DNA from: Okamejei kenojei
Taxonomy: Eukaryota
DNA length: 64,000 bases
Assembly (NCBI GenBank): GCA_035221665.1
Contig: CM069142.1
Coordinates: forward strand, 34,410,001 to 34,474,000
Direction: 5' to 3'
The notes below the pieces were generated by a model. It had not been told where the DNA came from. It ran no database searches and saw only the letters and a program-made list of their open reading frames with translations. The first letter of the stretch is position 1. Each line of letters opens with the position of its first letter. Positions 1 through 64,000 of this stretch are shown piece by piece. A program made the translations under genes and the position numbers.

Positions 1-215
1 CCCCGTACACTAGCACTATCCTACACTCTAGAGGAAATTTGCAATTTACGGAAGCCAATTAACCTACAGCCTGCATGTCTTTGTAGAAGGAAACCGGAGA
101 AAACCCACACGGTCACAGAGCGAATGCACAAACTGTGTAGAAACAGCACCTGTGGTCAAGATCGACCCCGTGCCTACGGTGCTGTAAGGCAGCAAGTCTA
201 CCGCTGCGCCATTGT
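1..215 (-). mobile_element. HE1/V-SINE (tRNA-derived), partial
   Basis: Reverse complement of tRNA-like head and V-domain. Confidence 0.7.
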
Positions 216-317
216 GCTGCCCATTGTATTGTGGATATAAATGGGATTGAATTGAATTGAATTTAGAATGTCCTGGGCCATTGATTAATCCAAATGATTT
301 ATCACCTTTCCTCATAG

Positions 318-617
318 ATGTTTTATATGAAGTGGAATGGTACTTCCAAGGAATTCATTTTAATGCCACTCTGAGTCCTTTGGTGTTGGTGGATCGGGGA
401 TCAGTAGTCACCTACCAGGAAGACTTTGGCACTCGTGGGATCAGCGTTGAACGAGTTAGCACGCACAGCTTCCGACTGCGAGCCCACTGTGTGGACCGTG
501 GCTTCACTGGAGATTATTTTTGTAAAGTGACGCCCTGGATAAAATATGAGACCGTAAAATGGGCCCAAATCCCTCCACAGGAATCCGCTCAGCTTTCCAC
601 GCGCATCGATATTTCAG
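318..617 (+). CDS. PTGFRN: PTGFRN (EWI-F/CD9P-1) penultimate coding exon, last Ig domain
   Basis: AG acceptor 316-317, GT donor 618-619, phase 1/1. Peptide (D)VLYEVEWY...ISVERVSTHSFRLRAH...GDYFCKVTPWIK resembles the last Ig domain of PTGFRN (SLERVS...GNYYCSVTPWVK, recalled). Confidence 0.88.
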
Positions 618-694
618 GTTAGTGGAGATTTGCTTGGAGATACCAGAGAAAAAATGTGTAGGGACGAACTGTAGGTGCTGGTTTACACCAAATA

Positions 695-1230
695 TGGACA
701 AAAAATGCTGCAGTCACTCTGCAGGTCAGACAGCTTCTCTGGAGAAAAGGAATAGGTGACTTTTCGGGTTGACTCCTCTCTTTAGACTGAGTGTCAGGTG
801 AGAGGGAAACCAGAGGAATGAAAAGGTACAAAGAACAAATGAATTGTGCTTGGGCAGCTTATAACCCAGCAGTATGAATCGTGATTTCTCTCATTTCAAG
901 TAACCCTTGCATTCCCTCTCTCTCCATCCTTCCCCCGACTAGTTGTCCTACCAGTTTCCACTGTCATCCTGCTTAGTTTCACTGTTTGTTTCACCTCTAT
1001 CGCCTTTTCCCACAGCCCACAATGGACCATTGTGGGCTCCACCTTTCTTGATCACCTGACTTTGATTTGTTCCTTTCGCACCTTTTATTCACTTGCTTTT
1101 TGTACCTTTTCATACCTCTAGTATCTCTCTCCCCTGACCCAGAAGATGGGTCTTGACCTGAAATTTCATCTATTCCTTTTCTCCAGAGATGCTGCCCTGA
1201 CCCGCTGAGTTACTCCAACAATTTATCTTA
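695..1230. mobile_element. Penelope-like element remnant: inverted 3' segment followed by forward 3' end
   Basis: Forward part encodes the decayed GIY-YIG C-terminus (CLGSL*PSSMNRDFSHFK*); an inverted copy of its 3' end lies upstream. Confidence 0.6.
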
Positions 1231-2024
1231 TCTACCAGAGAACTAAACTCCAGTGCTTTCGTTCACCTGTGTGAAAATATATCAGCTGAAAAAGGGTCCC
1301 TACCTGAAACCATCAGCCTATCAACTTCCCACCCCCCCCCCCCCCATATCCACCTATCACTCCCTGCCTGAGGTCATCTGTTGCCAGTCCTTTGTCCTGG
1401 CCTCTTCTTCCTTCCCCTTTCCTTCAATCAGTCTGAAGAAAGTCCTGACTCATAACGTCACCTATCCATGTTCTCCAGAGATAGACAATAGACAACAATA
1501 GGTGCAGGAGTAGGCCATTCAGCCCTTCGAACCAGCACCGTCATTCAATGTGATCATGGCTGATCATCCCCAATCAGTACCCCGATCCTGCCTTCTCCCC
1601 GTATCGCCTGACTCCGCTATCTTTAAGAGCCCTATCTAGCTCTCTCTTGAATGTATCCAGAGAACCCGCCTCCACCACCCTCTGAGGCAGAGAATTCCAC
1701 AGATGCTGTCTGACCCGCTGAGTTACTCCAGCACTTTGTGTTTTGTTTTGATTTTTCACCTTTAATTAAAACTCCTGAACGTTAGATTTTAAGTAAAGTG
1801 TTCAAATGTTATCGGGGAGGAATTTCAATCTTTGTTTCTTTCTTGAACATTGTTAGGAACCAAAAGAATGAGAGTTTAATTGAGCAGATGAGTGCATTAA
1901 AAAAAACCTGAATAATAAGGTCAAAATGCAAAGTGCTGGAGGAACTCAACGGGTCAGGCAGCATCTGTGGAGGGAATGAACAGGAAATGTTGCTGGCCGG
2001 GACACTTCTTTAGGCTCTCTGCCC

Positions 2025-2260
2025 TTCAGTGCCAGGGCCCTGGGTTTGACTGGTGCTGTCCGTACGGAGTTTGCATGTTTTCCCTATGACTACATGCATT
2101 TTTGCCGGGTGCTCCAGTTTCCTCCCACACGCCAAAGATGTACAGGGTTGTAGGTTAATTGGCTTCGGTAAAATTGTAAATTGTCCCCTAGTGTGTGGGA
2201 TCGCTGGTCGGTGCGGCCTCGGTAGGCCCAAGAGCCTGTTTCTGCTCTGTATCTCTGAAG
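2025..2260 (+). mobile_element. HE1/V-SINE
   Basis: GGAGTTTGCATGTTTTCCC V-domain and CR1-like tail. Confidence 0.7.
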
Positions 2261-2388
2261 CAAACTGATAAGATGCTAGTAATAGAAACGGGAAGTAGCT
2301 TAATGGTGTGAGGAATTGCATTCTAAAGATACTTGTACTGACATTTTTTGTTTCCACTTTTTGCTGTTTCCCTTCCCCCCCCCTCCAG

Positions 2389-2552
2389 TGCTAGATTCCT
2401 TCAAGATGCCGCTGTTGTATGGAGTAGTCAGTGCCTTACTGGTTGCAATTCTCGCCTGCACCATCGGTTATTGTGCCTTCCCAAAGCCTCCAAGAGGGAG
2501 GGCTGCACCCCTGGACGAGAGACGTGGGTTACTCCACAAATGCCTGAGCTGA
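2389..2552 (+). CDS. PTGFRN: PTGFRN last coding exon (TM helix and cytoplasmic tail)
   Basis: Polypyrimidine tract plus CAG acceptor, phase matches the previous exon. (V)LDSFKMPLLYGVVSALLVAILACTIGYC aligns with PTGFRN VLNAFKYPLLIGVGLSTVIGLLSCLIGYC; TGA ends at 2552. Confidence 0.88.
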
Positions 2553-2915
2553 GACGACCCCCAGCCACGTTCAGGACCAACGATTGAACGAGCCACTCAA
2601 ACTACCTGTACTCTGACACTTGGGGGAGGACAAGCAAAGCCGGATCTTTTAGATATTTACCACGCGCAGTGATTTGTAATTTAAAACAAAAAGCCATGTT
2701 CATTTTCTTTGCGTGGAGTAAAACATATTTTGGGAACGTCAGTGTGATTTTTTTTTGTTTTTAAGATTTTTTTAAAAAGATTTTTTTTGCGGTAAATTAC
2801 GCTACGATGACGTTGCCGATTTCCTCTCCTTTTGCCCAGTTTGAACGTGAAGAGCTGGACCCGGTCATGTTACCCGGTGTCTGCGGGTCGGACACCGTAT
2901 CACTGCGCTTGCAAC

Positions 2916-2921
2916 AATAAA
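2916..2921 (+). terminator. Candidate poly(A) signal of PTGFRN
   Basis: AATAAA about 365 nt after the stop, followed by GT-rich sequence, before repeats resume. Confidence 0.5.
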
Positions 2922-3061
2922 CGCGCTTTCGTTGATGTATGGATAAGTATTTGTTGAGTAAAGATGAGTTCCAAAGCACCATAAACAGTCATAGTCATCC
3001 GGCGTGGAAACTGGCCCTTCTGCAACGACTAACATGCCCCATCTATGCTAGTTGTACCCAT

Positions 3062-3690
3062 AGGGGCGGCACTGTGGCACTTGCTGCCTTACAGTGCAAG
3101 AGACCCGGGTGCTGTCTGTATGGAGTTTGTACGTTCTCCCTGTGACCGCGTGGGTTTTCTCCGGTTTCTTCCCGCACTCCAAGGATGTACATGTTTGTAG
3201 GTTAATTGGCTTTGGTAAAATTGTAATGTGCCATAATGTGGAGGATAGTGCAAGTGTACGTGGTCATCACTTGTCAGCACACTTGTCCTGGGCCTCCTCC
3301 ATGGCCAGAGTGAGCTCCACCGGAAATTGGAGGAGCAGCACCTCATATTCCACTTGGGCAGTCTGCACTCTAGCGGCATAAACATTGACTTCTCCAATTT
3401 CCGGTAGCCTTTGCTGTCCCCTCCCGTTCTCAGCTCTCCCTCTGCCCTCGGGCTCCTCCTCTTCCTTTCTCCTTTCTTCTCCCCACCCCACCCTACATCA
3501 GTCTGAAGAAGGGTTTTGGCCCAAAATGTTGCCTATTTCCTTCGCTCCATAGATGCTGCTGCGCCCGCTGAGGTTCTCCAGCACTTTTTGTCAATCTTCA
3601 ATTTTCCAGCATCTGCAGTTCCTTCTTAAACACGTGTCGGCACCGACTCGGTGGAGCGAAGGGCCTGTTTCCGCACTGTATCTCTGAAGC
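3062..3690 (+). mobile_element. HE1/V-SINE interrupted by a Penelope 3' fragment (~3280-3632)
   Basis: SINE head and V-domain; insert with KLEEQHLIFHLG-like GIY-YIG tail and hammerhead-like motif; SINE tail resumes at ~3635. Confidence 0.65.
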
Positions 3691-4369
3691 CTAAAGCCTG
3701 TATTTGGCTCGTATCCCTCTAAACCAGCCCTATCCATACTTGTCAAAATGTTTCTTAAATGTTGTGATAGTACCTGCTTGAACTACCTCCTCTGGCAGCA
3801 CGTTCCATACACCCACCATCCTTTGAGTAAGATAACTGCCTCTCAGGTTCCTATTACATCTTACCCCATCACCCTAAATCTACAGTATGTCCTCTGGTTC
3901 TTGATTCCCCTACTCTGGGTAAAAGACTCTGGGCATTCACCCTGTCTATTCCTCTCGTGACATTACAGAGCTCATTTTAGGCAGGGTGACAAGTTCCAAC
4001 CTAATGCTGCCGCAGCCTCTAGTTAAACATTGCATTCAGCACTTTTCTTAAACTCTTTCCTTGTGCACTAATCTACCCCAAAAAGCAAAGGGTTTTTTGT
4101 CTGCTGATGAGAGCAACATGATCTCGGCCATTTCCAGGGAGAGCCAGAAGTTCCATTTTAATTGGTTAATTTAAATAAGTGGAAACATTTCATTGCTGCC
4201 TTGAACATGTTGTAGGTACGATGAGGATGTTAAGAGGCTTTTAGATAGGCAGATGTATAGGCTGGAAGTGGCGATATGGTTCATGTTTAGTTTACTGTAG
4301 AGATACTGCATGGAAACAGGCCATTTGGCCCACCCAGTTCTTGTCGACTATTGATCACCCATACACACT

Positions 4370-4800
4370 CATACCTGCCAACTTGTGAGAATGAAAAATC
4401 GGAATCCTATTAGTCTGACGTCAGTGAGGGCGGGGCACGTGACGTCAGTAAGGGGCGGGGTACGTGACGTCAGTAAGGGGCGGGGTACGTGATGTCAGTG
4501 AGGGCGGGAAAGTGACGTCAGTGCGGGGGGGGGTAAGTGACGCCGAACGCCACCGTGGCGGGGCGGGGTCATGCGGCTGCGTGCTGACGCACACCCGTGC
4601 GTGCCCCCATAAGCGGCGCAGGCGCGGTGCGCTCTCTGGCTGTCTCCTCGTCGCCGCCGCCGCCATGGGTCGCATGCACGCTTCCATCCCAATTCCGAAT
4701 TCCAATTTTTTTCGGAATATTGAGGAAAAAAATCGGAATTCGGAATTGGGATGGAAAAATCGGAAGAATTCCGCCCAAATCGGAATGGTTGGCAGGTATG
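4370..4800. mobile_element. MITE, hAT-like, inserted in a minus-strand V-SINE
   Basis: TIRs CATACCTGCCAAC / GTTGGCAGGTATG; 6-bp TSD CACACT (4364-4369, 4801-4806); subterminal AATCGGAA repeats. Confidence 0.8.
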
Positions 4801-5469
4801 CACACTGGTTCTGTTATCCCCCTTTTGCATCCACACCCGACACAACGGGTAGTCAAGAGGTTAATTAACCTACGAACCTGCACATCGCTGGGATGTAGTA
4901 GGAAGCCCATGTAGTCACGAGGAGAACATACAAACTCCGCACAAACAGCACCCGAGGTCAGGATTGAACCTGGGTCTCTGACTGTGAGGCAGCAGCTCTA
5001 CCCGTTGCACCAGTGTGCCGCCCCGTGTGTGAAGGCAGATGGGATTAGTTTATCCTTGTATCGTGTTCGGCACAAACATTGAGGGCTGAAGGGCCTGTTC
5101 CTGGGCTGTACTGTTATATGTTCAATCCATGGGTTGAAATATATACCAGTGCATATTATACATAAATTAACATGTTTCAATACTGATCCAGTTATGAAAC
5201 ACACACTTTCTGTCAGGAAATGAAAGAAAAAGCAGGGTAAATTATTTGACATTTTCTATCAGGATTACGTTATTATAGGTGCATTGGCCCAAGGCATTTG
5301 GTCTGACAAATGTCCACCATTGCAAGGTACTCTAACTTTATAATTCCTGCATTTTCTTAAAGGTTCCTGGGCAATTAGACATTACTTGCCAGACTGGTAC
5401 ACAGGGCTGTACACTCCAGCCTTCAACCTGTAATAGCAAATGAAAAATCATCGTTATCTCTGGCTCGGA

Positions 5470-5850
5470 TACAAAATGCTGGAGTAACTCAGGGGATCAG
5501 GCAACATCTCTGGAGAAAAGGAATGGGTGGCGTTTCGGATCGAGAGCCTTCTTCAGACTCGGGGAGGGAGAAACTAGAGGTATGAAAAGGTACAAAGAGC
5601 AAATGAATGAAATGTGCGAAAAGAACAAATCAAAACCAACAACATTGATCAAGGAAAGGTGGAGCCCACAATGGTCCATTGTAGGCTGTGGAGAAGGCGA
5701 TAACGAGTAGATACAAACGGAACTAAGCAGGATGACAGTGAAACTAGTAGGCCGACTAGGGTGGGGGAGGGACAGAGAGGAAGGAGATGCAAGGGTTACT
5801 TGAATAAACACTGCTGGGTTGCAAGCTGCCCAAGTGAAATATATGGTGCT
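5470..5850 (-). mobile_element. Penelope-like 3' fragment
   Basis: Reverse complement matches the 3' region of the element at 58955-59960, including the hammerhead-like motif. Confidence 0.65.
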
Positions 5851-6156
5851 GAATCCCACGCGGGCCCAGGGAGAACGTACAAGCTTTGTACAGACAGCAC
5901 CTGGAGTCAAATATTTATCTTCGGCGAGAATATGGGCTGAATAAATGGGAGGGTAGTAGAAAGGGAATATTGGACGGACTTTCTTCCCACCATCATCAAA
6001 GTGATGAGACACTGAAAAGGCTGCCTTCCCAGTGGGGATGGAATGAAAAGTGGTGTTGCCGACAAAGATTAGCACGATGGTAAAAGCTGTGCGCATTTGA
6101 AATTTCAGCTTCTGCACCATCTGATGTCAGCCAAACTTTGGGAGGGAAATAAGAGA

Positions 6157-7106
6157 TATTATTACCCATATCACACATCTGAGGTATGCTTTTACAAAAT
6201 TGTATTCCCTTCGTTTTTACTGCCAGCAGGGGTAACAGGGGAATATTTTCTTGTATTCCCCTTTCTTGCGAACGCCTATGGACTTTACCTGTTAAAACAG
6301 CGGGGAATATAGTCTTATATTCCCCTGGTCTCACATCCGGGAACTTGGCAACGTGACGCTGCGTGGGAAATTTAGAATATTCAAACGGCAGACAGGAAGA
6401 CTGCCGCGTCCATTTTGGTTAAATTTTACGTGGAAGTCCGCCGAGCTGAGATGTTCAGATTTTCCTCTAGATGTCTGATATGGGTAATAATAACAATATT
6501 GACTGTCCTCTTTCGGGGGATACGACATATATTGCCCTCACTAGATCCATATTGCCCTCGTCTTCGACTCGGGCAATATGAATCTACTTCAGGCAATATA
6601 TGTCGTATCCCCCTCAAGGCCAGTCAATATTCTATTATTATTACCCATATCACACATCTGAGCTATGCTTTTACAAAATTGTATTCCCTTCGTTTTTACT
6701 GCCAGCAGGGGTAACAGGGGAATATTTTCTTGTATTCCCCTTTCTTGCGAACGCCTATGGACTTTACGTGTTAAAACAGCGGTAAATATAGTCTTATATT
6801 CCCCTGGTCTCACATCCGGGAACTTGGCAATGTGACGCTGCGTGGGAAATTTAGAATTTGTTCTCGACAAAACAAGCAAAATGGCAGCCTCCTGCGAGAA
6901 GAGGTTCGCGACTTTTGACAGAAGATTTTCCTCTAGATGTCTGATATGGGTAATAATAACAATATTGACTGTCCTCTTTCGGGGGATACGACATATATTG
7001 CCCTCACTAGATCCATATTGCCCTCGTCTTCGACTTGGGCAATATGAATCTACTTCAGGCAATATATGTCGTATCCCCCTCAAGGCCAGTCAATATTCTA
7101 TTATTA
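6157..7106. repeat. Tandem dimer of a palindromic ~470-bp unit, probable non-autonomous DNA transposon
   Basis: Units 6157-6635 and 6636-7101 are near-identical except for one unrelated internal segment; each contains a long palindrome. Confidence 0.75.
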
Positions 7107-7344
7107 ATCTCCTTCAAATATCCCTTGGGAGAAGAAAGGGCTAGTGGCTAGCATCACTGGAAGATCAGTCGTAAGGGACAGTCACAGGGTGAAATAATTA
7201 ATTAGCAATGTGACCTGTGCCACCTGTACTACATCTCTCTGCTCTACAACACTCCCCACAATGGTAGGGCTCTGGGGTATGTTTAGAGCAGAGGGAATCG
7301 AGGAGTGGACACAAAATGCTGGAGTAACTCAGCGGGTCAGGCAG

Positions 7345-8030
7345 TGAGTGGAGGTACATAGTTCCTTGGAAGTGGCATCACAGGTAGATCAGGTGGTTAA
7401 ATTGGCCTGATCTGTCGGAGTACTGAGTGTAGAAGTTGGGGGGTACACTGGAGAAACTCAGCGGGTGCAGCAGCATCTGTGGAGCGAAGGAAATGGGCAA
7501 CGTTTCGGGCCGAAACTCTTCAGACGTTGGGAGGTCGTGTTCCTCTTACATAAGATGTTGGTGAGGCCTCATTTAGAGTATTGTGTTCAGTTTTGGTCAC
7601 CAGGTTATAGGAAAGATATTGTCAAGCTGGAAAGGGTGCATTAAAAAATTGAGGATGTTGCCAAGACTCAAGGGCCTGAGCAATAGGTTGAGCAGAATAG
7701 GACTCTGCCCCTCATATGCACTTCAAGGAATAATCTTATAGAGGTGTACAAAATCATGAGATTAATAATGTAAGGTATTGCAGAGTAGAGGAATCGAGAA
7801 CCAGGGGACATAGGTTTAAGGTGAGGGGATAAGAACCTGAGGAGTAACTTTTTTTTACATAGAGGATGGTGAGTATATGGAACAAGCTGCCAGAGGAGGT
7901 AGTTGAGGCAGGTACTATTGCAACATTTAAGAAACAGTTCGACAGGTACATGGATAGGACAGGTTTAGAGGCATATGGGCCAAACACAGGCAGCAGATGG
8001 GGCATGTTGGTCGGTGTGGGCAAGTGACTC
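7345..8030 (+). mobile_element. CR1 LINE 3' fragment with nested Penelope-derived fragment
   Basis: [15 protein letters not shown]-type sequence and CR1 3' UTR. Confidence 0.65.
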
Positions 8031-8721
8031 AGCAAAAACAGTCACTACTGCCATTTCCTTGTTGACCTCTTTATCATTGAGTAGCAGTTAACTTGTTGTT
8101 CACATGTGTCTCACATTGCATTATTTAAATACCTCCATAATGTTAAAAAAAAAACTGGTTCAAACTCACTCAGGCACTAACCCGCCGTGGAGAATCACCC
8201 AGATCTGAACGTTCATTTGCAGCGTACTGCAATGGTTACAGCCTCTGCTGACTTCCCAGCTGCAGAAGTGACCACTGTTCTGTGTCGCACATCTGTGTGC
8301 GAGTGTGTGTGTGCAAATTTGTGCTCGTTTAATTAACGAGTGAAAATCTGCCAACCATGCATCGTTGGAATAATAGTTTGGTTTATTAGTTGAAATATTA
8401 GTTTTGTTTCAGCCTACCCTTATCGATTAAATTGCTCTCAGGATTATATCTTTTGTTGTTTCTTTTGGAATATTGTAAGTGCTAGAGTTAAATTGTAAAA
8501 CGGGTGTGTTTACATTATTAATACAGGTCCACCACTGATTTAGCGGCACCCTACGTTCCAGAACCTTTTTGGCCCGTGTGTGTAGGATAGAACTAGTGTA
8601 TGTTTGTGTTTGTTTCTTTCGAGGACTGTTTACGGAATTTCACCCTGTGGGGATTTAATTTGACACTGGTTGTACTGTGTGGTAAGTAAGCCACAATGAA
8701 ACATGCTTTCCAAGAATGCAT

Positions 8722-8774
8722 GGGGTGGAGGATTGCAACCTTCACGTGGTCCGCCCTGTTTCGACTAATGCAAT
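8722..8774 (+). ncRNA. Predicted minimal HDV-like (CPEB3-type) ribozyme
   Basis: P1 GGGGUGG/CCGCCCU with G1-U wobble, P2 AUUGCA/UGCAAU, P3 ACC/GGU, L3 UUCACGU, P4 reduced to U(UUCG)A, J4/2 CUAA with catalytic C. Confidence 0.72.
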
Positions 8775-8862
8775 AAACTCGAAGTGCACAAACGGAAGAT
8801 CAAATAGAACAAGTTGTCCCAACAACTTTAGGCTGTGCACGCCACACGAAAGAAGAAGAAGA
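8722..8862 (+). mobile_element. Short non-autonomous retroelement with HDV-like ribozyme head and (GAA)n tail, copy 1
   Basis: TSD AAGAATGCAT (8712-8721) / AAGAGTGCAT (8863-8872); near-identical to 16721-16854. Confidence 0.8.
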
Positions 8863-11800
8863 AAGAGTGCATCAGTACCATGCTCTCAAAAACAGATTTG
8901 CTGGGGAAAAGAGATAATTATACATTGTGCTTCATAATTGTCACCTTTTGATTTATTTTTCTCGAGCCTCTTATCTGTACTTTGCTGGGCGATTTCATAC
9001 GAGAGAACACAGCACTGCATACCACTCATTCCCTTTGTTTCTAAACTTAGTTACCTTCCCAAGTGCCCACAGTATTCCTTTCAGAGTACTGAGAGTTATT
9101 TTGGTCCCGACAAAGAATTATGCAATTTGCTAAGTGAACGAATTTGCCAGCTATTGTAAGGCATGTTTGTATGTCACATAGTATACTATCAAAAACAACT
9201 TGATCTAAATTGCAACCTTATGATCACCAGATTTATTCATGGATATGGATCATATGCAGACAGTTCTGGGCGTCATGTTTAGCATGGACATTGTGTGCTC
9301 TACAGTTCTGTGTTCGATATGCTTTGTCTTCAGCATCCTAAATGAACCTGAAGAAATAGCAAAATGTCAACACAAGGAACTGCAGATGCTGTTTCACACA
9401 TAAAAAGACACAAAGTGCTGGAATGACGCAGCAGGTCAGGCAGCACCTCTGGAGAACATGGATAGGTGACGTTTCAAGTCAGGAACCCTCGGGTCAGTTT
9501 TATTAAAAATTTTAAATTTTTTCTGTATTTTTTAAATTCCGCACTTTCCATTGCAATTTGCTATGTAAAGTAACTTTCCTCATTTGGTAAATCACATGGG
9601 TTTCCTCCAGGTGTTCCGCTGTCCTCCCACATCCCAAAGATGTGCAGGCTTGGAGATTAATTGGCTTCTGTAAATTGTCCTTACAATAGAACTAGTGTAC
9701 GGTCCGGTCAGAACTAGATTGTCGGCATGAACTCAGTGGGCCGAAGGGCCTGTTTCTATGCTGTATCTAAAGTAAATTTGTGTCCATCATTGCTGGTTGT
9801 TTGTCGGAGCATCTTATGTGGCACTGCACTTTCTAAATGCACACTAATCTTATATTAACTTGATTTCTGTGTCCCCCTATCCCTTTCCTGCCCCAGTGTA
9901 ATCCCATTTCCCCCACAATCCTGCCCCTTTTCCTTCCCTCCCCATCCCCAAACACCCCATTCCTCTTTACATTTCACTCCTCTTTTTCCCTCCTAACCTG
10001 ACACCCTTTTGTCTGCGTTTCATCTCTGGACTTTAGAGATACAGCTCCAGTGATACAGGTCCAGAGATGCTGCCTGACCCGTTGAGTTCCTCCAGCTCTT
10101 TGTGCTTTGTGCTTAACTCTCGCTGATTAAAAATCCTCATTGTTTACAGCTGTTTCTGATCTAGATCAGAGATGCATAGAATACAGTTGATGAAACAGTG
10201 ATGTCTTTATGTAGAATGCGTAGAGTAATTAGCTGATTGCCCAGGGCTGCTGGTGCTGCGGAAGCTGCTTGCTTTATGTTCAGAGCCAATTTCAGAGCGT
10301 CAGCTCAATGAACAACAAAACACTAAATGTCTCAAAATAGGTATTTAATATTCTGCTCCCCATGGATTAATGATGATAGTTTGTGCAGCGTACCAAGCAA
10401 AAAACCCTCCTTTTCCATACGAGTGAGTGGGTATATGGAACAAGCTGCCAGAGGACGTATTTGAGGCAGGTTCTAGACTTTACTTTAGACTTTTTAGAGA
10501 AAGAGACATGGAAACAGGCCCTTCGGCCCAATGACTATCCCGTACACTAGGGACCATTTACAATTTTTACCGAAGCCCATTAATCGTCAAACCTGTACGT
10601 CTTTGGAGTGTGAGAGGAAACCGAGGCACCTGGAGAAAACCCACGCGGTCACAGGTAGAACAAATATACTTTGTACAGACAGCATCCAAAGTCAGGATTA
10701 AACTCGAGTCGCTGTCACTGAAGCAGCAGCTCTACTGCACATAAACAATACACTATTGTACTATAACAGCATTTAAAATACACTTGGACGGGTACATGGA
10801 TAGGAAAGATTTAGAGGGATGTTGGCAAGTGTGACCAGCTTAGATGGGGCATCTTGGCTGGCATGGGTAAGTTGGGCTGAAGGGACTGTTTCCATACTGG
10901 AAAAACTGTGACTCTAAAAGAGTGCCTTTTCCTCCAACTGATGTATATAAGTTTGTCTACTTGTAATACTGAGTCTTCATAAGTCCTTGCAAAACCTTTA
11001 TTGTGTGCAGTTGTGGTTGTTGCTTTACAGGAAGGGTGTAGAGGCAAGGAGAAGGCGCCGAGGAGGTTTACCTCCTGGATTGGAAGGTTTAAACTATAAG
11101 GAGAGGATGGTCAAACTTAGATTGTTTTGTCTGAACTGTAAGAGGCTGAGGGGAGGTCTGGTAGAAGTATACACAATTATGTAAAGCGTACTGTAGATAG
11201 GGTAGACAGAACCTGTTTCCCAGGAAGGTCATGTCAAAGGCGAGTTGGTGAGAGGACGGTTCATTTGCCTGACAACAGCTGGGATGACACTGTCCCTGAA
11301 TCTGGAGGTGTGTGTTTTCAAACTTCTGCACCTCTTTCCTGATGGGAACAGGGAGAGGAAGGAATGACCGGGGTGAGGCTCATCCTTGATTATGCTTGTG
11401 GCCTTGCCGTGGCAGTGTGAAGTGTAGATGGAGTCGATGGAAGGGAGGTTGGTTTTGCATGATGGTCTGGGCTATGAAAGCTTTGGTTTTTGACACAATT
11501 ATAGCAAGATGCAAAGTATTATAAAATATTTTGTTTAATTAACAATTGTTTAATTATCTCACAATTTCTGAGCACGTTGGAAGACTGCAAAAAAGAAAGA
11601 TGACAGATGTTCTCTTTTCAGGGGGTGAGGGTTATGAGAGGCTTTCAATTTAAATGAGTCGGTGGAGTGAACATGGAGAAACATCAAGTGAAAGGGAATG
11701 GTACTAAGTTGGCATCCACTGCCTGAATGAGCAGAGGAAGCATATTCAAAAGTAATATTTCAAAAGGGAATTAGATTAAAAAAATATATATAAAAAGGAA

Positions 11801-12835
11801 ATAAAAGTCACAAGGTACAAGAGAAAAAGTAGAGAAGCAAGATTATTTGGTTCATCTTGCCAAAATGGGAGCCCTATTTCATTTTGTGGATACAAAGAAA
11901 TGCAGGATGCTGGTTCACAAAAAAAAAAAAGGACAAAGTGCTGGAGTAACTCAGCAGGCCAAGCAGCATCTCTGGAGAACTTGGACAGGTGATGTTTCGG
12001 GTCTGAAGAAGGGTCCAGAACTCTCCATGTTCTCCGGGGATGCTGCCTGACCCGCTGAGTTACTCCAGCACTTTGTCTTTTTTTTTTGTGAACCAACATC
12101 TGCATTTCTTTGTATCCACAAATGAAATAGGGCTCCCATTTTGGTAAGATGTCTGTCTGACTCGCTGTGTTACTCCAGCACTTTGTGCCCATATTTAATC
12201 TATTCTGCTCTAAATCTTTTTCATTAAGGTATTAAAGGAATTATCTAATAAATAGCATTAATATCACATTGCAATGTAAATAATCACACTGACCTGTCCA
12301 TATAAAGTTTAATTTAGTTTAGTTTAGAGATACAGCATGGAAACAAGCCCTTTGGCCCACGGAGTCTGTGCCGACCATCGATTGCCTTACACTAGTTCTA
12401 TCCTACACTCTAGGGGCAATTTACAGAAGCCAATTAACCTTTAGGCTTGGGACAGCTGATAAGGAGGGGGTTTAAGTGGTGCTTTTTATTTCTCACACCC
12501 TCTATTGTACAATTTTAGGTAGTGGGAAGGGAGTGCAGAGATTAAGGCACCTGAGCTGGATAGATCCCCGTACATCATACCACAAAATGGCAGCAAAAGA
12601 CAGAGACAGGCCCGTCTCTGAAACGTTCTTTATGTTTTGTCGCCATCTGTTCTTCCTCCTCCCAGTAGAGTGGAGGGTAAGGGCTCGAGGGGGCAGCTGC
12701 AATTCTGATACAAGTTGCATTTTAATTGACAGCCCCCACCCCCCTGATTTCACCACCTGAGCGTCTCGCAGGTCTGCTCCCCAGCCACTCACCTGTTTGT
12801 TCCAATCTCACCCCCGTAGGCGTCATTCCCCCGTG

Positions 12836-13110
12836 AGGCGGCATGGTGGTGCAGTGGTAGAGTTGCTGCCTCACAGCGCCAGAGATCCGGGTTTCATCCT
12901 GACTACGGGTGCTGCCTATGTGTGTGGAGTTTGCACGTTCTCCCCGTGACCACGTGGGTTTTTTCCGGGTGCTCCAGTTTCCTCCCACACTCCAAACGCG
13001 TGCGGGTTTGTAGGTTAATTGGCTTTGGAAATAAATGTAAATTGTCCCTAGTGTGTAGGAAAGTGTTAGTGAACGCTGGTCAGCATGGACTAGGTGGGCT
13101 GAAGAACGTG
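12836..13110 (+). mobile_element. HE1/V-SINE
   Basis: tRNA-like A/B-box head GGTGGTGCAGTGG...GGGTTTCATCC and V-domain. Confidence 0.75.
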
Positions 13111-14229
13111 GTTCCACATGTGACAATAATAAACCTAAACCTACATCTAAATGATGGTGTAAACATGGGCATTAAAATGTTGCTCTAATTCACTGGCTCA
13201 ATATATACCTGCAGCAATTAGACACCAGTTGTGTATGAGTGTTCAGAATGGCAATGCTCTAAGCTGTCATTTGAACTTTCTGTTATTGTGGAAAAATATG
13301 CTCTTGTGAATTTACATATATGGTGAGCTCAGGTACAGCACAGGAACAGGCCCTTCAGCCCACCATGTCTGTGCTGAACACGATGCCAGGTTAAACCAAT
13401 TACTGCCTGCACATAATCCATATCCTTCCATCCTCTGCCTATCTAAAAGTCTCTTAAACTACACTATCGTTAAAGGTCTGAGGAAGGGCTCTGATCCAAA
13501 ACGTCAACTATGTCCCCCAGAGAAGCTTCCTGACAGACTCAGTTACTCCAGCATTTTGCATCTATCTGCAGTTCTTTGATTCCACGTCCTACAAGCGATT
13601 GCCGTGCTTTGTCCCGCCCACACCTCTTTTCCAGCTTTCCTCCCCCCTCTCAGTCTGAAGAAGGGCCCCACTCTGAAGCGTCTATTGTCCATTCCCTCCA
13701 CAGGTGCTGCCTGACCCGCTGAGTTCCTCCAGCATTTTGTGTTTTGCCAAAGATTCTGGCATCTGCAGTTCCTTGTGTGTCTTATTTACAGGTACATGCT
13801 TTGTTTCAGTGAGGAGTCATGTCAATGAAAGATTATTATTAAACTTTGCACACGATCTTTGCTGCCTTTGATGTCTGGCCACAGTTTGAGGTCTGAGAAA
13901 TATCTCAAAATTGCCTTCAACCGTGTAATCGTTAGTAAGATTACAGTTTAGCTAAAGCCAAGCCTGGCCCTGGGGTGAATAAACACTGAGGAATTCATGC
14001 AGAAATATGCATGTATACGTCAAAATACCAAGAAGAATATTACTGTTGTCGTAAAACACTCGGCCGAGGCTAACTGACGAGACTCCCAGCAGTCAGACCA
14101 AACACTCCGAAGCTGTAATAAATCATCTGGATTCCAGTTCAATTAGTTGCAAGGCCGATCCTTTGCTAAATTAAAGGCCCATTGTTCAGACATACCCGGT
14201 CTGTCTGATTGGGTTAACGGATGGTGATG

Positions 14230-15130
14230 TCTGACGGCACTGGGCCTGTACTCGCTGGAGTTTAGAAGGATGAGGTGAGACATAATTGAAACTATCTGAA
14301 TAGTAAAGGGCCTAGATAGAGTGGATGTGGAGAAGATGTTTCCACTAGTGGGAGAGTCTAGGACCAGAGGTCACAGCCTCAGAATCTCTTTTAGAAAGGA
14401 GATGAGAAGGACTTCCTTTCGCCAGAGGATGGTGAATCTGTGGAATTAATTGCCACTGATGGTTGTGGGGGAGAAGTCATTGGGTATTTTAGGCCACAGC
14501 TGCCACTGCCCCTCAGCTCCAGGAACCCATGTCCGATCCTGACCTCCGGTGCCGTCAGTGTGGAGTTTGCACGTTCTCCCTGTAACCGCTTGGGTTTTCT
14601 CTGGGTGCTCCGCTTTCCTCACACATCCCAAAGACGTGCGGGTTTTTAGGTTAATTGGCCTCTGTAAATTGCCCCTACTGTTTAGGGAGTAGATGTGAAA
14701 GTAGGATAACGTAGAACTAGAGTGAAAGGATGATCGCTGGTCGGCGTGGTCTCGGTGGGCCAAAGGGCCTATTTTCATGCTGATAAATGTATATAAGATT
14801 ACGAGAGGCAGAGATAGGGTAGACAGAACCTTTTCCCAGGGTGAAAATGTTAAAGATTAGAGGGCATAACTTTAAGGTGAGAAGGGAAAAGTTTAAAGGA
14901 GATGTACAGGGCATGTTTTTTTTAACACAGAGGCTGGTGAATGCCTGGAACGTGCTGCCTGGGGTGGTGGTGAGGGCAGACACGTTTAAGAGACTTTTAC
15001 AGAAGCACATGGAGATGCAGGGAATGGAGGGACATGCATCGCGTGCAGGCAAATAAGGTCAATTTATCTTGCCATCATTCGGTACAAACATTGTGGGCCA
15101 AAGGGCCTGTTCCTGTGTTGTAATTTTCTG
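14230..15130 (+). mobile_element. CR1 3' fragments with an intervening V-SINE (~14495-14780)
   Basis: LYSLEFRR- and RGHNFKVR..FFLTQRLVNAWN-type CR1 coding remnants. Confidence 0.65.
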
Positions 15131-15382
15131 TGTCTTTTGATGAGTAAATAACACAGAATAGATTGTTAAAGTCACGTCACTGGAGGGTAATAGAGCAAAA
15201 ACTCTAACGTACCCATTCAGATAAATTAGTAAGTTCTATAATTTGCTAATATGGGTTCAAACACAAACCAGAGTGGCATTTTCATTTTGACCTGCTCATT
15301 TAATTATATGTTGGTTTCTTTCTACTTGGAAGATCAGTTTCAGTATTAAGAAACAAGGCAGGAAGGAACTCTCCACAGCAAT

Positions 15383-15670
15383 TGGGGCGGCACGGCCAGC
15401 TGCCTTACAGCACCGGAGACCTGGGTTCGATCCTGACTCGCGGTGCTGTCTGTACGGAGTTTATACGTTCTCCCTGTGACCATGTGGGTTTCCTCCGGGC
15501 ACTCCAGTTTCCTCCCACTCTCCAAAGATGTGCAGTTTTGTAGGTTAATTGGCTTCCCTAAATTGTAAGTTGTCCCTAGTGCGTAGGATAGTGCTCGTGT
15601 ACGGGGTGATCTCTGGTTGGCATGGACTCAGTGGGCCGAAGGGCCTGTTTCCATGCTGTATCTCTAAAGT
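15383..15670 (+). mobile_element. HE1/V-SINE
   Basis: Head with GGGTTCGATCC B box, V-domain and tail GGGCCGAAGGGCCTGTTTCC. Confidence 0.75.
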
Positions 15671-16720
15671 TTACATTTGTAAGGGTCCTGACCCGAAACA
15701 TCGCCTGTCCATTCCCTCCACAGATGCTGCCTGACCTGCTGAGTTCCTCCAGCACTTTGCGTTCAGCTCTTGATTCCAGCATCTGCAGTTCCTTGTGTCT
15801 CCATTTGTTGCTTACAATCTTGTGATCTGGAACTGACTGACAGGGAAGTGGGAAATGATTCATTAGTAATTGTCATGAAGAAATTTGACAGAGAGAATTC
15901 TCAGGACATTGGGGAGTGGGAAAATTGGGTAGTCCATGAAAACAGCCGTCATGGGCAGAGTAATTGTAATTTGCTTGGTTGAACAAGAGTTGACTACCTC
16001 ACCCAGCCGACATGGTTAACATGCCCAAACATATTGTAGAAGGTGCAGCTTGATATATGTGAGCTCTGTGGGCCGTGTAGACTGATCTTATGGAGAGGGA
16101 GTGGAGAAATGAGTCAATACGAACTCCACAATGTGAAAGTGAAGGCAATGCCAAGTTAGCATTATCTTCTGGTTTAAAAATTAAATAATTTCTGTTTCCT
16201 CCACAAGCACCATAAAAAAATAAAACTGAAATTAGAGGCAGACAAGGAGTAATCTATCTATATTACTAAAAGTCTGATCTTGACCACTTCCTGTTGTTCT
16301 GTATATTAATTTTAGAAAAAATGCTGCCATTTACGGCTGTGATTTTTGGCCATCTTATTCAGAGTCCCCCTCCGCTGGGCAGGACAAGAGGATTTTTCCC
16401 ATCGATGAAAACTAAAAAAGTTATTAGTATTTCAAAAATGTTGAGATTCTCTCTCCTGTCAATCACGCCATGAAGGCCACGCCCCTTCTGGTGGGGGGGG
16501 AGGGACTATAAAACCCAGAAGTGTGGGCGGTGGCTCAGTCTCTGCAAGATGGAGGAGGGAGAGGTCACGACTTTGTCTTTAGTGGCTTTGCACCCTGCTT
16601 GAAATGGTATGAAACTGCTCTTGAATTTGGTGGCCTTGCACCCTGCTTGAAGTGGTAAGAAACTGCACTTGCATTTGGTGGCCTTGCACCCTGCTTGAAA
16701 TGGAATTTCAAGGAATAACC

Positions 16721-16774
16721 GGGCTGGAAGATTGCAACCTTCACGTGGTCCGCCCTGTTTCGACTAATGCAATC
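16721..16774 (+). ncRNA. Predicted minimal HDV-like ribozyme (one P1 mismatch)
   Basis: GGGCUGG/CCGCCCU, P2 GAUUGCA/UGCAAUC, P3 ACC/GGU, L3 UUCACGU, CUAA. Confidence 0.65.
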
Positions 16775-16854
16775 AACTCGACGTGCACAAACAGAAGATC
16801 AAATAGAACAAGTTGTCCAACAACTTGTAGGCTGTGCACGCCACACAGAAGAAG
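16721..16854 (+). mobile_element. Short non-autonomous retroelement with HDV-like ribozyme head and (GAA)n tail, copy 2
   Basis: TSD AAGGAATAACC (16710-16720 / 16855-16865); inserted in a Helitron-like element; same 5' start as copy 1. Confidence 0.8.
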
Positions 16855-17349
16855 AAGGAATAACCGTGAGTCAACTGCCAGCCCACCAGCCGTGAGTGAG
16901 TGAGCTGCCAGCACAACAGGCTTGAGTGACTGAGCCGCCAGCCCAAAAATCCATTTGGCCCACAATGTCCATACTAGCCCTCTGGAAACCAGTCCCTTCA
17001 GCCCACAACACCCATACTAGCGCTCGAGAAAGCCCCCCACTGGCCACCAATATTGGAATTGGTGGAGAGGTGGAATATTGCGTTGGGGGACCAGCCCTCC
17101 CGTGTGATGCTGAGACCCAACGGCTCCCACTTAGCTTAGTAGGTAATATATTCTTGTGATAATAATTTGCCAATTCTACTCAGTCAATACGTAGAAACGA
17201 AGAACTGCAGATGCTGGTTCATACCAAAGATAGACACAAAGTGCTGAAGAAGGGTGTAGGTCCTGATCCGAAATGTCACCCATCCTTTCTCTCCAGAGAT
17301 GCTGCCTGACTCGTTGAGTTCCTCCAGCACTTTTTGACTCGGTCAAAGT

Positions 17350-18030
17350 TCTGATCAGAATTCTGTTCACCACATTTGTTTCCACAATTCTCTGCAATTT
17401 CTTGTGGTCTTGGATTGAGCTGTTCTCAAACGATGCATCCTGATAAAATGCTTTCTACGCCGCATCTGTAGAAATATGTGAGAGTTGTTGGAGGACATGC
17501 CGATCCTCCTAAGCCTTCCAAGGAAGTAGAAGCATTGGTGTCCTTTCTTGGCTATTGCTTCGATATGGGTGATCCAGGAGAGTTGCTGGTAATAGTTACT
17601 CCTAGAAACTTGAAGTGTTCGACCATCTCTACTTTGGTGCCGTCAATACAAACTGGGGTATGTGTACTGCCTCGCTACCCGGAGTCGATCACTATCTCCT
17701 TTGTCTTGTGGGCATTGAGAGAAAGGTTGTTGTCTCAATACCAGGTCAGGAAGTTCTGAATCTCCTTCCTGTACTCCGTCTCATCATTATTTGATATCCA
17801 ATTTCATCTGCAAATTTGTAAATTGAATTGGATTTGTAATTGGCCACACAGTCACGGGTGCACAAGGAGTAAAGAAGGGGCTGAGAACACATCCTTACGG
17901 AGCACCAGTGTTGAGGATTATCGTAGAGGATGATTTGTCCCCTATCCTGACTGATTGGGGTCTGTTGGTTAGAAAGTTGAATATACAGTTGCAGGGATGA
18001 ATCCTGATTCCAAGTTTCATGAGCTTGGAT
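17350..18030 (-). mobile_element. Rex1/Babar-type LINE RT fragment
   Basis: [27 protein letters not shown] and KFADE, homologous to the RT at 37417-38772. Confidence 0.7.
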
Positions 18031-18355
18031 GGGATAGAAACATAGCCAGCACCTTCGAGCCAGCACTGCCGTTCAATATGATCATCTAAAATCAGTACCC
18101 CGTTCCTGCTTTTTTCCCCCATTATCCCTTGATTCTTTGATTATGGTATTAATAGTAGAGCTGTAGACAGGGGGGAAATATGGGGAAATGGTTCTTATCC
18201 CGAAGTAGCATATGCATCCGTGAACAAAATTTTTGGATCTCATTTGATTTGATGTTTTTGCAGGTTGTCACGTATTGCACCTTCTATCCTCCAGATGGGG
18301 CTATTGAGCTGATCATTTCCACCTTGCATCTGAAATAACCCAGCCATTATTGTAG

Positions 18356-18551
18356 CGAAATATGCTGGAGAAACTCAGCAGGTGAGGCAGCATCTATGGA
18401 GCGAAGGAAATAGGCAACGTTTCAGGTCGAGACCCTTCTTCAGACCCCAAACATCGCCTATTTCCTTCACTCCATAGATGCTGCCTCACCTGCTGAGTTT
18501 CTCCAGCATTATGTCTACCTTTGATTTTCCAGCATCTGCAGTTCCTTCTTT
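18356..18551. mobile_element. Penelope-derived fold-back short element
   Basis: Inverted arms around a hammerhead-like motif; TSD AGCCATTATTGTAG (18342-18355 / 18552-18565). Confidence 0.75.
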
Positions 18552-19704
18552 AGCCATTATTGTAGTTATTTTAGTTGAAACTTTGACCTCTTTTATCGGC
18601 GTAGGCAACATATTCTCCTACAATATATGTTAGGACATCTCAATGCTATCAAAAACATGTCTGACCTTGGTCATTCTTCCTTCTCCCTGTTCCCATCTGG
18701 CAGAAGCTACAGAAGCTTGAAAGCGCATACCATCAGACTCGGGACAGCTACCTCCCCTCTATTATCAGGCTTCTGAACAGCCCTTCCGTAAGCTAGGGTA
18801 CTGTTCGATTCATCTCTATCTCATTGAGGACATTGGACCTTGTCTCTGGCACTGGTGCTGCCACACCCTGTATCTTCCCCTTAGCTCGACCTGTTGTTGA
18901 AACAAGGATATGCAAAGGATGATTTGCAAAAAAAGGCACAAAATGCTGGAGTAACTCAGGGGGTCAGGGACATCTCTGGAGAACATGGACAGGTGACCTT
19001 GTAGGTCAAGACCCTTCCAAAGATGGAAGAAGGGTGTCGACCAAAAACAAAAAGCTTTTCACTCTACCTTGGTACACATGACAATAATAATAAACTAAAC
19101 TAAACACATACATTTTCTCCATAGATGCTGCCTGACCCACTGAGTTACTCCAGCTCTTTGTGACTCTACCTATTGTACCTGAGTGTGCCTTGATTGTATT
19201 TATATATAGTATTGTCTGAACTGATTAGATAGCACGCAAAACAAAGCTTTTCACTCTACCTTGGCACACATGACAATAATAATAAAAAACCTGAACTTGT
19301 CTGCCTGCTCGGGATCCACGTCCATCTATTCCCTTCATATCAGGTGACCATCTAAAAGCCTCTTAAACGCCACTAACACAGTAAAATGTTGCATGGTATT
19401 TCAGGAGAGTGAAATTAAATAAAGATTTACACCAATTCAATAAAAAATAATTGATTTCACAGCTCTGTGTTTTGGATTCAATGTCTAGACCACTTAGAAC
19501 ATAAAACAGAACACCACAGAAATAGGCCCTTCAGCCTATAATGTCGATCCCAAACAAGATCCCAATTAAACTAATTGTTAATGTGTATTGTCTTTCTGCT
19601 GACTGGTTAGCACACAACAAAAGCTTTAGCTCTACCTCGTTACACATGACAAACTAAACTAATCTCCTTTGACTGCACGTGGTCCATATCCCTCCATATC
19701 CAAG

Positions 19705-20115
19705 TGTAAGTTAGTTCAGTAAAACACCGAGTCAAGCACTGGACCACTAAACTTTATTTTTTAAACAATAACAAACTCCCTACACAATACCTAACCACCG
19801 GGGGTCTGATCCCTGTCTCTGCTTGTTCATGCCCTTCAGCCTCATGAAACAGATATATCCAAAAGGTTGCAAAGTCCCAAACACCCCTCCAGAAGACAAC
19901 GATCCTAGTGGGGATTACTTTTTATAGGTCATCGGACCCTGTGGGGCAGAATTACATGGGGCTGGCAACCCCTACAAACCAATCACACATATTGATCACC
20001 TTATGCAGTAATTGACAGTTCCCCAACCCAATTACAAGGTACCCCATTACAATGTTTCTACAGAAGCCTCTGGAAAGAAGTCAGTTGACCAAGTAATGCA
20101 ACATTTCCCCAGGTA
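19705..20115 (-). repeat. 3' LTR (upstream U3 part missing)
   Basis: Matches ~32907-33314 at roughly 95% by eye; TATA box and AATAAA on the minus strand; ends ...TTACA. Confidence 0.8.
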
Positions 20116-20329
20116 TGATTTCAGCTGTGTTCAGTCTAGATTTCTCTACAGGTGTGACTCCTATTTGAAACAAAACTATGGGAAGTAATTTTAATCAAAC
20201 CAATTTCAGTCTTGCCTCTAATTTAGTCTATTTTAGTTTTAAGGGTTTGATCTGCCCTTTCTACAAATCCAGCAGCCTGTGATCGCTAATCACATTACAA
20301 TTGCTGCTGGTTCTCCAGCTGTTCCATAA

Positions 20330-20535
20330 GTTATATGAGTTTGTTCTAACATGATGTGGATCCTCATCTAAACTAAGTCGAATAAGAATGCCAAATTAGG
20401 GATAATTTCTCTTTAACTCCTTGTAGCCGCTTTATTATCAAAGTTGGACAAGTTTTGATCCACCAGCTGAATGCATTGACTTTGGCAAACATGTACCTAT
20501 AACCCCGGCACCTCCTTTAATTTGATGTAATCCTT
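20330..20535 (-). pseudogene. Degenerate retroviral integrase core
   Basis: With frameshifts reads DYIKL..GYRYMFAKVNAFSWWIKTCPT...REIIP..GILIRLSLD, resembling integrase DF..GYKYLLV.VD.FS.WVEAFP...EIIPRFG.P..L.SD. Confidence 0.55.
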
Positions 20536-22179
20536 TTTTAATATCTTAAACAGACCCATAGGCAATAATGGTTCTTTTTCTCAAGGTGGTTAGCATCGAC
20601 CTCTTGGAGGGAGGCCTGTTCTTTAAACTATTAGCTTATTATTTTTGTACTATCATCTTACGTTCCCAGGGTATTCTTTCTCTGCCAGATTAGCACCGCG
20701 ATTCCTGATATCTGTTAGGGTCTGTCCTCTCCTTGATGATCACTAAATAATCCTGTCCTGTTTCTGACTGTTTTTCTGGGGGTGAGACAAGAAAAGATAC
20801 TAGGTTAATTTATGTACAGTGCCTAAATCAAAATGTTCAGTTATTTCTGAAAATCCCATGCTATTCTGGTAAGCCATTGTCAAGTACTAAGTTTTAAAGT
20901 CATTCCAATAACACTGCCATGGACATGAACCATGTCCTACAATTTCCCGATAGAGGGTCAAATATGCAAATGGTTATAAATTGTTATACACAGTAGTTAG
21001 AATTTGGGTGCAGAGTGGGTGTCCCCTGGTTACGGAGCTATATCTATTCCCATGTTTTTGTGTCGGACTTGAAATTGCCCATTCAGACAAAACAACACAG
21101 TAGGACCAGAAAGGACTGTCGTACAATGATCTTTCCAAAGTGGGAGCTTGCCTCAATGATCTCTTTAATCTCTGGAGGCTTCCCGTACCCTCTTAATTCA
21201 CTGAGACTCGATTCATCTTCTTCGCTGGTATGAAGTGTTCATTCTTTAATTTTTCTGAGTTAAGATGTTAGCAGGGTTTGGCACTGGTATATGTATGAAG
21301 CAGCTTTACAATTGAGTTAATTGCTGTTAGATTTTGTACCAGTTTATATTGATCTTCTCCTTTCAGTTTCTGAACTGCAAGAGTCGGGATGTCACTGCAA
21401 GGAGCAGCCTTTATAGTTCTTGCAGATTGACTAGTAGTTTTACTCTGGCATTCCCCAGATCAATCTGTCAATACTGTAGGTGGCCTATGGTCTTGGATAT
21501 TAAAGGAAAAGTGTTAGCACTTTCTGGGGAGCTACTTAGATGGGATTAATGCTCACACACCCTACCTGAGCTGTGTCTTCTGCCCGTTCTGGAGGGTTCA
21601 CATGCCTCACTCCCCAGATGATGACGTAGGTAGGTAACACTGTCCTGGAGGCCTAATAAAACTCAACAACATTTTAGTTAGATACACTTGCTATATAATT
21701 GGTCGGGTCCGCCACAGTGATTGCTCCTTTCCACTATTGCTCCTGAGTCTCTTGCATTTCCTGGATATTTTTTAATCTTACTGCTATCTCAGTGTATTCT
21801 ACAGCTCCCTCCTCTCCTTCAACTAGTGCCAAATCTTATTCTCGTCGAGTTCTTTCACATCACCAACAGTTACTTTGTCTCCCTTCTTGGTCTCTTTATT
21901 GCTTCTTTGTTCTTCTCATACTCTGTTCTATTTTGTCTTTTTGCGGGGCCTTCCCTGCTCTAGTGACCTAATTGGTTACAATTGAAGCAGACTCCTGTGG
22001 CTGCTACTTTCTTTACTTTAAAATATTCCTCAGGGTATATTTGGGGCTTTTTGCCATTTTCTCTTGATCCTGGGTTATTCTCCTCTACTCTCTTCCCTGT
22101 ACCATTCTCAGTGTTTTAGGGTGATGGTGTACGTAACTCCTTTAGGTTATTTTAATAGGTTTCGAGGTAGGGATCAGGT

Positions 22180-23088
22180 TGTTTTAGCTGTGAGGAGGAT
22201 GCTAGGAGGCTGCAAGGTGACTTGGATAGGTTGGGTGAGTGGGCAAATGCATGGCAGATGCAGTATAATGTGGATAAATGTGAGATTATCCACTTTGGCG
22301 GCAAAACAGGAGGGTAGACTATTATCTGAATGGTGACCGATTAGGGAAAGGGGAGATGCAACGAGACCTGGGTGTCATGGTGCACCAGTCATTGAAAGTA
22401 GGCATGCAGGTGCAGCAGGCTGTGAAGAAAGCAAATGGTATGTTGGCATTCATAGCAAAAGGATTTGAGTAGAAGAGCAGGGAGGTTCTACTGCAGTTGT
22501 ACAGGGTTTTGGTGAGACCACACCTGGAGTATTGCGTACAGTTTTGGTCTCCTAATCTGAGGAAAGACATTCTTGCCATAGAGGGAGTACAGAGAAGGTT
22601 CACCAGACTGATTCCTGGGATGGCAGGACTTCCATATGAAGAAAGACTGGATAGACTCGGCTTGTACTCGCTGGAATTTAGGAGTTTGTGGGGGATCTTA
22701 CAGAGACTTACAAAATTCTTAAGGGGTTGGACAGGCTAGATGCAGGAAGATTGTCCCGATGTTGGGGAACTCCAGAACAAGGGGTCACAGTTTAAGGATA
22801 AGGGGGAAGTCTTTTAGGACCGAGATGAGAAGATCTTTTTTCACACAGAGAGTGGTGAATCTGTGGAATTCTCTGCCACAGAAGGTAGTTGAGGCCAGTT
22901 CATTTTCTATATTTAAGAAGGAGTTAGATGTGGCCATTGTGGCTAAGGGATCAGGGGGTATGGAGAGAAGGCAGGTACAGGATACTGAGTTGGATGATCA
23001 GCCATGATCACATTGAATGTGGTGCAGGCTCGAAGGGCCGAATGGCCTACTCCTGCACCTATTTTCTATGTTTCTATGTTTCTATGTT
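22180..23088 (+). mobile_element. CR1 LINE 3' fragment inserted in ERV gag
   Basis: [18 protein letters not shown]...; (TTTCTATG)n tail. Confidence 0.85.
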
Positions 23089-23694
23089 TTGTCCGTAAAT
23101 TCTGGACTGGCCGGCGGATCAGGAATGTGAAAATGGGTTGGTTTGTGAAAAAGGTGTTTGTCTTCTTGATCCCTGACCTTCTGACCAGCTTACTCTACGC
23201 TCTCCCTGATCGCTAGGATTTAAAGGTTTTCTATAATCTCTAGGATCTCGAGTGCTCTTGTAATTTCTAGGGTCCCAAAGGTTCCTTTGACCTCGTGACT
23301 CTCTTCTTTGACCCCCTTCTTCCTACCCATTCCCTCGTTGGACATGATCTACTCCAATGCCCTGTTTCACCACAAGTATAGCACTGATCTGGTCCTACCA
23401 TTTTATTCCTTCTCCAATTTAGTTTAAGGTAAATCAGCTCTAAGGCAGGTATGTCATAGAACTTATCCGCTGGGAGTTGTTTTTCCCAAATTTCAAATTC
23501 ACGATCTGTCATTATTCTAGGATCCCGCCCGTCCTAAGTCTGATTTTGGCAACTCCTTTTTAACCACGTACTCTGTCTTTATTTTATCTGCAGGCTGACC
23601 TTCCCGCTCTTTTATATCTCTCCAGTGGTATCTCACTGCCCGAGCCATCTGACTGGCACTGTTGTTTGACCAGTTTATATTATTAGCTCTGATT

Positions 23695-23957
23695 GATTCA
23701 GCCCCCACCCCAGTCACACCAGCTTCTCATTTTCACACCACAAACAGCTTACAATGGCTTGTTCCCTTTATCATCGATACTTTTTTGCATATCTTTCATT
23801 CATTGTTCCTTATCTCTCCACATCACCGTCTATATCTCTCGTTTCCCTGATCCCTGACCAGTCTGAAGAAGGGTCTCGACCCGAAACGTCGCCTATCTCC
23901 TTCGCTCCTTAGATGCTGCTGCACCCGCTGAGTTTCTCCATCTTTTTGTGTACCCTT
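23695..23957 (+). mobile_element. Penelope 3' fragment with intact minimal hammerhead motif (23863-23890)
   Basis: CTGAAGA-A-GGGT(CTCG)ACCC-GAAAC-GTC. Confidence 0.7.
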
Positions 23958-24384
23958 GGTAGGAAGACAGTTCAGTAATATAGCACAGTATTGCGGAGAA
24001 TTTGCCCTACTCCGATAATCTAGGTCACCTGATTGATCTGTGTGCAGGTCTGAAAATCTTTCCAAGAACTCATCTGCTCCCTCTTCTTTCTTTGGTTTTA
24101 TCTCCAAAATTCTAGCTAGATCAATTGGTTTCTGAAAGATATTCACAAGGGCAAACTGCCTCTTCCCTTGCACTACTGTCTGTTATTACATCAGCCAATG
24201 CTTCATGTGTTGGATGTCCTAAGGCTGTTAGAAATCTGATGTGTTGGAGTAATTGTCTGTTGTATCACATCCCACAGGTGTCGGGAGTCTACATAATGTC
24301 CATGCATTGTAGTTCTCAAGTAATCTGCAAAGGAAGCAGGTGACTTCTTTCTATCAGGGATCCTGCCCAACACTGTCATCATCT

Positions 24385-24509
24385 GAAGAAGGGTCTTAAC
24401 CCGAAACGTCGCCTATCTCCTTCGCTCCATAGATGCTGCTGCACCCGCTGAGTTTCTCCAGCATTTTGTGTACCCTCGATTCTCCAGCATCTGCAGTTCC
24501 TTCTTTAAC
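24385..24509 (+). mobile_element. Penelope-derived short element starting at the hammerhead core
   Basis: TSD ACACTGTCATCATCT (24370-24384 / 24510-24524). Confidence 0.75.
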
Positions 24510-26521
24510 ACACTGTCATCATCTCATTGGACTTCCATGGGGTGTGGGCATCTGTCATACGGGGATCATTCGCACCCACTGAACTAACCGGATAGAAAGT
24601 AGGGGTAGGCACTTTCCTAACTCTGAACTGCCTACAGGTTATTCGCTCTGCTCTCACAATATTTGCTATATCGGGATCTGTTTTAGTATCTCCAGCTATT
24701 GTCTCACCCTCAGAGGTACTTTCCTCCTCACTAAGGGAATCACGGTACCTTTCGAATGACTCCTTATAATTCCCCGCTGCCCATTTAATTTGCATAGGCA
24801 CAGGCTCGCAAAGTCACTTTGGGGGTTGTATTATTCCTTCCCAGCTCTTCTCCTTGAGTACTGGCTCTATTCTTCCTGGTACCATGAGCTACTGAACTAT
24901 CTATCGTTAATGAGGTAATCGGGGTTAAAGAATCCGGTGCTGGCATCACCACGGTTGGTGAAGCAAGCTTTGGTGTAAATTCAGTAGGTGGAGTTAAAAG
25001 TGCTGCCGAATCCAAATGTGTGTTGCGTTCACAAGCTAAACAAGGTATACCTGAAGTATGGAGAACGCAAGAAGAATAAAGAGAAGGCTGTTAACCTCTA
25101 GAATATCCCACCTCCACAAATAGTCATCTTCTTCCCCTTTAAGGTCAATGCCACCCACCGGGTCCATAAATTCAAGATCTGCTGGTGCCAGATTCCCTTC
25201 GGAAGATTTCCCTCTTCCCTGCTCCTGTTCCCTAGCACATTCCTACTCCTTTCTCAAGCTACCTAGAGGTTGATAGACCAGTATATTTCAGCTCCATCCC
25301 AAGCTTTGAATTTGCTCTCTTCCAAATTGCCATTCTTATAACCTCTTTATTTGCCTTCCGCGTCGCATAGTATATTCTCCACAATCCTATTAACTCCTTC
25401 GCTACCTCACTGTCACTATATTGCCAAATAATTTGTTCTATATACTTTATTCCCTTCAATTTTCTAACGCCTCCCTTGGGCCATAATTTGTCCCCTAATT
25501 TCTAATTTAATTCTCCTGAAAAGTCTCTCAACCTTTCAGCTCTTTGTGGAAATTCACTGCGTATTAATTGCAATGGACTTTCGAAATCTTCAGTCATATC
25601 TCCCTCCATTTGATTTCCCATGTTTGCAGACAATGGAAACAAACTCCTAAACAACTCACACCTCCTTAGCAATTCACACTTCTCTCGCAATCTTTAGACT
25701 TATCAAACTCGCTCCCGAACAATGGCCAAAAGCTCCACAGCACACCAACAGTCTCGCACTTCTCACATTACAATTGCACAATCAATCCTTTCAATTGGGT
25801 ATCCAAATTCCTTAACAATCTCGCACAACTCACAACTCACAGAGCTTCCAACCTGAAAACAATTCCAAAACAATCTTTGGTCGACCAAATTAAGGTGCTT
25901 CAGTGAGCAATCAAACACACTCTTCAGCAGCAATCTCCCACACTCAAAACACTTCAATTTAAACACAGAAAAATAGACAAAAACCATGCAAGCAAAATTT
26001 GTACTTAGACAAGAAACTACACCACTTATTATTATCATGCAAAAACACAATCCAATATAAATTACAAGCATTTGTCTAATGTCGCATTCGTTAACTGCAC
26101 AGTTTGAAAAGCAAATCACAGTATAGTTTAATCCCTTGTCGTGCAGTTTTCAACCAACAGAACAACCCCCCGATACAGCAATCGGAAGGATACGAACCCC
26201 GTGGTTGAACAGCCACGAGTCGGACTCTAATAACAATCCCAATCAAGCTACGTTCTTATACAGTCAATTCAAACCATTATTACAACAGTGTATCTAGCAT
26301 TCAAAACTTTAAATCAAAAGCAATACACAGTAAATACAATGAAACAGTCAACAATCTTAAACACACTTTAAACTGTAGCTGCACAAATCTTAACGATTAA
26401 CAATTTCAACAAAGTATTTATTATACACAAGTTAACCGGGAAGAAAATATATACACTTTACAACATCCAGCTTCCAATAGGAAAGCCTGGAATAGGATCT
26501 AACCAGCACTTCAATATGAGG

Positions 26522-26691
26522 GTTACACAAAAAGCTGGAGAAACTCAGCGGGTGCAGCAGCATCTAAGGAGCGAAGGAGATAGGCGACGTTGCCTATCTC
26601 CTTCGCTCCTTAGATGCTGCTGCACCCGCTGAGTTTCTCCAGCTTTTTGTGTAACCCTCGATTTCTCCAGCATCTGCAGTTTCTTCGTTAA
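26522..26691. mobile_element. Penelope-derived near-perfect fold-back element
   Basis: ~70-bp inverted arms centred near 26588; TSD CACTTCAATATGAGG (26507-26521 / 26692-26706). Confidence 0.8.
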
Positions 26692-26936
26692 CACTTCAAT
26701 ATGAGGTCCTGAATTAGGTAAATTTGGATTGAAAAATTTTCAACTCGTTATTTTCTTATCCAAAATGTCTTTTTAGTACGCAAATTCAATTTCAAATTTT
26801 TAAGCAAATGTCTTTAGTATTATTAAATTCTCAGGATTGGTTAAAAGTGTTTTCTGCTGATTATACTTTAACCACTGAGTTTCCGGTACCTATACGAGAC
26901 TCCTCCCCTGTCTTTTCAGAGTTCCAGATACTACTC

Positions 26937-28450
26937 GGTGAGTATCAGGTGGCGTAACCAAAGTTGTCGTTGCGGGGGGCCTTCCCGATCCACCCCCTTT
27001 TGGGCATGCCGCTTCCTTTGTCTTCTGTAGCTGGGGCCCATGGGCCGCTGCAATGCTCCCGGTCGCCCGGAGCTGGGGCCCATCGGCCGTTGCACTGCTC
27101 CCGGTCGCCCGGAGCTGGGGCCCAATGGCCTCTGCGCTGCTCCCGGTCGCCCGGAGCTGGGGCCCAATGGCCTCTGTGCTGCTCCCGGTCGCCCGGAGCT
27201 GGGGCCCATCGGCCGTTGCACTGCTCCCGGTCGCCCGGAGCTGGGGCCCATCGGCCGTTGCACTGCTCCCAGTCCCCTGGAGCTGGGGTCCACTTGCCGT
27301 TGTGATGATTCCTGTCTCCAGGGGCTGGAGCCCCTCAACCACTGCGCTGCTCCCGATGTCCTGGGGCTGGAGCCCCTCGGCCACTTCTCTGCTCTCGGTC
27401 TCCTTTTCCTCCCCCGTTTTCTTCCTCTGCCTCCCTCGTTGGGACTTCCCGGTCGCCTCATCCTCCGACGAGGAGGAGAGGTTGCTGCCTTCTGTAAGAG
27501 AAAGACACCTTTTTTGTGATTTTCTTTTGGACTTACCACTCTTTTCCGGCCTTGGCTCTTTGGGCTGACCCCTCTTCTTATACTTCACCATTGTCCATTT
27601 CTCCTGCTGTTCCCCCTCCTCCATCGACTCTCCCTCCTGGGCAGGATGCTGGGCGTCTCCTTCTGGCACTTGGGGCCTCGAGGTGGTCGGGCTGTCCTCG
27701 TCCGTGTTCCCTCTTTCTGCTGGGGTCTTGGCAGTGGTGGGGGGTTCCGGCCCCTCTTGTTGCCTGTACGTAGGTGCAGGCTCTTTTAGGGCAAGCCCTG
27801 TAAAGGTGGCCTGCCTCCCCACACAGGTTGCAGTTCTTGCTGGCCTCACAGTCCTTTGTCTCATGGCCCTCCATCTTGCAGTTTTTGCAGACAACTGCAG
27901 TGCATTGGGCCATCACATGCCCAGGCTTGTTGCATTTCCTGCACAGCCTGGGTTGCCCTACATAGTTCAAGTACCCTCGGTTTCCTCCAATCGCGAAAAC
28001 CGAGGGGGGGTGGACGATTTCTCCATCCTTGTCCACCCTCAGCTTTACCTTGACTTGCCGCTTGCTGGTCCAAATCCCGTGCATGTCCTTCACGTCCACA
28101 CAGTCTCCTGTTCCCTCAACGTAGCGAGCAAGGAAGGTGAGGACATCCACTACGGGCACATGTGGGTTGAACATGTGCACCGTAATGAACCTTTCCTTCT
28201 GGGTGGGGAGGGTGAGTGGTGCACTTTCAGCAGCGAGCGGAGTCCCGGAAGACCTTCTGCGTTGGATACCATCAAAATATCCGTTGCCCGGAAAATCCTG
28301 GAGGCAGTAGATGTCCTTGGCCTCAAATTTGCAGGCCTCTAGCAAGACCTTCTTCACGAACAGGTCTCGTGAGAAGGGGGTCCCCTTGCTGAGGTCCTTG
28401 ACGCTTATTCGCAGGGTATTCCGAATACCCTGTACTCCTGCTGAATAAGG
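26937..28450 (-). pseudogene. Tx1/Keno ORF1 (ZCCHC3-like, three CCHC knuckles), inverted and frameshifted
   Basis: DIYCLQDFPG...GIWTSKRQVKV...YVGQPRLCRKCNKPGHVMAQC..CKNCKMEGHETKDC..CNLCGEAGHLYRAC. Start coordinate approximate. Confidence 0.8.
27029..27290. repeat. 42-bp coding minisatellite in ORF1
   Basis: About 6 copies encoding GPQLRATGSSATAD-like units on the minus strand. Confidence 0.85.
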
Positions 28451-28568
28451 TGTTAGGTTGGTTTCCCAACCAGCATGGATCCACCTCTAAGCCTGCAGCC
28501 GACCGACTCCTCAACGATTTCCCTCCGCAATCCACGGCCCTTGTCCCCAAGGAACCGCCAGAACTGTT

Positions 28569-28655
28569 CTGATAAGAACAGATAGTCTCTTTCACATCAG
28601 AACAGATACTACACTTGATCTGAGCCCAGGAAAGCTGAGGCAATTCACCGAAGCG
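28569..28655 (-). other. U2 snRNA-derived 5' head of the Keno-like element
   Basis: Minus strand CGCTTC...GGCTCAGATCAAGTGTAGTATCTGTTCT...TATCTGTTCTTATCAG versus U2 ATCGCTTCTCGGCCTTTTGGCTAAGATCAAGTGTAGTATCTGTTCTTATCAG. Confidence 0.8.
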
Positions 28656-28699
28656 GTGGGGATGATGGGACATGGAAATGGTCAGTGACTCTAAAGACA

Positions 28700-31600
28700 A
28701 TGGAGCTCAAACTGGCATCTTTAAACGTGCGCAGTATAAAGAGCACTGCGCGATGTGTTAATGCCTTACAGTACCTGGCCAAGGTCAAGGCAGATGTGAC
28801 TTTTCTTCAGGAGTGCGGGCTGCCACACCTCCGCTGCTATCGGAGGTGGTCGCGATGGTGGCCCCACGGACTGTCGGTGTGGTCGGGGGGAAAATGACTG
28901 TCGTGCTTCCGGCCTGGGGATTTTGCTGCGGGGATGGATACTTCACCATCACTGAGGTCAAGGAAGTGGTTGGAGGGTCTCCTCGTGGTGGACGTTATGT
29001 ACCGTGGCTCTCCGCTGCGGCTGATAAATGTGTATGCCTCACCCACGCAGAGCTAGCGGTCTGGCCGTTCTCCAGCAGCTCCCAGTGCTGCTGGCCACGT
29101 CCCGGCAGCACGTTCTGGCCGGTGACTTCAACTGCATCATTGATGCGGCTGGACGATCCGGCAGTGCCGACAGCAGACTGGACAGCACGTCCAAGTTCCT
29201 GATGGAGATGGTAAAAGACGCAAAGCTGCGTGACGCCTTCAGCGACCCTGCAGGCGGGTCCCAGCCGCAGTTCACTTGGTCGAGATCGGACGGTTTAGCC
29301 CGATCTCGGATAGACTTCGTCTTCACGACGAAGGCCGTCACGGTGAGACACACTGACCTCACGCCAGTGTTCTTCTCCGACCACTGCCTCCTTCAGGCTT
29401 CCTGTCACCTACGGGAGGACCGGAAGGCAGGCAGAGGGACGTGGAAGTTAAACACGAAACTGTTGACCCCAGAGAACATGTCGAGGAAGCTAAAGAGGGA
29501 CTACGCATGTTGGAGAACGGTGAAGCCCCTCTTTGACTCCCCCACACTCTGGTGGGAAGCAACCAAGGAGAACATTAAGAGGTTCTTCATAATTAAAGGG
29601 GTTCAGAGAGCAAGACAGAGTCAGAGGGAATTGTGCCAACTCCAGACAGATTGCAGCAACTGCTCCTTCTGCAGTCGAGCGGGGGTGGATGTGAGGGAGG
29701 AACTTAGAGAGTTGAAGGACCGGCAAGCTCAGCTCTTCACCTCTGAATCCTCCAAGATCATCTTCCGATCTAGGGTCCGCCATGTGGAGCAGGATGAGAC
29801 GTGCTCACGTTTCTTCTTCCATAAGGTTCACAGGGGGAGCTCTGTGATGAACAGCCTTAGGGAGGAGGACGGCACGGTAGCATCCTCACAGACAGACATG
29901 CTGAGGATCTGCAAATCCTTTTACACAGATTTGTATGACCCAGAGACCACAGACAGTACCTCCTCCCAGAACTTCCTGTCCTCAATCACGGAGGTCTTGG
30001 AGGACAGCAAGCGGGAGAGTCTGGACCAACCACTGACCCTAGAGGAGCTGACTGGCTCCATCCGTTCCTTTGACTCGAATAAAACTCCCGGAAGCGATGG
30101 CTTACCGGCCGAGTTGTATTCGGCTCTGTGGGACTGGATGGGCCCGGACCTGCTAGAAGTGTACAACGACATGCTTCTGGTTGGTAGCATGTCAGACTCC
30201 ATGAGGAAGGGCAACATCACCCTAATCTACAAGCAGAAGGGGGAGATGAAGGACCTAAAGAATTGGAGACCCATAACACTCTTGAATGTAGACTACAAGA
30301 TCCTGTCTAAGGCCATCGCCACCGGGTCAAGTCTGCTCTGGGACAGGTGATCCACCCGGACCAAACCTGTGCTGTACCTGGCAGGAAAATCTCAGACAGC
30401 CTAGCGCTGCTGAGAGATACCATCGCCTACGTGCAGGACAGACGGGTGGATGCCTGCCTAGTCAGCTTGGACCAGGAGAAGGCATCGACAGGATTTCGCA
30501 CACGTACATGAGGGACGTGCTCTCCAAAATGGGTTTTGGGGAGGGAATCAGAAATTGGATCAAAATGCTCTAACACCAACATCCGTAGCGCAGTCCAAAT
30601 CAATGGTGGGAATCAGACAGTTTCCCTGTAAGGTCTGGAGTCAGGCAGGGTTGCCCTCTCTCTCCTGTCTTGTTTGTCTGCTGTATTGAACCTTTTGCTG
30701 AATCCATCAGGAAGGATGCGGGCATAAAGAGTGACATTGCCAGGCAGTGGGGGCATTCAAGTAAAGACCTCCCTGTACATGGACGATGTCACTGTCTTCT
30801 GCTCGGATCCAGGGTCGGTTCGCAGACTGATTAGTATCTGCGACCAGTTTGAGTCGGCCACAGGAGCCAGGGTGAACTGCAGGAAGAGCGAGGCCATGCT
30901 CTTTGGCACCTGGCCCGACAGATCTTCCGTCCCCTTCACCATCAAGCCTGACTTCTTGAAGGTGCTGGGGATCTGGTTCGGGGGGGCTGAGGCATGTAAC
31001 AAAAATTGGCTGGAGCGGATAGCCAGGGTGGGGAGGAAGCTGGAGCTGTGGAGGCAACGCTCCCTCTCCATAACGGGAAAGAATTTGGTCATCAGGTGTG
31101 AGGTGCTCTTGGGGCTGCTGTACTTGGCACAAGTGTGGCCTGTCCCTCCCTCATACGCCACTGGGATCACCCGGGCCATCTTCCAGTTCATCTGGGGGTC
31201 GAGGATGGACTGGGTTCAACGGGCCACAATGTACAAGTCGGCAGCAGGCGTGCCCAACGTTGCCCTCATTCTGATGGCCACCTTCGTGTGTGGCTGCATC
31301 AGGCGGAGTGTAGAGCCAAGGCACGTGGGCACCAAGTGTCACTACCTGCTGAGGTTCTACCTGTCCCCGGTGTTGAGAAGGATGGGCCTGGCACAGGTGC
31401 CACGCAATGTGCCAGTCAGCTGGACATTGCCGCCCCATCTGTCGTCGGTGGAAGGGTTCTTCCGGACCAACACCTTTGACCACATGTCCATCGGGCAGTG
31501 GTCAGCACAGAATGTCCTGCAGGCACTGCAGGGGAAAGGACTCTATGGACCCGGTGGCGTGGTTCCCTGAGCAGACTGCCCAGCTTGTCTGGCAAAATGC

Positions 31601-32097
31601 CTCATCGCCAGAACTCACCAACAAGCACCAAGACCCTGGCTTGGCTGGCGGTGAGGGGAGCCCTCCCAGTCAGATCCTTCCTGCACCGTCGGAACCTCAC
31701 TGCCAGCGCTCGCTGCCCTCGGGACGGCTGCTATGGCGAGGAGACGGTTGCCCACCTCTTTACAGAGTGTGGGTTTGCTAAAAGAGTCTGGAGAAAAATG
31801 CAAGGGTCCCTGGTACGCTTTATCCCGAACAGCTCCGTCACAGAGGACTCTGTGATTTACGGACTGTTCCCAGGGACACATTCAGAGGCTGACATCGAGT
31901 GCTGCTGGAGGGTCATCAACTCGGTAAAAGACGCCCTTTGGTCTGCTCGAGCATTGTTCACCACCCAGCAGAGCGAGATGTCCGTTAGGGAATGTTGCCG
32001 ACTGGCCCGCTGCAGACTGCAGGAGTACGTGCTGAGGGACGCACTGAAGCTCGGTGCAGCCAACGCCAAGGCTCGGTGGGGGAGGGCCACAGTCTAA
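28700..32097 (+). pseudogene. Tx1/Keno ORF2 (APE endonuclease, RT, C-terminal zinc motif), frameshifted
   Basis: SLNVRS..FLQE, AGDFN, RIDFVF, SDHC, KTPGSDG, NWRPITLLNVDYK, RQGCPLSP, YMDD, CP..C...ETVAHLFTEC. Confidence 0.85.
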
Positions 32098-32853
32098 CGC
32101 CCTTCCGCTGCTGGACATGGGGGGTACGGTATGGTGGAGACGCCCCTCAAAATAAGGGAAGGTATCCCTCGCCAGTGGGCCACAACTGTATTGATCAATT
32201 TGTACAGCCTCCGAAAATGTCGGATGGATTTTCCGCAAGGTTCATGTATTGTATATATTTATCATTTGAATAAAGTATGTTTTGAAATTTAAAAAAAAGA
32301 TACTACTCACACAGGCGAGGACTCATACCTTCATAGGCTCACCAACGGGCTTCTTCCTTTCAACCTGCTTGGTACCGGGCGTCAGTGCGTGTTCGCTTCA
32401 CGCTGGAAGCTGATGCCAATCTTTAAAGTGCCTTTCCAATTTGCACCCTCTGCAACGACGCAGTACTTCACCTCTTTGTACTGAAATCTAGCCCAGTCCT
32501 GTATATTCAAATATCCAGCCAATCGGATATCCCAGTCCGGGCAGGGTCCCAAACCCCTTTGCTGCTTTTTGATGTCAGGCCAACTCAATGATACCTGACT
32601 TTTGGATTTTTCAACAGCTGTTGACTAATTCTAAAGGGCCTTTCACCCCATATGGCAAGGATGCCCTCAGTGCTTGCTAGACTACTGTTCTCAGATCTCG
32701 TTGGGAACCCCAACACAAGCACGTGAATTATCGATCCGCTCCAACTAGTGAAGCGGGAAAACCGATGTGAAAACCGTGGCGCCGATTTCTCCCCTCGCAA
32801 TCAGGAACGGCTCAACACCTCGATCGCAAACTTATGTCTGGGGGTCCGTTGAG

Positions 32854-32871
32854 ATCCCGGTTGAGCCCCCA
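32854..32871 (-). promoter_or_regulatory. Primer binding site, tRNA-Pro-like
   Basis: Minus strand TGGGGGCTCAACCGGGAT versus canonical Pro PBS TGGGGGCTCGTCCGGGAT. Confidence 0.8.
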
Positions 32872-32872
32872 A

Positions 32873-33648
32873 TGTAATTATGCTCCTAGAGCTAACCCCC
32901 CTTAGTCTAGTTCAGTAAAACACTGAGTCACACACTGGACCACTAAACTTTATTTTTTAAACAATAACGAACTCCCTACACAATACCTAACCACCGGGGG
33001 TCCGATCCCTGTCTCTGCTTGTTCATGCCCTTCAGCCTCGTGCAAGCAGATACCTCCAAAAGGTTGCAAAGTCCCAAACACCCCTTCCAGAAGACAACGA
33101 TCCTAGTGGGGATCACTTTTTATAGGTCATCGGACCCTGTGGGGCAGAATTACATGGGGCTGGAAACCCCTACAAGCCAATCACACATATCGATCACCTT
33201 ATGCAGTAATTGACAGTTCCCCAACCCAATTACAAAGTACCCCATTACAATGTTTCTACAGAAGCTTCTGGAAAGAAGTCAGTTGACCAAGTAATGCAAC
33301 ATTTCCCCAGGTAATATAAACAACTCAAACAAGGCTTCACACTTCAGCCAATCACCAAACAGCAGCACAAACACATTGCAACATTATTAACAGTGTTGAC
33401 AACCATCCTGCAGCTGGCCAATCGTGATCATGCATTTGCAATACCCTTCAGCTCCTCTGCAAAGTCCTCATACATTTTAACAATGGAGAGGACATCTGGA
33501 CCTCATCTCATCTGACATATCAATCTAGGACCTAGACTTTCTGGCACCGGCTCGCAGCTTGTAGCATTTCACAGAAAAAGACCAAGCAGGCCTTGCAAAT
33601 GCAAAGATCCTCCATTTCATAATAACTCTAATTTGGCCAATATTAACA
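32873..33648 (-). repeat. 5' LTR
   Basis: Ends ...ATTACA immediately before the PBS; minus-strand TATAAAA at ~33118-33124 and AATAAA at ~32949-32954. Confidence 0.75.
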
Positions 33649-34702
33649 GGTACCGATCGAGAAGCCTCTTAAACGCCAATATCATATTGAGAGGAGATCT
33701 GTGAACCACTATCAGTGGCTTCACATTTGTGTGGCGTTGCAGCGGTCATGACGCCCGATCTGCAATGAACACACTGGCGCACACACAGTGAGGTGAACTC
33801 ACCCGATGGGCTCTATTTCCAATCACATTGGTTTGGTTCTGACTTTTGTTATTATTATTGTCATGTGCACTGAGGTACAGCGATAAACTTTGTTTTGTAT
33901 GCTATCCAAACAAATGAGATATACCGTACATAAATACAATCAAGCCAAACTCGTGCAAAAGGTAGAACAAAGGGGAAAACACAGATTGCAGAATATAGTT
34001 CAGCATTGTAGCACATCAGTTCAAGACAAAGTCCAATGTCATCAATTGCGATAATCAATCGGCACCCTAGCTTGCAGGTTATGAGCACGAGTTAGCTTAT
34101 GACTATAACCTGACATCATGTTCAGCATGGGCATTGTGGGCCGGAGGGTCTGTTCCTGTGCTGTTCTGTCTGTAGAAGAATATAGCTCTCTTCAATAGCT
34201 CTTAACATCTTCTTTTGCGCAGGATGTGATTGTAACCAGTAGAGAGGTAAGCCCCGTCATCGACAGAAGTGGTCACGATGACCATGTAGTCAGCAACAAG
34301 TAAATTACTCCAGGAGAAATGAGTCAATCCTCAAAGTTTCGAGGCTATGTTCCCAAAAGAAACAAACTTGTGTGTCAAAATGCATCAGGCTCTCAGCTAC
34401 AATGCCTCTCTTCCCCTTTGCAGAGCATTGCCTGCTGCATAACAAGCATGCAGTACTTGCAGCATGTGGAGCAGGAGTTTGGACTTTGGCCTTTTTCTTT
34501 GTAAACAGTGCCGCTATATGACAACTGTGCATTTGTGGGTTGTGCAGACACATTTCACTGTGCTGTGCATACGTGACAATATAGATCCATTGAATCAGTG
34601 TGAGATGGTCTTGGTAATAAGTAGAGAGCGACCATTGACAAAGACTTTTCCTAATTTGATCTAAGTTTTCTTCCAGACCTTTATCAGCTGCCTCATCTTT
34701 CT

Positions 34703-34980
34703 GTGGCACAGTGGTGCAGCTGGTAGAGCTGCTGCCTCACAGCGCTGGAGACCCGGGGTCGATCCGGACTACGGGTGCTGACTATATGTGGAGTTTGCAC
34801 GTTCCCTCTGTGGCTGCGTGGGTTTCCTCCGGGTGCTTTGGGTTTCTCCCACATTCCAAAGATTTGGAATTGTAGGTTAATTGGCCTCTGCAAATTACCC
34901 ATGTGTGTAGGGAGTGGATGAGAAAGTGGGATAACATAGGACTAGTGTGAATGGACAATCGAAGGTTGGCGTGGATTCGT
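34703..34980 (+). mobile_element. HE1/V-SINE
   Basis: tRNA-like head and V-domain. Confidence 0.7.
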
Positions 34981-35855
34981 AGCGCAGTGAGGCAGTGGCT
35001 CCACCTGCTGCATCGCTGCGCCATGCCTGCCGACACTGGGCTGCCACTTCTGCTTGGAACTGTGGAGAAGGGACGTGTGTTTCATGCGTGTGTTTTGAAT
35101 GAGGAACAGAAGGCTTGTGGGTCTCAAACCTTCTGTGTTGCCACCTCTGCTATCTTGGAAACTTTCCAATCAGGTTTCAGGGCCCACCACAGCACAGAGT
35201 CTGCCTTGTTGAAGGTACATACAATGACCGACTGCTCACCGTTGACCCCGGCGACTGTGCAATCCTGCTCCTTCTCGACCTCAGCGCAGCATTTGATACA
35301 GTCGACCACACCATCCTAATTGACCGTCTCCGGTACGGGGTTGGTATTGATGGCACTGCCCTGAGCTGGTCCATCTCCGACCTCAAAGGCAGGAGTTTCT
35401 CAACTAACATAGGCAACTCTTTCTCCTCCCCAGCTGGCCTCTGCTGTGGGGTTCCACAAGGCTCCATCCTTGGCCCCATTCTCCTCTCCCTGTAGATGCT
35501 CCCCTTAGGCCAAGTCATAGAAAGGCACGGCATTTCCTTCCATTGCTATGCAGACAATACACAACTGTACCTCCCCCTGAAGCCCAAAAACCAATCGAAT
35601 CTGCTTAACCTTACACGCTGCCTCGAGGATATAAGTGTTGGATGGCCCAGAACTTCCTCCAACTAAACGAGAGTAAGTCTGAGGTCATCCTTCTCGGCCC
35701 CTCAGACTCAATCAAAATGATAGCAGGCAGCCTTGGAAGCCTTACCCCACTACTCAAACCTCACGTCACAAATCTTGGCGAGATATTTGACTCAGAACTG
35801 AAGTTTGACAAACAAGTTTGACCACAAGGCTCAGTGCAGTGATATATATTAATGA

Positions 35856-35954
35856 GTCTGAAGAAGGGTCTCGACCCGAAACGTCGCCTATCTCCTTCGC
35901 TCCTTAGATGCTGCTGCATCCGCTGAGTTTCTCCAGCTTTTTGTGTAACCCCCC
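35856..35954 (+). mobile_element. Penelope-derived short element starting at the hammerhead core
   Basis: GTCTGAAGAAGGGTCTCGACCCGAAACGTC; TSD ATATATATTAATGA (35842-35855 / 35955-35968). Confidence 0.75.
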
Positions 35955-36349
35955 ATATATATTAATGATCTGGATGAGGGAATTGAAGGCAATATCTCCA
36001 AGTTTGCGGATGACACTAAGCTGGGGGGCAGTATTAGCTGTGAGGAGGATGCTAGAAGACTGCAAGGTGACTTGGACAGGCTGGGTGAGTGGGTAAATAT
36101 TTGGCAGATGCAGTATAATGTGGATAAATGTGAGGTTATCCACTTTGGTGGCAAAAACAGGAAAGCAGACTATTATCTAAATGGTGGCCGATTAGGAAAA
36201 GGGGAGATGCAGCGAGACCTGGGTGCCATGGTACACCAGTCATTGAAAGAAGGCATGCAGGTGCAGCAGGCAGTGAAGAAAGCGAATGGTATGTTAGCTT
36301 TCAAAGCAAAAGGATTTGAGTACAGGAGCAGGGAGGTTCTACTGCAGTT

Positions 36350-38911
36350 CGGCGGACTGTGCATTTATGTGAACAACTCATGGTGTACAGATGCTGTCAG
36401 GATTGGTGGTCACTGCTCTGCTGACCTGGAATACCTGATGATAAAGTGCAGGCCCTTCTATCTGCCCAGGGAATTTACATCGATTGTTATCACTGCAGTC
36501 TATTTTCCCCCCGGACGCTAATGCCAGGCTAGCAATGGAAGAGCTGCAAGCTGCTATCAGCAAACAACTAACTGCACACCCAGAGGGGGCTTTTATTGTT
36601 GCGGGTGATTTTAACCACTCCAACCTTAAAACTGTACTCCCCAGATTCCACCAACATGTCTCCTGCCCAACCAGAGGAAACAATATTCTGGACCTAGTAT
36701 ACACCAATATTACTGAAGCATACAAAGCCCTCCCCCTCCCCCACCTGGGACAGTCTGACCACCTCTCTCTCTTCCTGCTCCCCAAATACACACCTCTGAT
36801 CAGACGTGTGAAACCTTACCGCGAGGAGAGTGAAGGTCTGGCCTGAGGGGGGCTGTCTCTGTTTTACAGGAACAGTTTCAGCAAACAGACTGGAGTCTGT
36901 TTGCCACTCAGGCCACCTTCAACTCCCAAGTGAACATCAACTCATACACCTCAACCGTTCTGGACTATATAAAATTCTGCACGGACAACGTCACTACCAC
37001 AAAGAGATAAAGACCTTCCCTAACCAGAAGCCGTGGATGAGCAGGGAGGTCAGACTCCTGCTGAAGGCTCGCGACGCCGCTTTTAAATCTGGCGATGCTG
37101 AGGGTTACAGCTCATCCAGGGCCAATCTGAAAAAGGGAATTAGGAATGCTAAACTTAATCACAAACGGCGGATCGAGGAGCATTTCCGAAACAACTCTGA
37201 CCCCAGGCACATGTGGCAAGGAATCAAATCCATTGCCGATTACCATAAAGTCAAACCCCCCCCCCCCCAGACAATGCCTCCCTTCCTGACGAGCTAAACC
37301 ATTTCTATGCTTGCTTTGACCGGGACAACAAAACTCCAGCCATCAAAGTTGCTCCACCCCCGCATGAACAACCCCTCAGTCTCTCCACCTCTGCTGTACA
37401 AGATGCACTGAGCAAGGTGAATGAGCACAAAGCTGCCGACCCTGATGGCATCCCCGGGCGGGTGCTCAGGGCATGTGCTGGACAACTATCCCTGGTCCTC
37501 ACTGACATCTTCAATCTGTCACTGGCCCAGGGTGTCGTCCCCACTTGCCTCAAGACATCTACCATTGTGCCAGTGCCCAAACAATCAGCGACAGGGAGTC
37601 TCAACGACTTCCGGCCAGTGGCACTCACCCCTGTCATCGCCAAGTGCTTCGAGCGGCTGATCTTGGCTCACCTCAAAGCCAGCCTCCCCCCCACACTGGA
37701 CCCCCATCAGTTTGCCTACCGGACCAATAGGTCAACAGAAGACGCCATATCTGCGGCCCTACACTCTGCCCTGACCCACCTGGACAGCAATAACACCTAC
37801 ATCAGGTTGCTGTTCATTGACTTCAGCTCCGCCTTTAACACTGTCATACCCGCTAGCTTGATCACCAAACTCAGCGGTCTTGGCATCTCCACTTCCCTCT
37901 GCAATTGGACACTGGATTTCCTCACTAACAGACCTCAGTCTGTTAGGGTCAACAACCTCACCTCCTCCACTATAACACTGAACACTGGCGTGCCACAGGG
38001 CTGTGTGCTCAGCCCACTCCTCTACTCTCTCTTCACCCATGACTGCATCCCTAAGTTTAGCTCCAACGCCATCATAAAATTTGCCGACGACACCACGGTG
38101 GTAGGACTGATCAGCAACAACGACGAGTCAGCCTACAGGGAGGAGGTCCAGCACCTGACAACCTGGTGTGCCAACAGTAACCTCGTCCTCAACTCCCAGA
38201 AGACGAAGGAAATCATTGTCGACTTCAGAAAGAACAGAGGGGGCAGACACACCCCCATCCATATAAACGGGACTGAGGTGGAGCGGGTCTCCAACTACAA
38301 ATTCCTCGGGGTACACATCTCGGAGGATCTGTCCTGGTCCCTCAACACCTCCAAGCTGATCAAAAAGGCGCAGCAGCGCCTTTACTTCCTGAGGAGGCTC
38401 AAAAAAGCCCACCTGTCCCCCCAGATCCTGACCAACGTTTACCGATGCACCATTGAAAGCATCCTGACCACCTGCTTTACGGTATGGTACAGCAGTTGCA
38501 TCGTAACAGACAGGAAGGCACTACAACGGGTGGTGAAAACCGCCCAGCACATCATCGGTGCCCCGCTCCCTGCCATGGATGCCCTCCACCGAAAACGGTG
38601 CCTGAGACGGGCCGGGAAGATCATCAAAGACCCCTCCTACCCTAACCATGGACTGTTTGCCCTCCTACCATCAGGGAGGCGGTACAGGAGCCTCAGGTCC
38701 CACACTAGTAGGATGAGGAACAGCTTCTATAACAACACCATCACACTGCTGAACTCGGAGTCCCGCCGATAGATTTCTCCAGTCTCTCCGTCCACATTGT
38801 CTGCATTCTGTATCTATTTATATATTGCTATTACTACGAACTGACGCTAAACTGCATTTCGTTGTACCCATACTTGTATCTGTGCAATGACATTAAAGTT
38901 GAATTGAATTG
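36350..38911 (+). mobile_element. Rex1/Babar LINE, 5'-truncated; RT-to-C-terminus open over 37417-38772
   Basis: [58 protein letters not shown]; (TTGAA)n tail. Confidence 0.85.
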
Positions 38912-40940
38912 AAGTTGTACAGGGTCTTGGTGAGACCACACCTGGAGTATTGCGTACAGTTTTGGTCTCCAAATCTGAGGAAGGACATTATTGCCATAGA
39001 GGGAGTGCAGAGAAGGTTCACCAGACTGATTCCTGGGATGTCAGGACTGTCTTATGAAGAAAGACTGGATAGACTCGGTTTATACTCTCTAGAATTTAGG
39101 AGATTGAGAGGGGATCTTATAGAAACTTACAAAATTCTTAAGGGGTTGGACAGGCTAGATGCAGGAAGATTGTTCCCAATGTTGGGGAAGTCCAGGACAA
39201 GGGGTCACAGCTTAAGGATAAGGGGGAAATCCTTTAAGACCGAGATGAGAAAAACATTGTTCACACAGAGAGTGGTGAGTCTCTGGAACTCTCTGCCACA
39301 GAGGGTAGTTGAGGCCAGTTCATTGGCTATATTTAAGAGGGAGTTAGATGTGGCCCTTGTGGCTAAAGGGATCAGAGGGTATGGAGAGAAGGCAGGTACG
39401 GGATACTGAGTTGGATGAACAGCCATGATCATATTGAATGGCGGTGCAGGCTCGAAGGGCCGAATGGCTCACTCCTGCACCTAGTTTCTATGTTTCTATG
39501 TTTCTAAGTCAATGCCGTGTAAAAGCTAGCTTCTTCCAGCTTCGGACGATAGCTAAAATAAAACAATTCCTCCAGTTTGATGACCTTGAAAAGATCATCC
39601 ATACATTTATCTCCTGCTGCTTAGATTGCTGTAACTCCCTTTACACTGGCATCAGCCAATCTTCCCTGTCCCGCCTGCAAATGATCCAAAACGTTGCAGC
39701 GAGACTCCTGACAGGCACCCGAAAAAGGGACCACAACATCCCGATCCTGGCCTCTCTCCACCGGCTCCCTGTGCGGTTCCGAATAAATTTCAAGACCCTC
39801 CTCTTTGTCTACAAAGCCCTCAATGGGCTTGCACCCACCTTAAAAGTCTTCTCACCCACTACACCACCTCCAGGTCCCTCAGATCGGCCGACTTGGGGTT
39901 GCTGAATGTCCCGCGGTCTAGGCATAAGCTCAGGGGCGACCGACCGCGCCTTTGCGGTCACAGCTCCTAGACTGTGGAGCAGCATCCCTCTTCCCATCAG
40001 AACTACCCCCTCCATCGACTCCTTTAAGTCTAGTCTAAAAACGTATCTGTTCTCCCAAGCCTTTCCTGACGTCCTCTGAGCGAGGGCTATTTGTATTTAT
40101 GTATGTAGCCTGCTTGTGTATACTGCTCTTATAACAAATGTAAAGCACTTTGGCCGACGAGAGCTGTTTTTTAAAAGTGCTCTATAAATAAATGTGACTT
40201 GACTTGACTTGACTCTGGTTTGTTCTCGTATTTTCTTGATTCGTGTTCCTCCCCTCCCCCCCCCCCCCCCACCACACAAGCAGTCTGAAGAAGGGTCCCG
40301 ACCTGAAACATAACCCATCCACGTCCCCCAGAGATGCTGCCTGACCCGCTGAGTTACTCCAGCATCTTATGTCTACCTTTAGTATAAACCTGCATCTGCA
40401 GTTCCTTTCTATTACATTTCATTCCACCTCTCACTCATTGGGCTTTGGCCTGTCCCCTCCTCTCCTCCAGCTAACTCCACCCCCCCTTCCACCACCACCA
40501 CAATCAGTCTGAAGAAGGGTCCCATCCCGAAACGTCGTATTTCCGTGTTCTCCAGAGATACTGCTTGATCTGCTGAGTTACTCCAGCACTTTGTGTCTTT
40601 TTGCTGTAAAGCAGCATCTGCAGTTCCTTGATTCTCCATGCTGCTGGCCTTCATTTTGCCCAAAGCTGGATCAGCCTTCCCGTTGTTGTTCGGCAGTAAG
40701 GTGCATGGTGGTGCTGGTGCAAAGACTACCTTACCTCCCACAGATTCCCTCCATGCTAGAGGACCCTTTCTCATGTGGATGGCTATTTAGTTCAGGGGTA
40801 CAGCATGGAAACAGGCCCTTCAGCCCACTGAGTGCATGCCGACCATCCATCATCCATTCACACGAGTTCTATGTTATCCCACTTTCTCATCCACTCCCGA
40901 CATACTGGGGGCAATTTACAGAGGGACAATTAACCTACAA

Positions 40941-41105
40941 NNNNNNNNNNNNNNNNNNNNNNNNNNNNNNNNNNNNNNNNNNNNNNNNNNNNNNNNNNNN
41001 NNNNNNNNNNNNNNNNNNNNNNNNNNNNNNNNNNNNNNNNNNNNNNNNNNNNNNNNNNNNNNNNNNNNNNNNNNNNNNNNNNNNNNNNNNNNNNNNNNNN
41101 NNNNN
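40941..41105. other. Assembly gap (165 N) within a minus-strand V-SINE
   Basis: Run of N with SINE sequence on both sides. Confidence 0.97.
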
Positions 41106-41796
41106 CCCAGGTCTGTCGGCATGAGGCAGCGGGTCTACCCACAGCGCCACCTGTTCCTCTTAGCCTGAACAGGGGAGAAGAATGAAAGCGAGAGACCTTT
41201 TTATTCCTCTGTGTATGGAGGATTGAGCTGGATGTGGGTGGCATAGGGTAGGATGTCAAGGGAAGGGTAAAAGCAGGGTGTGGTGTCGGAATGAGTATGT
41301 GTGGAGATTAGGCAAGGATTAATAGGCTGTGTGACGAACAACTTCTCTCTGTCTCTTACGAAGCAAGAACACAAAGGAGGGCGTTTTCTGTGTGGGGTTT
41401 ACCTTGATACAACTTGTAAGGACATGAAATATCTCTTGACGTCGCTCCTTCATACGATGATTCTTGACCCAGTCACCTCCTCTTTGACTCTAAGAGGCAT
41501 AGTCATGGAGTCATACAGCACGGAAACAGGCCCTCTGCCCCAACTTGCTCATGGGAATAAAATGTCCCAGCTACACTAGTCGCACATGCCTGTGTTTGGC
41601 CCATATCCCTCTAAACCTGTCCTATCCATGTACCTGTCCAAATGTTTCCTACACGTTGCAATTGTCCCTGATATGGTGCCCCCGGTAGATCCTCCCCCCT
41701 CCCCCCTCAACTCACGCAGAGAATCTGCGGTGACAGAGTCGCTGCCTCACAGCACCAGAGACCCGGGTTCGATCCTGATCTCAGGTGCTGTCTGAA

Positions 41797-42225
41797 TAGG
41801 GTTGCTAACTGTCCCGTATTAGCCAGGACATCCCGTATATTGGGCTAAATTGGTTTGTCCCATATCGTCCTGGTCCCGTATTTGACTGCTACTACTCGGG
41901 TCGAGGGGACTGTCGGCTCGGAGCACCGCACCCGGCCCCGCCTCACCCGTCCCGACATTGTGCAGCAGCAGCGCCTCGCCCGGGGCCCCGTCGGTCGGCA
42001 GCCCGGCCAGCAGTCCGACCTTCGGGCCTTCGCTTACCGCTGACGCCACCACCCCTCCTTCTCATGGCCAATCATCGGTTCACGAGTTGCACGGGTGCTG
42101 GACTTTGCGTGCAACAGAACACAAAGCCCAGCTGGCGTGCCAGCTGAGGGGTCTTGGCCCGGGTGCTGGACTTGGCCCTGGCCAAAACTCCTCAGCACCC
42201 GGGCCAACTCATCATGACGAGGAAA
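41797..42225 (+). mobile_element. hAT-like DNA transposon left end, GC-rich
   Basis: TAGGGTTGCTAAC terminus and repeated GTCCCGTAT subterminal motifs; right end not found. Confidence 0.5.
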
Positions 42226-42589
42226 CACTTTTTCTCAGAGAGTCGTGAGACTTTGGAATTCTCTGCCTCAGAGGGCGATGGAGGCCGGTTCTCTGGATAC
42301 TTTCATGAGAGAGCTAGATAGGGCTCTTAAAGATAGCGGAGTCAGGGGATATGGGGAGAAGGCAGGAACGGGGTACTGATTGGGGATGATCAGCCATGAT
42401 CACATTGAATGGCGGTGCTGGCTCGAAGGGCCGAATGGCTTACTCCTGCACCTATTGTCTATTGTCTATTGTCCATTGTCTATCATTCACCCAGCCTTGG
42501 CCGAGTCGGTCAGCAAATTGCCCCGGACTTGGTGAGTTGGTTGACGTCCTGTCACTTTCCGTTAATCAGTTGCACGCCTGGTTTGTCGA

Positions 42590-42681
42590 AAAGATCAAAA
42601 TTCGAAGTATGGTTTCTACTGAATGTTTATCGTAAAGTTGAAATATCGTAAGTCAAAGCTTCGTAGGTCGAGGAGCATCTG
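42590..42681 (+). mobile_element. Tigger/pogo-like right end
   Basis: ...CGTAGGTCGAGGAGCATCTG|TA terminus and AAATTCGAAGTATGGTTTCTACTGAATG, recalled as Tigger-like. Confidence 0.55.
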
Positions 42682-44530
42682 TACTATGTAATCTCCAGGG
42701 GGCCACGCTTACGGACAGACCTGATACAACAGCGTGCGTGTCCGTGCGTGTGCGTGCGCGTGCGTGCGTGTTGCATGTGCTGTTGATGCCATGCACGAGT
42801 GATTCACCTGTCATCCAATCACAGGCCCCCTTATGCACATCAGGGTCTCGACCCGAAACATCATCCATTCATTCTCTACAGAGATGCTGCCTGTCCCGCT
42901 GAGTTACGCCAGCTTTTTGTCTCTATAAAGTAAATAATGTGTAGTGTGACATAAGGTTCAGTAAAGTCTGATTAAAGATAGTCCGAGGGTCTCCAATGAG
43001 GTAGATGGGAGGTCAGGGCAGCTCTCTAGGTGTCGATAGGATGGTTCATTGTATGAAAACAGCTGGGAAGAAACTGTCCCTGAATCTGGAGGTGTGTTTT
43101 TACACTTCTGAGGTCGGCTGTAGTGGAGATGCTGGCAAGTTGCTGCTGTATGCATGCCATTGGGAATGTACCCTTAAGCAACGACGCCCTTCCACGCTGC
43201 GGCGTATCTAGGTGTGTACCTTCACTAGAATGAGTTGGGTGTGGATCTGTCAGATAGCACTCAAGTCCCGCTTCAGGGCTTGATCACGTGCTGATAATGT
43301 CAGAGTGCATTTTAACAAGCTATTTCATAATCTGTAGCTGGGAAAGCCTTGTGCATATGCACCATATGCACCACATACTTAGCAGTATTTAAGAGTCAGA
43401 TAGTCCTGACGCAGCTCTATAAGACTTTGGTTCGGCCACAGTTGGAGTATTGCGTGCAGTTCTGGTCACCCCATTACAGGAAGGATGTGGAGGCTTTGCA
43501 AAGGGTTACCATTATCATAATAAAATACATAAAATGTTGAAGTAACTCAGCCAGTCAGGCAACATCTCTGGTGAAAATAGATAGGTGACATTTCGGATCT
43601 GGTATGATGCCTGGGTCAGGGTGTATCCGTTCAAAGGGAGAGCTTGGACAGACTTGGATTGTTTGCTCTGGAGCAGCGGAGCTTGAGGGGAGACCTGACA
43701 AGAGCAGATAACATTTACCAGAGGCACAGATAGGATAGACAGTCAGGACCATTTTCCAGAGTGGAAGTATCAAAGACTGGAGGGCATCGTGTTAAGGTGA
43801 GAGAGGGAAAGTTTAAAGGAGATGTGCAGGGCAAGTTTTTCACAGAGTGGCGGTGAGTGTTGCCAGGGGTGGTGGAGGCAGATGCAATAATGGTGTTTAA
43901 AAGAATTTTGAGCAACCACATGGATAGGCAGGGAGCAGAGGGATATGGATCATGTTCAGGCCTGTACAATAGGTCTTGGCATCATGTTCAGCACGGATAT
44001 TGTGGGCCGAACGGCCTGTTCCTGTGCTGTACTGTTCTAAGGGCATTTAGAAAATCCAGTTTCTAAACCGAGTTGAGTCATTTCTGCTTTTGTCACAATA
44101 CACCGACATGTGATAAAGTATAAAACCACATGGTATTAAAATTTGATACAGTATAAAAACATGTGGTATTAAAATTTGCATTTTTGTTTAAATATTTTAC
44201 AATTAAATATCATGGTTTAAATTGTCCTGTGCATGTATAATTTTAAAAGAAACTGCATAGCTCTTTAGCTTGAGAAATTGAATGATTTTGTAAGGCAAAA
44301 CACTAGCAAACTATAGCAGATCAGGATTGTTCAATGAAACGCTGTAATCCAAGGTTACTGGTTGTTGAGACAAATGTGACCTTGATAGTAACATGATTTT
44401 AATGCCAAAACCAAGCCTTATTAATGCAGACTGCATGGGTACAAACATACAGAATAGTCAGTCACAATTTAAAAAATGTTAATTGCTGATAATTTTTCTT
44501 CATCCTTGGCAGTTGAAATATGTGGAGACA

Positions 44531-44777
44531 CTAGACCAAGTGGGACCCGTTAGGCCCCGTCCCCCAACGCGGGGGGGGGGGGGGGGGGGGGGCGCGGCAT
44601 TGGTGCTCACCTCGGAGCAGGAATATTATGGAATTTATAGAAACAATCAATTGTCCCCACGTTGGGGGAGGGGGCGGGGTGCGGGAGCAGGAGTTTGGGG
44701 GGGGGACAGGAGGTGGGGATGGGGGTGACTCGTGAATGGGCATCTTGGCCAGGCCCGGGAGCAAGCCTACAGGGATA

Positions 44778-44810
<33 letters not shown>
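44531..44810 (-). mobile_element. Helitron-like 3' end
   Basis: Minus strand hairpin GGGGCCTAACGGGTCCC then ACTTGGTCTAG|T; 5' extent uncertain; long G and C homopolymers. Confidence 0.5.
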
Positions 44811-44811
<1 letters not shown>

Positions 44812-45064
44812 ATCGGCCCTCTCCACTCCCTGCCTTATGTCCAAACACCAGGAACATGGGACTAAAATGCAATCAGAACTCGAGGAGCAGGCCCTTCAGA
44901 TATTCGTACAGAGGCAGAAACCTCACACACTACATATACACGTGGAACACGGTCTCTCCCTTGCCGCAGAAAATACAGGAGGCCGGCAAGCCCATGAACC
45001 GGCCCTGTGCAACACTCTCTACCCTTCTCTCCCTCTCTACCTCTCTACCCCTCTCCCCCTATGG

Positions 45065-45592
45065 CAGCTTTGGCCAGGTTTTAGACACCATGTTATAGGA
45101 AAGATGTTGTTAATCTGGAAAGGGTACCGAGAAGATTTACGAGGATGTTGCCAGGACCTGAGAGCCTGAGCTATGGGGAGAAGTTAAGCAGGCTAGGATT
45201 CCACTTCTTGGAGCACAGGAGAGGATGAGGAGTGATCTTATAGAGATGTATAAAATCTTGAGAGGATTAGATTGGGTATACGCACTCTTTTGCAGAGTGG
45301 GGGAATTGAGAACCAGAGGACATCGGTTTAAGGTGAGGGGGTAAAAAAATTAATAGGAACCTGAGGAACCTGAACATTTTCATTAAGTGGGTGGTGGGTG
45401 TATGGAATGAGCTGCTGGAGGAGGTAGTTAAACAGGTACTATCACAATATTTAAGAAACATTTAGACAGGTACATGGGTAGGATAGGTTTAGAGGGATAT
45501 GGGCCAAACGTAGATAGGTGGGACTAGTGTGGATGGGATATTTTGGTTGGTGTGGGCAAGTTGAGCCCAAGGGCATGTTTCCACGCTGTATG
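45065..45592 (+). mobile_element. CR1 3' fragment
   Basis: Homologous to the other CR1 3' ends in the window. Confidence 0.6.
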
Positions 45593-46909
45593 ACTTCCGG
45601 CTGCCCGCCCTCCCCCTTGAGAATGTTCTTGTTTTATTTACATTTGGGTTTTCACCCTTTGGCATTGTTTGTTCTGTGTAACAGTGGAATTCCCCCGTCT
45701 GATTACTTAGAGCAAATAAACAGTGGTCAAACAGATACTGCAGCACATTGCATGTTGTTGTTTGAGGAAACACCTGTGTGTTTGCACCACCCATATCCCA
45801 GGGAATGGCTCCGTAACCACCATGCCCCATCTACACTAGTCACACCTGCACGCGTTTGGCCCATGTCCCTCTAAACCTGACCTATCCATGCACCTGTCCA
45901 AAGGTTTTTAAACGTTGCTACAGCACCTGCCTCAACCACCTCCTCCGGTGTCAATAAAAGTTGACCCTCGGGTTCCTATTAAATCTTTCTCCACTCACCT
46001 TAAACCTATGTCCACTCGTTCTCGATTCCCTTACTGCAATGCTCACTCCCCCTATTCCAATCACATATGCACACTCTTGTGCGCCCACACCCGGTGTTCA
46101 CATCTATGCCTTCTTCCACAGTCTGGAGATTTTCACCTCCTAATGCAGGTTGAATATACAGCCTTCCTAGAAGACACACACAAGCCACTCTCTCTCCCCC
46201 CCACCCACACACACACACACAAGCCACTCTCTCCCACTCACTCACAAGCCACTCTCTCCCACTCACACACCTGTCTCACACTCACTCACACACCATTCTC
46301 TCACACATACATTGGGTTAGGAGGGAGAGATAGACCAGCCACAATTGAATGGCGAATGGCCTAATTCTGCTCCTATCCCTATTCCTTATGACCACTCACT
46401 CACTTTTACTCCTAAAATACCTGTGGAATCTCTTGGGATTTCCCTTTACCTTGCCTGCCGTCTCCATTTCCTGTGCAATGTTTGCCCTTTAAACTGCCTT
46501 CTTAAGCAACCCCTACACTTCCCATAGCCGCTTTACAACGCAGCCTCCGGCGTAAAAAGAGCACAGCAGTCGGCCAGCGTTTGCCAAACCGGTTGACATC
46601 TGGCCAGTTTACCAGTTTGCAGCCGTGAGCCAATTGGGAAGTGCTGACATTGTAATGAGCTCATAAGCTGACAGTACAACCCACACACACACCCCCTCAT
46701 CGAGGAGCACCTTGTTTAACTAGTCCCTGCATTCGCAGCACCAAGCGTCTGCAGCAACCTGGAATACAGAACTTAAACAACTTGCGGCTGCAATGTTTTT
46801 CTTTACATAGAACTGCTGCTCAAAGTCGCGGTTAAAAGAGACTGCCAGCTCTATCTGAAACTTGAGGAACGACTGAGTACAACCCAGACGGGTGCCTGGA
46901 CCTACAGGG

Positions 46910-46979
46910 ATGGAGTTGCCGCGTTCGACTTCTTTGAAGATTGCAAACTTTCTGATATTCTCTCTGATTCTCTCGTTTG
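46910..46979 (+). CDS. CD101: CD101/IGSF2-like exon 1 (signal peptide)
   Basis: GGGATGG Kozak context; MELPRSTSLKIANFLIFSLILSF then G|GTGAGT phase-1 donor. Splices in frame to 60733 to give ...LILSFETCIA-QRQVILPEGP. Confidence 0.75.
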
Positions 46980-49900
46980 GTGAGTAGCCAGTTTATCGTT
47001 GACCCATGTTAGTCCTTGTGGACCGAGCACCTCTGTCCCATGCTGGGGGATGTCACGCCTTGTTTTAACCTGTCAGGGTAATGACGGCTCTCAAAGCCGC
47101 ACCTTTGGTGGAACTGCCCCTGCCGACTGCTGTAAACCAGAGAGTCGCAGCAGCAAGGAGCTAAAGTCTTCTGTGCTAGTAATTATTAAACGCCTCAGAG
47201 AAACGCTAGCTTGCATTTGTATTTGCATGAAATGTCACAAGTTCTTTATACGGTTTCAGCAAAAAATGATTGAGATATTAATATCGGTCACAGAGAGTCA
47301 TAGAAACCCGTCCCTTCGGCCCACCTTGCATGTGCTGACCTAGTCGGTACACTGTACCACTCTGCGATTTGCCTGCATTTGGCCCATAGCCCTCCGAACC
47401 GTTCCTATCCAATTACTTGCCCAAATGTTTTATTTAATCTTGAGAGGAATGGATAGGGTGAATGCACCCAGGGTGGGGGTATCAAGAACCAGAGAACATA
47501 TGTTTAAGGTGAGAGGGGAAAGATTTAAAAGGAACCTCAAGAGCAACTTTTTCAGTCAGAGGGTGGTGGGTGTATGGAATGAGCTACCGAAGGAGGTAGA
47601 TAGTGTAGGTAACCTGAGGCAGGTATTTACATGTTTTAATTTACATTTGCAACATATAAAATACATTTGGACAGGTACATGGATGGTAATGTTTTAAAAA
47701 GATATGGACCAAACACTGGGATAGCTTAGCATAGCACTGGTACCAGCATAGATAGGGCATATTGGTCAGATGGGCTGAAGAGCCTGTTTCCACTCTGTAT
47801 GACCCAGCTCTAAGTCACAATTGTATCTGCTTCAATAGCTTCCTCTGGCAGCTTTATCTTTCAGTTTAAAGATACAGCAGGCCCTTCAGCCCACTGAGTC
47901 TGATTACCATTGATCATCCATTCGCACAAGTTCTATGTTATCCCACTTTCTCATCTTTACAATCCCTACACAATTTACAGAAGCCAATTAACCTACAAAT
48001 CTGCATGTTTTTTGGGATGTGGGAGGAAACCGGAGCACCTGGAGGAATCCCATGCTGTCACTGGGAGACTCCACACACAGACAGCATCTATTTGCCTGCC
48101 TTTGCCCCCATATCCCTCCAGACCTTGATTATTCGTAAATCAATCCAGATGTCTTCCCTCTCGCTTTCTCAAATTCAGTCAAGAGTGTTTTATTGTCCCA
48201 AACAGAATAATGAAATTCTTACTTGCAGCAGCACAACAGAATATGTAAATATAGTACTCTGTAAACAATATGATAAACAAAAAAAAGTTTAGTGTATATA
48301 TATGTAGTACTTAACTTTTTTCTTGTTTATTATACTATATATTCTGAACTTTCTTTATTATATATATATGTGTGCGTGTTTTTCCATACACAATATACAC
48401 AAATATATGTATATGTATATATGTGTATATATACACAAAAACATGTGCATTAGTGCAAAAATAAAACCAATGTCCCCAAGTCCATATAGTTCCGATCATA
48501 TTTGGAGGTTGTAGTATTCCATAGCCTGATGGTTGTTGTGAAGAAGCTGCTACTGATCCTGGACGTTACAGTTTTCAGGCTCCTGTACTTTCTTCCCGAT
48601 GAGAGGAGTGAGATGAGAGCGTGGTCAGGGTGGAGTGGTCTCTGATGATGCTGGCTGTCTTTTTAAGGCAGCAACTCCTGTAGATCCCTTCAATGGTGGG
48701 AAGTTCAGTACCAGTTGAATGTCACAAAAAAATGCAGAAATTGTCACCACAAAATGTGACTGTGTCTGTATAGTAGCTGCTCTGAATAGTGCAACCAAAC
48801 GCAGTCATTTTGACATTTTGAAGAAGGGTCTCGAACCGAAACGTCACCTATTCCTTTTCTCCAGAGATGCTGTCTGACCCGCTGAGTTACTCCAGATTTT
48901 TGTGTCTATCTGCAGTCATTTCAACATATTTGTTATCTACAACCGTGGCATCTATATATTCAACAGACGTTGTTCAGTAATTGCTTGTGGGTTAGGTCTC
49001 TCTGAACTTTCAGTGAACTTCACTTATTAAGAAGTACTTTGGATATACAAATAGATGTAATTATTTGGCCCCAGTATAGTAATATAGCTCAGGAACAGGC
49101 CCCACACGTCCATGCCGGCAAAAATATACCCCATCAAAGTTAGTTCCATTTGTCTGCATTTGATCAATATCCCTCTAAACCTTTCCTATCCATGTACCTG
49201 TCCAAATGTCTTTTAAAAGTTGTTATTTTACCTGCCTCAACTACCGTCTCTGGCAGCTTGTTCCATAAACCCACCGCCCTCTGTGTGAAAAAGTTGCCCC
49301 TCAGGTTCCTATTAAATCTTGCCTCTCTTACCTTAAACCTCTGTCCACTGGTTCTTGATTCCCCTGCTTTGGGTAAAAGACCCTATCATGATTTTGAACA
49401 CCGCCATAAGATCACCCCTCACCCTCCTGCGCTCCAGGGAATAAAGCTCTAGCCTGCCCAACCTCTCCCTGTAGGACCCAGAGAAAACCCATGCGGTCAC
49501 AGGGAGAACGTACGGCCAGCACCTGCGTTTTGGTACCCGGCGCTGGGAGGCAGCAGCTCCACCGCAGCATCACCGTGTTGCTCGTGTTGAGAGGAAATGG
49601 TTCAAGTCTCAGTCTGTGGCCTGGCAGGAAATTGGTAGCGTGACAGATGTCTGCAACCTCACCTCATGCCAGTAGTTTCAATGAGGTTAAAAAGTGGGCG
49701 GCAGATTTAATCATGTACATCATTTGCAACGGTATGAAACCAAGAATACGGTAACATCCTCTATCTGTTGGTGCAATTGTTCCGATAACCTATGTATTCA
49801 ATGTATGGAGAAACAAAGAACTGCAGATGTGGTTAATACATAAAAAACTTTACTTTCGACTTCAGAGATACAGCGCAGAAACAGGCCCTTTGGCCACTGA

Positions 49901-50123
49901 GCCCGCGCCGATCAGTGATCCCCACACACTAGCACTACCCTACACACTAGCGGCAATTTACAATTTTTACCAAAGATGATTAACCTACAAAGCTGCATGT
50001 CTTTGTCGTGTGAGAGGAAACCGGAGCACCCGGAGAAAACCCACACGGTCATGGGGAGAATCTATATACTCCGTACAGACAGCACCCATAATCAGGAACA
50101 AACCTAGGTCTCAGGCGCTGCTA

Positions 50124-50445
50124 AAGCCATGTCCCACTGTACGAGTTCATTCAAGAGCTCTCCCGAGTTAAAAAAAAAAAAAATCAAACTTGTGGAAGTA
50201 CGTAGAGTGTACGTAGCGGGTACGTCGGAGCTCGGGGACGTCTCTTAGCGGCTCATAACGCTAACGGCAGGTACTCGGGGAAACGCGGTAAGCTCCGGAA
50301 GACTCGTGAAGATTTTTCAACATGTTGAAAAATGTCCACGAGAGCCCCGAGTACCTATGAGCGGCCATTACCATAAATCTCCGAGTTCGAATCAGGGCAC
50401 ACTCGGGAGAGCTCTTGAATGAACTCGTGCAGTGGGACAGGGCTT
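50124..50445. mobile_element. MITE with long TIRs (PIF/Harbinger-like), inserted in a minus-strand V-SINE
   Basis: ~44-bp TIR AAGCCATGTCCCACTGTACGAGTTCATTCAAGAGCTCTCCCGAG and its complement; TA/TAA flanks. Confidence 0.75.
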
Positions 50446-50811
50446 TAAGGCAACACCTCTCCAGTTGTGCCACCGTGCTGCCCTAGTTGTCGAGATCAGT
50501 TGTGGATTCTGTAGATCAGGATGAGAGAACTCATTATGTTGTTGTGTACAGCAGGCTGCTGGAACTGGAATTTCTTGCTTCAAGAGCGGACTGACATGTG
50601 CATTAAACTCAGAAGAGGGAGTGGCAGTCAAGAAATCTGACAAAGGTTACCTTTAGAAAAAGGCACAAAATGCTGGAGTAACTCAGCGGATCAGGCAGAA
50701 TCTCTGGAGAATATGGGTATATGACGTTTAGAGCCGGGACACTTCTTCACATTCTGATCAGTCTGAAGTTCCTTGTTTCTGAAGATCACCTTAACCAAGT
50801 TAACTTAAACA

Positions 50812-51115
50812 CAGTGGCATAGCTGGTGGAGCTGCTGCCTCACAATGCTTGAGATCCGGGTTCGATCCTGACCTCGGGTGCTGTCTATGTGTGAGGTTTG
50901 CACGTTCTCACTGCGACTGCCTGGGTTTCCTCCAGCTGCACTGGGTTCCTCCCACATCCCAAAGATGTGCAGGTTTGTAGGTTAATTGGCCCTGTGTAAA
51001 TCACCCCTGGTGTGTAGGGAGTGGATGAGAAAGTGGGATAACATTGAACTGGTGTGAACGTGTGATGTATGGCCAGCGTGGACTCGGTGGGTCAAAGGGC
51101 CTGTCTATCTAAACT
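50812..51115 (+). mobile_element. HE1/V-SINE
   Basis: A/B-box head, V-domain and tail. Confidence 0.75.
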
Positions 51116-51917
51116 GAACAATCGCTCAAAGAAAAGTATGAAATGTTTACAATGAGGAGGTACAGGTGACAATATACATTAGGGGAAGATGATAGGAAGT
51201 TGTATCTTAACTTTTAGGAATAGATTGTTTAGTTTCAAGTTTAGTTTATAGATATTTAAAATATAACACCAGAATGTCAAATGGAGACACAAGGAATTGC
51301 AGATGCTGGAATTGTGAATAAAACAGCAGGTTAGTTCCCAGAGATCCTTTAGCAGTTTGTGTTTTTTACCAAAATGTCATAATTTGTTTTAGACTTTAGA
51401 GATACAGCGCGGAAACAGGCCCTACGGCCCACCGACTCAGAGGTTGTCAGAGGGTATGGGGAGAAGGCAGGAGAATTGGATTAGGAGGGAGAGATAGATC
51501 AGCCATGATTGAATGGTGGAGTAGACTTGATGGGCAGAATAGCCTAATTCTATTTCTTGTGACCTTATGACTCGACACTGACCAGCGATCGCCCTGTGCA
51601 CTAGCACTATCCTGCACACTGGGGACAATTTACAACTTACAGAAACCAATTACCCTCCAAACCTGAACCTCTTTGGAGGAGGGGTGGGGGGAAACCAGAG
51701 CACCCGAAGAAAACCCACGTGGTCACGGGGAGAACGTACAAACTCCGTACGGACAGCACCCATTGTCAGCATCAAACCTGGTCTCTACCGCTGCGCCACT
51801 GTGACGAACATTTTTGGCGGCATTTTATTTGCTGCTTGTTTAATTTACATATGGTCCCGATCTTTCCCTCCTGGAAACAAGGTCTCAAGATTAATATTAA
51901 AGACACATGGAGGCATC

Positions 51918-52355
51918 AAATACATGTTACTGATAACCTTTACAAAGTTAAATTGAAGTTTGAACTCTTTACACTTAAAATCGAGGTCTCTGAGTTTGAG
52001 GTAAGGTGTCTCGTTTCCTCTATTATTCTGCTGATATCGGCAGGGTTGAGGTCACAAATGTCTTGCAGCTGAGGTTTAGCACTTGATCCAATGACCTTCG
52101 GAAGCCACTTCCCGTTGCACTAACTCATTAGATTATTGAGTACATTACAATGAATGAAGATAATATCAAATGAAGCAAACTTGCATCCATCTCTGCAGCC
52201 ATCCAATTGCTTGTGAGAGTCAGAGACATGCAGCACGGAACAGGCCCTTCAGCCCAACCTGTCCATGCCGACCAATATGACCCATCTAAGCTTGCCCCAT
52301 ATGCCTGCATTTGGCCCATATCCCTCTACACCTGCATTGTACGTACCTAAATATT
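51918..52355. repeat. 438-bp direct repeat, left copy (flanks L1)
   Basis: Matches 57922-58359 with about 2 substitutions by eye. Confidence 0.9.
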
Positions 52356-55300
52356 TTAAAAATGCTAAAACATTGTATTGTGCAAGTATAAAAGAACAAT
52401 TGATAATTTTAAAAACAAATTGAATATTAAAGAAATTTTGAAAAGTCTTAAAACAGAGATTAAAGAAGATTTCTTAGAGTTTGAAAATAAAATGACTAAT
52501 CTTGTGCGTACGAAAGTGACTAACATGAAGGAGGAAATGTCAGCAAATTTCGACTTACAAATTAATGAAGTATACGAGAAAATTAAGTCGAATGAAACCA
52601 ACACTAATGATAATCTGGAAGCGACCTTCACTAAAATGCAGCAACAAATGGAGAAACAGGCTGACGCCATAACTCATCTGGAAGTAACAAGAGAGACACT
52701 CCTTGCCGAGAACAAGCATTTATCAGATTTACTGCTTAAAGTAACTGAAAAATGCATTGACTTGGAGGGCCGTCAGAGAAGACAGAATCTGAGAATCGTG
52801 GGCGTTCATGGGGGTAAAGAAGGAAATAAAGATCTCTGTGACTTTGCTGCAGACTTATTAAAAACAGTCTTGAATTTAGACCAAAAGCCCTTGTGATAGT
52901 GAAGGTCCAATATGATCACGTGTTGGAGGATATCATGAAAAAAATTGCTGGCACAAGAAATCTTATGTTTGATGGAGACAAAATAAGCATATTTCGAGAT
53001 TACCCTGCAGAGGTGGTCAGAAGGAGAGCATTATTCAACAAGACAAGAGGGATTCTAAAGAAGATAGACAACTTGAAATATGGATTGCTGTACCCCGCAA
53101 GACTGCGAGTCACTTATCTGCAGAAGGAACATTTTTTCACTGATCACAAGAAAGCACTGGCGTATGCCCAGAAGATTGTGGGTTCGAGAGAGGATTGAAT
53201 AATTTACATATAATACCGTCATCTTGCTGAGAACAAATGGAACTTTAATTCGTTATATTCAAGGACTATTGAAAGCTGATAACGACAATCGTGCTGTCCC
53301 TCCTGTTAGGGACATATTATTTTTTAAATATTTAGTACTAATTTTTACTAACAATTACTAAACATCAAAAACACTTGTTATTATTATTGGAATAATTAGT
53401 TAAAAACATGATATGTTAAATATAAAAAACCAACAAAGAAAAAGTTATAATTTAGATATCTTATTAATTGAATTTGTGATGTTCACCCTTTATCTACATT
53501 AGACTAACACTTGATTAATAACTAACCAAGAGAGTAATAGTCTCTCACTATATGATTACCAATACTCTGGTCCAAAATAGTTTTAATATAATCCCGTAAA
53601 TTACTCGTATTCAAATTTTTCTTGTAAGCATGGAGCTAGGAATAAATATTTTTTTTTAATCTACGGAAGTCTTTAGATGGACAGCCACATTAGCGTGGCT
53701 AGCACTAACTACACTAAATTTAGATGTAGTTTCTTCTTTCTTTTCACATTTTATTAATTTTCTATTTTTTTACTTTTTGTATTTTTTACCTAATTATTAT
53801 ATTAATCTTGAATTTATTTACAAATATTATTTGTGGAGGTGTGTCCATGAGGAGGATTTATATGAATTAGATTTACAACTCGTCTGTCCAGTGTTCGGGT
53901 GGAAGGTCGGGTCTACGGTGCTGACCTATCTGCTCTTTTATAGACCACCCTAAAAAGCAAGATGCAAGACGTAAATAGAAAAAACGGGGGTCAAGGAATT
54001 ACGTTTTGTAGTTGGAATGTCAAGGGAGTTAATGAGCCAATCAAGAGAGGTAAGGTATTAGCACACTTAAAATCACTCAAAGCAGATATAGCGTTCCTTC
54101 AAGAGACTCACCTTTAAAAAGATACACAACATAGATTGAAAGCAAAATGGATCGCTGAAACATATCACTCTTCATTTTCCCATAAGGCAAGAGGTGTCGC
54201 AATTTTAATTCGTAATTAAAATTTTAAACCTTTTAAACACATATCAACTATAGCGGACATCAATGGTAGATATATTATACTAGTGGGTGAATTATATTTT
54301 AAAAAAAAAAGATTTTTCTCAATGTTTATGGACCAATTTTGATAATCCAATGTTTTTTAAGAATATACTTAATACCATTCCGGAGCTCACACAACATAAT
54401 TTGATAATTGGTGGAGATTTAAATTGTACATTAGATTCCTATCTCGATAGATCAACAAGACAAAGAAAAGCAAAATCCAAATCAAGTGAATTATTAAACT
54501 CGTATATTAATGCCACCAATATCAAGGATGTTTGGAGAATTGAAAATCCATCCGGAAGGGAATACTCATTTTACTCTTCAGTACATAAAACTTATTCAAG
54601 GATAGACTACTTTTTAGTAGATTCTAAACTCATCCCATTTACTTATAATTTGAAATATCATAATATTATAATTTCGGATCATGCTCCTTTAACATTCATG
54701 ATCAAACTAAGTGGTATAACTGATAAGCAAACATAATGGAGACTTAATCCTCAAATTTTAAATGATAAAGCATGCTATGAATATCTTATCAAACAGATAA
54801 ATATGTTTTTTGAGACACATGACTGCCCTGAAATTTCTGCCTCCCTTTTTTGGGAAACATTTAAAGTATTTATGCGAGGAACGTTAATCTCCGCACAAGC
54901 CTTTTGTAATAAAGAGAACTGCGCTAAACAACTGGTATTGGAAATGGAAATAAGACAATTAGATATGGAAAATGCAATTGCGCCTTCTATAATAATACAT
55001 AATAAAATTGCTGTACTCAAATATAAGTTAAACCAAATATACTCGGACCAATTCATAAAGTTTTATCAAAAGACTAAACAGTTACACTTTGAATTTGGAG
55101 ATAAACCACAAAAATTACTGGCACGCCAACTCCGGAAACAGGAAGGGGAAAAAACAATATATAAAATTAAATCAGATACGGGAGAAATATTAACACTACC
55201 CAAGGATATTAATGATAGATTCTCTCAATACTATCAAACACTTTATTCAACCAAAACGGCAGGGGGATTCTGTAGGAATGGAATTATTCTTGCAGAATTG

Positions 55301-57921
55301 TAACCTTACTGGTTTAGATTTGAAAGAGAGGGAATTATTAGGGGCCGAAATATCAGTAAAAGATATTGAGGAATCTATTAATTCTTTAAAAAATGGAAAG
55401 GCCGCTAGACCAGATGGTTTAAATAGTGAATTTTATTAAAAAAATCATGACTTGATCTCTCCACGCCTATAGACATTATATACTCAAGCATTCATGCAAC
55501 AGAAACTCCCAGAAACTTTAAATGAATCAACTATAATACTTATTCCAAAAATGGATAAGGACCTTGAAGATCCAGGTTCATATAGAGCAATTGCTCTATT
55601 AAACATCGATCAGAAATTTTAACCAAAATTTTAGCACACAGATTAAGCTTAGTGATTTATAAATTAATACACCCCGATCAAACTGGCTTTATTCCAAAAC
55701 GTTATTCATATTATAATCTGAGATGATTATTCAACATTATATACTCAAATCGAATAGCTGATGAAGACTTAGCAGTCATCTCGCTAGACACTGAGAAAGC
55801 ATTCGATCAAATTGAATGGCCCTATTTATTTTCGGTGATGGAAAAATTTCCATTAGTTGAGAAGTTTTTGTACATGGGTTAAGCTTTTATATACCAATCC
55901 AACAGCCAGAATAATGACAAATCAAATGTTATCAAAAAAAATTGATTTATCTAAAGGTTGTAGACAAGGATGCCCGTTATCACCGTTACTATTCGCGCTT
56001 GTTATAGAACCACTAGCAGAAAGAATTCGAGCTCATCCAGAAATATATGGGTATAATACTAAAAATACAGTTAATAAAATTTCTCTATATGCAGATGATG
56101 TATTACTATATATTACAAATCCAGAAATTAGTATTCCCTAACCTGTTAAATCTTATAACTCAATTTGGTTTATTCTCGGGATATAGAATCAACTGGAAGA
56201 AGAGTGAGATTATGCCAATAATGGAACCTAATTTATATATATTGCAACAATCGCCTTTTAAAAATAGTGAATGAAAAATTTAAATACTTAGGAATCTATG
56301 TGACCAAGAAATATACTTCTTTATTTAAATCAAATTTTGTGCCTTTACTTAATAAATTGCATAAGAATATTCAATATTGGAAAACGCTTCCTATTTCAAT
56401 GCTCGGTAAAATTAATGCAATTAAAATGATTTTCCTTCCTCAACTTCTATACCTCTTCCAATCAATTCCAATATACCTCCCTAAAAATTTATTTTTAAAA
56501 ATTGACTCTATTGTAACAAGTTTTATTTGGAATTATAAGAATCACAGAATAAGTAAAAAACACTTATGTAAATCTAAGACGAACGGAGGATTAGTCTTAC
56601 CAAATTTCTTATTTTATTTCTGGGCAGTCAATGTCAAAAACTTAAATTTCTGGTTGGAAGATATGGATCACCAACCAGACTGGTTATTTGCTGGCCATTT
56701 GAAATTGGTCTGATTTTCCTATCCCCTACAAAATTGAATAAAAAGATCTATAGTGAAAATCCAATAATACATAGTGGTATTCGAATTTGGAAACAAATAA
56801 AAAAGACATTAAAATTGGATAATTTATCACTTTCGCTCCCTATTGCAAATAACCCTTCATTTAAGCCTTCGGTATTGGATAAAGGCTTTACACAATGGAA
56901 AAACTATGGAATTAAAAAGATGTGACATCTTTATAGAAAAGGTGTGTTCCTCTCGTTTCTGGAGGTACAACAGAATTATGGATTACATTCAAATAATTTT
57001 TTTAGATATTTACAATTGAAAGATTATGTTAAATCACATACACAAGAATACAGAATTAGAGATTCTAGATGAATGTTTGAATAAACATCCCAACACAGTC
57101 AAATTAATATCATATATTTATAATATTCTGTTAGATAGCGAGAATCCGTCAACGAAATCACATAGACAGGCATGGGAAAATGAATTAGTTCAACCCATAA
57201 TGAAAGATATTTGGGATGAAAGTCTACAACATATACATCAATGTTCGTTAAACGCCAGACATTCTTTAATACAATTTAAAATATTACACAGATTGCATTA
57301 TTCTAAAATAAAATTAAATAGATGTTTTCCTAATATCTCTCCTATCTGCGATAAATGTCAATACTCTGAGGCTAATTTAACCCATACCTTTGTAAATTGC
57401 ATAAAAATTAAAACATTCTGGGTGGATATTTTTAAAATTATCTCCGTAGTGGTTAATATTCAACTGGATCCCGATCCTAAATTAATAATATTGGGCATAT
57501 CTGAACAATACCTAAAACTGACAATAAACCAAAGAAATTTCCTGGATTATAGTATAATAACTGGGAAAAAACGAATATTAAAATTTTGGAAAAACCCTGC
57601 ATCCCCTACAATTAAAATGTGGATTATGGAGATGTCGGAGACCTTGAATCTGGAAAAAATTAGATTTGTCTTAATTGACAAACTGGAATTATTTATTAGA
57701 ATATGGTCGCCGTTCATAGATTATTTGAAGGGGTAGAATGGGCCAGCGCTGAGGCTCGACGGAAGCTTGAACCCAGGACTAGACGAATAGTTTTGTTTTC
57801 TTACCTACGGACCTATCTCCTAAGTTGTATTATGGATAGTTTATTTTATGTTTCTAAGTTTTTTTTTTTCTTTCTCTTTTTTTTCTATCTATTAAAAAAT
57901 AAAAAATAAATAAATAAATAA
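52356..57921 (+). mobile_element. L1 LINE (ORF1 ~52378-53198, ORF2 ~53962-57736), disrupted, in CD101 intron 1
   Basis: ORF1 coiled coil, DLEGRQRRQNLRIVG, YGLLYPARL; ORF2 SWNVKG, GGDLN, SRIDYF, SDHAP, RQGCPLSP, YADD; A/(AAAT)n tail. Confidence 0.88.
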
Positions 57922-58359
57922 AAATACATGTTACTGATAACCTTTACAAAGTTAAATTGAAGTTTGAACTCTTTACACTTAAAATCGAGGTCTCTGAGTT
58001 TGAGGTAAGGTGTCTCGTTTCCTCTATTATTCTGCTGATATCGGCAGGGTTGAGGTCACAAATGTCTTGCAGCTGAGGTTTAGCACTTGATCCAATGACC
58101 TTCGGAAGCCACTTCCCGTTGCACTAACTCATTAGATTATTGAGTACATTACAATGAATAAAGATAATATCAAATGAAGCAAACTTGCATCCATCTCTGC
58201 AGCCATCCAATTGCTTGTGAGAGTCAGAGACATGCAGCACGGAACAGGCCCTTCAGCCCAACCTGTCCATGCCGACCAATATGACCCATCTAAGCTTGCC
58301 CCATATGCCTGCATTTGGCCCATATCCCTCTAAACCTGCATTGTACGTACCTAAATATT
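57922..58359. repeat. 438-bp direct repeat, right copy
   Basis: Begins immediately after the L1 tail. Confidence 0.9.
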
Positions 58360-58954
58360 AAATTGCCCCTAGTGTGTAGGATAATGCTCGTGTATGGGGT
58401 GATTGCTGGTTGGCGTGGACTCCGTGGGCCGAAGAGCCTGTTTCCACGCTGTATCTCTAAACAAAACTAAAGCTGCATCATAATTTCCTGACTCTTATAC
58501 TCAGTGCCTCGACCGATGAAGGCGAACTTACCATATGCCTTCTTTACTAACATCTTTCAATACCCGAGCCCAATCCCAAGGTGTTCCATCACCTAGCATT
58601 TAATTAACACAGAAAACATTCAGGAGTGTCACAGGGCATCAGTTTAACTGTGTTGCTGCTTCTCAAATGTGTCTGATGAAGATTGAAGAGAATCATTTAA
58701 ATAAACTGCTTAGATATTTAACAAGAACACAGCATTAGATACCCATTAGATGGTCACAGTCTGCATCCCACTAGAAATCAAAGTTATTAGGAACATTGTC
58801 ATTATGAGCAGTTTGACTTAATTACCTACCTTTCTCCCGGTTGGCTACTGGGAGGTTTATTGAAGCTCGATATTCACTTCCCTGCTTTCCAGTGACTTTA
58901 CTTAACATACCAGTAACTATTACAAAATATTATCTTCATAAGAAACAAGATCAG

Positions 58955-59960
58955 GTTTAGTTCATGCAGACATACAAACCCATTGACTCCCACAACTATC
59001 TCGACTACATTTCCTCCCACCCTGCTTCCTGCAAAGACTCTATCCCCTACTCCCACTAGCCATATTTTCCCAGTTTCACGCCTTTCCGCCTTCCGCAGAG
59101 ACTGTTCCCTCCGCAACTCCCTGGTAAGCTCATCCCACCCAAACCACCCCCTCCCCAGGTACTTTCCCCTGAAACTGCAGAAGATGCAACACCTGTGGCT
59201 ATACCCCTCCCTCGATTCTGTCCAGGGACCCCAACAGTCCTTTCAGGTTAGGCAGAGGTTCACTTGCACCTCCTCCAACCTCATCTACTGTATCCGTTGT
59301 TCAAGATGTGGACTCTTAAACATCGGTGAGACCAAACGCAGTCTGGGCGATCGTTTCGCGGAACACCTTCGCTCAGCCCACGTGAACCAACCTGATCTCC
59401 CAGTTGCCGGACACTTTAATTCTCCTTCCCATTCCCACACAGACCTTTCTGTCCTCGGTCTCCCCCATTGTCAGAGTGAGGCTAAACGCAAATTGGAGGA
59501 ACAGCATCTTATATTTTGCTTGGGCAGCTTACAGCCCAATGGTATGAATATTGATTTCTCTCACTTCAGGTAGCTCCGGCATTCCCTCTCTATATATCCC
59601 TCTCTCACCCAAATCACACTAGCTTCTCATTTCACCCTACAAACTGTTGCCTTTATCATTGTTACTTTTTTGCATATCTTTCATTCATTGTTCTTTATCT
59701 CTCCATATGGTGGATGTTAAATATGTGTTTATTGTGTGTTTTGTTATTTACTATATGTATGACTGCAGGCAACGAAATTTCGTTCAGACCGCAAGGTCTG
59801 AATGACAATAAAGTTTTCCAAGTTCCATATCGTCTATATCTCTCGTTTCCCTTATCCCTAACCGGTCTGAAGAAGGTTCTCGACCCGAAGCATCACCCAT
59901 TCCTTCTCTCAGAGATGCTGCCTGTCCTGCTGAATTACTTCAGCTTTTTGTGTCTATCTT
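58955..59960 (+). mobile_element. Penelope-like element 3' part (GIY-YIG endonuclease and hammerhead-bearing 3' region)
   Basis: FTCTSSNLIYCIRCSRCGLLNIGETKRSLGDRFAEH...VAGHFN...EQHLIFCLGSLQPNGMN; decayed hammerhead-like motif at ~59867-59895. Confidence 0.8.
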
Positions 59961-60319
59961 AGTTCATGTAGAAGTCTCTTCCCCAGCCAACAATGTGCCA
60001 TTATGGGTTCCTCTCTTCCTTGGTCATCTGCTACCGGCCCTGATTTGTTCTGGCCTTTTCCTACCTCCAGTTCCTCCCCCTTTATTTTCAGTCTAATGAA
60101 GGGTCTTGACCCGAAACGTCACCTATCCTTTTTCTCCAGAGATGCTACCTGACCCGTTGAGTTAATCCAGCACTTTGTGTATTTTAAGGTTTATCTTTGT
60201 TGGATTTGCTCACCAATACCACAGCACACGAGGCAAATATTCAGTGATCAGTTGTTAAATAAGCCTTTTTTAAATTTATTCCACATTTTTTAAAAATTGT
60301 TTTAGAATTCCATCAGTGT

Positions 60320-60595
60320 AACAGTGGCGCAGCGGTAGATCTGCTGCCGCACAACACCAGAGATCCTGGTTCGATCCTGACCTTGGGTGTTGTCTGTGTG
60401 TGGAGTTTGCACGTTCTCCCTGAAACTGCATGGGTTTCCTCCACATCCTGAAGACGTGCAGGTTTGTAGGTTAATTGGCCCTCTGTAAATTGCCCCTAGT
60501 GTGCAGAATAGAACTAGTGCACGGGTGATCAATGGTCGTTGCAGACTCACTGGGCCTAAGGGCCTATTTCCATGCTGTATCTCTAAACTAAACTA
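60320..60595 (+). mobile_element. HE1/V-SINE
   Basis: GTGGCGCAGCGG...GGTTCGATCC head and V-domain. Confidence 0.75.
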
Positions 60596-60732
60596 ATTGT
60601 ATCTATATAGATTCTGGATAAGTTGTTGTCTTGCTTTTTTAGAATAAAGTTCCACTTGCGTTGGAATGATTTTGTGAGGGAATCGAGAAAGCATACAGCT
60701 GTAGTTCCTCACCTATTTATTTCTGGTTACAG

Positions 60733-61110
60733 AGACGTGTATCGCTCAAAGGCAGGTGATATTACCAGAAGGGCCCCTTGTTCGGGCCGAAGGGCGTCAC
60801 ATCACGATTGAGTGTGAGGTGCAGGGAACACAGCCGTCGCAAGAGCAGAGCTTCGAGTGGTCTGTCATCCTCCCGGAGAGGCCCACGTGGAAGATTCAGA
60901 TCATCAGCACTCATGATCCTGACTACACATACGCCATGTACAGCCAAAGAGTGAAGTCTGGGGAGATCTACGTGGAGAGAATCACAAGCATCTCTGTTCG
61001 GCTACACATCACCAACCTGCGGAAGAGCGATGAAGGCATGTACGAGTGCCACACCCCCAACATGGAGGAGATATACTGGGGATCTTACAATGCATTAATA
61101 AAGTTAACAG
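60733..61110 (+). CDS. CD101: CD101/IGSF2-like exon 2 (Ig V domain 1)
   Basis: AG/GT-bounded, phase 1. AQRQVILPEGPLVRAEG...QIISTHD...YAMYSQRVKSGEIYVER...YECHTPN...GSYNA matches domain 1 of CD101/IGSF3. Confidence 0.85.
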
Positions 61111-62014
61111 GTAGGTTACCTCTACTTTCTGTTCAGCTGTCGGGTCACACAGCGCATGGTGGAATAACGGTTAGACCGCATTGGGAGTATTACTCAACAA
61201 GTCAGGCAGTACCTGTGGAGAGAAAAACAGACTCAATATTTCAATATCTCCATTTACCCCAATCAGAATGTTATCCTCGGGTTTCCAGCATGAAGCAATC
61301 TGTAACGTTCTATTACAAAACTTCCCAGTATGTCGAATCGCAATATTGTGTAATTCTATTAAATGTTTTAAATCTAACAAAAAGTGCAGATAGATTCTTG
61401 TCAGCAAGTATGACTATGAGGTTTGTGAGACTGTACTGAGAAGGTAGGCATAGGTCTCAGTTATACAGCACAGAAACAGGCCCTTTGGCCCAACTCACAC
61501 ATGCCGACCAAGATGCGACTACATTTGGCCCATATCACTCTCAACCTATCTTGTCATCATACATGCCCAAATGTCTTTTAAATATTGTTCTTGTTCCTGC
61601 CTCAACGACCTACTTCGGCAGCTTGTTCCGTGTACTCACCACCCTCTGTGTGAAGAAGTTGCCCCTCAGGTTCCCATTAAATCTTTCTCCCCTCATCTTA
61701 AATCTATGTTCTCTGATTCTTGATTCCCCTACTCTGCGTAAAAGATTCCCTGTATTCACTTTATCTATTTCCCCTCATGATTTTATACACCTTTGTAAGA
61801 CCACCCCTCATCATCCTGCACTCCAAGGAATAAAGTCCGAACCTACCCATCCTCTCCCTATAACTCAGGCCGCCAAAGTCCTGGCAACATTCTCATAAAT
61901 CTTCTCTGCTCTCTTTCCAGGTCAATGACATACCTCCTACAGCAGGGTGAACAAAATTAAACAAAACACCGTATATAATCCATATGCTGCCTCACCAAGG
62001 TGTTGTGTGATTAG

Positions 62015-62330
62015 TTTAGAGATACTGCGTGGAAACATCCCGTTAGGCCGGCCGAGTCTATGCCAACCAGCGATCACCCATTTGTTCTATGCTATCCCAG
62101 TTTTGCATCCACTCCCTACACACTAGGGGCAATTTATAGAAGCCAATTAACCTACAAACCTGCACGTCTTTGGGATGTGGGAGGAAACCAGAGCACCTGG
62201 AGGAGACCCACACGGTTACAGGGAGTATGTGCAAACTCCACACAGACACCATCCATGGTCAGGATAAAATCCCTGAGGGTGTATGGCAGCAGCTCTACTG
62301 CTGCACCACTGTACCGCTCTAATGCCATTG
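62015..62330 (-). mobile_element. HE1/V-SINE
   Basis: Reverse complement of head, V-domain and tail. Confidence 0.7.
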
Positions 62331-62549
62331 TGCAGCTGTAACATAACCCCCAACCCTCTATGCACTTCTTGCAACAGACTGAAGGAGCTCGTCGGAGGAA
62401 AGCTGAGAATCACGCCCATTGGTGTGCTGCTTTCTTTTCCTAAAGGGCATTTGTGAAAAGGTTAACGAGACTGGTGTACTGAGCTTCAGATTTTGTAATA
62501 ATATTTTTATTATAAGTAATCCATCATAACAACGGTATAACAACTTTTC

Positions 62550-63100
62550 AAATACACAACCAACTTATTTCAATAAGTATACGAATGTTACAAGTGATTC
62601 TTATAAACTTCTATTTTTTTAGAAAGTAGAAAAAGAAAAGAATAGATTTTAATCAATAAAAATAGTGATTAAATAATAATTTTGATATAGAAGAAGAGAG
62701 AAGAAAAAAAAATGTATATATTCTTGTTATATGTATTTAATTAAAACAAAGTATTATATATATTAAAAAAAAGAGAGATTATAGTATGCATCTTAATAGT
62801 GAATAACACAATTTCAAATAGCAATGTCAATAGAGACATGTATACAAATCAAAAAGACAAACAGAAAGTTATTTTCATCTGATCCTGCCGGGTTCCCATT
62901 GAGTTGTGATGCCAAGAACAGCTACCCCTTCAAATATTCTGTATATGGAGACCATATCTGTTCAAATTGACTGATATTTACTTGAATAAATCTACACTTC
63001 AGATTTATTCAAGTGTAGCCTAATTCCTGCGTACCACCTACACACAAACACTTTCCACTCGGAATCCCAAGAGCAACATTTCTATCCAATTTAGGATTAT
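62550..63100 (-). mobile_element. Old L1 3' fragment
   Basis: Minus strand FEQIWSPYTEYLKG resembles the ORF2 end FIRIWSPFIDYLKG of the L1 at 57736. Confidence 0.5.
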
Positions 63101-63635
63101 CATAGATCAAAAATGATAGTAGGATTAGGCTATTCGGCCCATCAAGTCTACTCCGTCATCAATCATGGCTCACATCACTCCCTCCTAACCCCATTCTCCT
63201 GCCTTCTCCCCATAACCTCTGACAGCAATACCAATCAAGAATCTATTTATCTCTGCCTTAAATGTATCCATTTGCTATTATACAATGGCAAGACACCGTA
63301 TGGCCTATCAGTGTCTTGAGCCAAGAGAAATAGGACAGGAATAATTGGCTTGAAGTATGATGAGGGTTTGACGGCACTGGGCCAGCATTCGCTGTTTAGA
63401 AGGATGAAAGGGGATGTCATTGAAACTTTCCAAATAGTGAAAGGCCGAGAAAGAGCAGATGCAGAGGGAAAGATAGATCAGACATGATTGAATGGCGGCG
63501 TAGATTTGATGGTCAAATGGCCTAATTCTGCTGCTATGACTAATGAACTTATCAGGGAACTACTGAGATCCTGTTTGTGCCTTGATATACGCGGTGTGAT
63601 GCCTTCAAGTGATTCTAAGACATGTCTTTCTCTAG

Positions 63636-64000
63636 TTATTCCAGATACACTGAGTGCAACATTGGTGCCTCAGGTCATCAATAAGGTGGAAGGCGATTCG
63701 CTGGAGCTGGTCTGCGAGGTATCCAAACAAACGCCGTACCACACGCATGTGGCCGTCACATGGTACCTGGAGAAGGGAGGTCAGGCGGTCCAGGTCATCG
63801 CTCTATCGCAAGATTTCATCCTGAGTGCAGGAGAGCTGTACAAGCAAAGGCAGGAGTCGGGAGACGTGAGATTGGACAAGATGGGTGCCACCTCGTTCCG
63901 GCTCACCGTCCACAAGTTACAGAGGTCCGAGCAGGGGCAGTTTCACTGCCAGAGTGTGGAGTGGATGCAAGATCCAGACAAATCCTGGCAGGAGCTGTCT
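63636..64000 (+). CDS. CD101: CD101/IGSF2-like exon 3 (Ig domain 2), runs off the window
   Basis: TCTAG acceptor; (V)IPDTLSATLVPQ...LVCEVSK...HTHVAVTWYL...LSQDFIL...FRLTVHKLQRSEQGQFHCQSVEWMQDPD, close to CD101 IPDTLSAT...EWIQDPD. IGSF3 paralogy is not excluded. Confidence 0.85.

Follow-up and report, generated by a model that had tools for sequence, protein, structure and literature searches.

Retroposons reduced to the two termini of a LINE include NARTc (from L1Tc), RIME (from ingi), the SIDERs, the R2 SIDEs, and derivatives of Vingi-1_EE (PMC5786205, PMC4035085, PMC3414825). Deleted elements headed by a ribozyme have precedent (PMC3414825, PMC4035085), and 5' ribozyme cleavage has been described for L1Tc, SIDERs, and R2 SIDEs (PMC4035085, PMC3414825, PMC6765202). 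The skate element analyzed here belongs to the bipartite non-autonomous LINEs (PMC5786205). Like them, it consists of the two ends of a LINE, carries a predicted HDV-like ribozyme at its first base, is flanked by target site duplications (TSDs), and has no ORF. It differs from them in its length of 135 bp and its abundance of at least 9,341 copies, and what appears to set it apart is a predicted ribozyme without P4 together with complementary ends that are predicted to pair.

The minimal HDV-like and theta ribozymes have, as here, a 54-nt fold without P4 and a C in J4/2, and nearly 99% of the minimal HDV-like sequences in that account lie in phages, often beside tRNAs (PMC10879173). Unlike the phage ribozymes, the skate head starts a retroposon and its LINE and adjoins no tRNA. 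We rejected a theta ribozyme as its identity, since that would need a phage cleavage site adjacent to a tRNA and no tRNA was found. The mammalian CPEB3 ribozyme (RF00622) aligns with the skate head with an identical L3 and a U-U beside the single P1.1 pair. CPEB3, however, is a single intronic locus, and the skate family is a mobile one without P4 that reaches 21 bits with this model. For paired ends, the nearest precedent that we found is the cyclization of Ty1 (PMC7969010), in which CYC5 and CYC3, like the pairing ends of flaviviruses, are complementary sequences at the ends of the genomic RNA, as in the skate element. Ty1 is an LTR retrotransposon, however, and flaviviruses are viruses, whereas the skate elements are non-LTR elements with a predicted clamp whose 5' arm follows the ribozyme and whose 3' arm lies at the stop codon. 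Within the journal articles that it covered, a literature search returned no end pairing for non-LTR elements, including Vingi and Ingi, and no Vingi ribozyme.

The window (the whole 64,000-nt stretch of Okamejei kenojei DNA that was analyzed) holds two copies of the element, and their features are collected in Table 1.

Table 1. Positions in the window of the two element copies, their parts, and the host repeat (RNA helices are given as 5' strand/3' strand).
Feature	Position	Strand	Remarks
Host non-autonomous Helitron-like repeat	16253..17139	+	5' TC at 16253 or 16257; 3' hairpin and CTAG-like end
Mini-retroposon copy 1, same family	8722..8862	+	92% identical to copy 2
Mini-retroposon copy 2	16721..16854	+	Young subfamily; one extra G at 16827
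Left TSD of copy 2, AAGGAATAACC	16710..16720	+	11 bp; 12 bp with G at 16721
Right TSD of copy 2	16855..16865	+	Extends to 12 bp with G at 16866
5' LINE-derived segment	16721..16792	+	Element positions 1-72 in young form, 1-77 in old form; 80-92% identity
3' LINE-derived segment	16813..16854	+	Last codons, stop, 3' UTR, GAA tail; 86-90% identity
Predicted 54-nt P4-less HDV-like ribozyme	16721..16774	+	From descriptor, Rfam, and column counts
Predicted P1	16721-16727/16750-16756		Element 1-7/30-36; G1-U36 wobble
Predicted P2	16730-16736/16768-16774		Element 10-16/48-54
Predicted P3	16737-16739/16747-16749		Element 17-19/27-29
Predicted L3	16740-16746		Element 20-26
Predicted P1.1, single pair	16742-16757		Element C22-G37
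Putative catalytic C	16764		Element C44, followed by AA in J4/2
5' arm of predicted end-pairing stem	16782..16789	+	8 bp here, 10 bp in old subfamily; in parent 5' UTR
7-bp hairpin spanning the deletion junction	16810..16826	+	From direct sequence and sister-copy fold
3' arm of predicted end-pairing stem	16833..16840	+	Just past the parent's stop codon

The first-pass annotation had described copy 2 as an independent insertion, within a Helitron-like element, of a sequence sharing its start, ribozyme core, and complete P2 with copy 1, and this description agrees with what we found. The copies have separate TSDs (16710-16720/16855-16865 for copy 2; 8712-8721/8863-8872, 10 bp with one mismatch, for copy 1), their P3/L3/P1'/J4/2 core is identical, and P2 is a full 7 bp in copy 2, with a G-A mismatch at its end in copy 1. 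The copy 2 insert measures 134 bp against a family length of ~135 bp. Because its TSD reaches 12 bp through the G at 16721/16866, G1 may derive from either the target or the element.

Helitrons have a 5' TC, a 3' hairpin followed by CTRR, and no TSD. Across seven aligned copies the host repeat has ends of this kind, TC at one end and a hairpin with a CTAG-like end at the other, which places copy 2 inside a Helitron-like element; the repeat has 2,900 candidates genome-wide. None of 19 other host copies is filled, and the target is present once in those copies. Contigs from four public runs (four organisms) span the insert and also break at 16721 into unrelated sequence, and RNA ends cannot be read from such contigs. 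P1 of copy 2 contains a C-C mismatch from G4C, a change present in 0 of 62 tail-selected copies; going by the fold, this P1-breaking change has probably weakened or impaired the copy 2 ribozyme. The flagged copy itself is ordinary and adds little beyond the family-level results. In a further mini copy (L013), the insertion site is the 3' hairpin of a Helitron-like repeat. Elsewhere in the window, two exon-like Ig V-set frames (60705-61436 and 63488-64000, +) lie on the same strand as both mini copies, and near-perfect inverted repeats at 26538-26639, 4682-4756, and 18373-18498, which come from head-to-head repeat copies, have only sub-threshold microRNA-type Rfam matches.

From two copies 8 kb apart, a high-copy family had been suspected. 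A 19-nt tail pattern gave 9,341 exact matches in the 2.76-Gb genome, against 0 for the control; the exact pattern is biased toward young copies, and given a divergence of 3 to 6% per copy, the family total is probably near 20,000. To avoid selecting by 5' end, we examined the 5' ends of tail matches taken in genome order along contig C1, using the first 68 that were usable. Before counting, we dropped one match without the motif (L194) and one duplicate (L089, of L086), and five 5'-truncated copies were left out of the column counts. Alignment began at position 1 in 58 of the 68 copies and within 2 nt of G1 in 63; the remaining five begin at positions 8, 17, 36, 82, and 107. The common start proposed in the first-pass annotation is thus a property of the family, and most copies do not extend upstream of G1: the longer relatives are the parent LINE, which is longer internally and starts at the same G1. 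Other odd 5' ends, L042 and L142 among them, were considered as LINE and rejected, as they look like truncations or inserts of other repeats.

TSDs of 8 to 15 bp (median 11 bp) adjoin G1 in 48 of 62 near-full copies, compared to 1 of 62 in a swapped-flank control, and their first base is A in 34 of the 48, which fits annealing of the tail to the target. The family thus has the variable TSDs, simple-repeat tail, and empty sites expected of a SIDE inserted by target-primed reverse transcription. Two subfamilies were distinguished, a young one (29 copies, 94% pairwise identity) and an older one (18 copies, 89%). One insertion on contig C2 (142-150 Mb; L220-L223, L225-L229) has identical flanks and has been amplified at least nine times inside a larger repeat; G4C is present in some of its units and absent in others.

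The mini combines ~77 nt from the start and ~43 nt from the end of a 3.0-kb Vingi-like LINE, joined by a short linker that repeats the end of the 5' segment. Positions 1-77 and 93-136 match the two ends of parent copies (L471, L474, L475, L432), as expected of a SIDE. The full-length parent copy L471 spans 3.0 kb, beginning at G1, ending in the GAA tail, and flanked by an 8-bp TSD (head at 164-240, tail at 3171-3203), both ends are also present in L474 and L475, and the family of L432 and L433 ends in the element's last ~43 nt, including the last codons and stop. Pieces of the parent ORF (L432) match Pfam Exo_endo_phos_2 and RVT_1. An ORF-start search gave 44 candidates; of 30 loci, 12 have the head directly upstream of the ORF, and 6 others have it in partial, inverted, or rearranged form. 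Parent copies with inverted or rearranged 5' segments include L432 (3456-3524), L452, L451, and L456, arrangements resembling those of twin priming. We searched for the parent LINE with three exclusion patterns and recovered nothing but minis that were deleted, truncated, or interrupted; protein searches from RF00622-headed LINEs gave about a dozen related families, with the parent only among the weak matches.

Vingi elements have a compact single ORF with an APE endonuclease and RT and, unlike Ingi, are without an RNase H domain (PMC13708176). The parent has this architecture: a compact single ORF with EN and RT, a short 5' UTR, and no ORF1 seen. All parent copies read are broken, and two post-RT pieces (L433, L377), both decayed, gave no Pfam match, which on decayed sequence says little about RNase H. 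We call the parent Vingi-like, a clade name that follows its architecture rather than an RT tree. Young minis are 94% identical pairwise, against 91% among the seven parent copies compared; because the minis look younger, the identity of the mobilizing protein is uncertain. Another, very young Vingi-like family (L377, L391-L420) is possibly still active: about 80 of 150 protein matches are 97 to 100% identical, and 34 matches are identical over a 111-aa C-terminal piece. Since this family has the last 13 nt of the old tail in common with the minis, and the minis look younger than their parent, the helper may have changed.

Several other Vingi-like elements carry related heads. In full-length Vingi-like LINEs (L171:147-3243 on contig C14, L172, L111, L114), the first base is G1 of a head scoring above the CPEB3 cut-off (up to 66.8 bits). 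CPEB3-like heads at L121, L125, L128, L129, L138, L115, L113, L117, and L140 have C-terminal LINE pieces within ~1 kb, often inverted, and appear to be more deleted or rearranged derivatives. A second mini family of ~165 bp (L132-L135, L137, L139), for which no parent LINE was found, starts with another P4-less head that exceeds the CPEB3 cut-off; it also has a 12-bp end stem, and its inner hairpin is placed as in the 135-bp mini.

The fold predicted for the head has the features that define HDV-like ribozymes: nested P1, P2, P3, and P1.1, a G1-U wobble, U..G in L3, and C followed by AA in J4/2. An HDV descriptor matched the window only at copies 1 and 2 and gave 0 matches in 40 Markov-resampled 64-kb controls. 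On a 171-nt stretch, Rfam returned CPEB3_ribozyme (RF00622) at 21 bits (E 0.0014); as the gathering score is 35, we did not assign the head to RF00622, and a whole-window Rfam scan gave no ribozyme match. Genome-wide, RF00622 matched 42 places, 30 of them above the cut-off and up to 66.8 bits, several of which head LINE-like ORFs. Rfam HDV-type matches were found at 6 of 12 Vingi-like loci. The same fold in other sequences, with all pairs kept, heads the Vingi-like elements L171, L111, L377, L372, L473, and L459, and in four families (L171/L111, L377, L372, L473/L459) the P1, P2, and P3 sequences differ yet pair. Of the 31 loci supplied, the descriptor recovered the head belonging to the family in only 10 (its match at L478 is a mini copy), and it missed the heads of families B, D, G, H, C, and K and of the sister mini, which were assigned by eye.

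The reading in the first-pass annotation, with a P1 consensus that is probably GGGGCGG and was lost to CpG decay, amounts to a free-standing "ribozyme SINE" whose 3' stem is local. A few selected copies (L164, L238, L253, L318) do have C at position 5 of P1. Among the 62 tail-selected copies, however, position 5 is T in 61 and C in none, unlike genuine CpG cytosines, which are retained in 52 to 58 of the 62. The position 5 partner is A in all 7 parent LINE heads scored (U-A) and G in 53 of 62 minis (U-G). Given also that both ends of the element and both arms of the stem are LINE-derived, we consider the free-standing reading very improbable, and both its P1 consensus and its origin are contradicted by these data.

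All pairs and key bases of the predicted ribozyme are intact in 34 of 62 mini copies. Because an RNA of 135 nt would be copied full length anyway, the common 5' end shows that the RNA end is defined, not how it is made. We infer that self-cleavage 5' of G1 by the HDV-like fold would make this end. Alternatively, an internal promoter in the head could set the 5' end, with the HDV-like fold inherited and weak or unused in the mini. Pr77 of L1Tc is promoter and ribozyme at once (PMC3383444), a fixed start is possible without cleavage, P1 of the mini has changed from U-A to U-G, and a pair or key base is broken in 28 of 62 copies. Against a promoter, families with unrelated heads (L171, L377, L471, L480) also start at the P1 G, and the changes in the master lineage preserve the fold (U-A to U-G, A/G in J1/2, and U/G/A at a free J4/2 position). 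There is also no tRNA head: ARAGORN found none (0), and Rfam gave no tRNA, 5S, or 7SL match on the 171-nt stretch. We regard the promoter as unlikely and favor cleavage by the ribozyme.

The 8-bp stem that had been annotated as a 3' stem has its arms at 16782-16789/16833-16840, and it is not a local structure: in the parent LINE ~3 kb separates the arms, the first lying a few nt downstream of P2 and the second immediately past the stop codon. Of 57 scorable mini copies, 49 have every pair of the 8-bp core and 18 have all 10 bp paired, counts that come from tail-selected minis and are biased toward an intact 3' arm. A single A-C mismatch near the stem end, present in 26 of the 57, is carried by the young subfamily, so the pairing is not being tightened.

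We compared 25 nt after P2 with 32 nt before the tail in Vingi-like families, taking the median duplex energy over natural copies. The complementarity was noticed by eye first and the windows were chosen afterwards. In 9 of 10 families the cognate duplex is the best-ranked one (mean -14.8 versus -7.4 kcal/mol; 0 of 200,000 permutations), and the same holds for 9 of 11 when only LINE families are used (mean -14.2 versus -7.1 kcal/mol; 0 of 50,000); the families share ancestry and are not fully independent. Shifted windows gave 2,696, 40,092, 7,192, 39,110, and 49,993 of 50,000, which removes the signal in four cases and all but removes it in the remaining one (2,696). Family C joined the set once the window rule had been fixed and ranks first, with a duplex of 12 bp that includes G-U pairs. 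Family K, represented by one decayed copy and also added later, ranks 4-5, family G ranks second, and the parent family drops to second once the sister mini is included. The anchors of the test missed L393, L493, L495, L505, and some parent tails.

Overall, the sequence data suggest that the two ends of the Vingi-like RNA likely pair as a clamp. The same sequence signal would be produced by inverted DNA sites bound during integration, and a by-product of 3' end priming on, or copying from, the 5' UTR could likewise leave complementary ends; a 6-nt palindrome within the stem arms of the parent family would suit such a site. The arms are unrelated in sequence between families, however, whereas a protein site is expected to be conserved; families B, C, E, G, and H have bulges, internal loops, and G-U pairs, which suit an RNA helix; and the arms keep a fixed position, with a few nt between P2 and the 5' arm and between the 3' arm and the tail. 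We consider this DNA-level or by-product origin improbable and prefer RNA pairing.

Considering all the evidence together, we think it quite probable that the mini is a retroposon formed by internal deletion of a Vingi-like LINE (first ~77 plus last ~43 nt), and that its RNA is likely cut by the ribozyme at G1, likely has paired ends, and is likely copied by a Vingi-like RT/endonuclease. The two-part origin, the G1 boundary, the 8- to 15-bp TSDs, the GAA tail, and the family-specific complementarity of the UTRs are directly supported. In the mechanism that we envisage, the mini would be transcribed by read-through inside longer host RNAs, and the predicted ribozyme would cut 5' of G1, freeing the element RNA. 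Pairing of its ends would then keep the conserved tail motif available for priming at the nick. The duplex would set the ribozyme-capped 5' end beside the single-stranded 3' tail, such that the protein may take only two-ended templates, and a Vingi-like protein would copy the mini into new sites. On a more general proposal we are evenly divided: Vingi-like LINE RNAs may be closed by a 5'-3' helix between the ribozyme and the priming tail, and this clamp may be a cis-signal required for retrotransposition and the first cyclization element in a non-LTR clade. It would explain two-ended minis, the mini itself being a P4-less ribozyme, a clamp, and a tail in 135 nt.

The cross-family end pairing is the result most worth testing. 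Why only RTE, Ingi, Vingi, and R2 give rise to two-ended non-autonomous elements is stated as open in the account of bipartite elements (PMC5786205), and for Vingi, an end-to-end helix that covaries provides a direct answer that can be tested. Anole Vingi-1 is under development as a gene insertion tool whose templates carry both UTRs as flanks (PMC13708176), and an end clamp with a 5' ribozyme, if true, would bear on the design of such templates. In addition, a large animal genome would, with this family, contain thousands of P4-less HDV-like ribozymes, a form described so far chiefly in phages (PMC10879173).
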